In this document: piece by piece, positions 1-64,000 of the stretch
Layout: the number at the start of each line of letters is the position of its first letter
How positions within the stretch are numbered: position 1 is the first letter of the stretch
From: Octopus sinensis
Taxonomy: Eukaryota
Direction: 5' to 3'
DNA length: 64,000 nucleotides
Assembly (NCBI RefSeq): GCF_006345805.1
Contig: NC_043009.1
Span: forward strand, 5,208,001-5,272,000
The notes under the pieces: generated by a model
What the model was told of the DNA's origin: nothing
Databases searched by the model: none
What the model saw: the letters and a program-made list of their open reading frames with translations, nothing else
Translations under genes and position numbers: made by a program

Positions 1-125
1 ACTGTTGTTGTTGCTGCTGCTACTACTATCATCATTATTACTAATTTATATTGAAATACTCCCAAATATATATGTATGGATATACCCGTTTCTTTTTCCT
101 TCTCTCTCTCTTCCTATATATATGT

Positions 126-127
<2 letters not shown>

Positions 128-192
<65 letters not shown>

Positions 193-226
193 ATATATAT
201 AATATATATACATATATATGTACACT
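128..226. repeat. (AT)n microsatellite (representative of many AT/CA/ATCT/TACA arrays in the window)
   Basis: Direct dinucleotide array; explains the YIYI-type ORFs. Confidence 0.97.
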
Positions 227-800
227 TATATACACTTATGAACACATGTATAACAGCTTGGATGTGCATTAAACATTCTCAAGAAATAATTTTAATAAAG
301 AGAAACTCTTAATTGCCATCGCTAGGATACGCTGATAGGACGTTGTAAATACCGCAATCACTGAAGATTCTCATAAACATAGATTCAGCTAGACGTTTAT
401 AATTCTGTATTCATGCTTGGTGAGTTGGGAGCAGTTTATCAGATCTAACTTGAAAAATCTTCACACACACTAAACATTTCAATACTGATGCAAAATATTA
501 TCATGATGGCAGTTTACTAAAGAGGTATTTAAAGTTTCACAATCTCGCTATCTCACACTTTCTGCATATACGTGTCTGTGTGAGAGGTTTTCTGTGTGAC
601 TGGGTATAGGTTTCAGTGTGTGTGTGTGTGTGTGTTTGCGTGCCTTTGTGAGTGTACGCTTGTATGTGGGCGCACGTTTTTATCTAAGTATTTCATGTTT
701 CGTTGCTGTTTATCGCAGTTCTCTCATAGCGCTATTTCTCATTTTCCCTTATGAAGTTTTATCAATTTACTTTTAACTCTGAAATGTATCGGCTATCCTG

Positions 801-1194
<394 letters not shown>

Positions 1195-1832
1195 AGAAGT
1201 CCGACGATAACCTAGCTGGCCAAAACTTCGAAGTCACTATCAACAACATTCTTTTATAAGAATAATAAATATGAACTCTACAAATGTATAGAATAACCCA
1301 TAAGAATAATGTAAAATTGTTTTTATTTTAACTGAACTCAAAAAGAATCATTAATTAATCTATCTACCTGTCTGTATGACTCTCCTTCTGTCCGTGTGTC
1401 TGTCCGTGCGTATGTCTAAAAAGCTAGCTATCTGTCAACTATCAAACTATGTATCTACGCATACGTTATCACTCATACAACCAGGTATGCATTCATAGAT
1501 TGGAAATTACAGATCTACGCGTGCGTATAACTGAAGTACCTACGATCCGTATTGACACTGGATATCGTGGAGACCTTCTGCACGGTCTTGGGCAAGCTTT
1601 ATTAGATCTAAAACTTTAGCTTGTGCAATCCCCGGTGAAGCAACTATTCGATGCCTTCCCGAGTAGGAGGGCGGCGCAACCAGTATGGAATTCACGATCG
1701 CAAACCCACTGAGGGCCGTATGCAAGTGCATTAATATTGTGCACAGGCATTGCTAACATTTTCTGTGGCCAATGGTCAGTAATGATCTTTCTCGGTCTAA
1801 ACAGCCATTATATGCCGACACAGCCATTATAT

Positions 1833-1864
<32 letters not shown>

Positions 1865-1929
1865 ATATATATATATATAATATATATATATACATATATA
1901 TACACAAACACACACATACATAAACTCGA

Positions 1930-2285
1930 CTCTGTCAGTCACGAATGACCGTGGGTGCACCTAAGAGGTTGCCTCCCGGGGTACAAGTCAGAGCAGAAAG
2001 TTGCCTCACCGGCGATCACACAACTTAGGGCTGTCTTTATGATGACCAACAGTCATCCCTTCATAGCAGTGTACATTTTCCGCGCCACCAATGTTGCCCA
2101 ACGGAAAGGCGAGGCCAATACAGCTTGCCACCAATGACGTCGCAACTCATTTCTGCAGCTGAGTGAACAGGTGTAAAGTGAAAGAAAGTGTCTTGTTCAA
2201 GAACGCAAATCACAGCCCAGTCCAGGAATCGAATTCAGAACCTCACGATCGTAAGTTCGCCGCTATAACCACTGAGTCATGCCTC

Positions 2286-2290
<5 letters not shown>
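1930..2290 (-). mobile_element. tRNA-derived SINE, family B-related variant (CORE-like)
   Basis: Minus strand reads GACTCAGTGGTTATAG (A box) ... GAATTCGATTCC (B box), then TTCTTGAACAAGACAC like the B copies at 16320 and 39615. Confidence 0.75.
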
Positions 2291-2347
<57 letters not shown>

Positions 2348-3937
2348 ATACATACATACATACATATGTACATTGCTGAACAACACAAACGAACAAGAAC
2401 ACAAATATATGTGTATATAAAGATGGGTGTTCATCTGCATGTGTGTGTATGGACATGTTCATATGAGGGACTGTATGAGAGCTTTTGTTTGCGTACACAG
2501 CCACACATTCATGATTGTATAGTTACATACATATCATCGACCATTTTATACGTAGAAATTGAATTATCTTATCTTGGATTAAAAATTTTCTAGATTGAAT
2601 AAAAAGTTGATTTGCAATATTTAATCAACACTGTATTATTATTTTCAGCTAAAAACACTAAGTGGCAACAGCCTTTATAATTAATCAATTTAAAATGCTT
2701 TCAGTGAATTTGATTTTAAATTCCAAAGCTATTTTTGTCTTTGTTTCGCTTATTGTATCCTTTATGAATTCACTAGATTTTTGCATATAATACAGCATAT
2801 TATTCTCTTTACAATAAGCAAATAACTAACAATCAAGTACCAAAAAGTGTCCCTTATCCGGTTAAAAATAACGTTGACGTTTCCTTGAAACAGATTCCTG
2901 TGTCCTTAAAACATACGTTTGTCATACGTAGAATATATTCTAGTTAAGCCTAAATATTTGGTATGGTCAACGTTGAAACGCATGTGATCTGATGCGCTTG
3001 TGGCAGAAGTATCTCATAGGAATATAACGAGTTACGAGTATAAAAGTGTCAGCGAATGGAAAATCTCTACGTTATAAAGTTCATTGAACTTTGACCATCG
3101 TTCGTCAAATCCTGGTTGCTTGAATTTGAAAGTGTGTATCTGAATATAAAATTAACATCGAGTATGTTATATATGATATTAGCACTAGAAAAAAAAATTG
3201 GAATAAGTGAAATACGAAGGTCCTACACAGTCTATACATAATTTAAACACACACACATGCACTCACAAATAATAAAAAAAACACTTAATAGCATTTTTGG
3301 CAGAGATACAGAATTCAGTATTGATGTGAGTTTAGTCTCAAGTCGATCGGTATTTGTTTACTTACTAAAAGTCAATACTAAACGACATTACAACTATTAT
3401 AATTCTATATGAGATTATTTATAAGCGTATGTTTGGAGATATACGGATCTGTGTGTGCATGTGTGTGTGTGTGTGTGTGTGTGGAATTTTCACGTGTAAA
3501 TGATATCAGCTTATATATTATAGAAAACACATGTGGTAAAATGGATTTTTCTTTTAATGTAAGGGAACATCGCAAATTAGTTAGAATAGATCATGGAACG
3601 TGAGTAGACGTTCATTTCTTGTAAATGTGCAATATGCAGCGAAAAGAAATCTCTAGGGTTTACAAATGTAGTTTTCGGTATAAATTTACCTCATTCTTTA
3701 ATGGACTGACGTTATTACTTCTAAATGAGAGCCTGATACATGGCGCCAAATAGAGAACCTGGTTATATAAATTTGTCATTACTGAAGCAATTAGACAAAT
3801 ATATTCATTAATCATACAAATGTTATACTTGTAAAACACAAGTACACAGCACAATGCAATACTTCATATGGTAAAAGATATATGAATATAACACCGTTTT
3901 GAAACACTCATATAAACACTTATGAATATGAATATAC

Positions 3938-3968
<31 letters not shown>

Positions 3969-3975
3969 ATATATC

Positions 3976-4010
<35 letters not shown>

Positions 4011-4158
4011 TTATACATACACACGCATGCATACATACATATGTTTATGGATATGCATGCGTACTTGAATATAAATATACTAGAAAACAAGAGATATACA
4101 GAGATCGATAGATGGACAGACGGAAAGATCTGCCTTTCTATCCCTCTACATCCCTGTT

Positions 4159-4207
<49 letters not shown>

Positions 4208-4228
4208 ATCTATCTATCTATATCTATC

Positions 4229-4320
<92 letters not shown>

Positions 4321-5496
4321 TATGCATCATTATGCGTATTTGTTTGTATCTAGGTTGGTATGTATCATGTATAGACGTGTGCGCTTGGGATATTTAGATA
4401 TAATTTCTGGAAACTGCCTCATTGTAGCATTTTTGTATCATAATACAGATAATGCATTTCAATCGTTGTATCTAATGTATGTGAACATGCACACATATTT
4501 TTGGGCCTTTATGTCCTTGCGCGCGCGTGTGTGTGAGTGTGTGCGTATGCCAACATGTAGGTGTGTATGTAGACGAAGATAATGGATAACAATGGAATTG
4601 TCAGGTAAGCATTTTTAAGGACGTTAGGAATGAATTTGTTTTTGTGACGTCTTTTCTCTGGTATTCTCTGAATATGAATATTGATTTCATGCACCGAACA
4701 TTGTATGCTGTACCTCTGCTACAGCAATCCGCATTCTAATAACATACATATAAAAAGTGTACTGCCATTTGAAAAACCGAAATAATTATCAAAGCTACCA
4801 CCAACATCAGAATTACAACCAACAGAAATACGGAGAATAAAAAAAATCGCCTACGTTTAAATAGATGTCAGCTTCAATGAAATTGCATAATAACAATTAC
4901 GTGGGAGAGGATAAGTTAATTGCATCGAACACCAGTGCTGAACGCGTGCTTATTTTATTAACACCAACAGGATGAATATCAAAGTCGATGAAAGACAATG
5001 GCGGACGAAATACAACTCAGAATTTTAACTGGAGTGTTAAAGATTCTGCTAGATTCACCTATTGTGTTATTTTTTAATAATAAAGCATATAACAGTCGAT
5101 TGCAAAATCATACAACGTTTTTTGCAACAAAGTGGGACACATTAAATTTAGTGTACGTGCATAATACCTGACCAAATACATGGCTACTAAATATTCTTTC
5201 GTTGCTCCAAGCCATTTAGTATATCTCTAGGGATGAGATTATCAAATTTGCTCTAAGCTAGGAGTGCCTGTCATAAGATAGGGGTCGATAGATACAGTAT
5301 CAGTCAAGTACTGAAAGTCTTACTCGCTACTCTCCCTATTTCTTACACTTGGGATCGGATAAGTTGATGGTACTAAAAGAAAGAGCGCTCCTTTCGTGAC
5401 ATTACCAATACAATTCAAAAACCCCTATTAATGAAGGGTGCCTTATAAAGTTAATATTACAAAAAAAAAAAACAAATGTTTTGAACAACTGCCTAG

Positions 5497-5668
5497 AGGG
5501 AGAAGGGAATCAATAACATCGACCCCCAGTACGCAACTGGTACGTATACTCTCGACCCGGAAGGATAAAAGGTAAAGTCGACCTCGGCTGAATTTGAACT
5601 GACAGTATAATGACATGAAATGCCGTTGAGCATTTTCCCCGCCGCGTTAGCGATTCTGCCGTCTCACA
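5497..5668 (-). mobile_element. SINE family A (tRNA head + GTCGACTTTGCCTTTCATCC core)
   Basis: Reverse complement matches the copy at 5684-5915. Confidence 0.85.
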
Positions 5669-5683
5669 ACCATACCTCAGATA

Positions 5684-5915
5684 TAGCGGCGAGCTGGCAG
5701 AAAGGTTAGCACGCTGGGCGAAATGCTTAGAAGTATTTCGTCTGTCTTTTCGTTCTGAGTTCAAATTTCGCCGAGGTCGACTTTGCCTTTCATCCTTTCG
5801 GGGTCGATAAATTAAGTACCAGTTGCGTACTGAGGTTGATCTAATCGACTGGCCCCTCTCCCTCAAAATTTCGGACCTTGTGCCTAGAACAGAAAAGAAT
5901 ATTCCTAAATTATTT
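5684..5915 (+). mobile_element. SINE family A, full length
   Basis: GGCGAGCTGGCAGAAAGGTTAG head, GAGTTCAAAT B box, core GGTCGACTTTGCCTTTCATCCTTTCGGGGTCGATAAATTAAGTACC; further copies at 20310, 38750, 43204, 44490, 47314. Confidence 0.9.
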
Positions 5916-6801
5916 CTTAGGTCTTGTTGTGTGGGGTGGATCGTTTACTTTTTGGCTGTTACCACTTACTTTTACATTAATTCTTTTGGATATTTCTAAC
6001 CTTCCAAACACTCACCACCTGCTTATGCTACTTTCACTACTTTCGCTACTAAATATATTGAGTGTGTAAAGCTAAGCATCTTCGCTAATATTTCAACACG
6101 AGAGCTAAAAAAAATGGAAGCAGAATATTTTTTTTTCCTCTGCTAGTAACGCACCGCCGGATATATTCAATGACTGGCTCTAAGAAACGCGTCTAAATAG
6201 TCGAAAACTTCCAATATTTTCGTTAGTCTTGCTGAAAAGAAAGCACCGCTTGTCTCGTGAAGCGTGTAAAATACCAGCCAAATGGAGACAGCTACAACTC
6301 TTCAGGCGTAACCTTTGTGCCTGATGTTTCCCTCTTATCGACGTTCTCTCTCCTCTGCTCACTTTCACCCTGTCAACTCATCCTCCACTCTCCTTCCCTT
6401 TCTTTCTCTCTCTCTTTCCCTCTTTACATGTATAATTCTGGCCTTCCCAGTCTCTTCACTTATCCTTTTTCTTTTTATCTCACAACTACACAAACGCGCA
6501 TACATTCGTATACATATGCACATGCTTATATGTGTTTCTGTAACTGTATTTGTGTGAATTATACACGCATGCGCACGAGCTCAAGAAAATATAGGATTAC
6601 ATGAGAACGTGAATTTTTTTTATTTTACGTATTACTAAAGGGAAAATGTATTGTTTTTTGATAAATGAGCAATAATAAAATAATAAAGAAAGTAGTTTTT
6701 AATGATTTTTACCATTTTATTATTTTATTCTTCATGTTACTATTGACGGTGTATTGCTTTATATATAACTGCATTTCTTCCGCCAACACCCATACACATT
6801 T

Positions 6802-6832
<31 letters not shown>

Positions 6833-6891
6833 AACACACATACATACACACATATATATTTATATGCATACATACGTATACAAATGTATAG

Positions 6892-6950
<59 letters not shown>

Positions 6951-6989
6951 CCTATCTATCTATCTATCTAACTATCTATCTACCTATAA

Positions 6990-7036
<47 letters not shown>

Positions 7037-7051
7037 TTTTCATCTTGTGTA

Positions 7052-7236
7052 TATTCTTTAATTTGTTTCAGACACTTGACTGCGGCCATGCTGGAGCACC
7101 AAATTTAGTCGAACAAATCAGCCCCATGACTTATTCTTTGTAAGCCTAGTACTTATTATCTCGAAATGTTTTACTAAACTACTAGGTTACGGGTCCATAA
7201 ACACACAAATATCGGTTGTCAAGCGATGGAGGGAGG

Positions 7237-7277
<41 letters not shown>

Positions 7278-7440
7278 GGACGGGTTTCTTTCAGTTTCTG
7301 TCTACCAAATCCACTCACAAGGCTTTGGTCAACACGACCGTATAGAAGACACTTGCCCAAGGTGCCATGTAGTGCGACTGAACCTAGAACCATGTGGTTG
7401 GTAAGCAAACTACTTACCACACAGCCGCTCCTGTGCCTAT
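7052..7440 (-). mobile_element. SINE family C with internal (CA)/(TA) microsatellite
   Basis: Minus-strand head GGCTGTGTGGTAAG...GGTTCAGTC, GCACCTTGGGCAAGTGTC; 3' end GGTGCTCCAGCATGGCCGCAGTC; homologous copies at 10500, 22490, 24505, 49855. Confidence 0.9.
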
Positions 7441-7699
7441 GTGCATAATGTATATATTGATTTATTTCATATTCCTTGTTTGTTTTCTATTTATTGATTT
7501 TGTATAGAATATCTCTATAGAAATGTGTACATACAAAAACAGAAACTTTGTTTTCACATATGTGTGATATCAAGTATATATGATTTAGTGTATGCTTGTA
7601 TACCGCTACTTGTTTGTATTCTATAACATGTTCATACAAATTAAGCCGATCTTTCTGGTCCCTTGCCTGTTGTTCTCTACCACCTTTGCTGAACACACT

Positions 7700-8700
7700 T
7701 TCAGGCCTCTTCCGTGGAATGATGGCACCTTAAGCAACATCCTGAACAGAAAGCATTCACGTTCACCGCTCGTTTTCCATCCCACTCCGTACGCCTTTCT
7801 CTCAAGATATCCTGTCTACAACCGCATTTCTATTCCAGTAGCTTCCCTTCACTTTTAACATTTTCTAAGTGCTGTCATACCTCAAGCTACCTTGGACGGA
7901 GAAATCTATCGGCCTTGAGAATTCCTTGCCACTACTCTTAAACAATGTGCCCCTACACAAGATCCTATAGAAATCAGACACACACACACACACACGCACA
8001 CTCTCTCTCTCCCTCCCTCTCTCTCTCCCCTCTCCCTCTCTCACTCTCTCTCTCTCTGTCTATCTATCTATCTATCTATCTAAGCAAGTTTCTGTGATCC
8101 GTTCCAAACACCAGTGACTCCTACAACCCAGCTCACTATCGCTCTGCTGCTATTATTTCTAGCATGTCTTAGTAAGAGATCCATTTACAACCTTGAACTT
8201 GTCAATCTCTCCTGGCTACCAGAATGCATACGGCTGCTCCAGAACGAGAATCACTTGAGGCATACTCTTTAATATCACTCATTATTGGGAATTCACTTGA
8301 TAGATGTTCGACAGAGGCAATGTTATAGAAGCAAGGATCAGCAAATTCATTGCCTGCGTTTGCTATGCAAACCTCATACGAAAATTACTCGCCTACAAGC
8401 TCCAGCTACCTTTCATATCTACGTGGTGATTGACATATGTTGACGGGTCACTTTCTCTCCCATGTTTTCTTCAATGCTAGGTCTTATCATCATTCTATTC
8501 CTAATACACATGGTTCTCCTACTTGCCGCATCACTCTAAAACGCAAAATCTAACCAAATGATACGAACCTTCATTTCTTCTTAATCTTCCCTAAATATGC
8601 ATCATTAACACACAACCTACACACCCCGTACCAAAACTGCATTAGTTACACGAACAGGGACCTTCACAACATCACCCCACCTATGGGTCATACCAACAAT
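7700..8700 (+). mobile_element. Highly decayed CR1/L2/Jockey-group LINE RT remnant, interrupted by a microsatellite at ~7980-8082
   Basis: Hand-translated broken motifs: LKQCAP (cf. VLK-CA), YNPAHYRS (cf. DPSNYRP), ANLIRKLLAYK (cf. H..LL.KL.SYG); many stops and indels. Confidence 0.5.
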
Positions 8701-10499
8701 GTATCTTTTAATAATAAAGAAATCCGGCTCTCTCATGTCAACAAATCCGTGTTTTCTCACATCACATCTAAACATAGGCAGCATTCATCTAGTTGCTTTA
8801 AATGCTTGGTGAGCCTTAACAGTGACTGCAAATACTGGGCCTCGCTATAATGGAGGTTCCCTCTTGGGGGACATAAACCCTTAGCATCGCTTAGACAGCA
8901 TTGCTGTGACAAGCCAGAGTCTTGAGAACTAGAAGATAATTTAAGCACTATAGTTTGCTGACATTATATAAAGCACATGCAAAACATAGAACAGAATTCT
9001 GCGCCCACATTTGGGACGGTTCTAGAAGCACGGACACTGAGATCATATAGTGTACGCAGGAAACGGTAGCTTATTCGATACACAGACACTTCAGCTACTG
9101 GAAAATAGATATGTTTTCTGCCTTGCTTCAAATATAATGAATGCAGCTCCTGTTATCGCCACTACCGAGGCATTCCATTTCCCTTTGCTCACTCTGCCTC
9201 TCGAATCAACGGTGATAAAACTATGGCATGGTTCTACACATGCTTACGCTCATCACACACGAGGTCATGAATTAATGTGCGAGTTTGTGTGTGTGTATGT
9301 GTACCCTACACTTTCCGTAAAGTAATATATGTGTGTACATGAATGAATATGTATCTCTATGTGTGTGAGTTTGTGTCTGTAGAAATCTATTTTGACTCAT
9401 TTACTTTTGGTTTTGTCGGCAACAAAACATCAATAAATATCACGTTTTTCACAATCATATTTTGTCTGTTTAATCTTACAAGATTTCACATGCTTAATCT
9501 ATTGCTACCTTTCTAAATACATTGTTGTGTCTCTCCTGTTACCTTCCTGTATTTATAGAGTGACTTCTAACTCCTTTTTTACCTTGTTGTCCATCAACAT
9601 TTAGTTGATTCAATCTGTCTATATTTCCCTCCTTCAGTTTTTGTATCTCACTTAAACATATATTTCTTCTAAGATCATCCTTCATAACGTTGAGACAGAA
9701 TGACAAGAGGTTGTCACGCTTTGCATTCAATATTATTGAAGTTTGAGCGATAATTTTCTCACTTAACACCTAGGAATCCATGAAAATTCCAGGAATAAGC
9801 AAAGAAATATTCTTGCAGTTGGTTTCTTCAAGCGGTTTTCTATTCAGAGAAATTCTACGAGTCACCTGTTGTTTCATCATAGCCAAGCTGTATCAGAGTT
9901 CATACAATGAGAACGTTCATACACACAAATAGACATATTCATCAGTGTGTTAGTATTGTGTCTATATAGGTCTTTACATACACCTCTATGTGTGTGCGTG
10001 TTTGTGTGTGAGTGCGTGTGTGTGGTGTGTGTGTGTGTGTGTGCGCGCGTGTGTTACCATGCATTAATACGCTTATGAATACGAAGATATGCTTCTGAAA
10101 AATTTTCATGCATGTATTAATGTATTATACTCCAAGAAATGGCATCTGTCAAATTTGCTTGCAACTTAATTCGTAAAACGACACGTCATGAAATATGTAG
10201 AGCGCGTGTTGCTTGCCAGGGCTTTCTCATTCGCAGAGCCTTATTAGTATGCAATAGTAACCGTAGGAATATAGGTGCCTTAAGTAAAAGGTGACTTTCG
10301 AAAATAAAGCATTTTGCAAAAATAAATAAATAAATAAAATAAAATAAAATAAAATAAAATAGTGTTTCAAAATTTTATGCGCTATGTGTATTGACATGGA
10401 CAAGCGTAACATGGGATTTTTAAATTGGTGTGACATAAATAAACATGTCGAAGTTAAATGAATCTCTTAATTAGAATACTTCTAATTTGTGTTAGAGAT

Positions 10500-10736
10500 A
10501 CTCTTTTACTTGTTTCAGTCATTTGGCTGCGGCCATGCTGGAGCACCGCCATTAGTCGAGCAAATCGACCCCAGGACTTATTCTTTGTAAGCCTAGTACT
10601 CATTCTATCGTTCTCTTTTGACATAAACACATCAGCATCGGTTGTCAGGCGATGTTGGGGGGACAAACACAGACACACAAACATATACACAACACATATA
10701 TACATACATACATACATACATACATACATACATACA

Positions 10737-10770
<34 letters not shown>
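10500..10770 (-). mobile_element. SINE family C, 3' half only, ending in (TACA)n
   Basis: Matches the 3' part of 7052-7440 and 22490-22890. Confidence 0.88.
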
Positions 10771-13700
10771 AAAGAATTAGGGTCGGTGCAACGTTGTCAA
10801 ATGTGTAGATAACGTAGAGGACAGGCTGAAATATCGAGCCAAAGGAGATATCTTTTATTTTCCTTTAAGGAGGAGCGACCGTACTTTTCGTATTGTTTAC
10901 AAAGCATGTACAGCTGGCTGGACGAAGGTAGAAAGATACTCTCAAACCAGAGACCAGATCGAATGCCAGCAACAGAGTGGCCTGCGCTCCTGTACACTTA
11001 CTGACTCAGGCGGTGTTGATAAACCTGTCACCCGAGAACTTGGTTGCATATTAACCCAGAGAGGAAAACAACAGAAAAAGTATATAATGTCTGATTTTCT
11101 TAGGGTTTAAATAATCTACTACCCTGCCATGTTCTTTTTAACGCAAATATGTGAAAGTCAATACTCTCTTCGACAGGATTTGAACGCAGGAATCCAAGAT
11201 TCGGAGAAATACTACAGGACATTCAATTTGACCCTATAACGAGGTCACCAATTCATTATCTTCCTTGATATTTGTTAAACGGAATCTATCCTCCTCACCC
11301 CATCAAAAGAGACTAGGTTTTGACACAAAAAGCGCGACCAGCATGGACTCACTGAAATCACAAATAGAAAACTATTTCAAGTATACATTAGCCCGTCCCA
11401 TCATTGGTATTGCCTAGCATCCATACAAAATAATGCTGCACACGAGCACCCGGCAGGAGTGAAATACTGTGGCGACGTGGCTCATTAGACTTGACCGAAT
11501 CTTACTTTAATTATGACATCGAGAGGAAGAAAAAAATACATGAAATGATCTCAGCTTCCAAGAACTCGTTAATGCTTATGATGCGAATTCGGTGGCTAAA
11601 ATATTTTCATTACCTAAGCTGATTTTGACCACAGGCTTTCAATGGGTCATAAGGTACCTTCGTACTTGCTATTTGATATTGCAAACGCACCAACAAAATG
11701 AGGAGCATTGCTGGTGAAATCTTGTCTAAGCGTGTCATATGCTCCGCGATCTTTTCAATCACAGAATTGAAAAGCGCGGTTCGTGGCACACAAATATTGC
11801 GTATATGAAGTCAGACACCGTTGCACAACATCGAACTAATCCCATGTAAAACAACGCGGAATTGGGCAGCTTTACTACTTGAGTGACTGCTTTTTACAAC
11901 TTTGTGATTCTGTAACACTTTGTCAGCTATGACATACCACAATACTTGTGTTTTATCCTATTTCCAACGAAAGGATGAAATAATATGTTACCCTGTAGTG
12001 TCACTCGCCAATGTAATATCCCTTTCGAAACTTTCGATAAGTTCCACTACTATCTGAGACGCAATTCACCAGATGATGTTTTCATCTCTCTCTCTCATCT
12101 TTACTTCTAGTGGTTTTCCGTCCAATGGACGTCACCGTCGTATGTGGTGACTGTGATCAAATTATTGTACGCTTTAAGAAAGCTTCTCAGTATCGACACA
12201 CAACTTCGTGTCCATATTCATATTTCTGTACAATAAGAATATATTTCATATCAAGTCCAAAAACGGCTTTCCCTCCTGCACAGATCATACCAAACTTAGT
12301 TTATATATGAAATTGTTCCACATCTTGTAAACTCAATATGTTAATGATGTTTGTTTTTTTTTTAATTTTACTAAAGATAGAGAGAGAATAACTTTTAATT
12401 ACTGAAAAATAAATACCAGTGAATTTAAATATAATGTTTGAAAATACGGAGAAAAATTGACAATTTTCAGACTTATTCATTCTCAGTGAAGTCTAAATTT
12501 CCAATTTTGAGGGAAGCGTTGATTAACCTTAAGTACTTTGATATAAATGATATAATTATAGTTTAATATGTAATCTAACGTAATACTATATATATATATA
12601 TATCAATATATGCATGCATATGCATATATATATATATATATTTATACATACATGTATATATGTATATACATTGATACACACGCACGCACATATATATGAA
12701 TATGTAGATGTGTATATATGTACATATATATGTGTGTGTATGTGCGTGTGAGTTTATATATGTGTGTGGAAAATTTAAAGTACTTTAAGATCAATACAGT
12801 TCCATGCAACTCACGATATATTTGGAAGTAGAAAAAAAAATTAATTTAAAATAGATTTAATACAAGCAATTTCCATTTGTCTTATTTTAAGTATTTTAAT
12901 ATTTTTTTTGATAAATATATATATATTTTTTTTTTTCGAGAAATGTTTATATACTTCTTTCATTCTTTGTTGGTTACATTAAAAAATATGAAAGCCAATA
13001 TTTTGTTCAGCATATTATGATCAGCAGCTATTCATGAGAATAAGAAAAAAAGAATTATATCAGTTAATTTGTATGCGTCTTAATTAGATTCTAACACTTG
13101 TATTTTAAAACATCGCATGCAAACGTTCATGGGAGTTTTCTGATTTTTATTAGATTTTTCAACTGTGAGAATTTATCATTATCGACTGGAATTCCTCCTC
13201 GTCATTAAAAATGGCAATCTTATCGCACTTGCGAACAAAGCCACTACATTAAAGTTAATTATAAAATAGAGGTAATCATGGACTTTTCTCTATGTTAAGA
13301 ATGAAAGATTTTCTCTAGATTTCGCGCTGCATGTCGCTGAATGGAAATGAAGGTGATGTGAAGGTGAAAATCATTCGAAATTGGGAATCAAGTGGAAAGG
13401 AAAAGAAAAATTACACATCATAAATATCATTTTCTCTCTTCAAGTATTACAATTTCCACTTGCAATCCATATAGTCGAAGGCATCTAAAAACCATAAGAT
13501 ACTAACCATTTTACTTTGTGGATACATTTAGCGTTGACGTTGATTTGTGGTGTGTATTTTGATGTATGTGTATCACTCTTTCACACTATTTCTAATATAT
13601 ATATATATATATATGTATGTATAGTTAGATATATATATATATGTATTTATATACATATATAACACATACATACATATTTATATATAGATGTATATGCATA

Positions 13701-13866
13701 TATGTGTATATATCTGTCTCAATCTATTAATCTATTTATGTATCGATCTCTGTTCCCCCCTATATACAGTGAGAAAGAGAGAGGATGGACGGAGATAGAG
13801 AATGAAGTAGAGGGAAAAAAGAGATAAATAGATAGATATATAATTATACACATATTGACAGTATTT

Positions 13867-14161
13867 GGAGGCACATGACCTAGCACTGGACTCGCGGTCG
13901 AGGGATAGCGGGTTCAAATCTCAGACCGGGCGATGTGTGTGTTTATGAGCGAAACACCTAAGCTCCACGCGGCTTCGGCAGAAGGTAATGCCGAACTTCT
14001 GCTGACTCTTTCGCCACAACTTTCTCTCACTCTTTCCTCCTGCATCTAGCAGCTCACCTGCGATGGACTGGCGTCCCATCCAAGTGGGAAACCTATACGA
14101 CAAAGAAACCGGGAAACCGGCCCTTATGAGCCAGACATGGCTCGAGAAGGAATTAAAAAAA
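13867..14161 (+). mobile_element. SINE family B with 13-bp target site duplication
   Basis: tRNA-like head (small deletion in the A box), GGTTCAAATC B box; TSD ATATTGACAGTAT at 13852-13864 and 14162-14174; close to the copy at 62159. Confidence 0.93.
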
Positions 14162-14295
14162 ATATTGACAGTATGGTTTACCTGAGAGTTTCAAACAACG
14201 TCTGTATGTACGATTGATCATACAGTTACGAGAAATGAGTCATTGCGTCAAACAAATACTGATTTTAAACATGCATCGGGTTCTGTATATATATA

Positions 14296-14338
<43 letters not shown>

Positions 14339-16319
14339 TATAGTGTGTGTATATATATATATACACACACGTCATGTTTTTGAAATTTGTCGAACGTTCA
14401 CGCGTTCATCTCCATGGTATCCTTTATTAAATTACATATTATTTAACCCATTTGAATACTGTGTATGAAGTTATATTGTTGGTGTAATATTAAGTGCGAT
14501 GTGTAAAGTTTCATGATAAATGCCTCTCTTCCATTATTCCTTATTATTATATCATAACATTGTTAAAATTTTCTGTAATTCTAATCAAAATTATTGTATT
14601 TCTTTAATTGTATTCAATGTATTCCATGTAATCTATACACATCTTGTAATATTTAAAATTAATTTGAATTATTAAAGATAACTTAAAGTTCTATTATATC
14701 TCCATTTATTTTTATCTTCATATTTAATTATTCTTAGTCGTTTCTTGTCTTAAATTCTAGTGTTTATGTAATAGTGTTTCTTTATGTGTTTTTATTAATT
14801 TAATGAAATCAAAATGTTCTGTAATGATTCTAGAATACACCCCACCACCAAAAAAAGAGAAAAGAATTTATAAGAAAATTTGCCTTGAAAATTAAGAACA
14901 TTGTCTTTGAGACGAATTATCTCAGTTTTAGAATAGATTGTCATTGAAGGAAAATGATATTTGCATTCTTCATAATACTAATATGATTTTCGAATTCTAT
15001 TCTAATTAATTACAAATATTACTCATTAATTGTATAATTGTTTAATCAACTCTCATTTGCATTAGCATCATTTCGAAAATAATTAAATACATTTCGTGTC
15101 GTGAATGCCAAATTACCGTTTCAGATATCTCAGAAGGAATCCAGATTAAATAAGTATTTGGTTGATAGTTGCCAGCTAAACAAGATTATATAGCGAGCTG
15201 TAAATGAAAGCAATTATTACATAGATAGTCTGCAGGTGTTTTGTACGTACCCTGGGCACCATATTTATTTTCGGGGATACATAATTTTATGCATTTGTTA
15301 AAACCAATACCAAGTCGTAAATTATTTTCTGCAAAAGTTAATTTTTATAAATTAGAATCCTATCCCAATTGGCTTGTTTCGTACAACCCGTTACAGTACA
15401 AAACAATTGTACTTAACAGAGAAATAGATAAAATGCTGGAAGTAATGAGCCGTTTAAAAGAAACACGATTTTTAAAAAGATTTTTCATTTGAAAGTAAGA
15501 AATATCACCCTACATTTGTTAGGGAAAATAATATATTTAACTACATTTTTATTGCAAATAAAAGATTTTGACTACCAATATGGTGGAATTATGGAATTAA
15601 CTCTACGTTGGAATAATCCTTAAGCAGATTGGTATGCCACTCTGATGTGTTCTGAGATTTCCTCTGAAATTTCCATGCAATTTTCGGGTTGAAGTATTTC
15701 TCTAAGGCATGGAGTTTATATAGTTTGTGTACGAAATGCTGAAGAAATGCCTTACACTATAAGAACATACTGAGGATAATTACGAGCGATGATTACTATA
15801 AGCCGAATGGCAATTATTCTAAGCCCAAAGTGGAAGCGAAGTATTTATATATTTATTGTGGCCACGTCTGCTAGTAAAAGTTTTTAAGCAAATTGCTTGA
15901 GTTTGTATTAGATTGCAGGCTTCAGTATAATCCCTTTCACAAATCTACAACTATTTGTGATTTAAATAAATTGCACTAATGAGAAAAGCATCATTTGAGA
16001 TTTTTTACACTACAAAGAAATTGCCGAAAAAGAAGAGACAGAGGGAAAAAAGGGAAAGAGAGAGAGAAAGGGAGAGAGAGAAGCGTTAAGAAAAAGGAAA
16101 ACAAAATGATAACAGAAAATTCCTTGATAGAGGATAAATCCGACAAAAAAGGAAGAACGTGTATAGAAATATGATACAGAAAACTCGCAGTAGGCGATGT
16201 AAAAGAGATGTCGGATTATTAGTTATTTGGGAGATAAGGGAAAAGACGAAACTATATGATGGAGCGATAACGATGACGAAGAAAGGGATGATAAATAACT
16301 ATTGATTCAAATAAAAATA

Positions 16320-16577
16320 ATAATAAATGCGCCCTTTTTAAAGCCTAGCTAGGCTCATGGGCCCAGTTTCCCGGTTTCTATGGCGTATGTGTTTCCCAGC
16401 TGGAAGAGGACGCCAGTTCATCGCAGCATTATTCAGTTTTGCCAGCTGAGTGGACTGGAGCAAAGGGAAATGAAGTGTCTTGCTCAAGAACACAACGCGT
16501 CGCCCGGTCCAGGAATCGAAACCACAATCTTACGATCATGATGCTGGCACCCTAACCACTAAGCCACGCGCCTCCAC
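16320..16577 (-). mobile_element. SINE family B variant 2 (CORE-like domain)
   Basis: Reverse complement closely matches 39615-39875; GTTGTGTTCTTGAGCAAGACACTTCA resembles the CORE domain. Confidence 0.9.
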
Positions 16578-17214
16578 ACCGATTCAAATACCATAAACGA
16601 TATCATCAATATAATATAAAGGGACGTTGACATTTCCAATGGTATTTTCCAATTTAGGCGCAAGGTCACAGTGGTTTTCAATCGATGTCCACATGGTCCT
16701 CGAGGTTCCCTATAAGATTTTGTCGTTGAAATTTATCTGTAACAAATTTGTTATATTTCTACAATACACAAAATATTTTGATAATTATTTTCGTACAATC
16801 CCAAATCATATTTGATTACAAAGATATAACAGGACATTTTTTATAACATGGAATGACTAGGAGAGGATCCAACTGTGTAAAATAGGTATCAAAGTAGCCC
16901 ATAGGGAAAAGAGGGTTGCAGAAAGACTGGATTACAGTATTACTTAATTGATACGTTATTCTATGGACATTGAAAGAATGAAAGTCTATAGCGGCGACGT
17001 TTACTTCAAGGTACTCGACGCTTCAAAAATTCTAATAATTTTCAATCCCTCGTCTTATCCCGTACGTCATGTTATCAATCACGAACGGATGAAAGAAGGC
17101 GGCGGAATGGTGTGGGGTGGTATGGAGTGGGGCAAGATTTCTTCGTCATCGTTATCGCTCTATCATATATTATTCCCTTTCCCTGATCTCCCAAAACTAA
17201 ATAACTAAAAAAAT

Positions 17215-17430
17215 AAATAAATTCTAATATATATCATAAGGCCTGCGGTTTTGCAATGAAACTTAGTAGATACCATCGATATCTGTACTTTACAGGTAAT
17301 ATAACTTATCGACCGCGGAAACACCAATTGCTGTTGACCTCCGTGATGTATGAATTCAGAACGTAAAAAGTCAGGGCAAATACCAGTACGCTTTACTTCC
17401 GACGCTGCAATGATCCTGCCAGCTCAGAAA
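17215..17430 (-). mobile_element. Degenerate SINE family A
   Basis: Remnants TTATCGACC, GAATTCAGAACGTA, CCTGCCAGCTC in family A order. Confidence 0.55.
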
Positions 17431-17443
17431 TCCATCAACGCTC

Positions 17444-17444
<1 letters not shown>

Positions 17445-17495
<51 letters not shown>

Positions 17496-17524
17496 TAATA
17501 AGGATAATAATAATAATAATGATG

Positions 17525-17585
<61 letters not shown>

Positions 17586-17614
17586 TAATAAGGATAATAA
17601 TAATAATAATGATG

Positions 17615-17666
<52 letters not shown>

Positions 17667-17700
17667 CAACAACAACAACAACAGCAATAATAATAATAGA
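17445..17700. repeat. (AAT)n array with a 90-bp higher-order duplication, ending in (AAC)n
   Basis: Block AATGATAATAAGGATAATAAT...GATGAT recurs at 17491 and 17581. Confidence 0.95.
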
Positions 17701-18010
17701 AGAAAGTAAAAAAAAATATAATCCTTAAAATTTGAAATAGGAATTATTAGGAGCATGCGAACAGTAAAGGTTGTACAATAATTGGTGCGTTGTGAACAGT
17801 AAGCCAAGATTTAGACAAATGGGTGAAAGAGATTGAAATGAAATGTCCGGTAGCGCTTTTACAGAAGGTTCATCTCTTAGGAACAGCAAGTATTATCAGG
17901 AGGCTTCTAAACATTTAAAAGCCAGCTGAAAACTTGTGGATACCTAAGGTTACCAGCTATCCAAATAATTCCCACCAGGAATAAGATCGAACCTGACCCA
18001 AACTAAAATA
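17700..18010 (+). mobile_element. R4/Dong-clade (REL endonuclease) LINE 3' fragment 1
   Basis: Hand translation IIGAL*TVSQDLDKWVKEIEMKCPVALLQKVHLLGTASIIRRLLNI*, homologous to the C-terminus of the 45340 element (IIVGALG...IQKIAILGTAHILRR). Confidence 0.8.
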
Positions 18011-18084
18011 ATAGTATTTTTATTATATTAAGTATATAAGAGACTGTGAAATTTTACAATCCAATGTCACCCCTTAACGGACGC

Positions 18085-18555
18085 TCGCAGACCAGTTATT
18101 ACTGCATTTGATAAAGGGAGAAAGAAAATCAATATTATAGATGTTGCAATACCTGGGGATGCATGCATAAGTGACAAAGAACTAGAAAGATTGAAAAGAT
18201 TAGGCGAAATTGCAAGAATGTGGACTATCAGGAGAGTGTCGGTCATTCCAGTAGTTGTAGGGGCACTCGGAGAACTGACAAATAAGCTGGAAAATGTGTC
18301 AGAGAAATCGGAATTGACATGAGAGAGCAAGCTTAAAAACAGCTCTGCTGGGGACAGGCATGATTTGGAGATTGGCACTTGGATGTTGAATGTCTCCCAG
18401 GATAATTATCAACCAAGAATCAAAGCTCATAGTGTGCAGAAAGAGACCCTGTGAGACCTCTAACAGCAGGCTGCTGTCGGCCCTCAACGAATCTACCAGA
18501 GCAAACAACACCGATCGTTCTGAGAAGTAAAACAACAACAACAAGAGCAACAACA
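18085..18555 (+). mobile_element. R4/Dong-clade LINE 3' fragment 2 with (AAC)n tail
   Basis: RPVITAFDKGRKKINIIDVAIPGD...EIARMWTIRRVSVIPVVVGALG is the REL endonuclease motif region (RPD...IDV.IP.D). Confidence 0.85.
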
Positions 18556-20309
18556 CCATCAAGTACAACAATAATTATACTACCTGTATTTCCTTGTACC
18601 TCCTGTATTTCCTTTTACTCAAAGCCAGGAACTTTTCTGCACACTCTCGTACTTAGGCGCCAGTATGAATCTGCCTAATTTGGATCTGAACAAATGTGAA
18701 GTCAATGCAGATGCGATCCTTCCATGCCTGAGTTTCAATATTATGTACTTCGGTATATTATATCGCCAGAGCAGTCTTCTGAGAATCAATTTATCACAGA
18801 TTGAGCCTATAATTCTCATAAATTGCGATAGGTGGAAATTTAATTTGATCACAGTCAAGATGTCATATTACACTGAGGCAATCGCGGCCATGTTATTGAA
18901 AGCAATATACTTGAGATAGAGACAGGATTAAGTACGGTTGACCCATTCCAAAGCATTCGACCACAACAATCTATTCAGAGCCAAACATGTTACCCAACTC
19001 CTCAACGCTTAATCACTTGAATAAAGTTGTCACGAATACAACTATCCGTGCTCCTGCGGATCTTGCAAATTCCAAACCCAATTTTTCAAGAGAGGCGTCA
19101 ATAATTTTGTGATCCCACTGGAGGGAAAGTTGTTTTGAGTGGAGCTTGTTAGAAAATTATCAAAGGCATCCCATTTATTTCTCTCCTTCTACAGGGACAG
19201 GCTACTAACTGTCTCAGTGTGGCCCAACCCAAAATTACGAGTTGCTACTCGAAAAGCATTTTTTGCATTAAAATGTTTTCTTTCATGCACATTATTTCAT
19301 TCACACGGCAAGTTGTTGCAATTGTTAGAGTGCGCTGTCTCTGCCCCACTAAACCGGGGCAGAGAAAACAAAAGTTCCACTCATCTGTCAAGGATTTGTA
19401 GCATGCTTCAATGATATAACTGTTGATATGCTAACACATCCTATTTGAGCCAACGTGTTTACAGGTAACGAATTAATTCTGATAACATATTTCTTGTGAC
19501 TTTTCAAAGAGTTAGTTAGGTGCCAGTTTCCCCGCTAGCACATCGTTGGGTTTCTCTATTTCTAATTACTTTTGATAATCAACTGTCGCGCTCTGCTATA
19601 CGCCAAGAGTATTTTGCTTATCCTTTATTTTCTTAACTTAAAACGTTTCTCATCAAATGTTTATTCTACGAGATACATAAACATGTTTTTTTTTCCGAAT
19701 ACCCGCAAAAACCCTACTCAAATGAGTAAAAAAAAAATTGGGAAATGTAATTTAATTTAGCTTCATGTAGGTGAGGGCACATTTGAAGATTCCTTCATAG
19801 TGCTTCTCTATATCTTGCTTCGGAAATGCAAAAGTTATCTAAAACTCCTTCCTAGACAGATCTTCCCTCTGACGTGTTATTTAAAGTTTTTTATATATTC
19901 ATTTATGTCAATACATTTATGAAATCTATTTGGTTGTGGTTTGGGCTTGAACACCTCCTCGAATGTTTGTATATGAGTGTATGTATGTATGACTGTATGT
20001 CTGTAATCATATCCCACAGCACAGCTATTTCTTTTAACACAAGTGAAGACGAGAAGTGTTTTGTATTAGTTTGTGATATCTTCGTCGTTGATCTTATTAT
20101 GGTTGTCTTTGTTTATTTTCAAGACTGCATTTTCCTGCCATTTTATTTCAGATAGGAGTTTTGCCGCTCTTAAGTACTTTTACAGCCGATTACTGTTGAG
20201 ACCTGTAGTTCGTTTTTCCTTGGCTTTGGGTTTATTTCGGAAATCTCCTTCTTCCTCTTTCCATCCATCAATTTCCTTCTCCCCATTCTACTTCTACTTA
20301 TAATGCTAA

Positions 20310-20510
20310 AGGCATAAGGAGTCAAATTTTGGGGGCGTGGATAGTCCATTACATCGAGCCCAGTGTTCAACTGGTACTCATTTTATCGACCCCGAAATGA
20401 TGAAACGTAAAGTCGGCCTTGGCGGAATTTGAACAAAGAACGTAGCGGCAGACAAAATACCGCTAATGCTTTCACCTGGCATGCTAGCGATTCCGCCAGC
20501 TCACCGCCTT
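20310..20510 (-). mobile_element. SINE family A
   Basis: Reverse complement of the family A head and core. Confidence 0.85.
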
Positions 20511-20514
20511 AAGA

Positions 20515-20665
20515 ATAATCATAATAATATTAGTAAGAATCATCGACATCATCAGCAGCAACACAGCAGAAAATGGAGCAGAAGAAGAAGAAGAAAAGAA
20601 GAAGAAGAAGAAGAAGAAGAAGGAAAAGAAGAAGAAGAAGGAAGAGGAGGAGAAGAAGGAGGAGG

Positions 20666-20742
<77 letters not shown>

Positions 20743-21498
20743 AAGAAAAGAAGAAGAAGAAGAAGAAGGAGAAAAAGAAGAAGAAGAAGAAGAAGGAGGA
20801 GGAGGAGGAAGAAGAGGAGGAGAATAAGGAGGAGGAGACGAAGAAGAAGGAGGAAGAAGAGGAGGAGAAGAAGAAAAAGAAGAAGAAGAAGAAGAAGGAG
20901 AAAGAAGAAGAAGAAAAAGGAAGAAGAGGAGGAGAATAAGGAGGAGGAGACGAAGAAGAAGGAGGAAGAAGGGGAGGAGAAGAAGAAGGAGAAGAAGAAG
21001 AAGAAAAGAAGAAGATGAAGAAGAAGAGGAGGAAGAAGGAAAAGAAGACGAAGAAGAAGGAAGAGGAGGAGAAGAAGGAGGAGGAGAAGAAGAAGAAGAA
21101 GGAAAAAAGAAGAAGAAGAAGGAGGAAGAAGAGGAGGAGAATAAGGAGGAGGAGACGAATAAGAAAGAGGAAGAAGAGGAGGAGAAGAAGGAGGAGGAGG
21201 AGAAGGAGGAGGAGAAGAAGGAGGAGGAGAAGAAGAAGAACAAGAAAAAGAAGGAGGAGGAGAAGGAGGAGAGGAGGTGGAGGAGGTGAAGAGGAAGAGA
21301 AGACGAAAATAAGAAGGAGGAGGAGGAGGAGGAGGAAAATGATGAAGTTAATGACGGTGAAGAAAGGAACAAGCAAACAAATAATCCAGACAGAAAATAA
21401 TAAAAAAAAGGAAATAGTTTAAAAGAAAAAGTGAATACAATTGCTGCAGAGTAACCTGAGTTTTCTTGTCGCTGTTTTTACTGTCGTTGTTGTTGTTG

Positions 21499-21529
<31 letters not shown>

Positions 21530-21851
21530 TGATGATGGTATTGTTACTGACGTTGATGATGACGGAAACGATTATTAAGATAATAATTATAATGATGACG
21601 GTTGTGATGACGATCATGAAGATGATAATGATAAAGATAATGATGAGGATGATGACGATGACGATGACGATGACGATGATGAATGATGATGATGATTGAT
21701 GATGATGATGATGATGAGAGATGATGATGGTGATGATGGTATTGTTACTGACGTTGATGATGACGGAAACGATTATTAAGATAATAATTATAATGATGAC
21801 GGTTGTGATGACGATCATGAAGATGATAATGATAAAGATAATGATGAGGAT

Positions 21852-21886
<35 letters not shown>

Positions 21887-21905
21887 TGATGATGATGATG
21901 ATGAT

Positions 21906-21936
<31 letters not shown>

Positions 21937-21960
21937 CGACGACGATGGCGATGGTGGTGG
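20515..21960. repeat. 1.45-kb compound trinucleotide array (GAA/AAT/GGA, then GTT/GAT/GAC) with a ~201-bp tandem duplication
   Basis: Direct; the duplicated block starts GGTGATGATGGTATTGTTACTGACG at 21528 and 21729. Confidence 0.97.
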
Positions 21961-22489
21961 CGAAGCAGCATGCAAACGGTGTTCATTAGTGATAGCCAAG
22001 CTGATTAACTGCTCTACTTCCAGTGGTAAAATTTTTAATCACCAAAATGTAATTAGTGCCTGAGCTGCCGCTCACATCCTCAGAAATAAAGGTCTGCCTA
22101 TAATTGCAGGAGATAAAATAAACATCAAAAGTTCAAAACACTAGGAAATGGCCCCCAGAAGTATCTAATTAAATCTTTTATATGGACAATAAGTTAATAC
22201 ATCAAAGTAACAGTATCGGTTCCAATTTATGGCTAATATTGATTTATTTTGTTTGGCTATCGCTTTTGATCGGGTGGCAAAATCACATTGAAACAAAATC
22301 GTTTAAATGTTTAGTTTGTCTATTTAAGTCATCGTTAAAAACATGAACTTCGCAATATCTTTCTGATAATGTTTAATAATAGTCTTTTGGACTTCACGAC
22401 TTCGCGTCAACTGTATGGTAATCTATCATGGTAATATTTATGAAACATCCGGTTGGAGAGAATTTCCGTGGGACTCGCGCACACCCTTT

Positions 22490-22890
22490 ACTTTATTTGT
22501 TTCAGTCATCTGACTACGGCCGTTCTGGAGCACCACCTTTAGTCGAAGAAATCGGCCCCAGGACTTATTCTTTGTAGGACTAGTACTTATTCTAACTGCT
22601 AAGTTACGAGGACGTAAACACACCAGCATCGGTTGTCAAACGATGTTGGGGGGACAAACATAGATACACAAACATATACAGACACATATACACACACACA
22701 TACATACACATATATAGATACATATTTACGACGGGCTTCTTACAGTTTCCGTTCACCAAATCTACTGACAAGGTTTGGTGGGCCTGAGGCTATAGTAGAA
22801 GACACTTGCCCAAAGTGCCACGCAGTGGGACTGAACTCGGAATCCTGTAGTTCGTAAGCAAGCTATTTACCACACAGCCACTCGTACGCC
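22490..22890 (-). mobile_element. SINE family C, full length
   Basis: Same head, internal CA/TA tract and tail as 7052-7440. Confidence 0.9.
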
Positions 22891-23399
22891 CATATTTGAA
22901 CAACTAATAAAAAACTTCATTATTCTCTTTGTTGCGCACAAAATAGAAAACGAAATTAATCTAGGTCAACCGTTAAAGAAAAAAGCAAGTTTGTTCTGCA
23001 TGTTGTATATCTACAAACTGTTGCTTGTCAGCCCAATTCTTTTCTTCCATCCAGTAGAGATCCTTTCATTGGGTCGAGTAACAACACAGACACACACACG
23101 CATCATATATATTTCTAATTGCTAATAAACCACCCTTTTTATGGATGTCGTAATTACTCTCAAATTTTTCTGACACACACTCAAAGCACAAATACATGTA
23201 ACTAGCTAATTATCTTATTTTAAAAATCTGAAAGTACTTTTAAACTAGCAATATAAACTATTGCATTGTTTCTTTAGATTTTTCGTATTGGCAGACTTCT
23301 GCGGTGATTTCAAGATAAGGCGAGGCAACACGATCAAAGAACTCTTTAATCGCTAAGTCGTACGTTTTTTAATAAATTATTAAATTTGTCAAGTTTAAA

Positions 23400-23615
23400 T
23401 CTGTTTCACCTTTAAACGGAATCTGGGTAAATCTCTTCAATGAATACCAGATTAGCCACCTATACCTGGATACAACTCACCCAACAAGAACACCCTACTT
23501 GAATGGACCATAAAACTACAAAACGTAACTTAAAAAGGATTTACAAAATCCTATAAGGTGTTGTTATTAAGTTAGACAAGGCCTGGAGCAATCTTTGGTC
23601 GAAACGAATCGAAAT
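23400..23615 (+). mobile_element. 5'-truncated CR1/L2 LINE tail related to the 26.5-31.1 kb element
   Basis: FKRNLGKSLQ*IPD*PPIPGYNSPNKNTLLEW vs FKKSLDRFLQEIPDKPPTPGYVSVNNNSLLEW; shared 3' UTR GGTG.TG.TATTAAGTTAGACA.GGCCTGG...GAAAC. Confidence 0.85.
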
Positions 23616-24504
23616 TTATTATGATCTGGCATAAAATACATATAATGCTATGCAGATATGATATATATAGCATTACGACATCCTCACTCCAAAAGGGGAG
23701 CTGTTGCAAAAGTAAGATAATATATATATATATATATATACACACTTATTTATTTATTTATATATATATATACATGTTTGTATGTAAACACATACATACA
23801 TCAGAAAGTGCTGGTAGGTAATGATACTCATGCTATAATTACACACTTCCTTGTCATTTACGTAATTTATATATATATATATATATATAATTACTTAAAA
23901 AAGGAAAATACACAGAGTTTACATAGTTTTAATATATCGACCGGTTTCGCTTTTGCTACTCATGATATTAAGGTTTACTTGTTTGAATATGTATTTTCTT
24001 AAAAAGAAATTTTTGTCCATGTTGTGTGTGATGATATTTAGGAGTGAATTACTTCACAAGTAGAAAAATAAGGGGAGGTAGTAGGTTATCCTTATTATTG
24101 TTATTTTTGTGGGCAACATAGATAACTGTTCATCTTTCGGTAAGACGCGGGGTGTATATATATATATACACGCACAAAAAAAATATTGTTTCGAAAACCT
24201 TGTTTATTGAGGGAATTTATGTACAGTGATGTAATCGTGAGTTCAAATATGTAAAAAGATAAAAGTTGGTTATGCGTGCATAGTAAGACGTGTTCTGTAT
24301 TTTCAATTTAAACACGAAAACGAATGAATAGCGAAATTGAAACCGGTCGATATATTAAAAATTATATTAAAACTATATAATGTGTGTGTATTTTCCTTTC
24401 TTCGGGATAATCGAAATTCCTCCTTTTCTGTTTCTACTATATATATACATGTATATACATATATATATATGCATGTATATACATATATATACATATTCTT
24501 GTAT

Positions 24505-24630
24505 TCATTTACTTGCTTCTGTCATTTGCCTGCGGCCATGCTAGAGGACCACCTTTAGTCAAAGAAATCTACCCTAGGACTTATTTTTTGTAAACCTAGT
24601 ATTTACTCTATCGATCTTTTTTGCCGAACT
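24505..24630 (-). mobile_element. SINE family C 3' fragment
   Basis: CTGCGGCCATGCT...GGACTTATT...CCTAGTA matches the family C tail. Confidence 0.75.
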
Positions 24631-24689
24631 GTTAATTTTCAATATCTGTTGCCGAGCAATGGTGGAGTAACAGACAGTCACACAGGCAA

Positions 24690-24896
24690 ACGCACGTGAG
24701 CTGCAAGATGCAGGAAGAAAGTGTAAGAGAAAGTTGTGGCGAAAGAATCAGCAGAAGTTCGCGATTACCTTCTGCCGAGGCAGCGTGGAGCTTAGGTGTT
24801 TTGCTCATAAACAAACACATCGCCCGGTCCTAGATTCGAACCAGCGAACCCAAGACTGCGATTCCGCTGCTCTAACCACTAGGGCATATGCCTCCA
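24690..24896 (-). mobile_element. SINE family B (5' two-thirds)
   Basis: Reverse complement matches 13867/62159 head and body. Confidence 0.85.
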
Positions 24897-25471
24897 TTTT
24901 CTTATACCATCTGTCATATTTTCTGCCTGTTGTCCAAAATGTCCAACTCATGTTCGAATCTTGTCAAAGAATTTTTGAAAATATGGTTCAGTTATATGGT
25001 GTGCTCGTGTTAATTATTTTATTTTGAAAAACTGCTGATATCAGTCTAAATCCTCAGTGGCCTTATTGTGTCTCATTTGAAATATCGCACAATTCAGCAA
25101 GCGTAACGCTATTGCTCAATAATAAGAGAGCTCTCTCATGATTTTCTTTTCGGAATAATAAATCACTGGCGGTGAGGTGATCGAATCTTTAGCAAGCAAG
25201 ATAAAAGCTTGGCTTCTTTTCTACCGGCTCTCTACATTCTGAGATCAAATAAAGCTGAGGTTCATTGTGCTTCCATCTCCATGGAAAATTAAATAAAGCA
25301 CCACACAACTACTTATTCCATGTATTCCTCTACCCTTCAAAATTTCTGGTATTGAGCGCTGTAAATTTGCGTCCCATGAACATCCAACAGATCAGGGAAA
25401 AATTGAAATCTCGGTCACTTGTATGCCGAGTAAGCCAGACAACTGACCTTATAAATACTAGAACTCACAAA

Positions 25472-25502
<31 letters not shown>

Positions 25503-26057
25503 ATACATAAATAAATAAATAAATAAATCACATGCGTATTGGAGTTTTGCTTGCATATTTCGAATTGCATAAATCGGAATCTTGAAAGAGAAGAGTAACA
25601 GCGATTATGAAGAGCGTCTGTCCGATGTGAATTTCCAACTATATAACAGTTCCCTGTTGAACTTATCACTTTAATTGATCCTATATTTTCCTATGAGATA
25701 ATAAAGTATTCATAAAAACTGATGTTGATGTTGTAATTGTTTCTTTTATCACTGAGGCATTGGCATTTTTATTAGAGGTGTTAACCATCATGTTAGTCAC
25801 TCATCGTTTTGTGGTAATTTATACGGTTAAACTTTGATAATTCTATACGAAGCAGTCTTACGATATTTGTATGCTTATAATTTAAATATCATACGTTGTC
25901 CATAAACCAAAAAAAAAACAAAACAAAAAAAAACGAATGCAAAAACGCAGTAATGTATAACCCCGTGGTGACAGTTCATACCATCATATAAAACATCCTT
26001 GTGTTTTCATTTCTAGAGTCTCCCGGCATGGAAGGTGTGAGAACGAAAATGATGAGT

Positions 26058-26104
<47 letters not shown>

Positions 26105-26551
26105 AGGAAGAAAGAAGAATATTGCACGTGATTAAATGCTATAAGTTTAGGGAAAGCGGGAAATAGTGGACACTTGATATAGGCATTGACAATTTTTTTT
26201 GCCTACAATATTAATCATTATAAATATATATATATGTATATATCGATGCGTACATACATATATACATATATATTCAGACACATATGAAAATATACATGTA
26301 TACGCATATTTCTTTATTTCTTTTATGTTTCACCACAAAGGAGGTGGTCATGCTCATATATATATATATCAATAAAGAAATATATGTGTGTGTGAGTGTG
26401 CGTGTGTGAGTGTGCGTGTGTGAGTGTTTCAATATGTGTATATATGTGTGTATGTGTGTATGAAATACTTTGAAATACTTTGAAAGGTTTCGGCCATTAT
26501 TGGCCCAGGCCATGTCTAACTTAATAGCACCACCTGGTGAAGTCTTTAAAG

Positions 26552-29500
26552 TCAGAAGTTGGGCACTATGGCCCACTCAAGTAGAGAGTTATTGTTTACA
26601 GAGACATATCCGGGTGTAGGGGGTTTATCCGGGATTTCTTGAAGGAATCTGTCCAAAGACTTCTTGAACCCAATAGGGTCAGTTTCTGTTTTAATGTGTT
26701 TTGGTGTAATGTTAAAGAGAGCGGGGCCAATTGAGGTGAAATAATTGTGCCGTATTGTTGTTATGAGATGAGAGTGCGATTTTTGTTTTGGGCGGATGGC
26801 ACGGGGCCCAAGCCTTGGATGTACCTTAAAGGTGATGCCAACATCATTTGGGCAATGCTGATGGAATATTTTCCACATCATGCAGATGATGTAGCGCTCA
26901 CGACGACGTTGGAGAGAATAGAGTTTTACCTTTTCTAGCCGACCCCAATAGTCGAGGCCTGTCATGCCATCTATCTTTTTTGTGATTGCCCTTTGAGGTG
27001 CTTCAACTTTTATGATACCTTGTATTGTGTGGGGAGACCACAGTGGACAACAGTATTCAAGGTGGGGTCGGGCAAAAGTGGAGAAGAGAAGGATAATGGT
27101 GTGGATATCTCTCGACTGGAAAGTTCTGAGAATCCAGGAACACATTCTGCGGGCCATGTCAACTTTGGTGTTTATATGAGTGGCCCAGCTTACGTTGTTG
27201 TCCACAATTACTCCCAGTCTCTGATGTTGTTGGACGCCGCGAGAGTTTCACCTGAAGGAAGGGAGTATGGGAGTTTCAGGGCATCCTCTTTTCCAAAGTG
27301 GATTAGCTCAAATTTATCCTCGTTCAGCAGCATATTGTTTTTTTCTGCCCATTGGATAACAGCCAGTAGATCTGACTGAAGGCATGTCCGGTCACTCGCC
27401 TCATTTATGACCTTCTGTAGCTTGGAGTCATCTGCAAAGATTTTTATGTTGCTGTGCTTGATGATGTCATTAATGTCATTAATGTAAATGATGAAAAGAA
27501 GTGGGCCCAGCACAGTGCCTTGCGGAACGCCACTACTGACTTTGGCTGGGCTTGATTTTACCCCTTCAACTACAACATGTTGAGATCTATCTGTCAGGAA
27601 ACACTTAATCCATTTCAGTAACTTTCCAGAGACACCAATGTTGGATAGTTTTTTCAATAGGATCTTGTGATCGACCCTGTCGAAGGCCTTACTGAAATCA
27701 AGGTAGATGACATCGGTGTTGGAGCCCTCTCCCAAAGCTCTCAAAATGTCCTCAAAGTGATGCAGGAGCTGCGTTAGGCAGTCCCTTCCATTACGGAACC
27801 CATGTTGGTTGGAGATCAGCCGTCTGTTGCTTTCCAGAAATTGGGTTATTCGAGATCTCACCACCCTCTCAAATACCTTGATGATATGAGAGGTGAGTGA
27901 GATCGGACGGTAGTTCACTGCAAGGGACTTGCTTCCCTTTTTGAAAACTGGGACAACAGACTGGGACAGAAGGTTTTTTGGAATATAGCCAGCATCCAGT
28001 GAGTTTCTCCACAGATTAGCAAGGGGAGATGCAAGTTGGTGTCGACACACCTTCAGGACACAAGCAGGGAACCTATCGGGGCCTACTGCTGAATTGTGTT
28101 TTATCTCGTTTATCGCCGCTAAGACATTAGGGGCACTAAACGTTATGTCCGATATAGTGTGTTGGGGGTTGACATCACTGATACAGCCCAGATCGGCCAT
28201 ATCAGGATTGCTGAAAACAGAGCAGTATTGTTTCTGCAGTATCTCGGCCATGGATTTGGCATTATCTTGGAGAGTGCCAGTTTCGTCAATTAGAGGGCCT
28301 ACAGTGGAGACAGTGACCCTGCGTTTCCTCGCAAATGAAAAGAACACTTTGGGGTTGAGTTTGATTTTTTCAATGGCCCACTTCTCCTCAGCTGATCTTT
28401 GGTTATTGATGAGGGTCTTCATGCATTATTGGAGGTTATATTTTTTGGATTCAAGCAGTGCGATAGCCGTCGAATGTGTGTTGCTGTTGGCAGTACTTTA
28501 GTTTGTTAATTTTTTTGTTTGTTCTTTTTATTTTTCTGATAATGGTTTTTCTGTTTTGGGGGATTCTGCACTTTTTGTTCACAGGTCTTGGTGGGGAGTG
28601 TTTTGCACATATGTCTGTGACGGTGTCTACAAAGATCTGCCAAGATGTTTTATGGTTGGTGGAGATGTGTGTATGTGTAAAGGACCAGTCAACATTTGAT
28701 AGCTCGTTCCTGATTGCATCCCAGTTGGCTTTATGGAGATCCATGTTGTCAAATGGGTGGGCTGGAGGAAGGTCACTAGGATTAGCTTTCGGCTGGTGGA
28801 ATTTCATGTTACAGAGAACCATGTCATGGTCTGAAAGAAGGGTTTTTTCCACTGTAACGTTATGTATAGTGTTAGTGTGGTTACTAAACACTAGGTCCAA
28901 AATGTTCTGATGTCTTGTTGGTGCAAGGACAAGTTGGGACAAGAAAAACTCATTCGTAAAGTCGAAAAGTGCCTCTGCTGCTTCTTTGTCAGCGGTTGAG
29001 GCGGGAGTGCTTGGTTTCAAAGAGTTTGTAGTCCAGTCAACACAGGGTAGATTGAAGTCTCCCATCATGAGTATGTTGCTAGAATGGCACTGTTGAATAA
29101 AGCACTTAATGCTGTTGAGGCATTCTTTAAAGCACAGTATGGGTGTTTGGGGCGGCCTATAGAGCCCAATTACTGTCAGGTCATTGGCTTTGTTGTGCAC
29201 GGTGACTGATTCACAGTAGCCATTGGAGAATATACTATTTCCATCTGCCGTAAATGAATCATGCAGGAAAATGGCAGTTCCGCCCTTCCTCCTGCCGATA
29301 CGATCCGCGCGGATGGTTGTGAAATTCTTCACTCTCACTTCGGCTTCCAAGTGGGAGTTGTCAAGGTGGGTCTCAGTGAGAATGAAGAAAGGGATGTGGT
29401 GTGAATGGTTACCAACCCAGTCTTCAATGAATTGGACCTTCCATTTTTGTGCATTGATGGAAGGGCTGACACCTTGTGCATTGAGTAGGAATGTGGAGGT

Positions 29501-29680
29501 TAGTGTAGTGGCTGGTTTTGACTGTTGCAGGGAGCTTGGATTTTTTGTGTGTGTTAGTGGCAGCAATGTGGGGAATTGGTGCACTGGGGTAATAGCATAG
29601 GATGGTGTTGAGTGATGGCTAGAATGTTTTTGTGTATCTCTTTTGCCATGTTCAACATGGCTAAAAAAGAATTTTCCTGC
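26552..29680 (-). pseudogene. LINE ORF2: APE endonuclease + reverse transcriptase, disrupted
   Basis: APE motifs LLNAQG, LTETHL, IGLYRPP, MGDFN, ILDLVF, SDHD; RT motifs NYRPISLTS, QHGFR, LDFSKAFD, GVPQGTVLGP, FADD. Lesions: frameshift ~28475, in-frame TAA just before 28422, 1-nt deletion at ~27213 (RDLGV broken). Confidence 0.93.
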
Positions 29681-30782
29681 TTAGGGAGCAGTTTTTGGCT
29701 GGAGGTGTGGTTGCACTGTTGGATAGGGTTGTAGTTTCCACTTTTGTTGTTGTTGTTTTTGTGTCTTCCTGAAAAGACTGGACCAGCATTACTGCAGCAT
29801 GGTGTGTTTCTATTTTTATTGTTATTCAGGTTTGTGTGTTGGCTTGAGGCCCCGTTTCTGTTTGTGCGTCGGGTCCCTGGAAGATGAGTGAAGGGACAGT
29901 CACTCAGTAGACATGTTCTCTCACGTTGGGAATACTGGCAGATTTTGGGACTCCGAGTTGTGTGTGTTTTGAATTTCGATTTACTATTTGGTGGTGTTGA
30001 TGTTATTGTGGGATGCGTGCTTTGGCCTTGGCCGGTAGTGCGTCTAGTGCCGGGTAGATGCGTGAAGATGCAGTCACTATTTGTGCAGAGTCTCTGGCGC
30101 AGTGAATAGCGGCATATTTGGGGATTTCTTGTTTGTGCCGTGGGGGGCGCATTCTGCTTCCTATGTTTCTTTAAGTTTTTGTTACTGCAGTAGTATTGAG
30201 GTGGTGATGTGGGGGAGAGGGCAGTGGTTTCTTATTTGGTTTTCTGTCGGTATTTTTGGTGATAGAAGACGATGGTGGCAGCGGTGGTGATGATGATGAT
30301 GATAATTGTGGTGGTTGCTGTGAGAGCGGTGAAAAGATACTGGCATTTAGTGAATCGTCTAGTAAGCTAGAGTTGAGGAGTGGCTGTTGTTGTTCTTGTT
30401 GCTGTGGCTGTTGTTGTTGTTGTTGTGCCTGACCGATGTCAGGGTCAGCCATTGTGCTGGGAACCAGGAGTGGCTCATTCTGTTGTTGTTGTTGTTGTGG
30501 CTGCTGATTTTCTAGCTGTTGTTGTTCTTGAACTGTGAAAATATGTAGAAGCTTTTCATAATGGCCTCTTATCAGTTTGAAAGATACTTCGATATGTTTC
30601 AACTTGCTACGAATCTGTTTGACGGATCGTGTGTTGACCACTTGTGATGTTTTTTCGGCAATCTCATTCAAACACAAGACATTTAGATTTTCTGTTTGGG
30701 AAAGAGAGAGCCATGTGTTTATTAAAACATCAATTTCGTTATCAGACCAATTTCGTCTGTTGCAGGCCTGCAAGTTAGTCAT
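29554..30782 (-). CDS. LINE ORF1 (~409 aa if one frameshift is repaired): Myb/SANT-like domain, polyQ/P/S linker, two CCCH zinc fingers
   Basis: Track ORF 30171-30782 gives RRNWSDNEIDVLINTW...EIAEK...RSVKQIRSKLKHI. The -1 frame, open from 30231 to TAA at 29554-29556 (hand translated), contains CRYSLRQRLCTNSDCIFTH and CQYSQRERTCLLSDCPFTH. Confidence 0.75.
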
Positions 30783-31189
30783 GTTTGTTTTTCTTTTGTT
30801 TGTTTTCCTTTTGATTTTTGAAAATATATATATTCTTTCTTGGGAGTTAAAGAAGTGTATATATATATAAATGTTCTCTCTTAAGGGTGTGAGTTTTTGA
30901 TTATTTGGTTGTTTGAGGATATTAAAAGAAAAACAGTTGTATATAACAATTTGTAGTTAAATGAAAACGTACTTACGGGTTTGTAGGGAAACACGTGGTT
31001 ACAAATATATATATATATTTAAGGTCAGTTAGTTTTGAAGCTGTGTAGCTTGCTACTGACTTGGGAGAGAAACAAATAGACGTCCGTCCACTTCAACAGT
31101 TAATCCACATATATGTATGTATGTATGTATTACCTATGTATATTTATATGTATTTTACATCATTTTATAGTTTGAACATTTATCTATGT

Positions 31190-31920
31190 TTATGCATAAT
31201 CGCCATTTCGGTCGATGCATATTTGTAGGTGCTGGGGCAGTTGAGGAAGCGGACAGCCTCATCTTTCGCTCCATCGTCGTTGCTGAAGTGCGTTCCGGTC
31301 AAATGTTCTTTGAATTTAGGGAACATGTGGTTATCACTGGGTGCGAAGTCCGGATAATAAGGTGGGTTGCCGTTTATGGTCTTCCGTGAGTGTACGTGGA
31401 ACCCATCTTGCGCACAATTTCCGATATTGCAACTTTTCACTCAAAACCTTATGAATGGTGCTTCGGGATATCTCAGGAACCAAAATGCAGAGATCATCGA
31501 GAGTGGTCCGTTGATATTTACCCAGGATTTGCTCAACCTCCGCGACTGTCTCCTCGGAAATTAATGGTCGCTCGCTTCTTTCTTAGTCATGAATTTCCGT
31601 ACGACCAGCTGCAAACTCCCTACACCATTTGCGGATGTTTTTGACATACATGGACGACGCTCACTACACGTCCGTTAATTGGCGATGAATTTCAATCGGT
31701 GTAATGCTTTTTGCGTTAAAAAATCGAAAAAGTACACGAACTTCACACTTGGCGGTAGGGTTAATCGGGAGCTCCATCAGATACAACTGTGAAGCCAAGT
31801 CTGAAAAAGGCAGGCGCATGTACTGGCACAACAACTCCATCAGTGTTGCCAATAGCCACATGCACAGTCTCCCTGAGTTCCCAGTGCTTTGGAGACCTTA
31901 CTTTAGGGATTACCCTCGTA
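31190..31920 (-). mobile_element. Internally deleted mariner (Tc1/mariner) relic
   Basis: Left end TA-TACGAGGGTAATCCCTAAAGTAAGGTCT at ~31922; N-terminus KCEVRVLFRFFNAK..PIEIHRQL, ARWVP motif, PYYPDFAPSD (cf. YSPDLAPSD); right TIR not found. Confidence 0.9.
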
Positions 31921-33351
31921 TATGTGAGTGCATGAATATATATGTATGAATAAATGTGACAATAATGCCAAATTGCCCTAACGAGCTATTTGCATCCGTA
32001 TACCTCTAAAAATCGTCTTGTTGAATTTTCTGACATAAACATATATACACATATATCATATCCTGCGTTGTATGCTGTTATTCATTTTCAGATGTATTTA
32101 TTGTGTTCTGAGTTTCCTTTCTGACCCTCTGTCTACTTGCAAAAGCTGGTTTGTACCCATACAGAGACCAAGCAAATATCAAACTACTTACACTCACGCG
32201 CGTACATTTACAGACGTATGCTTGCACATATGTATGCGCACAGAGACACGCAGGCACATGTGTGTGTGTATTGTTCATGTATGAATGCATGCATGTGTGT
32301 GAGTGGGTAAAGAAACTACCGCGCTCTGAAATATTTCCAGTATATTATTTATGATTTAACAGTTCACCATGAAACTCATCCATCAAAGACATAAACCATT
32401 CGTATTAAAATATTAGCTTAATTAAATTTATAGAAACGTACGTATTAAAGGTTATAATCACCATACCTCTGACAAATATTTTTACTGATTTTCTGTATTC
32501 ATATATTCTGAAAGCCAGACATATTTGCGAGCCTGTATTGATAATGAGATGCCTAGATTATAATGAGTTTTGTGATTAGAGTTTGGTGCTGTAGAATAAA
32601 CATGTTCGTTAACATGGCAATGGTACGGTTTGGAAATTCCGAAGTCTCTACTAAAAGAGAATGTCTGCAATTTAATCATCATATGAAATCTCCTGTTAAT
32701 GATTCTACTGCTTCTATTCCTACCTTTTAAATAGAAAGAACATATTAATGAACTTTTATCTATACATGAAGATTTTCATCGAAAACATGGCGGTAGTAGC
32801 GCTGGGAGATCTTACAAAATTACCTGTGTTGATGTTGATAGCATAAATGGACCTCCAAAAGGAGATTACAAAGCGTACGATGTTTCCATTAGAAACCGAG
32901 ATAAGTCGCATGGCTTCCTTTTGTCCGATAGATATTTGTAGAAAGGGATTACTGGTAGGATTATCAATAGCTTGCTTTCATTCTTTCTTTATCTTATTTC
33001 TTTTGCAATACACATTGTTATTTGTTCAGCGGTATTTGTTCTTTTTTCATATTTTGTTTATTTAATGCTATTTTCTACATCCTTAATTATATATTGCTGA
33101 CGATGTTTCCATTTCATTTATAATTTTTCTACCATTGTATCTACGTCTATTTCTAAGTGTATATATGTGAGTGTGTGTTGTGTTGTGTGTGTGTGTGTGT
33201 ATGTGTGTGTAGGTTTGCGTGTGTTTATATATGCGAAAATGGATTATTATTATCATTCGGAGAATTGATGTATATTAGCTTGTCTGTGGAGCCATATTGA
33301 CGAATAATCATTATTTTTGCCCCTCCATTACTCAGCTTATGCAAATACATA

Positions 33352-33405
<54 letters not shown>

Positions 33406-33500
33406 GTATATATGTGTGTGTATTTGCGTGTGTATGTTTGTGTGATTGTATATATATGTACATATATACACATACATATATTCATACATATGTTTATATA

Positions 33501-33547
<47 letters not shown>

Positions 33548-34559
33548 GTGTGTATGGGAAGTATTTACTTTAAACAGCCCACTCTAATTGTTATATTAGA
33601 TGCAGAATATCTCCGTGTCATGAACTATCAAACTTCTGCTGTCGTTTGGTTGGAGTGGAGGATAGACAAATTAATATAGGCGCAATATTGCAGCCATATA
33701 ATTATGCTGTAAATACATATATATTTATTTATCTAAGTATGCATGGTTGTATGAATGCATGTCCGCTTATATCTGTCACACCACTCTCTAGCTATCTGTT
33801 TTCCTATCTATATCTATTTATACATAGAGAGAGAGAGAATGTGTGTGCGAGCCCATGTATGTAATTTAAAAACTTGCCAAAGCTATCAACAAAAACACTT
33901 CATAATGATTTGATTGGGGAACGTTTCTCGTCACAGCATCTAAATAAATAATATAATACCCTACAATCTCAATATGGAATTCGATTGAAGCTATTTCAAA
34001 TGAGATATATGTGTCTGCATATGTTAATGCGTGATTGTGTGTATGGGTGTGTGAGAGAGTGTATGTGTGTTAGTGTTAATGTGTGTATGTATGTGGAGTT
34101 AGTGTATGTGTGCGTTTGAAAATGTTAGGGAAAATGTTCGAATTGCTGTTGTGCGATAAAATGAAAAGCATCTAGTATACTTCCACAAACTCTCAAGCGG
34201 TTGCCGTCCCGATTTCGAGTTCTTACCAAGAAATGCTCATTCGAAAATATGATCAGTAGCATGGATGTGCAAAGGCTATAATACCTTTGACGAGAATCTT
34301 GGATACAAGAGCATAACTTTGTACTGTAAGTGAAAATTAAAAGACTATATGTACGGGAAATAAATAGAATCCTTCGATGTAGACGAAAACCTGTTAATTC
34401 ATGACGAAGTTGAACATCTTTACATTTCATCCCCTTAATATATAACTGCATGTGGATTGTTGGGGATTTTTACCCCAGTCTTCCTTTTCTCTTGGACATT
34501 CCTCTGTCTCTTGTTTTTGAAGAAGAGCATTGCTTCCTTTCCTTTCCTTCTTTTCGTTC

Positions 34560-34900
34560 CCTGAGAGTCTTTTAATACATTGCATGTTGGAGACTGACTG
34601 GGTGAACAATGCCTGTCATCGCCACAGATGGAGGAAGCAGGTTAAGGAGGGGATTGACACTTTTGAGAGAGCACGTATCCAGCATGAAGAACTTAGGCGG
34701 GCTGCGCGAAAGCGCACGGCTCGTATAGTGAATGGGGAAAGCTTGGTCTGCAATGTTTGCAGTCGTGTATGCTTGTCAAGAGCAGGGCTCATTAGCCACC
34801 AACGTAGCCGCAAATGCAAAATATAAGTTAGTCCTAGAGCGCACAATGTTCCTGAAGGTCGGCAATGGTCTTCCTTGGTCACGAGTGGACGGCCATCATC
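34560..34900 (+). mobile_element. RTE (BovB-like) LINE 3' fragment
   Basis: WRKQVKEGIDTFERAR...RRAARK...CNVCSRVCLSRAGLISHQR is the typical RTE ORF C-terminus with a C2H2-like motif; short 3' UTR ending CATCATCAT. Confidence 0.88.
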
Positions 34901-36420
34901 ATATATATATATATATGCAAGTGTGTGTGTGATAATATATAATGATATCATTATTAATAAAAATAATAATATAAGTGGCTAGCAAGCATAGAGTAACCAA
35001 ATGGGTAAAGTTATTAATTTATTTTCAAAGTACAAGATAGTACACATGTCCTCAAATGCACCAGTGTTTATATAAGTGATTTACTGTGGTTCTTGGGGCG
35101 TTTGGTTCCCATTTCTAGCAATACTGTATACTATGTTGTACAGCAAGTTTCATCAGCAGTGCAAGAACATCGAGAATCTTTCGTAATGTTAACATACCGG
35201 TGTTCATATAACGCAGATCTTCCAACCAAACATGAAAGAAACATGTCCTCTTGCACACACATTCACACACACACACATTCACGCACACACACGTACACAC
35301 ACACACACACACACATACACACACACACTCTCTCTCTCTCTCTCTCTATGTATCTCTCTCTCTTTCCCCATCTCTCTGTCACACATACATACATACATAC
35401 AAATACCACGAAGAAAAAGTAGTCACTTCTTGACACTCAGAAAATAAGAATAAAAAAAATGCAGATATGCTTAAATATGTGCAACGATAAGAAATGAAAG
35501 AATGCCAAATGTCATCCTCCTACAAAATTCAACACACGCCAACATTATATGTTATTCGTGTACTAAAGGAAGAAATATGACTGCCTAAAAGAAATAAGTT
35601 TAAGTTTGACTAGGCCACTAACACCTCGGCCATTTCGGGTTCTGGTGAACACCAAGCAGTTTTACTAAACGAAGCATCGTCTATTTGCAACAATACTTAT
35701 GCTGACTGCCCAATGCATTTCAACATACAGTCTATGTACTATTATTATACTTAATATCACTGAACTAGTGATTGCATTACAAGCAACAACAATTTTTACG
35801 GATAATTGTATGTATGTGTTTGAATGTGAGTGTGTATATATATATACATACATACATATATGTATACATATATGTCTGTATGCATGTATGCATATATGTA
35901 TGTATATATATACAAGCGTATATACATTAAATATTGACAAATATAAGTTTGTACAAAAGTGTGCGTGTACACATATATTTATGTGTTCGTATGATGGTTT
36001 GTGTAACTTGATAGATAGATACATATACATTTATATAATTATATATCTACGTTATATTTATTCAGCTAAATTCTCTGGACAATTTTAAAACCTCCTTTGA
36101 TGAAGCTGACGTTAAGCTGGAATTATATCGCAAAACTCTTTTAACCTAAATGTGTTAACCCATGCATATGGCATCGATATGTTGTAGACAGTATGGCGTC
36201 ATACATCGAAGTAATATAAGCTGTTATCTCTTTTCTACGACAGAAAAATACATAATTACACACACATATATACATATATTCGCTGAGGTTTCTGTTTCTC
36301 ACCGCAGATTTTTCTCTCTGTAGCTTACTATGATATGCGTTCTCACACATTCTCTCTGTTGCCATATCTCATTTTCCTATATCCATCTCTTCAGACTCTC
36401 TCTCACACTCGCTCTCTCTA

Positions 36421-36523
<103 letters not shown>

Positions 36524-36762
36524 GTGTATATCTACCTCTATCGATTCACATTCACATATTAATACATACATATATGTGTGCGTGTTCGGGTGTACATACA
36601 TAGGCACACACCCACAGACACATATATATATATATATACACAGAGATATATACATTTATGCGTGTATATATATGTGTATTTATATATAAATATGTATGTA
36701 TACATGTATATATATATATGCATATATACATATATTTATATATATATACATACATATGTATA

Positions 36763-36836
<74 letters not shown>

Positions 36837-37569
36837 TATGTATGTATATGTATGTATCACCCTCTCGTGTGTTCGTGTTACTTCGAAATTTTATTTACTT
36901 CGCATTTTATATTCTCTCTCCTTCCCCAGCTTCTCCCTGGAATATTCAACTCCTGACCATGTCTATTTAAGGTCGGTCATGAATCTTATTCTCGTGGACT
37001 AACCTATTATGAGGTGTTGTTATGTGAACTATAAAAACAGTGAAATATTGTAAAATATAAATGGACATTTTTTTCAACGTTTTGTTTGATTATATTGTTG
37101 ATATTTTTCGAATTGTAACACGTTGTTATTTCTCAGTTGTGTTGAGGATAAAACAGCTTAACGTAGATTCGCATATGACATGCATTGTCTCCATCAAGAT
37201 TATAAAATAATATCAAGGTCTTTACTTAGGTTGTCAGTTTTATAATATGAAACAAAATGCAAACGATTATAAAGAATATGATATATACATTGTAGGGAGG
37301 TTCGGCAATTCAGAATAAAAATTGGGTCCAAAATATTATCATAACCCTGAGGATAAAACTGCATGTTTCCCCCTTTTTTTGTCTCTTAAAGTTTGACATT
37401 ATTAATATTATAGACGTTATCGAATTTCATTTTCAATTATATCACTTATCATTTAAACATCGTAAGTGTTTTCATCAACTTATCTTTCAAAATGATAATT
37501 AAATAATGAAATACAATATGTATTTCCGTATATGTATATATATATATATTTATGCTTAAATCCTTTAAA

Positions 37570-38350
37570 ATGCTTCAGTCCGAAAGCTGCAGTCATGCTG
37601 GGGCACCACCTTTGATTGATATGTGGCACTTGGTCAACAAGGGTGTTCGACGCCGCTGCCCGCATCTGTGTTTCCTGCTGAGAGGTAAGTACATCTGGAA
37701 CCCCTGACATGTAGAGATCGAGTTTAGTTTTAAAGAAACAAACATCTACACCATGCAGGTCTCTCAGGCATTTAGGAAGAATATTGAAAAGCTGGCGTCT
37801 CCTGAAACCCAAGCTGTTTCAGTATCTTGTCCTGTATTTTGATGGTAATGTTGAAATCTTTGGCACCATACACGACGCCCCGTTCTGCTGTTGGGGTAAT
37901 TTCCAATGCCAACATTTAGAACAAGGCCCTCCAGGATTTTCCAGATGTATATCACTTCATTTCTCTGCCGCCTTCGCTCCAGGGAGAAGAATTTTAATAC
38001 TTTCAGTCTTTCCCAGTAGCTGATATGTTGCATTGAGACGATCTTCTTAGTGTAGCTTCGTTGGATTGCTTCGAGTTCTGCTGTTAACTTTATATTGTGT
38101 GGTGACCATAGTTGAGAGCAGTAGTCCAAGCGGCTGAGGACGAATGTCTTCCAAAGGACCATCAGTACCTCCTTCTCTCTAGTTCTGAAAGTTCAGCGGA
38201 TCCATCCAGCTATCCGTCTGTGTTTTTCTTTATCAAATTGGCAATATCCACTTGGAAAGAGGCATCATTGTTCATGTCAGTGCCCAGGCCACGCACTGAT
38301 TTTGACTCAGCATTTGCAATTCATCCCGGGCCAGTGTATCCAGTCTGCAT
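37570..38350 (-). mobile_element. CR1/L2-group LINE 3' fragment
   Basis: FVLSRLDYCSQLWSP, ISYWERLK..FSLERRR, LFNILPK, FKTKLDLY...PD; upstream broken SVRGLG motif. Confidence 0.9.
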
Positions 38351-38749
38351 GTCAATATTAGTACTTGCATAACTAGCCCTTAAGTCCTTTAACTAAACCA
38401 TTGGCTACAATGGCCAATGGAACAATCATTCCAACTTAGAGAAAATAAAATAAAACGCTCAGAATAAATAGGACAATATCCACCATCCACATATACAATT
38501 TTATTTTTAGCTGTACTTCTCATAGTAATGCTCATTACAGTGAAACAATGACTTTGTGATTCAGTTCATCATATGATCAAAGTGGGAGAATCGTTTGAAG
38601 TAGAACTATTTCGACGTTATAAAATATGCATTTTCTCTCACGTAATGTTTTTAATCAAGACGTTCGAAGACAGCTGTTGGTGTTTAAATTAAATCATCTT
38701 CGATATCACACAACAACTATTTCTCACATTACAATATGATTCCGCAGAG

Positions 38750-38950
38750 ACACTTGCAGCAGAATATAATGCTTAGCGGCATTTCGTCTGTTTCTACATT
38801 CTGTGTTCAAATTCCATTGGGGTTGATTTTTTCACCTCATCCTTTCCGGGTTGATAAAATAAGGACAATTTTAAAACTAGGGTCGATGTAATCGTCTTTT
38901 CCCGTTTCCTGAAATTAGTGGCCACGTGGCAAAATTTGAAACATCCATTA
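38750..38950 (+). mobile_element. Degenerate SINE family A
   Basis: GCATTTCGTCTG...GTTCAAATTCC...CATCCTTTCCGGGTTGATAAAATAAG. Confidence 0.7.
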
Positions 38951-38963
38951 TACCCAAAATTTA

Positions 38964-39055
38964 CATTATTTATATTTGACGGGTATTTGTCCTCGTCTTA
39001 TTTGTTGTTAACAGAACGTTTCGGCTGATATACCCTCTGTCAAATATAAATAATG
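38964..39055 (-). mobile_element. Penelope-like terminal repeat relic bounded by a perfect 17-bp inverted repeat
   Basis: CATTATTTATATTTGAC (38964-38980) / GTCAAATATAAATAATG (39039-39055); minus strand has CAGCC-GAAAC-GTT, the 3' half of a hammerhead-type motif. The PLE assignment is inference. Confidence 0.55.
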
Positions 39056-39614
39056 AAAATAATGTACATAATTCCTCATCTCTTAAATATAGAACTCCAT
39101 TATACCATTGAGTAAATCATCAATTCCTGACTACTTTTTAGAGCAATAGCTGCTACCGGAGAAGTGCGCTTTGTTTTGGAAATTTAATGTTAAACTGATG
39201 CTCATAATGATTGGTAGCGGTCTCAATGTAGCAGACCTTGAAATCTGATGATGTGGGTTCTCATGTCACATACTTGACTGCATCTTTTTGCTTTCTCTTA
39301 GGATAAAAATTAAATTCCATGTAGCTGTTTATGAATGGAAACACCAACGAAAAATTTGGTGTTTACACAATAAATAATATGTGTCAGCGTATATCTATGT
39401 TGACGATTGAGTAGGCCAACATCACTATCAATTGCAAGACACTTGCTTTAGACGTGCCTATTATATTTGACAATGTTTCGGGGTCAGTTTCATTAAGTAA
39501 AGTATACATATTGTCCAAAATCTTGACACGCACCGCTAAAGTATTAAGTATTCTTTTGAGGATTTCAGTCAGGTATCAAGGCAATTTCATTAGAAATTCT
39601 TTACTGGAAATCAT

Positions 39615-39875
39615 GTGGCGGCGCGTGGCTTAGTTATTAGGGTTTCGGCATCAGGATCATAAGAGTGTGGCTTCGATTCCTGGACCGGGCGACGCGTTGT
39701 GTTCTTGAGCAAAACACTTCATTTCACGTTGCTCCAGTCCACTCAACTGGCAAAAATGAGTAACGCTGCGATAGATTGGCGTCCTGTCCAGCTGGGGAAC
39801 ACATACGCCATTGAAACTGGGAAAACGGGCCGATGAGCCTGGCTAGGCTTTAAAAGGGCGCACAAAAATAAAATT
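39615..39875 (+). mobile_element. SINE family B variant 2
   Basis: GGCTTAGTTATTAG A box, GCTTCGATTCC B box; matches 16320-16577. Confidence 0.9.
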
Positions 39876-40194
39876 ACTGGAAATAATATATAATCAGGTT
39901 TTCTTTGATTTTGACTTGTATATCTAATAAAATAATTGCATGTAAGATTGCTATTTCTTTTGGTGAAATTTCATTCACTATTATTGAGATAATTAATATT
40001 ACAAATATTCGTTTAAATTTTATTAATGAACCGTTTCTACTGATGACATACCCTGCTCGCGATCTTTCCCGCATAGATGATCATCGATGAAGTTTATATG
40101 CGTTATTAAAAGTGTTGAATTGTCTCCCTTACTCGGCTGAAAAGCGTAAATTCCATAAAGTCAGGAAGAGTACAGTATTTTTAATGTAAAATGC

Positions 40195-41010
40195 TTGAAA
40201 TTCAATTCAGTTCAATTCAATTCAATTTTTATTGGCTCAAAAAGCAAAAGCAAGGCCATGTAGGGGGACAGGGAGTTATGTACAGGGAGGGTGCTCATAC
40301 AAAGAGTTCAGGCCATGTCTGGTCAAGAGAGACTTTGAACCGAGCGGTCGTCGGCATATTCACTATCTCGTCCGGCAGTTTATTCCACGGATCCGCAACC
40401 CGGACGGACAATGCCCCTCTCCTTCGATTGAGATGAAATCGTCTTTGATAGAGCTTTTCGGAGTGACCCCGCAGCCCACGCTCTGAGCAGGAGTGAAGAA
40501 CAGCTCTTTCGAGAGGTTACGCTTTTCGCTTACTATGTTGTGAGCAAACGTTGTGAGCAAACGTCGTTTTTCGAGAGAATAAAGGTCGAGCGTCTTCAAA
40601 CTTTCTTCATAAGACAAATACTTGAGTCCAAGACCCATGCGAGTAGCCAGCTTCCGGAATCTTTTGAGATGATGTATGTCTTCGAGGAGATAAGGAGAGG
40701 GGCTTGAATCCCACACTCCAATATGGGTCTCACCAGTGTGACATAGAGCGGTAGGAATATGGTTGCTGTGAGCATTCCGAATGACCGTCGAATCAAAAAA
40801 AGAACTCCGCGATCTTTGTTGGCAGCATGGACGCATTGGGCCGAAGGCAAAATGGCAGATACCACCAAGATACCCAGGTCCTTTACTTGGTCGGTCTTCT
40901 CCAGCAGCAGACGACCCGGCTCGAAATAGAGTTGAGTTGCAGGAGAGGAGCCAACAGGCAGATGACAGCACTTTGACTCGTTCATACATTAAATAGACGG
41001 ATAACGGATA
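40195..41010 (-). mobile_element. CR1-clade LINE 3' fragment with AATAAA and (TTGAA)n tail
   Basis: QVKDLGI, LYVTLVRPILE, SYEESLKTLDLYSLEKRRL, and in another frame RGHSEKL...SVRVADPWNKLP; frameshifted; 13-14-bp tandem duplication at ~40545. Confidence 0.92.
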
Positions 41011-41889
41011 CCGTCAGGAAACCCGTTTAATAGAACTGTAGTTTAAAGGTTGGTTCTTGTCGCTCTGTGTCATTCAAATTCAGATTGATGTATAGAGATA
41101 TCAGTCATTTACCTGTTAATTCGGCCCACAATATTTTCAGTTCATCGAACACCTAGCGATCAGCATTGAAACCAAAGGTGGATCCTTGATATAATATCTT
41201 CTGCTATGGTGCGAAGTAAATATCTATGTAACTTGCTATTCACTTCCTGTTCTCTAGATAATCCTTTGTTTACCAATCTTACCTTTATTTCCTATGTTTC
41301 TACTGACTGACTGGAGGAAAACCAAGATAAACAATATATATATATATATGCAGTAAAGATGTACGGTTCAACTCTTTAAATAGACAATACAAAAGGAATC
41401 GAAAATTAAATGTTTACTCTCGGAATTGATCCTAATATTTCTCTGAAAATAAACTCCCGCTAAGGAAACAGTAGCAATGTATTAAACCTTTTGTCATTAC
41501 TCTGTTGCTTCTCGCGTAGAATTGTTATGTATCTTTGTGTATTCCACATTTTGTAAATGGAATGATATTTGAGATGATGTGGAATAAAATATGGTTTCAT
41601 AAAAATGTGAAACAATTAGAAATCAATATTTAGCTGTAAGATATAAAGCAACACTATCTACTGCCGAAGGCCGAATTTATCAATGTGCAAATTCAATAAA
41701 ATGCAATCCGTAATTATAATTCTAACACCCCTTAATAAATGGAGTGAATTTAAAAGTGAAAAGAAAAGTAGGCTTGACACATGTATGCATGTACGTGTGT
41801 GTATGTATGCGCGCGTGTGTGTGTGTGTGTGTGCGTGAATGTGTGTATACGTGTGTATGAGAGTATGTGTATGTATACATAAATACACA

Positions 41890-41946
<57 letters not shown>

Positions 41947-43203
41947 TTATATATATATATATGTATATATATGTATATATATATACATATATATGTGTAT
42001 ATATGCACGTATAGTTATATGCATAAAGAGATGGTTAGAGAGAGAGAGGGACAGAGAGAAAGAGAGAGAGTGAGGAAGAGAGAGAATAGGAAAAACTCTT
42101 ATACAAGGATGCGAATGGATGTGTATAGATTAATGCATATGTAAATATATTTACATTTGTATGCGCATATACATTTCGCCGCCATTTGCGTGTATGAATA
42201 TGTCAGTTCGTTCAACTGTATGCATCTTCGTGCGCTTCCTGTTTAATTCGACGTTCAATATTATATGTGGCACCTAAATAGAAACTCATGAGAGAATTTG
42301 GTGATTTTGTGAGTGATATGCTTGAGATCGAATCACCTCATACGTGAAAATAAATGAAGGAATGAATGAGTGAATGAATTTATTTTTAACATAAATGCGC
42401 TGTAGGTTCTTATCAGAATTCTTGGAACTTTTATATACTTTTCTTTGCGTTTTGTTAGTAGCTTATTTTAGCAGCTAATTCGGTAGCTCACTTGTTCATT
42501 TTTCTACATTTCGATCGATAATGCAACTAACAACTCTTTCTTGATTTGTTGACGTTTATCGTAATAACTTTGACAAGTGTAGTGAGATCTTTCTGTTTAA
42601 GAACGACTTGCTTGCACGCACAGTTTTAATATAATCAAAATCCTAAGCACTGCAGCAAACAAGACTCACATTATCTGATGTGAAACAAATCTGTCTGAAT
42701 GGATCAGTTTCATATTTCAACACATGCTTTGTATAGTTTCTGCAGTGTATTTCGAAAATACCATTCTGTTTTGATGTTATATTATGTAATAAAGATGAAA
42801 TGAATTAAAACTGAATACAGATCAATACTGTGTCTAAATATTTATTTTATTTTCAAATGGGGGCTATTTGCTGACAGCATGAAAAACATTTGTATTTCAA
42901 GGAAAGATGGAATTATTGGCAAGAATATTTCCAACAGTATTAGCAGAATAGTTCATGTGGAATGGTTCCAATCAGAGATTGCAGTAGCATTGTAGTCTTA
43001 TGATGCAAGCAGATTTCCTCTCGATGGACAGCAGTCACGATAGTTTTCACCACAAGCAGAGATGAATGAATGAAAGTAATTTTAAATGGTCGCATGTGCT
43101 GTAAGAAATACCAGTCATCACATTCAAATCAGAGCCGTCACTCTGAAAACAGGACAGATTCAGTACTGTAGTTCTAGTTTAACTATACTGTAATATACTG
43201 TGA

Positions 43204-43435
43204 AAGGCGGTGAGCTGGCAGAAACGTTAGCACGCCGGACGAAATACGTAGCCGTATTTCGTCTGCCGTTACGTTCTGAGTTCAAATTCCACCGAGGTCG
43301 ACTTTGACTTTCATTCTTTCGGGGTCGATTAAATAAGTACCAGTTACGCACTGGAGTCGATATAATCGACTTAATCCGTTTATCTGTCCTTGTTTGTCCC
43401 CTCTGTGTTTAGCCCCTTGTGGATAGTAAAGAAAT
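43204..43435 (+). mobile_element. SINE family A with a different 3' tail and probable 11-bp TSD
   Basis: Family A head and core; ATATACTGTGA (43193-43203) vs ATATACTTTGA (43436-43446). Confidence 0.9.
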
Positions 43436-43605
43436 ATATACTTTGATAAAACACATGCTGGTCACGTGTTATGCATTGTATAATGTGTTAACTTCAATTA
43501 AACAACCATAATACTTTAATTATATAAATGTATGTAACGTTGCCGAAAATGTTCATCCAATCTTTGGTGTGCTGCTAAAGCAAAACTGCCAAAGGAAAAT
43601 TCCTG

Positions 43606-44022
43606 GGATCTTTTCGGTTTGAACAGCAGTTTTTACTAGCGGTGTCATATGAAATTATCACCCATAATTATGACCCTAGTATCGATCTATTGCATTTCAA
43701 TATATTTTAGGGTTTGGGTTAGGGGTGGCAGGAAGGGTATCTTTTTTTCTTCACAAATGTAAATAAACCCAATCTGTTTCTTAAACGAGGGACGTATTCA
43801 TAGGGCACAGAATGTTTTCACCTCAAATAGACGTCATTGATTGGTTGAAATAGCAGAAATTGCAGAAAAAGAACAACAAATATCTTGCGAATCATAGAAT
43901 TTTCTCAATAAAGCCAAGACTAGATGATGTTTTATAAACACAGTCTACCAGCATACGAAATTTAATTTTTTTTAGTTACATAGAAATTATGTTGAAAACT
44001 GCCGTTCAAATAGAAAAGATCC
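43606..44022. mobile_element. MITE with 28-bp TIRs and 8-bp TSD (Merlin/IS1016-like)
   Basis: GGATCTTTTCGGTTTGAACAGCAGTTTT / AAAACTGCCGTTCAAATAGAAAAGATCC (3 mismatches); TSD AATTCCTG / AATTTCTG; GG termini plus 8-bp TSD are Merlin hallmarks. Confidence 0.85.
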
Positions 44023-44414
44023 AATTTCTGATTTGACAAACTACTCTTCCCTACAGGTAAAGCATATAAGGACTACGATAATATTGTAACCCTTATATAC
44101 TTTGCTTGTATGTAAGACAATGAGGTTTAGTTTGAAGGCATTTGCAGCTACTTCTAGCAAGTGAAGTTACAAGCGGAGACAGGAATTTATCGTTTGTTAA
44201 TCTCGAGATTTTATTCAAGTTGCATTGGTGAAAAGTGCAGGAAGTAAAAGAATATGTGTTGCTCCACAGAGAATAAAACACATGCTAAAATGTCAGTCTG
44301 CTTGGATTGTATAACTGTGAGAATATGTTTCCGTATAGATGTAATAGATATTTATTCTTTCCGTTTGAAAACTGCATTGAGTAAACTTACACACAAACAC
44401 ACAAACACATATTA

Positions 44415-44479
<65 letters not shown>

Positions 44480-44489
44480 TAATAATAAT

Positions 44490-44680
44490 GGTTTTAAAGT
44501 TTGGCAGAGGATCAACGGCTACGGGGTACGTTGTAAGTTGGGTACATCCACCCGAGTGTTCAACTGGCACTTAATTTATCGACCCGGAGGGTCAACCTGA
44601 ATAGAATTTGATCTCAGGGCGTAAAACTGGACGAAATTCCTCAAATAATTTTGTCTGGCGTGCTAACCATTCCACCACTA
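44490..44680 (-). mobile_element. Degenerate SINE family A whose tail is the (AAT)n array at 44417-44489
   Basis: TTTATCGACCCGGAGG, TTTGATCTCAG, GGCGTGCTAACCATTCC. Confidence 0.7.
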
Positions 44681-44688
44681 ATCCACCT

Positions 44689-44784
<96 letters not shown>

Positions 44785-44792
44785 TGATAATA

Positions 44793-45301
44793 TTAGCCCT
44801 GAGGCTTAACTGATTTGAAGTGTTATCATTGTTTTGTCTTGGTATAAAAGATGGAAATATTCTGCTCAATACCACGGATTTGCTTGTCAGTTGTTTGACC
44901 TTAACCAGTTGACCATGTCCCTTAGTGGCTGACGATATGTGCATCTCTGATCACGAGCAGAAGTAGTAGGGGAGCATCATAGCCATGTGTTGAGAAGGAT
45001 TTTTTTGGGTTTGAATAATTCACCTCTGGAAACATGGGTGGTTCTTTCAACATCATTAAACAATCCTTATTCAGGGACCTTTTGAGTGGGATGGGTTACT
45101 TGACCAGAAGAAAATTCTAACTGGGCCCCACCTGAAAGGTTATGCACAGTTAATTTTGATATGAGATCACCATGTCGTGCTCATATGATTGTGATACCTG
45201 TGCCTGGTATACCCTTATCGGGCGTGTAGTCATGATGGTTATATGGGATTTGTATATTTTACCCCTGTGTCACTTTGATGGCGTGCACTGCACTCTCACT
45301 C
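44793..45301 (+). mobile_element. Unclassified ~510-bp non-coding element between two (AAT)n arrays
   Basis: Non-microsatellite block sharply bounded by (AAT)n on both sides, no ORF, no pol III boxes seen. Orientation and mobility are inferred. Confidence 0.55.
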
Positions 45302-45339
45302 ATAATAATAATAATAATAATGATAATAATAATAATAAA

Positions 45340-47254
45340 CACTAGCCATTAACAAAGTAGCACCAACAATCATAAAATTCATAGAGCACTCTATGAATAA
45401 ATGGCAAACAGTCCTACACCTCCAAACAAAAGAGGGACTCATGAAAACCAAAGACATGAAAACCATTAGAAGAGGAATATTCCAGGGAGACACGCTCTCT
45501 CCACTCCTTTTCTGCTTGGCACTGTCACCTCTATCTGATATGCTAAATAGAACTGGATGCGGATATAAATGTTACGGCAAAACGATCAGCCACCTTTTAT
45601 ATATGGATGACCTAAAACTATACGCTGCAAATGACAAAAGCTGGAAGCACTATTAAAGACAGTTCATGGATTTACCAAAGAAATAGATATGAAATTTGGA
45701 TTAGAAAATTGCGCTAAAGTAACCATGAAAAGAGGAAAACTAGTTAAGAGTAACAACATCACACTAGATAAAACCAATGAAATAAAAGAATTAGACCAAA
45801 TCCAAACTTACAAATACTTAGGAATCCATGAACTAGATAAGACACAACACACACAAATGAAAGAGAAAATAAAAAAAGAATATTATAGACGAGTTAGATC
45901 AATACTAAAAAGAGAGCTCAATGCTAAAAACAAGATAATAGGTTTCAACACATTAGCTGTCCCAGTTATAAGTTACAGCTACAATATCCTTAACTGGACA
46001 AGAAATGAACTGTCCAAAATAGATAGGAAACAAGAAAAATACTGACAGGATCTAGGATGCATCACCCAAAATCTGACATAGAAAGACTATATATACAACG
46101 TATAGAAGGTGGTAGAGGCCTTATACAGCTGGAAAACTACTATAAAATAACCACCATAGGACTGCAAAAATATCTACTTCAGAAGGAAGGAAAACTGATC
46201 CAGATAGCAGCAAAACACGAGCAAAACAAAAAACTGTTCTCAGTATTTAAGGAAGCTGACAAATACAAACAAGAAATCATACCACCTAATAAACACGAAG
46301 AAGAAGAAGAAGATGATGAAGAAACAACAAAAGCTATAAAACAAATGAAATCCAGACTAAAAATAGAACAGCAACGAACCATGATAAAACGATGGCAAGA
46401 AAAGCCCCTTCATGGTAAATACTGCACTAAACTAAACGCAAAAGAAATAGACAAAGAAAAATCCCAGCAATGGTTGAGAAGCTCAGGACTCAAAGCAGTA
46501 ACAGAGGGATTTTTAATTGCAGCACAAGACCAAAGCCTCCCCACCAGAAATTACCAAAAACATGTAATGAAAAGAAATATTACAAGTAACTGCAGAATAT
46601 GTGGAGATGGACAAGAAACAATAAATCATATTATCTCTAGCTGCCCAGTCCTGGCTAAGAAGGAATATATTCACAGACATGACAGAGTTGGAACCTACAT
46701 ACATTGGAAGCTATGCCAACATTATGGAATAACAACAGAAAAATGATGGTATAGGCACACACCAGAAAAAGTCACAGAAAACGAGAAAGCAACCATACTC
46801 TGGGATATGCCGATACACAGAGAGAGAGAAATTAAGGCCAACAGACCAGATATAGTTGTCAGAGATCATGAAGGAAAAAAATGCTTTCTAATTGATGTAT
46901 CAATACCGGCAGATGACAACGTGTCTCTAAAAGAAATGGAGAAACTCTCAAAATACAAAGACCTGGAAATAGAGGTAACTAGAATGTGGAACCTGAAAAC
47001 AGAAACAATTCCTATCATAGTAGGTGCATTAGGCATGATAAAAAAATATTCAGAGAAATACATAACAAAAACACCAGGACTTACAAACACATATAACATA
47101 CAGAAAATTGCAATACTAGGCACTGCACACATCCTACGCAGAACACTTTCCATACAATAACCATCAGAGCATCACAACAAATCACAGCACATACCCAAGG
47201 CACACAGAGCTGCGCTCGGTAGTGAAGTGAAAGCACGCTATAAAAATAAAACTA

Positions 47255-47258
<4 letters not shown>
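45340..47258 (+). mobile_element. 5'-truncated R4/Dong-clade LINE (RT, CCHC finger, REL endonuclease) inserted in (TAA)n
   Basis: RGIFQGDTLSPLLF, LYMDDLK, YKYLG, GGRGL, CRICG..ETINHIISSC, RHDRV, ANRPDI...LIDVSIP, KLSKYKDL; two frameshifts (~45640, ~46030) and one TGA (46744); (AAT)n on both sides. Confidence 0.95.
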
Positions 47259-47313
<55 letters not shown>

Positions 47314-47315
<2 letters not shown>

Positions 47316-47515
47316 GTTTCAAATTTTGCCACAGGGGTAGTAATTTGGGGGGAGGAGTTAAGTCGATTACATCCACTCCAGTATTCAACAGGTATTTATT
47401 TTAACGACGCCGAAAAGATGAAAGGCAAAATCGGACTTGACCGTATTTGATCTCAGAACGTAGCAACGGGCGTAATGCTGCTAAGCATTTCGTTCAGCGT
47501 GGTAGTTGGCAGAAG
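47314..47515 (-). mobile_element. SINE family A whose tail is the (AAT)n array at 47259-47313
   Basis: GTCGATTACATC, GATGAAAGGCAAAATCGG, GATCTCAGAACGTA. Confidence 0.8.
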
Positions 47516-47818
47516 GCTTGAAATATTTGATTTCGGTGGTGCGGGCCTGGGAGGGTTCGGAGATTAGACCCAGACAGGATGAACGGCAAGGCCGACCACG
47601 GCGGATTAGAACACAGAGCCTAAACAGAGACAAAATGGCACTAAGCAAATGCTGCTAAGTAAATATTTACTTAAAACTCTCTGCAGCTCCTTCACTGTCT
47701 GTTTTGCTTTGTTGAATTATATGTGTGGGCATGAATAATGTGTGTGCATATCTGTGTATGTGTATGTGTTTCCTTCTCTCTTTACTTCTTGTCTCTCTCT
47801 CTCTATTTATAAACATAC

Positions 47819-47849
<31 letters not shown>

Positions 47850-47933
47850 CATATGGGGGGGGGTTAGGCGCAAGTATTTATATATGCATACATATAAGAA
47901 TACATATGTACATACATGTACATATATATATGC

Positions 47934-48002
<69 letters not shown>

Positions 48003-48341
48003 AAGTACGTATCATACGTTTATGTTATTACGAATATGAGTTTCTATATAAGCCTTACTTAGTGTTATGTCTTGCACTGTTAGCCATAGTTTTTTTTTTT
48101 TCCTGGTTTTTTTTATCTTCCCTTCATCTTTTCTGTTTTGCTGTGCTTCCATGTACATAATTCTCGGACCATTCATTCATACTAATTATTCATACTAATT
48201 TGCTCCTGGATTCACGCTTGCCTTCCACAAACATTCTCACCATATGTCTATCAGTCTATCCATCTCTGTATTGCTTCTCGCTCACACATACACTCTCTCT
48301 TTGCATGTATATGTATATGTATATATCTATATCTATATCTA

Positions 48342-48387
<46 letters not shown>

Positions 48388-48412
48388 ATCTATCTATCTA
48401 TCTATCTATCTA

Positions 48413-48459
<47 letters not shown>

Positions 48460-48493
48460 ATATATATATAGTATATATATATATATATATATA

Positions 48494-48665
<172 letters not shown>

Positions 48666-48954
48666 CGTGCTACGCCACGAGTCTGTTCTCCTTTTCTTTT
48701 TCCATGTTTCTTCTCTGCCACTCTTTCTCTCAATTCCTATCTCCTTAAGATAGTTTCTAGATTTTCCGAATGCCAAATAAAACTATAATTTCCAATTGAG
48801 TGCCACCGATTTAGATCTTTCGAATTTAGCCAATGCTTCAGTTCCTCACGAAGAGTCATTGGAAAATATGAAAGCTTGTTTTCCAAAAACGCGCCATCCC
48901 CACATGCTCGCGCGTTGCAGGCTTCATTGAACCATTTGCAAAATGCAGGACTTC

Positions 48955-49008
<54 letters not shown>

Positions 49009-49854
49009 AGAAAAAAACTGCAACCACAGTTTTACAGGGTGGGTAAGATGACTTTAGTCAAAATATATGCCTATCACATTTTTTAGGCGATGGGTACAAT
49101 TTGTAAAATAGAGAAATATTAATTAGTTGTATTAATCTGCCATACTACTATATGTATGGATTTGTTTGTACGTGTACGTGTTTGTGCGCGCATATATATT
49201 TATATCTGTATATGTTTCTTGATGTGCATATGCAATGTATTGGTGTATATATTTATATGTCTGTTTATTTGTATCGGTATATATTTGCAATGGATGTGTA
49301 TATGTTCGTGCTGACTTCAAAGTGTAAGGTTACGATGATGAAGCTATGCTACAGACAACATCTTTCATATTCTCAAAATGACTCTTCGCGAGGAAATGAA
49401 GCGATGGTTAAATTCGAAAGATGTGATTCGGTGTCACTCAATTGGAAACGATACATTTGTTTGGCATTCAAGAATTGAAACGATAGTTTAGTTTTTAACT
49501 TTTAGGAAAAATATTATAACTGCTCACTGTTTCGAGTTTAGCATAGGTTTAAATCTTGTGTTTCGAAAACAGTTTCGTACGATTTTTCTTTAAGTTTTAT
49601 AGTTACATATTTAAAGCCGTGCACAAAACTAACCTCGGTATTTCGAAGTTGGTGGAATTTGGGATCAATATTAAATACAACTTTAAAATATTACGAGGAT
49701 TGCGAGAAGATGGATTTCGTTCAGATGCACACGGCCATCCAGGAGTGCGTATCATTATATTTCTTCGATTAAAGGATATTGCTTGTATACATTGATCAAT
49801 TATGTAGAAAGAAAATGGAAATAGTAATTTATACATTATCATTTTTTATCGTTT

Positions 49855-50290
49855 AATCGTTTCAGTTATTTAGGCTGTGGTCATGCTGGGGCAACGCCTT
49901 GAAGGATTTTAGTCAAAAGCGTCGACCCTAGTATTCATAATTTTTAAAACCTGGTACTAATTCCTTTGGCCTCTTTTTGCCGAATCGCTAGGTTAGGGGA
50001 ACGTTAGCACACCTACATCAGTTGTGAAATGGTAGTGGGGGACAAACACATGCACAAAGGTACACATGCACTCACGGATACACACACAAGTACACACACA
50101 CACTCCCACTCACACGCACACATGTATGTATGTATACGACGAGATTCTTTCAGCTTTCCGTCTAGCAAATCCACGCACCAGGCTTTGGTTGGCCCTAGTT
50201 TGCAGCTGAAGACACTTGCTCAAGGTGCCATGAAGTGTGAATGTTGTTGGGAAGCAAATTTCTTACGATAGACCCTCGCCCTCGCCTATT
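49855..50290 (-). mobile_element. SINE family C, diverged
   Basis: Same head, internal CA tract and tail as other C copies. Confidence 0.85.
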
Positions 50291-52123
50291 TTTGTATATT
50301 GTCTTCAACCAAACCTACCTTCAGTACAGATTAATATATCATTTTTTCGAGTAGTAAATGACAAACAGCAAACTAGTTTCCGTTAATGTTTAACTCGGAA
50401 ACATAAAGAGGCGTGCCACAAAAGCCACAGTTTGATTTATTATTGTCCATTCTAGAACTTATTGTCGAACCATAAAGGCATTTTGATTTAGCAGCGAGAT
50501 GCATGAGTTTTGCAATATTTTTATAATATTACTCTCATGATTAAATGGGACATTAACTTTTGCTCTACGGATGTTGCAACATATAATGTTTGAAATATCA
50601 TTGTCTCGTTATTATTCCGAAGTGAACATCAGATCTGTTTCCTTTTCTTTTTTTCTTGTTTTTTTTAAAAAAAAAGAAAGATATTTCTTCCACACAGTAA
50701 CAATTGTGAACCTCACGTAAAGTCCACATGATTATACGAAGCAGAATCCGTCAACTTATAAGATGTCATCTAAATACAGCCTCTTTATAACAAACCAAAT
50801 CAAATGCCAGATATTACTGCATCGGTCGATAATATTTAATGTCCTGTTGAACTTTTACTGTCTTATTGATGAAAAGGTCACATCACTTGACTATATCAAA
50901 ACAGAATTTTCCTGCTTTCTCTTTTCTCTCCTTTTCTACTCAGGACTGAATTCACTATTCCAAATGCTTCACAGTTACACTAACTGGGCTATTGTTTTTA
51001 TTAACTTTTTTTTATTAAAACATTAAATTCTTATACTTTCTCTGCAAAACAAGTTTTTTTTTTCTTCAGGACAGTGATGGTATGCTCTCAATAAGTTGGG
51101 CAATTGTGTCTCAGCTAAGGACTTGAATTGTCTAAAATAATGAATTTTGTATTACTTGAAGGATTCCTCCTCTAAGTAGATTAACTCCGGTTTCCTCTTC
51201 AAATAATTCATTGCTCCCAATTTCATAATCTGTTTGGAATCCATAAATAGACAACAGATTTTCAGGTATGGAATTTTAAGAGAGACGTTATTTAATATTT
51301 TCCATCACCTCAAAGAGGATATTGGAAATGTAAGAGTGTAAAGAATTAAAATAAACTTAGCCACCATATTTAACACATTTGTCGCTTTTAAGCTGGGAGT
51401 AGCCGTGGTTATAATGTATATAGTTAATTTGACAGAATCTCTTGGTCCCATTGCCTTATCTTTATGTCTCTAATGGATTCCAAATCCAAATAGCACTGTG
51501 TTAGATTTTGACATTCATAACTCTGTTGTCCATTCAATAAATAACAGTTTAATATAACATTATTAAACCAGTCCGCTATATCATTCCGCCTCAAACATGA
51601 TTATACTGGTACATAAAATATATCAATCAGTTTAGTAGCGAATTTTCCGAAAGCGAAACCAAGGGGTATGCTTTTGACATTCTGGATACTCGAGCTAATT
51701 TCGTTGCTTTATTGAAGTTAATTTGGTTCAAAATGAACTACTAATGACATTAGGAGAAACATAGAAATAAAAGGATGCCACTTATCCCCTTGTGCCGAAT
51801 AAATAATCTACTTCTTAATATTCTATTCTACCGGGATTACATGCAAATTTCATCGCAGCGCGATTGCAAGAATCTGCACAACATAGTACTGCCTTTGCTT
51901 CAATAGTCTATAGTGTAACCAAATGTAAATATGTGCTTCTGTCTAGAGTATAAATAATTATATCTTCCGTAAATCAGATCGCACGAAGAGAACACGAGTT
52001 TACGAAATTTGTCGAAGATATTTACTAAAAGGTTCGCTTATCGATTTAGATCTATCCATGTTTATATCACGCATTCAATGATGCTACCGTTAAATTCATT
52101 CTCACTCGGAAATAAACACACAC

Positions 52124-52166
<43 letters not shown>

Positions 52167-52448
52167 CGTGTGTGTCTGTGTATGTGTGCGTATGCATACC
52201 ATGGGCTTATATATGTAATTAGATAGTCAAACACCAGTTAAACGGTGATAATTGTATGGAAGTATATCATGTAAGTATATGTATATAATTTTCTTCTGTG
52301 TACATACACACATGCACCCACTACGCACACGTACACACACCGATATGCATATATATATATATATATATATGTATGTATATACAAATGTATGTATATTTGT
52401 GATCGATGTTTTCTACGTATGTGTTATTATAAACGTGTGCTTATCTTT

Positions 52449-52480
<32 letters not shown>

Positions 52481-53589
52481 GAATAAATAAATATATATAT
52501 ATATATATATATATATTTGTGCGTGTGTGTGTGTGTATATATACATATATATATACATATTTATATGTATGTATGCGTGTATGGTTGTGTGTGTGTATGT
52601 GTGTGTGTGTGTGTGTGTGTGTCTGTAGGTATGTAGATTGATAGATATGTAGATCGATAGACAGACGCCCAGTGGGTGTTTATTGAAATCCTGATGAGTT
52701 GGAACTCCATTCTCTTACTATTTCTTTGTCTCGAAATTCCACCTTGCTACTTATATTACAATAATATTTTCCTCTCACTTCGCCTTCACACATAAAACAC
52801 ACACACACACACGCAAAACACACATGGACACTCATACATAAAACACACGCACACACAAAAGTGCCTGCACGAAGACGTACCCATACATACAGACGCCCAT
52901 TACCATAGGTACACATACTCATAGAACTACGAAATCTTCATAAACGATCTCTCTATATCACACTCCCCTTCACTCTCTCTCAATCTCTCTCTCTCTCTCT
53001 CGCTCTGTCTCACCCTGTTGCTCTCTATTTTCCTTTCTCTACACTTAGCTATTCAATCATTATGAAGTAATTATTTGCTTTGATTTATCATTCAACATAA
53101 CACTTTGAAAGAGAAATGCATGCTGTCATAGATAAATGGATAATTTCTTTAGTACTCTCCAAAATGTTTCTTGCTAAATCTATTTAAGGCTGCGTGAGTT
53201 TCCTGTTTCATCAACTTATAAACATTGATTGATTCATTTGCGTAAACGTTTCCAAATCTTGTTACAATGAAGTGACGAAGAAAAATAAATATTTCTTTAA
53301 GTAAAGCCTTCAATTTAACCAACATCCTATATGAGAGAAGAGAAGTTATATATCTATCGCTGCCGCTATATACTTCCATTTAAATACTCACAAATTTACA
53401 TACATACACACAAATTTACATACATACACACATACATACATACATACATACATACATACATACATACATACATACATACATACATACATACATACATACA
53501 TACATACATACATACATACATACATACATACATACATACATACATACATACATGCATGCATACATACATACGTACATACATACAAAAAT

Positions 53590-53700
53590 ACCCGGTTGTT
53601 GTTCTTCAAATTCCGATGAAGGAGCGTTGGATCTAGGGTAGAATGCGGTTCTTTCTCTATCGGCAAGAAATCTTTAAACTGAATAATGACATACATATAG
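53590..53700 (+). mobile_element. Short repeat, probable Penelope-like terminal fragment; second copy inverted at ~60540-60605
   Basis: GGATCTAGG.TAGAA...GGCAAGAAATCTT...AAACTGAATAATGACATACATA shared by both copies; decayed CCGATGA...GAAAC hammerhead-like skeleton. Confidence 0.55.
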
Positions 53701-53808
53701 ACAGACATACAGACATACATGCATACACACATTTATCGACGAGTTGGTAGAATCGTTAGCACGTCGAACGAAGTGCTTAACGGCATTTCGTCCATTTTCA
53801 CACATATA

Positions 53809-53910
<102 letters not shown>

Positions 53911-53911
53911 G

Positions 53912-53942
<31 letters not shown>

Positions 53943-54599
53943 CATACACGGGTTCGTGTGTAGAAATGTGTGTGTTGTATATGAATAAATGAAAGAATGG
54001 AGTCGAACGAAGATGCTAACAAAATTCCTTTACTCTCGACACAAATTTCGATGATTGCCTACATGCTAACCAAAGCGATAATGAGTGTTTTTTTTTTAAA
54101 ATCCGTTAGAATCATTGACGTCAAAAAATGGATAGTAGGAGGAAGTAAAAATAGGTAGGGGACAGTATGTTTGCTGTATGTATGGAAATGCGTGGGTGTG
54201 TGCTTGTGTTAATGAGTGCGTGTGTTTGTGTGTGTGTATGTGTGTGTATATAACTGCATTTGTGTCTGTGTGTGTGATTGTGTGTGTGTGAGAGAGACAG
54301 ACGTCAAAGATAGGTAGTAGTAAGGGAAGATATAAAAGAGTAATAGGTAGGGAACAAGTGGAGAGGGAAGTGTACGTTGATTGAAAGAATGTTCGAAGGC
54401 TAAGGAAAGAATTTCTCTATAGCAGTGGGATGGACGTGAAGCTAATTGATGGTAACAACAATAAAGGTATTGTTGTCGGTGGTATTGCAGGTTGTAGTAC
54501 AATTAATAATACGAATAATAATAGAAATAGTGTAGTTGTTAGCGCTAATAGTAATAAAAACAACAATCATAACAATAAAAACTTCGTCTCGATCTCGGA

Positions 54600-55010
54600 G
54601 GACAACCCTAACAGAATTAAATTTTTGTCTAGTAATTCCAAAATTAAGAATTCCGTTTACCAGTGTAGAATTTCTGCCGGTACCAATGTGTTCTTCTATA
54701 TAGGAGCGTCCACTTCTCAGTTATCCAAGAGCATTTCTAACCACTATTCGACATTCAGGGATAGGAAAAACGACATAGTACAGGGCTAAGTAAATTAGTT
54801 TGGCGTCTTAAAGACAACAATATAATTACAGAGTAATCAATATAATAGTTTGATTGGTTTATATTGTCTGTATCATTTCCTTTTGATAAGGGCAGGAGAT
54901 TTTGTAACATTTATAACTCTGAGCTCTTCCATATTCTTTTCCCTAGTAAACACACTCATAGAAAATTCGTACAAATGTAAACACTGGCAGAAACACAATT
55001 TCTACTCATA
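54600..55010 (+). pseudogene. GIY-YIG endonuclease domain (Penelope-like), frameshifted
   Basis: Track ORF 54430-54789 plus hand-translated downstream frames. Confidence 0.85.
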
Positions 55011-55473
55011 TAAATGATAACGATAGTCACTGTGGTTTTAACAATTAGCTTCACGTCCACCCCACTGCTATAGAGAAATTCTTTCCTTAGCCTTCGAACA
55101 TTCTTTCAATCAACGTACACTTCCCTCTCCACTTGTTCCCTACCTATTACTCTTTTATATCTTCCCTTACTACTACCTATCTTTGACGTCTGTCTCTCTG
55201 TCACACACGCAATCACACACACAGACACAAATCCAGTTATATACACACACATACACACACACAAACACACGCACTCATTAACACAAGCACACACCCACGC
55301 ATTTCCATACATACAGCGAACATACAGTCCCCTACCTATTTTTACTTCCTCCTACTATCCATTTTTTGACGTCAATGCTTCTAACGGATTTTTAAAAAGA
55401 AACACTCATTATCGCTTTGGTTACCATGTAGGCAATCATCGAAATTTTTGTTTGTCTTGTTCTCGAGAGAGGC

Positions 55474-55569
55474 TCCTTTTCTTTCCTGATGAGGAGATTG
55501 CATAATGCACCCTTTATTCCTTCGGAATGAAAATATGCTGTCTTCGAAACATGTGTCGAGAGTAAAGGA
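55474..55569 (+). ncRNA. Type I hammerhead ribozyme, complete core
   Basis: CTGATGA 55486-55492; stem II 55493-55504 / 55534-55545 (11 of 12 paired); GAAA 55546-55549; AC-ATGT-GT stem III; GTC cleavage triplet (C 55557); stem I 55474-55485 / 55558-55569 (11 of 12 paired). Confidence 0.88.
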
Positions 55570-55634
55570 ATTTTGTTAACATCTTCGTTCGACTCCATTC
55601 TTTCATTCATATATATATATATATATATATATAT

Positions 55635-55772
55635 ACCGGAGTAAACACATAAATGTGAAACAATGTGGAAAAAAGAGTACTCAAATACCAGTGGTAGAGT
55701 AATATGCTTTATTTAAAGCAGCAGAAAAAATTCAATAAAATCTGTTACTCTGAGTTTCTCGTTGCCGTTCAT
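55635..55772 (-). mobile_element. Penelope-like terminal repeat fragment, inverted partner of 56585-56663
   Basis: Reverse complement ATGAACGGCAACGAGAAACTCAGAGTAACAGATTTT...GCTGCTTTAAATAAAG nearly identical to 56600-56663. Confidence 0.7.
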
Positions 55773-56584
55773 ATACGAAAGACATATGTCTTTCGTATAT
55801 ATTTTTTATTATTGCACCCATTTCTTAAAAAAAAGCAATGTTATCAAAAATTAGAATTTTTTATATATGTGTATAGCCATGGATATGTATTTGTAAGCAT
55901 GCGTATCTGTGTATGTGTAAGTGGACGTATGTTTGTGCGTAAGCACACATATACACGACTGTATGTGTATGTATCCATTCGAGCTTGTGTATTTGTATAC
56001 ATGTCTCCAAACATGTCAATAATGCCGTTACATAGCTTGTATACATAATTTTTCTTATTTCGTTTTTTTCCCCCTTCTTCGTTCCTTTTTCTCTCTCTTC
56101 CTTTCTTTCGTCCCCCCCTTACTCAGTATATGAGAATCGCTACATAGATGATTTTAAATTGCGTGCGAGGCGGATTGCGTAAATATATGTACGCATGCAT
56201 TTATGTGTATATTTCAGATTTATATTTATACGTCTGTATATGTATGACGTTTGCACGCATCCTTCTGTGTATGTTGATATATATATGTACACGTTAACAT
56301 AAATATGTATTGCAGTGTAATATTTATAATAGGTTTAATTTCTAAGCTTTAATTATACTTTCTTCATTAATGTCAATATGTATTTTATTCTATGTAAGGT
56401 TTTTTCCTCGAATTTTATAATTTTTATAAGTTTTTATATATATATACATATATTTTTGAACTTTTTGTTTATCGCTCGAAGATTGACCGTTTTTTTCTAA
56501 AGGGCCAATCAAACAAGTCCATTTCTTTTTAAAGGTGTAGCGTTTGTAAGAGTCTAGATCGAATTGATATATCGGTTCCATTCT

Positions 56585-56638
56585 AGCAAAAACTGTCTGA
56601 TGAACGGCAACGAGAAACTCAGAGTAACAGATTTTGTT
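56585..56638 (+). ncRNA. Minimal type I hammerhead ribozyme motif (stem II closing pair mismatched)
   Basis: CTGATGA 56597-56603; A-CG-GCAA-CG-A; GAAA; ACTC-A-GAGT palindromic stem III; GTA triplet (A 56626); stem I AGCAAAAACTGT / ACAGATTTTGTT (11 of 12 paired). Confidence 0.7.
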
Positions 56639-56663
56639 GAATTTTCTGCTGCTTTAAATAAAG

Positions 56664-56774
<111 letters not shown>

Positions 56775-56836
56775 CATACACGCACATACATACATATATC
56801 GATATACATACATACACGCACACACACATATATTTA

Positions 56837-57790
56837 CTAACAGAAATACCCGGCGTTGGGCAGGTTAAATAAAGTAAAGAAATTTTTAAACGACATCTAG
56901 AGTACGCTGGTCTCAACTGCTAGTAGCTGAAATACGAACTGTTTCTTCATTAATAGCTCTTCAGCTCACGCCAGCATGGATCATAGATATTACGTAAACG
57001 TTTTAAAAAAAAATTCAACTCATATATGTATATAAATTAAATACAGGTAATTCAAAAATACGCTTTGTGTAGCTTATTTCGTAACCGAAAAACAGATACA
57101 GATTATAAACAATGAAAGGTCGATTTCGGGGATTCGTTTCACAGAGACTGTAGAGAGCCAATCCGATGGTTAACTCTGACCTAGGATCTTGAAACTTTGC
57201 ATGAATCCCGCTTAGTTATGTCTACTTGTGGCGCCAAATGATGTCATCTGAAGTGCAGCGTTGTGTTGTCTAATTTTGTTGTGGAAGTGCTTGAAATCAT
57301 AGTTATTTGATGGCAGCAGTTTTTTAAATGTCTTTAGAGTTTGGGGGAGTTTAACCTTTCTACCTCTATAACACAGTGCAGGTGTCTCTACAGACCACTT
57401 CCTTGCTTTACAATGTATGCACTCAGTTGTCATTGCACCAATGGAAACTCTAGTGGCATCTGCATAATGAACTGCTGGATCATAATTGAAAGCTGCTTCA
57501 TAGAATTTGCTTCTCTGAGCTGTTGCAACTGCTCTTTGTTCCGAGGTGCAGATTCTATTCCTCGTCAGCCGTCTATAGCTCTTTTCATCACTTTGAAATG
57601 CTCTGGCTTTTGTAGTGCACAGTCCGTTTGTTTCTTGGCATGCTTCCTTTTCTTCAGTTGTCCCTCTTTCCCTGGACAGACACCTTCTTTTGGCTGACCA
57701 TGATATTTTAGACAAATCTGACACTTTCCTTCCCGCTATGGTCATATACGTATACAGAAATACACGGGTGCAGAAGATAGTAAACAATGA
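56837..57790 (-). mobile_element. Internally deleted Helitron: RepHel N-terminal remnant plus 3' terminus
   Basis: AFNYDP...IGAM...CIHCKARK...GRKVKLP...HFHNKIRQHNAALQMTSFGA, then GFMQSFKILGQ..HRIGSL; degenerate subterminal hairpin 56848-56865 and TTAG (from CTAG) followed by T. 5' end not located. Confidence 0.85.
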
Positions 57791-59060
57791 AAATAATTAT
57801 ATTTCCTAATACGACAGGCAGAAATGAAATAAGAAATTATAATAGAAAATAAAGAATTGCATGGGTTGAAGTGAAATTTTCACTTTGAACTTTGCAATTA
57901 CATTCATTCTCAACAAAAAGGTTCTCAGTATATTACAGCCGTAAATTTTAGAAGCGAAGCCTGCCCATTTCTTATGCGAATTCTGTTCAAGTACTTCCTT
58001 AGAGTATATAATATTTTATATTTTCCAGTTGAGAGACGTTTCGATATATAATATGAATTTTAAAACCCTCCTCTCATGTGAGACAAATTGTACTCTTTGT
58101 AAATAGCGTTTACTAAAATATACATTTTGTTATCTTTTGAGACAAGTTATCTTTACGAGAAACTGTCTGTGGCAGAGAATTGTAGCTTCTCTGTCTCAAA
58201 CTGAGGATATTCAAAATTTAGAGATTAAGATCTTAACGAACGTTCATTTACTTCTTTGTTTTGTTAGTTTTGCCTTCTTAATATTTATATACTTTTTTTC
58301 CAAACTGTATGAAAAAATATTGGATGGAAAATCAATGTTTGACACATATTCTGTAAAATAAACTGCCGTTGAGTAAAATATATATTAACGAACATAATTT
58401 AAAACATAAACATTAAACTACGTCATGAACAAACACACCAGCAATAACAAAAACAATGACAAAATGAGCAAGGACAAGAGTCGGAATTTATGAACGAATG
58501 CATACCATTTTTAAAGTATCCTCACACACACACATATACACACAACACACAACACATACATCTGTGCGTGTGTGTGCACGCGCCAGATATTTCATACAGA
58601 GTAATCAATCACGTTTGACGGTCAAATGGAATAACATCGAAATGGGTAAGCTAGGTTTAGTATGTTGTTGCTCATGGCATCGAAGAAAGATATTTCTCCA
58701 ACTGAATGCCAGATGTACTCGACATTATTCTCTTTCAACTTGTTTGTTTAGTATAAGTACTAAATGACAGTTAAGCCTCTCACAACCTTCACCAAAAACA
58801 AGTCATCAATAATGGAAGGCGATAAAATAACATCCGAATGACAAAATTTGCTGTTTTGACTGATGACTTAACTTGATGTCATTCTCTACATTTACGTTAC
58901 ATAAAATTGTTTTAGTCTACATCGAACTAGTTAGGGCCACATAGATGAATTTCAGAGTTACTCTAAGTATTATCTTATATAGTCGCTCTCAACCAAAGTC
59001 TATATGGTCCTGAGGGTCCATATGAGATTTTTGGATGTCTACAGAAAAAAAAAATAATAA

Positions 59061-59630
59061 TATTGGATTGTCAGGAAAGCCCGTGCCGAGTTGTAGTAGC
59101 TTACCTTTCGACTTATTTTAGAACAAGGTTGATTCCATAAAATAGGGGATTTGACTACACCTCCATTTAGAGGAGAGTTTAAGCTATCTTTTCGTGAAAG
59201 AAAGTTTATTTCCTATAACCTGTGTTAATTCTGTAAACCTTTAAAATAGAAGATAAGAAAGATCATTTTCGGAAGTTGATACTTTGGGAACCAGAGAAAA
59301 ATTCCTGCAGCTCGACTGGGATGTGTTACCCCCGTCTTCTATATTCACCAGATATTGCTCCTTCGGATTTCCACTTACTCAGGTCTCTGCAGAATAGTTT
59401 TAATAATAAAAATTTCAATTCCTTGATGACATAAAAAATATACCTTAATGAATTCTTTGCCATGAAACCACCTCAATTCTGGGAAGAGGGTATTTTCAAG
59501 TTAAAGGAAAGATGGAGACGCATTGTGCAACAAAATGTTTCATATTTTGTTGATTAAAAATATAATGGCAAGTATTTATTGACCTTTTTCTTTCCTCTAA
59601 AAATCAGCACCAACTTTCCGGACAACCCAA
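59061..59630 (+). mobile_element. Internally deleted mariner (mellifera-like subfamily)
   Basis: TIRs TATTGGATTGTCAGGAAAGCCCGTGCCGA and ATCAGCACCAACTTTCCGGACAACCCAA; C-terminus LQLDWDVLPRLLYSPDIAPSDFHLLRSLQNS...KERWRRIVQQN. The subfamily call is from recall. Confidence 0.9.
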
Positions 59631-59954
59631 TGATATTCGCATTTTGTTTTTCAAATACAGTTGAACTTTTCCGCCTCGATGCAGTTCGGCAGGCAAATTC
59701 TACTCTAAATCGCACACATTTTTAAGACAAAAATATAATTATGATATAAACCAATAATAATAATATATAAGTACCACACTGTACATTTATGGATGATAAT
59801 AACGAGATTTTGTAATGTTCACGTTTTTGTCTTTTCTTTTCACAAAGGATTTGGCTTAAAAGAAAAGAAAAAGTTGCTGCAACCCGAATAAAAAAAGACT
59901 GATTTGTTTGGTATATTTCCAGAAGCTTATAATAAAAACTGTAGTGAGCTCTAA

Positions 59955-59988
59955 AAAAATCGGCACGAACTTTCCGGACAACCCAATA
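59955..59988 (-). mobile_element. Solo third mariner TIR
   Basis: AAAATCGGCACGAACTTTCCGGACAACCCAATA, same orientation as the right TIR at 59600-59630. Confidence 0.85.
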
Positions 59989-60787
59989 ATAATACACTAA
60001 GAATTCACAATATTGTTTTAAGGGTCTGTAAAAAGATTTTGCTTTAGACGTATTTATTAGTATGCATTGCAAGAATCAGCTGAGTATATGTGAAAAACAA
60101 AAGAGGAAATTTGAAAGAATGTTCTATTAAACTAGATTTTAAACATCGAAGGTCTAGGTGGGGTGTCCGCCAGAGAAAAATTTTGATGAAAGGAGTGCAT
60201 AGATAAACAATGGTTGAGAATCCCTGATCTAGTACATCAAACCGATGGCATCAATATACTTCAAATACGTGTATAGTTTAGTAGGACTAAGTCAGAGAGC
60301 TAGTAGTAGATCAGTAACCAATAAGCAAAGTGAAAATCATCAGAGTTAGTAAATAGAAAATCTTATGTTCGATCGAAAAGCATCTCAGAAGCAGGCAAAT
60401 CAAAGGGAAGCGCCCTTAAATGAATCTATCATACACCTTGAAGATGTAAAGGGGAAACAACAGTTAACACTCTCAAAATATATTTCTCTTAATGTATGAA
60501 TTTGTAATTAAGTATGTTTGTATCTATTATCTATGTATGTCATTATTCAGTTTATTTCAAGATTTCTTGCCAACAGAGAAAACTGGTTTCTAACCTAGAT
60601 CCACATATATATATATATATGTGTGTGTGTGTGAGGAGTTTGTGTGTATGTATGTATATGTATATATATATATATATATTATATATATATATATATATAT
60701 AAACACACAACATGCACACAACACACCCCCATATATATATATAATATAATATATATATATGTATGTCTCTATTTTCATATGTATGTA

Positions 60788-60960
60788 TGTGGCTGCCTGA
60801 TAAGAAGCTTGCTTCCTATGCGTGACAGCTAGGGTAACTGTCTTCTACTATAGCCCCAGGCAGGACCCACCAGTGCCTAGTGAGTGCAGTAAGTAGACCG
60901 GAACTGGAAGAACTCCGACGAATATAAACTTGTTTCTTTTTCTGTGTTATACCCCCTCCC
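60788..60960 (+). mobile_element. Degenerate, deleted SINE family C
   Basis: GTGGCTG...AAGAAGCTTGCTTCC...GTCTTCTACTATAGCCCC...GTAGACCGGAACTGGAAGAA. Confidence 0.65.
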
Positions 60961-60991
60961 CATCGCTAGGCAACAAACTTACGCACACATC

Positions 60992-61038
<47 letters not shown>

Positions 61039-61258
61039 GCGTGTACATATCCACATAACTGGAGCAAAACCCCTTGATACATTTGTTCTTTCCCGAGCCC
61101 GACACTCCCCTTGTTTCTGCTGTCAACAGAAAGGCAGTGAACCAGTAATTGGTCTGTTGAAAATCTGAAACCAACGCTCGCTATTTATTGCTATAAGAAA
61201 TCTATAGAGTAAAAAGAGATATAAATATGAAGAGAACAACAGAGATTATATTTTTGCG

Positions 61259-61293
<35 letters not shown>

Positions 61294-61335
61294 GTAGGTA
61301 TATATATATGTGTGTGATATATACATAATATATAT

Positions 61336-61429
<94 letters not shown>

Positions 61430-62158
61430 TCTATATTATATCGTACATAGTATACAAGAATACAAGAGGCAACAGCTGTACTCAGTAATTACTGCACACA
61501 TACTTCAAAAATAAATAATAAAATATGTATTAACGCAGGAAAATGCGTCAAAACCACTATAAGAATAGACCAATCAATAACCATTCATAGAATTAAATGA
61601 GATTTATATTCTGCAATCAAAGAGTCAAAAACAGTCTTATAACGATATGTAGTCGCAGATGAAATAGATAATAGAGAAAATGAAAAATTTGAAGAGAAAA
61701 TTAGGAAAGATAATAACATCTGGTGAACCAGAGGAATATTAAAGATGGAACTTAACTGAATATAACCAAAATAGATAATATGAATAAATACATTAGTTAT
61801 CCTAGTCACAAACTGAAGGTTCAATATAAAGAATTTGTTGTTAAGCCAAGCTACGAATTTCAATGGAAAAACAAGAAACAAATATATGCGTACCCAATCC
61901 ATCATTTCTTGTATGATGGTGTTATAATGTATCTATCTCACATGCAGACGTATACTAAGAGAGAAAACAATGCGGAAATATTATGAAGCAGATAAGTGCA
62001 TGTATGATAAGACGGAAGAATATTCATTCCATAAGTTTTGAGACTCTTTCAGGAGAAACACTTAGGCATCTCGAAGAAGTACAAAGCCCTTCTAGTTTGA
62101 TTCAAAGTAGGATCTTCTGACTTCAATGTACGTCCTAATGTGGTCCAGTTACTTCATG

Positions 62159-62464
62159 TGGAGGCACATGGCCTAGTGGTTAGAGCAGCGGACTCGCGGT
62201 CGAGAGATCGCGGGTTCGAATCTCAGACCGGGCGATGTGTGTGTTTATGAGCAAAACACCTAAGCCCCACGCGGCTCCGGCAGAAGTTAATAGCGAAACT
62301 TCTGCTGACTCTTTCGCCACAACTTTCTCTCACTCTTTCCTCCTGCATCTTGCAGCTCACCTGTGACGGACCGGCGTCCCGTTCAGGTGGGCAACCTATC
62401 CACCAAGAAACCGGGAAACCGGCCCTTATGAGCCGGGCATGGTTCGAGAAGGAACAAACAACAA
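62159..62464 (+). mobile_element. SINE family B, full length, young, 13-bp TSD, (CAA)n tail
   Basis: Intact A box (GGCCTAGTGGTTAG) and B box (GGTTCGAATC); TSD CAGTTACTTCATG at 62146-62158 and 62465-62477. Confidence 0.95.
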
Positions 62465-62489
62465 CAGTTACTTCATGAATGCTCTATAG

Positions 62490-62600
62490 AAGTCTAAAAC
62501 CTTTATCCCATCCTCCGTCATCTTTTCTTTTAGCTTGGGGAAAAAATATCACAGGGAATTCTAAGGAGTGTAAGGGATAGTTCTGAGGTCCATCCTTCTG
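62490..62600 (-). mobile_element. Possible decayed mariner transposase fragment
   Basis: Broken PCD-FFPKLKEKM (cf. APCDFFLFPKLK) across frameshifts. Confidence 0.35.
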
Positions 62601-63220
62601 AAGTCGTCGGTGAAGTGGATGAAATTGCTCACTAGATAATAGCCCTGTTGGTGGTGTTATGGCCACAGTTTTATGACTGAAAAAATTATTTACATTACAT
62701 TTTGCTGACGACTACGAGCTAGTCAATGCGTTGTTCTACAGTAGGTTACTGAGTACCAAAGAATTTAACCCTGTATTACATTTAGAACGTAGTGTCTGCG
62801 GGCCAAGTAAGTGCTGTTAAGAAAATAACAGAAATGGGACTATAATATTATTTCATTTCCTCTAAAAAAATAAAATACTTGCATTCTATTTCATATGTTT
62901 TTTTCTACACCAAAAGGCGTTGACAAGAAATAGAATAGCACTGGATTCGTACATGCCCAAAGTATGAGGAAGTAATATTCAAATACAGAAAAAAATAAAT
63001 TCACAGAGAGATAAACAATTTTCAACAGAAAATAAACTGAAAAAGAAAAAAGAAAAACCACGACAGAAGCAGGAACGCAGTTTCAGCTACTCACATTTCA
63101 ACACAGAAAGCGCAAATTTGCTGAATATCCATAAAAATTGTGACAACAATTAGAGCGGTAACAACGGTTGCAGCAGCCAAGACAGCAGCACTTAGAACAG
63201 CAGCTGCAACAACAGTTTTA

Positions 63221-63420
63221 GTGGAGACGCAATGGCTCAGTGGCTAGGGCAGCGGACTCGCGGTTGTAAGAGCGCGGTTTCGATTCCCAGACCGGGCATC
63301 GTGAGTGTTTATTGACCAAAGTCACCTAAGCTCTACAAGGCTCCGGCGGGGAAGAGGGGTGAGCCCCGCTGTACTCTTTCACCACAACTTTCTTTCAATC
63401 TTTCTTCCCACTTCTGTCAC
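63221..63420 (+). mobile_element. SINE family B-related, 3'-truncated
   Basis: GGCTCAGTGGCTAGGGCAGCGGACTCGCGG head, GGTTTCGATTCC B box, CACCTAAGCTC body. Confidence 0.8.
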
Positions 63421-63691
63421 AAAGCAGAGGAACCATGGTGTAACCTACTATGGTGTGGTAAACTTTCAGTCCCTAGTCTATATTATGAATCCTCTGTAAC
63501 CCAGGATGGTTCAGTTCTCCACTCGTCAAAAGCCACCGTTTACGGAATGAGGATAACAATGTAGCTTTCGCGCCCGTGCAACCGCCAGTCTATCGCGTGT
63601 GGTGGGTGGATCTTCAGGTTGCCACACACATTCTTAGAGTAGGCTCGAATTAGAGATTATTCTTTGTGGCTAATGGCGTGAGTCCTGATTG

Positions 63692-63748
63692 GAAGAAGAA
63701 GAAGAAGAAGAAGAAGAAGAAGAAGAAGAAGAAGAAGAAGAGAAGAAG
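63692..63748. repeat. (GAA)n microsatellite
   Basis: Direct. Confidence 0.95.
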
Positions 63749-64000
63749 TAATACATGTAAGATATTAACGGAAGTTTCCAAATATAATCTCTTTTCAAAT
63801 ATGTTATAAATTGAAGGGTTGGTATATGGAAAGAAGACAACGGAATGTTACAAACGCATGACCTTTCTTGTTCAAGAAACTTAACTAAAAATGGAAGATA
63901 TATGACCATGTAGCATCCATTCATGAAGATTAGAATTCTTTTATGCGTAATTATAAAACAGAAAATTCTAGACGATGTATGAGAAAAGTTCTTCTACTGA

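Follow-up and report, generated by a model that had tools for sequence, protein, structure and literature searches.

A decayed CR1-like LINE copy on the minus strand

The window analysed here is a stretch of 64,000 nucleotides of Octopus sinensis DNA, and its minus strand carries a frame-shifted CR1-like LINE of about 4.3 kb that runs from about 30804 to 26457. The 5' limit of this copy (30804) was taken as the start of DNA homology to the related locus L002, while the 3' limit (26457) is where the terminal direct repeat ends. A search of the window turned up no further copy. The features read within the copy are listed below.

26457..30804, minus strand: whole decayed CR1-like LINE copy (blastn against related loci; 3' end read; Pfam matches to Exo_endo_phos_2 and RVT_1 in ORF2)
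30171..30782, minus strand: ORF1 frame A, 203 aa, with start codon, Myb/SANT-like domain, Q-rich tract, S/P-rich linker and premature stop
30531..30752, minus strand: Myb/SANT-like three-helix domain of the Pfam PF13837 type (Pfam, phmmer, hhalign, AF2, pN/pS)
30381..30530, minus strand: Q-rich low-complexity tract, encoded by (CAA/CAG)n
30171..30231, minus strand: interval holding the one-base (-1) frame change between the ORF1 halves (bounded by the opening of frame B at 30231 and the stop of frame A at 30171)
30037..30114, minus strand: CCCH finger 1 (C-x8-C-x4-C-x3-H) and LPGTRRT (pN/pS 0.24 against L002)
29863..29940, minus strand: CCCH finger 2 (C-x8-C-x4-C-x3-H) and LPGTRRT (pN/pS 0.31 against L002)
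29611..29676, minus strand: conserved C-terminal amphipathic helix of ORF1 (ENSFLAMLNMAKEIHKNILAIT), aligned in L002, L008, L001 and L012
29554..29556, minus strand: ORF1 stop codon, after ...PHCCH (L002 ends ...PQCWH*, L008 ...PQCCH*)
28451..29584, minus strand: ORF2 piece 1, apurinic-type endonuclease (APE), a frame without ATG (Pfam Exo_endo_phos_2, E 6e-14; homologues found)
27208..28422, minus strand: ORF2 piece 2, reverse transcriptase (RT), in a different frame (Pfam RVT_1, E 6e-31)
26552..27205, minus strand: ORF2 piece 3, C-terminal region, in another frame again (tblastn, 66% identity to L001 and 52% to L003)
26457..26551, minus strand: 3' UTR, a conserved block (GTGGTGCTATTAAGTTAGACATGGCCTGGGCC) followed by two copies of a 10-nt unit (TTCAAAGTAT), no poly(A)

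The stretch from 30782 to 29554 had originally been predicted to be a LINE ORF1, and its position bears this out. It lies directly upstream of the APE and RT ORF2, on the same strand, and is part of a repeated unit. By blastn, the DNA homology between the window and L002 is unbroken from ORF1 into ORF2 (from 30804 until the L002 contig ends), and the Argonauta hians locus L012 has the same order of ORF1 and ORF2. The parts of ORF1 follow one another as the Myb/SANT-like domain, a Q-rich (CAA)n tract, an S/P-rich linker, the frame change, two fingers and the C-terminal helix. Frame A starts at an ATG at 30782 and stops at 30173-30171, its N-terminus reading MTNLQACNRRNWSDNEIDVLINTW...EIAEK...RSVKQIRSKLKHI. 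Frame B is displaced by one base (-1) relative to frame A, stays open between 30231 and its stop codon at 29556-29554, and lacks a start codon upstream of the CCCH fingers. The frameshift had been predicted at about 30176-30180; this falls inside the 30231-30171 interval, although the interval does not single out an exact base. The ORF1 frame was left unrepaired in our searches and the two halves were used as separate pieces. Pfam found no RRM, CCHC, Transposase_22, PHD or SGNH esterase domain in either half.

The ORF2 of the window is split over three frames; with ORF1 and ORF2 both frame-broken, this copy is dead. In none of the copies examined does ORF2 have an ATG. Its 3' UTR block is identical in the Argonauta copies. 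The terminal direct repeats consist of units of 9-10 nt, being (TTCAAAGTAT)x2 in the window, (ATCTAAGTGT)x2 in L001 and (ACCCAAGTA)x2 in L003. An end of this kind, with short direct repeats after a conserved 3' UTR and no poly(A), fits the CR1 clade (or CR1/L2 group).

The domains of ORF1

The N-terminus of ORF1 had been described from its sequence as a Myb/SANT-like domain, and profile comparisons identify it as a genuine Myb_DNA-bind_4 domain of the trihelix type. In Pfam the N-terminal piece of the window scores 25.8 bits against Myb_DNA-bind_4 (E=1.4e-5), just below the gathering score of 27; the siblings P0027 (31.7 bits) and L002 (27.3 bits) both exceed that score, and the Argonauta copy gave no direct Pfam hit to Myb_DNA-bind_4. 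A phmmer search with the ORF1 domain returned its ORF1 siblings together with fish Myb_DNA-bind_4 repeat proteins (E 9e-7 to 7e-4), which at about 30% identity are the closest non-LINE relatives found. All of the matched stretches in the fish proteins (22/22) are Pfam-annotated Myb_DNA-bind_4 repeats, and an hhalign comparison of six ORF1 domains with 15 such annotated repeats reached a probability of 96.5% (E 7e-10). This similarity to fish proteins carries no information on the donor of the Myb-like domain. The W...W spacing and the third-helix motif R(S/T)xxQ(I/C)xxK(L/I)K align column by column with Myb_DNA-bind_4, with W12 and W24 nearly invariant in the joint alignment. The AF2 model of the domain (pLDDT 82) contains three helices (14-30, 35-49 and 54-73), and model and alignment together show a bundle with conserved aromatics in its first helix and a basic third, recognition helix.

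A reading of the N-terminal block as a mere helical or coiled-coil segment, devoid of any Myb/SANT-like domain, is nevertheless to be weighed. It can draw on the window copy's score just under the Pfam gathering value, on a PDB-sequence profile search with the domain that returned weak GCN4-like coiled-coil matches alone (E >= 0.13), and on a Foldseek search of the AF2 model against the PDB that gave no significant match (best E 0.55). The leading Foldseek list (E 0.5-2, not significant) held GT-1, Myb-like and homeodomain folds, with the Arabidopsis GT-1 trihelix at ranks 2-3 and a TM of about 0.5, likewise not significant. Against this stand the two siblings above the Pfam threshold, the fish stretches that are without exception annotated repeats, the hhalign probability and the column-by-column agreement of the tryptophan spacing and third helix, and we judge the helical-segment reading very improbable.

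Purifying selection is evident in three parts of ORF1, namely the Myb domain, the fingers and the C-terminal helix, at pN/pS values of about 0.2-0.45, with synonymous sites near saturation. For the Myb domain, pN is 0.27 and pS 0.79 between the window and L002, and across pairs pN of 0.27-0.42 compares with pS of 0.70-0.95; the exception is the closely related decayed pair L009/L010 (pN 0.28, pS 0.35). The linker gave a pN/pS of 0.78 over only 22 codons, which points to near-neutral evolution. A Q run follows the Myb domain in 5/5 octopus-type copies, and its place is taken by poly-N in the Argonauta copies. The polyQ tract of the original prediction is thus present, while its interpretation as a prion-like linker fits poorly with a (CAA)n-type low-complexity sequence that is read as N in Argonauta and evolves near-neutrally.

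Both predicted copies of C-x8-C-x4-C-x3-H were recovered in frame B, each followed by LPGTRRT: finger 1 reads CRYSLRQRLCTNSDCIFTH at 30114..30058 and finger 2 reads CQYSQRERTCLLSDCPFTH at 29940..29884. The two finger units share about 68% DNA identity over 97 nt, which marks them as an old internal duplication. Six-frame translation of the 64 kb window gave 7 matches to the pattern C-x7-8-C-x4-5-C-x3-H, five of them CVCVCV strings produced as artefacts by (TG)n repeats and two of them the ORF1 fingers; block-wise shuffles of the window averaged 0.17 matches, and the fingers are thus more than chance would give. A profile of nine finger units from seven loci has C7, C16, C21 and H25 as its only invariant columns, and finger pN/pS is 0.24-0.45 across comparisons. 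No curated CCCH model in Pfam was matched significantly (best zf-CCCH_2, 16.9 bits against a cut-off of 25.8), and a search of PDB sequences with the finger profile gave the fingers of Nab2 as its best, not significant, match (E about 0.5; 0.48). We regard both CCCH fingers as genuine, conserved features. For the CCCH half, AF2 run on the single sequence gave an unreliable model (pLDDT 44.7) whose only confident element is the C-terminal helix (residues 153-176); pN/pS of this helix is 0.27-0.40. A corresponding DFLKHLxxMK motif occurs in the PHD-type or 5'-cut loci L003, L004, L005, L007 and L011.

Related copies and PHD-type sister elements

Word-indexed protein searches with the N-terminal 86 aa or with the CCCH half returned no matches, nor did the N-terminal profile pick up any relative among JGI metagenome contigs. 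In the source assemblies most ORF1 pieces lack a gene call, and the APE piece proved the productive search route. The N-terminal domain was found in five other loci (L002, L008, L009, L010 and L012). Domain and CCCH fingers occur together in five of the six loci, namely the window, L002, L008, L010 and L012; in L009 the domain is present and the copy is interrupted after the Q run. The L002 domain is 54% identical to that of the window over 83 aa (tblastn E 5e-30), and a homologous APE-RT lies downstream of its finger and C-terminal block. With L012, this makes the window one of three loci in which a homologous APE-RT follows ORF1. A single frame of L012 spans the domain (recognised by the family HMM at E 3.5e-12), a poly-N linker, the two fingers and the C-terminal helix, broken only by one private stop at a position where L001 has a sense codon. 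L001, also from Argonauta, is 99.1% identical to L012 and 5'-truncated; no Myb-like domain was found in it, and comparison with L012 attributes this to the truncation. The 99% identity of the two Argonauta copies indicates that their family was recently active. At the L008 locus a decayed ORF1 block precedes an unrelated, intact ORF2 of 1093 aa (32% identity in the RT, no match in the APE). An exchange of ORF1 between LINE lineages was considered for L008 and dropped, a nested insertion or an assembly chimera being at least as likely.

The frame change in the window raises the question whether the Myb-polyQ and CCCH parts are expressed separately, or joined by programmed -1 ribosomal frameshifting. 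In the window and in L008 alike, the fingers are indeed read in the -1 frame with respect to the Myb part. Three observations speak against this reading: the first finger of L002 begins in the frame of the Myb part, with one stop ahead of it, the parts of L012 share one frame, and in L008 another stop lies immediately in front of the finger. Ordinary decay also accounts for the shift in the window, since its ORF2 is broken likewise, and the linker is microsatellite-like and prone to indels. Two-part expression therefore has a very small probability in our estimate, and programmed frameshifting was rejected, as the frames of L002 and L012 and the broken ORF2 point to decay. Frame relations vary from copy to copy, with everything in a single frame in one of the Argonauta copies, and the frame change is decay of the window copy, not a designed feature.

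The least probable explanation, which we consider next to negligible, is a chance juxtaposition of a Myb-like fragment (from a Harbinger partner or a host exon) and a 5'-truncated LINE: the differing frames A and B, the stop of frame A and the empty word-indexed searches with either half speak for it, but the domain precedes the fingers in L002, L008, L010 and L012, from different samples and at 29-54% domain identity, all parts share a frame in L012, frame B has no start codon ahead of the fingers, and only APE and RT were found in these loci, with no DDE (Harbinger) transposase called in any locus that has the domain. The possibility raised at the outset, that the 5' block might be missing from other copies, is thus answered by its recurrence in independent copies.

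The CCCH block extends further than the Myb-like domain. Three CCCH fingers and the DFLKHLxxMK helix are found in L003, L004 and L005, whose last finger is C-x8-C-x4-C-x3-H followed by (I/L)(K/R)(G/D)T, and L003 has a complete C4HC3 PHD signature at the N-terminal position. A collinear BLASTP alignment joins the window, from finger 2 to the helix, with the finger 3 region of the PHD-type L004 ORF1 (E 6e-4). An hhalign comparison of the C-terminal halves of Myb-type and PHD-type ORF1 aligned the finger alone (probability 35%, E 4e-4). The collinear BLASTP is the better, though modest, evidence for a core shared by the two types. As distant PHD-type sisters share fingers and helix, the CCCH core appears to be clade-wide and the N-terminal module to have been swapped. 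The probable direction, from PHD to Myb, follows from the wider distribution of PHD reported in the literature. The novelty would accordingly be the PHD-to-Myb exchange on a CCCH-type ORF1 core, the CCCH block not being peculiar to the window element. The original prediction of an unrecognised ORF1 type is upheld insofar as no published entry was found in the literature searched, and qualified by the presence of the CCCH core in PHD-type sister LINEs as well.

Comparison with known systems and proposed role

Of all LINE components, the ORF1 proteins are understood least. To our knowledge, published surveys of LINE ORF1 contain few building blocks only, namely RRM, CCHC, coiled coil/CTD, PHD and esterase. 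No description of an ORF1 type with Myb/SANT or CCCH was found in the literature searched. The words CCCH, Myb and SANT are absent from the ORF1 survey of Metcalfe & Casane 2014 (PMC4120745), which does describe modular exchange of ORF1 domains as a pattern. Under the known scheme of types I-IV the window ORF1 would be placed in type V, 'unclassified', since the defining domains of types I-IV were not found by Pfam. Type I Jockey-like CCHC ORF1 and L1-type ORF1 (coiled coil, RRM and CTD) are alike in being presumed RNA-coating, self-associating partners of ORF2p, whereas the window halves are without RRM, CCHC knuckle, Transposase_22 or esterase by Pfam.

The PHD-type ORF1 of CR1/L2 LINEs (Kapitonov & Jurka 2003; Metcalfe & Casane 2014, PMC4120745) likewise lies upstream of APE-RT and carries a small N-terminal module for chromatin or DNA contact. 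It corresponds to Type III of Khazina & Weichenrieder. The window element differs from it in having a Myb/SANT-like domain in place of PHD. The PHD-type sisters L003 and L004 have a CCCH finger and the C-terminal helix in common with the window element, but their fingers 1 and 2 are absent in the window, where the third finger is duplicated.

A functional precedent for tethering by a Myb-type helix-turn-helix in a non-LTR retrotransposon protein is provided by R2, which has an N-terminal zinc finger and a Myb region, and by the telomere-specific TRAS/SART LINEs, which have a Myb-like domain. The Myb domains of R2 and TRAS/SART bind target DNA and direct site-specific integration. They differ from the present case in belonging to the protein that contains the RT (the only ORF of R2, ORF2 of TRAS) instead of ORF1 and in being canonical Myb repeats instead of the trihelix/Myb_DNA-bind_4 type. 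R2 moreover uses a restriction-like endonuclease and the window element APE. By sequence profile the window domain belongs to the same family as the trihelix (GT-factor, MSANTD-like) domains, including the Myb-like partners of PIF/Harbinger; in contrast to those partners it is fused to CCCH fingers, encoded by a LINE, and has no Harbinger transposase nearby. Tandem CCCH fingers of the Nab2/ZC3H14 type bind single-stranded RNA. The window fingers resemble them in the spacing of the last ligands (C-x4-C-x3-H) and in the local motif CxFTHL, and Nab2 is the best though sub-threshold match both in Pfam (zf-CCCH_2) and among PDB sequences; the first spacer is x5 in Nab2 and x8 in the window, and the scores are below every threshold. 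The resemblance does not imply that the fingers prefer poly(A) as Nab2 does, since the element is without a poly(A) tail.

The reading that we favour, and consider rather probable, is that of an ORF1p of the order Myb, linker, CCCH and helix that has an exchangeable N-terminal slot and would combine RNA coating with a DNA/chromatin tether. In the living element, ORF1 would be one protein of about 380-400 residues made of four parts. The first would be the N-terminal Myb/SANT-like (trihelix-type) three-helix domain and the second a low-complexity linker that evolves fast and stems from a (CAA)n-type tract, followed by two Nab2-like CCCH fingers, probably born by duplication of one finger, and by a C-terminal amphipathic helix. 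Fingers and helix would represent the ancestral core common to the sister elements, whose PHD finger sits where the Myb-like domain is here. By analogy with LINE ORF1 proteins, the CCCH fingers may bind the element's own single-stranded RNA and the C-terminal helix may drive self-association, so that ORF1p would coat the transcript. The N-terminal module might then occupy an exchangeable slot and anchor the RNP on DNA or chromatin where integration takes place or close by, the slot being filled by a PHD histone-tail reader in the sisters and by a DNA- or histone-binding Myb/SANT fold here. DNA, RNA and zinc binding are properties that we infer for the ORF1p domains, and SANT-type folds can bind histone tails or proteins instead of DNA.

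The alternative that survives best accepts the architecture as real and gives the N-terminal domain other work, namely to regulate the element's own transcription, to recruit a host chromatin or nuclear-import factor through SANT-like protein binding, or to act as a chaperone surface that binds nucleic acid without specificity. Myb_DNA-bind_4 and SANT folds are known to serve in all these roles, and the third helix runs on into a long amphipathic helix that weakly resembles a GCN4-type coiled coil (E 0.13, not significant). The equivalent position in the sisters, however, is occupied by PHD, a chromatin reader, which favours chromatin or DNA contact without telling targeting and regulation apart. 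That the domain acts in the element's transcription, or has no part in targeting, would be an equal alternative to tethering, and we give this group of non-tethering roles an appreciable but clearly lower probability than the favoured reading as a whole.

We advance more tentatively, as possible and still on the unlikely side, an extension of the tethering reading in which the ORF1p N-terminus is an exchangeable address module (PHD in some lineages, Myb/SANT-like in octopods) that directs the RNP of an APE-type LINE towards certain sequences or states of chromatin. In that case ORF1p would choose the target, and not the endonuclease or other ORF2 domains, and the CCCH core would be an uncatalogued ORF1 type.

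A CCCH-built core, with PHD and Myb alternating at one N-terminal position, would add two modules to the ORF1 list. The alternation may be regarded as a natural swap experiment on the N-terminal module, for example on the share of ORF1p in the choice of integration site or chromatin, and the near-identical Argonauta hians copies point to the existence of an intact element that could be tested. Repeats abound in cephalopod genomes, and LINE activity has been discussed for the octopus brain; well-annotated LINE families are therefore of practical value.

ORF1 of the window copy

Translation of the minus strand of 26,000-31,000 of the window in three frames revealed a non-LTR retrotransposon with broken reading frames. 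The interval originally predicted, 29554-30782, corresponds exactly to its ORF1, from the ATG of frame A to the stop of frame B, and the two predicted copies of C-x8-C-x4-C-x3-H with LPGTRR after each are both present in frame B. The N-terminus of frame A reads MTNLQACNRRNWSDNEIDVLINTWLSLSQTENLNVLCLNEIAEKTSQVVNTRSVKQIRSKLKHIEVSFKLIRGHYEKLLHIFTV.

Features of ORF1 in the window copy
30782 (ATG) to stop 30173-30171, minus strand: frame A, 203 aa
30530..30381, minus strand: Q-rich tract of frame A, with an S/P-rich linker after it
30231 to stop 29556-29554, minus strand: open frame B, shifted one base (-1) relative to frame A
30114..30058, minus strand: CCCH finger 1, CRYSLRQRLCTNSDCIFTH, C-x8-C-x4-C-x3-H, then LPGTRRT, frame B
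29940..29884, minus strand: CCCH finger 2, CQYSQRERTCLLSDCPFTH, C-x8-C-x4-C-x3-H, then LPGTRRT, frame B
29676..29611, minus strand: helix-like segment ENSFLAMLNMAKEIHKNILAIT, frame B, 3' of the fingers

An APE endonuclease (Pfam Exo_endo_phos_2, E 6e-14) and a reverse transcriptase (RT; Pfam RVT_1, E 6e-31) lie downstream of ORF1, and the APE, the RT and the C-terminal part each occupy a different frame. With its frames broken in both ORF1 and ORF2, the window copy is therefore a dead insertion of ~4.3 kb.

When the whole window was translated in six frames, the CCCH pattern matched seven times: twice at ORF1 fingers 1 and 2, and five times at CVCVCV artefacts that (TG)n repeats produce. Shuffled window sequence gave a mean of 0.17 matches. 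Pfam analysis of the finger half returned only a sub-threshold zf-CCCH_2 match, and the best curated-library matches, to Nab2-type CCCH fingers, were far below significance. Nine finger units from seven loci nevertheless align free of gaps, with the three cysteines and the histidine as the only invariant columns. The two units of the window copy are ~68% identical in DNA, and the pair is therefore read as an old tandem duplication.

Several other features were observed in the window. Directly 5' of the LINE (31180-31861, minus strand) are short ORFs with a motif (...PPYYPDFAPSDNHMFPKFKEHLTGTHF...) recalling, by eye only, the C-terminus of a mariner/Tc1 transposase; Pfam gave no match to these ORFs at E <= 0.01. 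At 34530-34826 (plus strand) a 98-aa ORF has a C2H2-like finger at its end (CNVCSRVCLSRAGLISHQRS; match to Pfam zf-met at E 0.0012, below cut-off); it resembles an ORF2 C-terminal tail from a different, unrelated retrotransposon. The four members of repeat family D18 (13866-13946, 39625-39705, 62168-62248 and 63232-63312; 62-81% identity) have a tRNA-like head (GGTTCGAATC.., a box-B-like motif) in which ARAGORN detected no intact tRNA, and are probably copies of a tRNA-derived SINE. Further dispersed families are D17/D20 (7051.., 10498.., 22485.., 24501..) and D19 (5686.., 43207..). The 410-nt arms of inverted repeat I1 (54039-54448 and 55042-55451), 97% complementary and 593 nt apart, could represent either a foldback or a DNA transposon's terminal inverted repeats. 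Long purine-rich arrays of 9-nt or 3-nt period, (GAA)n, (GAG)n and (ATA)n, occupy 17398-17737 and 20556-21919 (families D4, D8, D11 and D14), and (TA)n, (CA)n and (CTAT)n microsatellites are very abundant across the window as a whole.

The N-terminal domain and its relatives

The N-terminal piece of the window copy scored 25.8 bits against Pfam Myb_DNA-bind_4 (E 1.4e-5), narrowly missing the gathering score of 27, which two siblings exceeded: the short homologous ORF P0027 (31.7 bits) and the related locus L002 (27.3 bits). HMMER, run exhaustively with the 86 residues of the N-terminus, yielded seven matches. Three were short ORFs in which the same domain is clearly present with a Q run behind it (P0027, P0029 and P0030) and four were long fish proteins carrying TINF2_N and five to seven Pfam Myb_DNA-bind_4 repeats, every one of which is matched by the ORF1-domain profile. 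Aligned profile to profile, six ORF1 domains and 15 fish repeats gave a probability of 96.5% (E 7e-10, 67 columns), with helix 1 (WSDxE...W) and helix 3 (R(S/T)xxQ(I/C)xxK(L/I)K) in register. AlphaFold2, supplied with the ORF1-domain alignment, predicted helices at 14-30, 35-49 and 54-73 and a fourth at 75-84 (pLDDT 82). Foldseek of this model against the PDB found no significant match; its list of non-significant ones was headed by the Arabidopsis GT-1 trihelix domain (2ebi, 2jmw; TM ~0.5), Myb-like domains and homeodomains. We conclude from these comparisons that the domain is Myb/SANT-like, of the trihelix (PF13837) type, with putative DNA binding; the Pfam, HMMER and profile-profile results thus bear out the original prediction.

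Searching a word-indexed protein database with both ORF1 halves returned no match. The APE piece retrieved 26 homologues, and the contigs around the best of these were compared, as were those of P0027, P0029 and P0030. The closest relative that carries a species name belongs to Argonauta hians, which points to an octopod host.

Related loci with the Myb-like domain
L002: APE 63% and RT 76% identical to the window copy; Myb-like domain (54% identity over 83 aa, tblastn E 5e-30), then a Q run, one truncated and one intact CCCH finger, the helix, the end ...PQCWH*, then APE-RT
L008, related in the ORF1 block only: domain, one finger, helix, end ...PQCCH*
L010, related in the ORF1 block only: domain and two decayed fingers
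L009, related in the ORF1 block only: domain and Q run, then unrelated sequence
L012 (Argonauta hians): domain, poly-N linker, both fingers and helix in one frame

DNA homology between the window copy and L002 extends from 30804 to the end of the L002 contig. After its Myb domain and Q run, L009 has at ~520-1130 an ORF resembling by eye a fragment of a piggyBac-type transposase (...GDTLILDKHLLAFRWRCSFRIYIAKNLKNMAEDYY...), which has probably inserted into the LINE. In L008 (1-4569, Logan SRR29346471) the Myb-CCCH ORF1 block is decayed, and ~20 nt or less beyond its stop lies an intact APE-RT ORF of 1093 aa that belongs to an unrelated LINE lineage (RT 32% identical, no APE match). A nested insertion, a chimeric assembly or genuine recombination between ORF1 and ORF2 could each account for the arrangement.

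The second Argonauta locus, L001 (APE 50% and RT 58% identical to the window copy), has two CCCH fingers and the helix, and a search of it for the Myb-like domain found none. L012, on a different scaffold of the same genome (GCA_054771915.1), is 99.1% identical to L001 over 3.9 kb (L001 4926-8869; L012 3932-7869) and reaches further 5'. Its Myb-like domain (family HMM E 3.5e-12), linker, fingers and helix follow an ATG in frame with one stop, between the fingers, where L001 has a tyrosine codon. Taken together, these features indicate that L001 is a 5'-truncated copy, that ORF1 of the family is a single ORF and that its activity in Argonauta hians appears to be very recent. Absence of the 5' block from other full-length copies, raised with the original prediction, was checked, and the block is present in L012.

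The predicted frameshift between the ORF1 halves is real and confined to the frame overlap at 30231-30171. In the window copy and L008 the fingers are shifted by -1 from the frame of the Myb domain, and L008 has an extra stop immediately before its finger. The first finger of L002 starts out in frame with the Myb domain, from which one stop separates it, and in L012 all ORF1 parts share one frame. These differing relations, together with the likewise frame-broken ORF2 of the window copy, rule out programmed frameshifting, and the shift is therefore interpreted as ordinary decay, most likely in an indel-prone low-complexity linker.

Synonymous sites are near saturation between element lineages (pS 0.6-0.95), and divergence at non-synonymous sites is far smaller. 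The Myb domain gave pN 0.27 and pS 0.79 (window versus L002), and pN/pS was 0.24-0.45 in the fingers, 0.27-0.40 in the C-terminal helix and, over only 22 codons, a near-neutral 0.78 in the linker. The predicted polyQ linker is found in the window copy as a Q-rich tract, but the tract is poly-Q in octopus-type copies and poly-N in Argonauta, so it is not conserved as glutamine.

Clade-wide core and element class

In the more distant sisters L003, L004 and L005 (APE 37-42% identical), ORF1 contains three CCCH fingers, the last with the C-x8-C-x4-C-x3-H spacing of the window followed by (I/L)(K/R)(G/D)T, and a C-terminal DFLKHLxxMK helix, the counterpart of window NSFLAMLNMAKE. Two loci that are cut 5', L007 and L011, have the same helix. 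By BLASTP, the window ORF1 from finger 2 to the helix is collinear with that of L004 (E 6e-4), and hhalign of the Myb-type against the PHD-type core confirmed only the finger. The CCCH-plus-helix core is thus a property of the whole clade. L003 and L004 begin ORF1 with a PHD finger (sub-threshold in Pfam; full C4HC3 signature in L003). In the lineage of the window copy, L002 and Argonauta, the Myb-like domain takes the place that PHD occupies in the others, and the third finger is present twice where the others have three different fingers.

L004, a PHD+CCCH-type LINE with an intact 362-aa ORF1, comes from assembly GCA_024449665.1, whose cluster mate (cluster of P0003) bears the name 'MAG: reverse transcriptase family protein [Gammaproteobacteria bacterium]' (MCP4492174.1); animal DNA seems to have been binned here with a bacterial MAG. 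ENA 'metagenome' assemblies are the source of several other relatives.

No copy has a poly(A) end: each closes with a 9-10 nt unit, present twice, that follows a conserved block of the 3' UTR. In the window copy the unit is TTCAAAGTAT, at ~26457. The conserved region (window 26457-26551, minus strand; L001 8800-8872; L012 7800-7872) includes a 32-nt block, GTGGTGCTATTAAGTTAGACATGGCCTGGGCC, identical between window and Argonauta, while the ORF2 proteins are 50-66% identical. The unit that follows, present twice, is lineage-specific. RNAalifold found only one compensatory pair. The block is probably the 3' tail recognised by ORF2p. The 3' end and the PHD-type ORF1 of the sisters point to the CR1/L2 group.

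No ATG precedes the endonuclease in the ORF2 frame in any copy examined (window 29457-29700, minus strand; L001, L002, L003 and L012). ORF2 is already open in another frame at the ORF1 stop, overlapping or abutting; in L003, ORF1 ends ...ATGTGA and the ORF2 start lies inside. This suggests unconventional translation of ORF2 in the clade, by reinitiation or similar.

Proposed function and novelty

The comparisons establish the domain composition of ORF1, the conservation of its domains and their position in the element. By analogy with other ORF1 proteins and the domain classes, the CCCH fingers would bind the element's single-stranded RNA, the C-terminal helix would mediate self-association and the N-terminal module would contact DNA or chromatin. 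Modular exchange of ORF1 domains is well established, and the main argument for the N-terminal slot as a chromatin or DNA tether is that PHD, a histone-tail reader, and the Myb/SANT fold alternate at the same position. Precedent comes from R2, where a zinc-finger/Myb region directs integration, and from TRAS, where a Myb-like domain does so. The putative tether might serve target choice, element transcription or host-factor recruitment.

The original prediction did not recognise this ORF1 type as described, and in the full-text literature searched we likewise found no description of a Myb/SANT- or CCCH-type ORF1. The 'Jockey superfamily' ORF1 survey covers RRM, CCHC, coiled coil/CTD, PHD, esterase and zinc finger/leucine zipper types, and the words CCCH, Myb and SANT do not occur in it (PMC4120745). 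A consensus with such an ORF1 may already be present, unannotated, in a repeat library.
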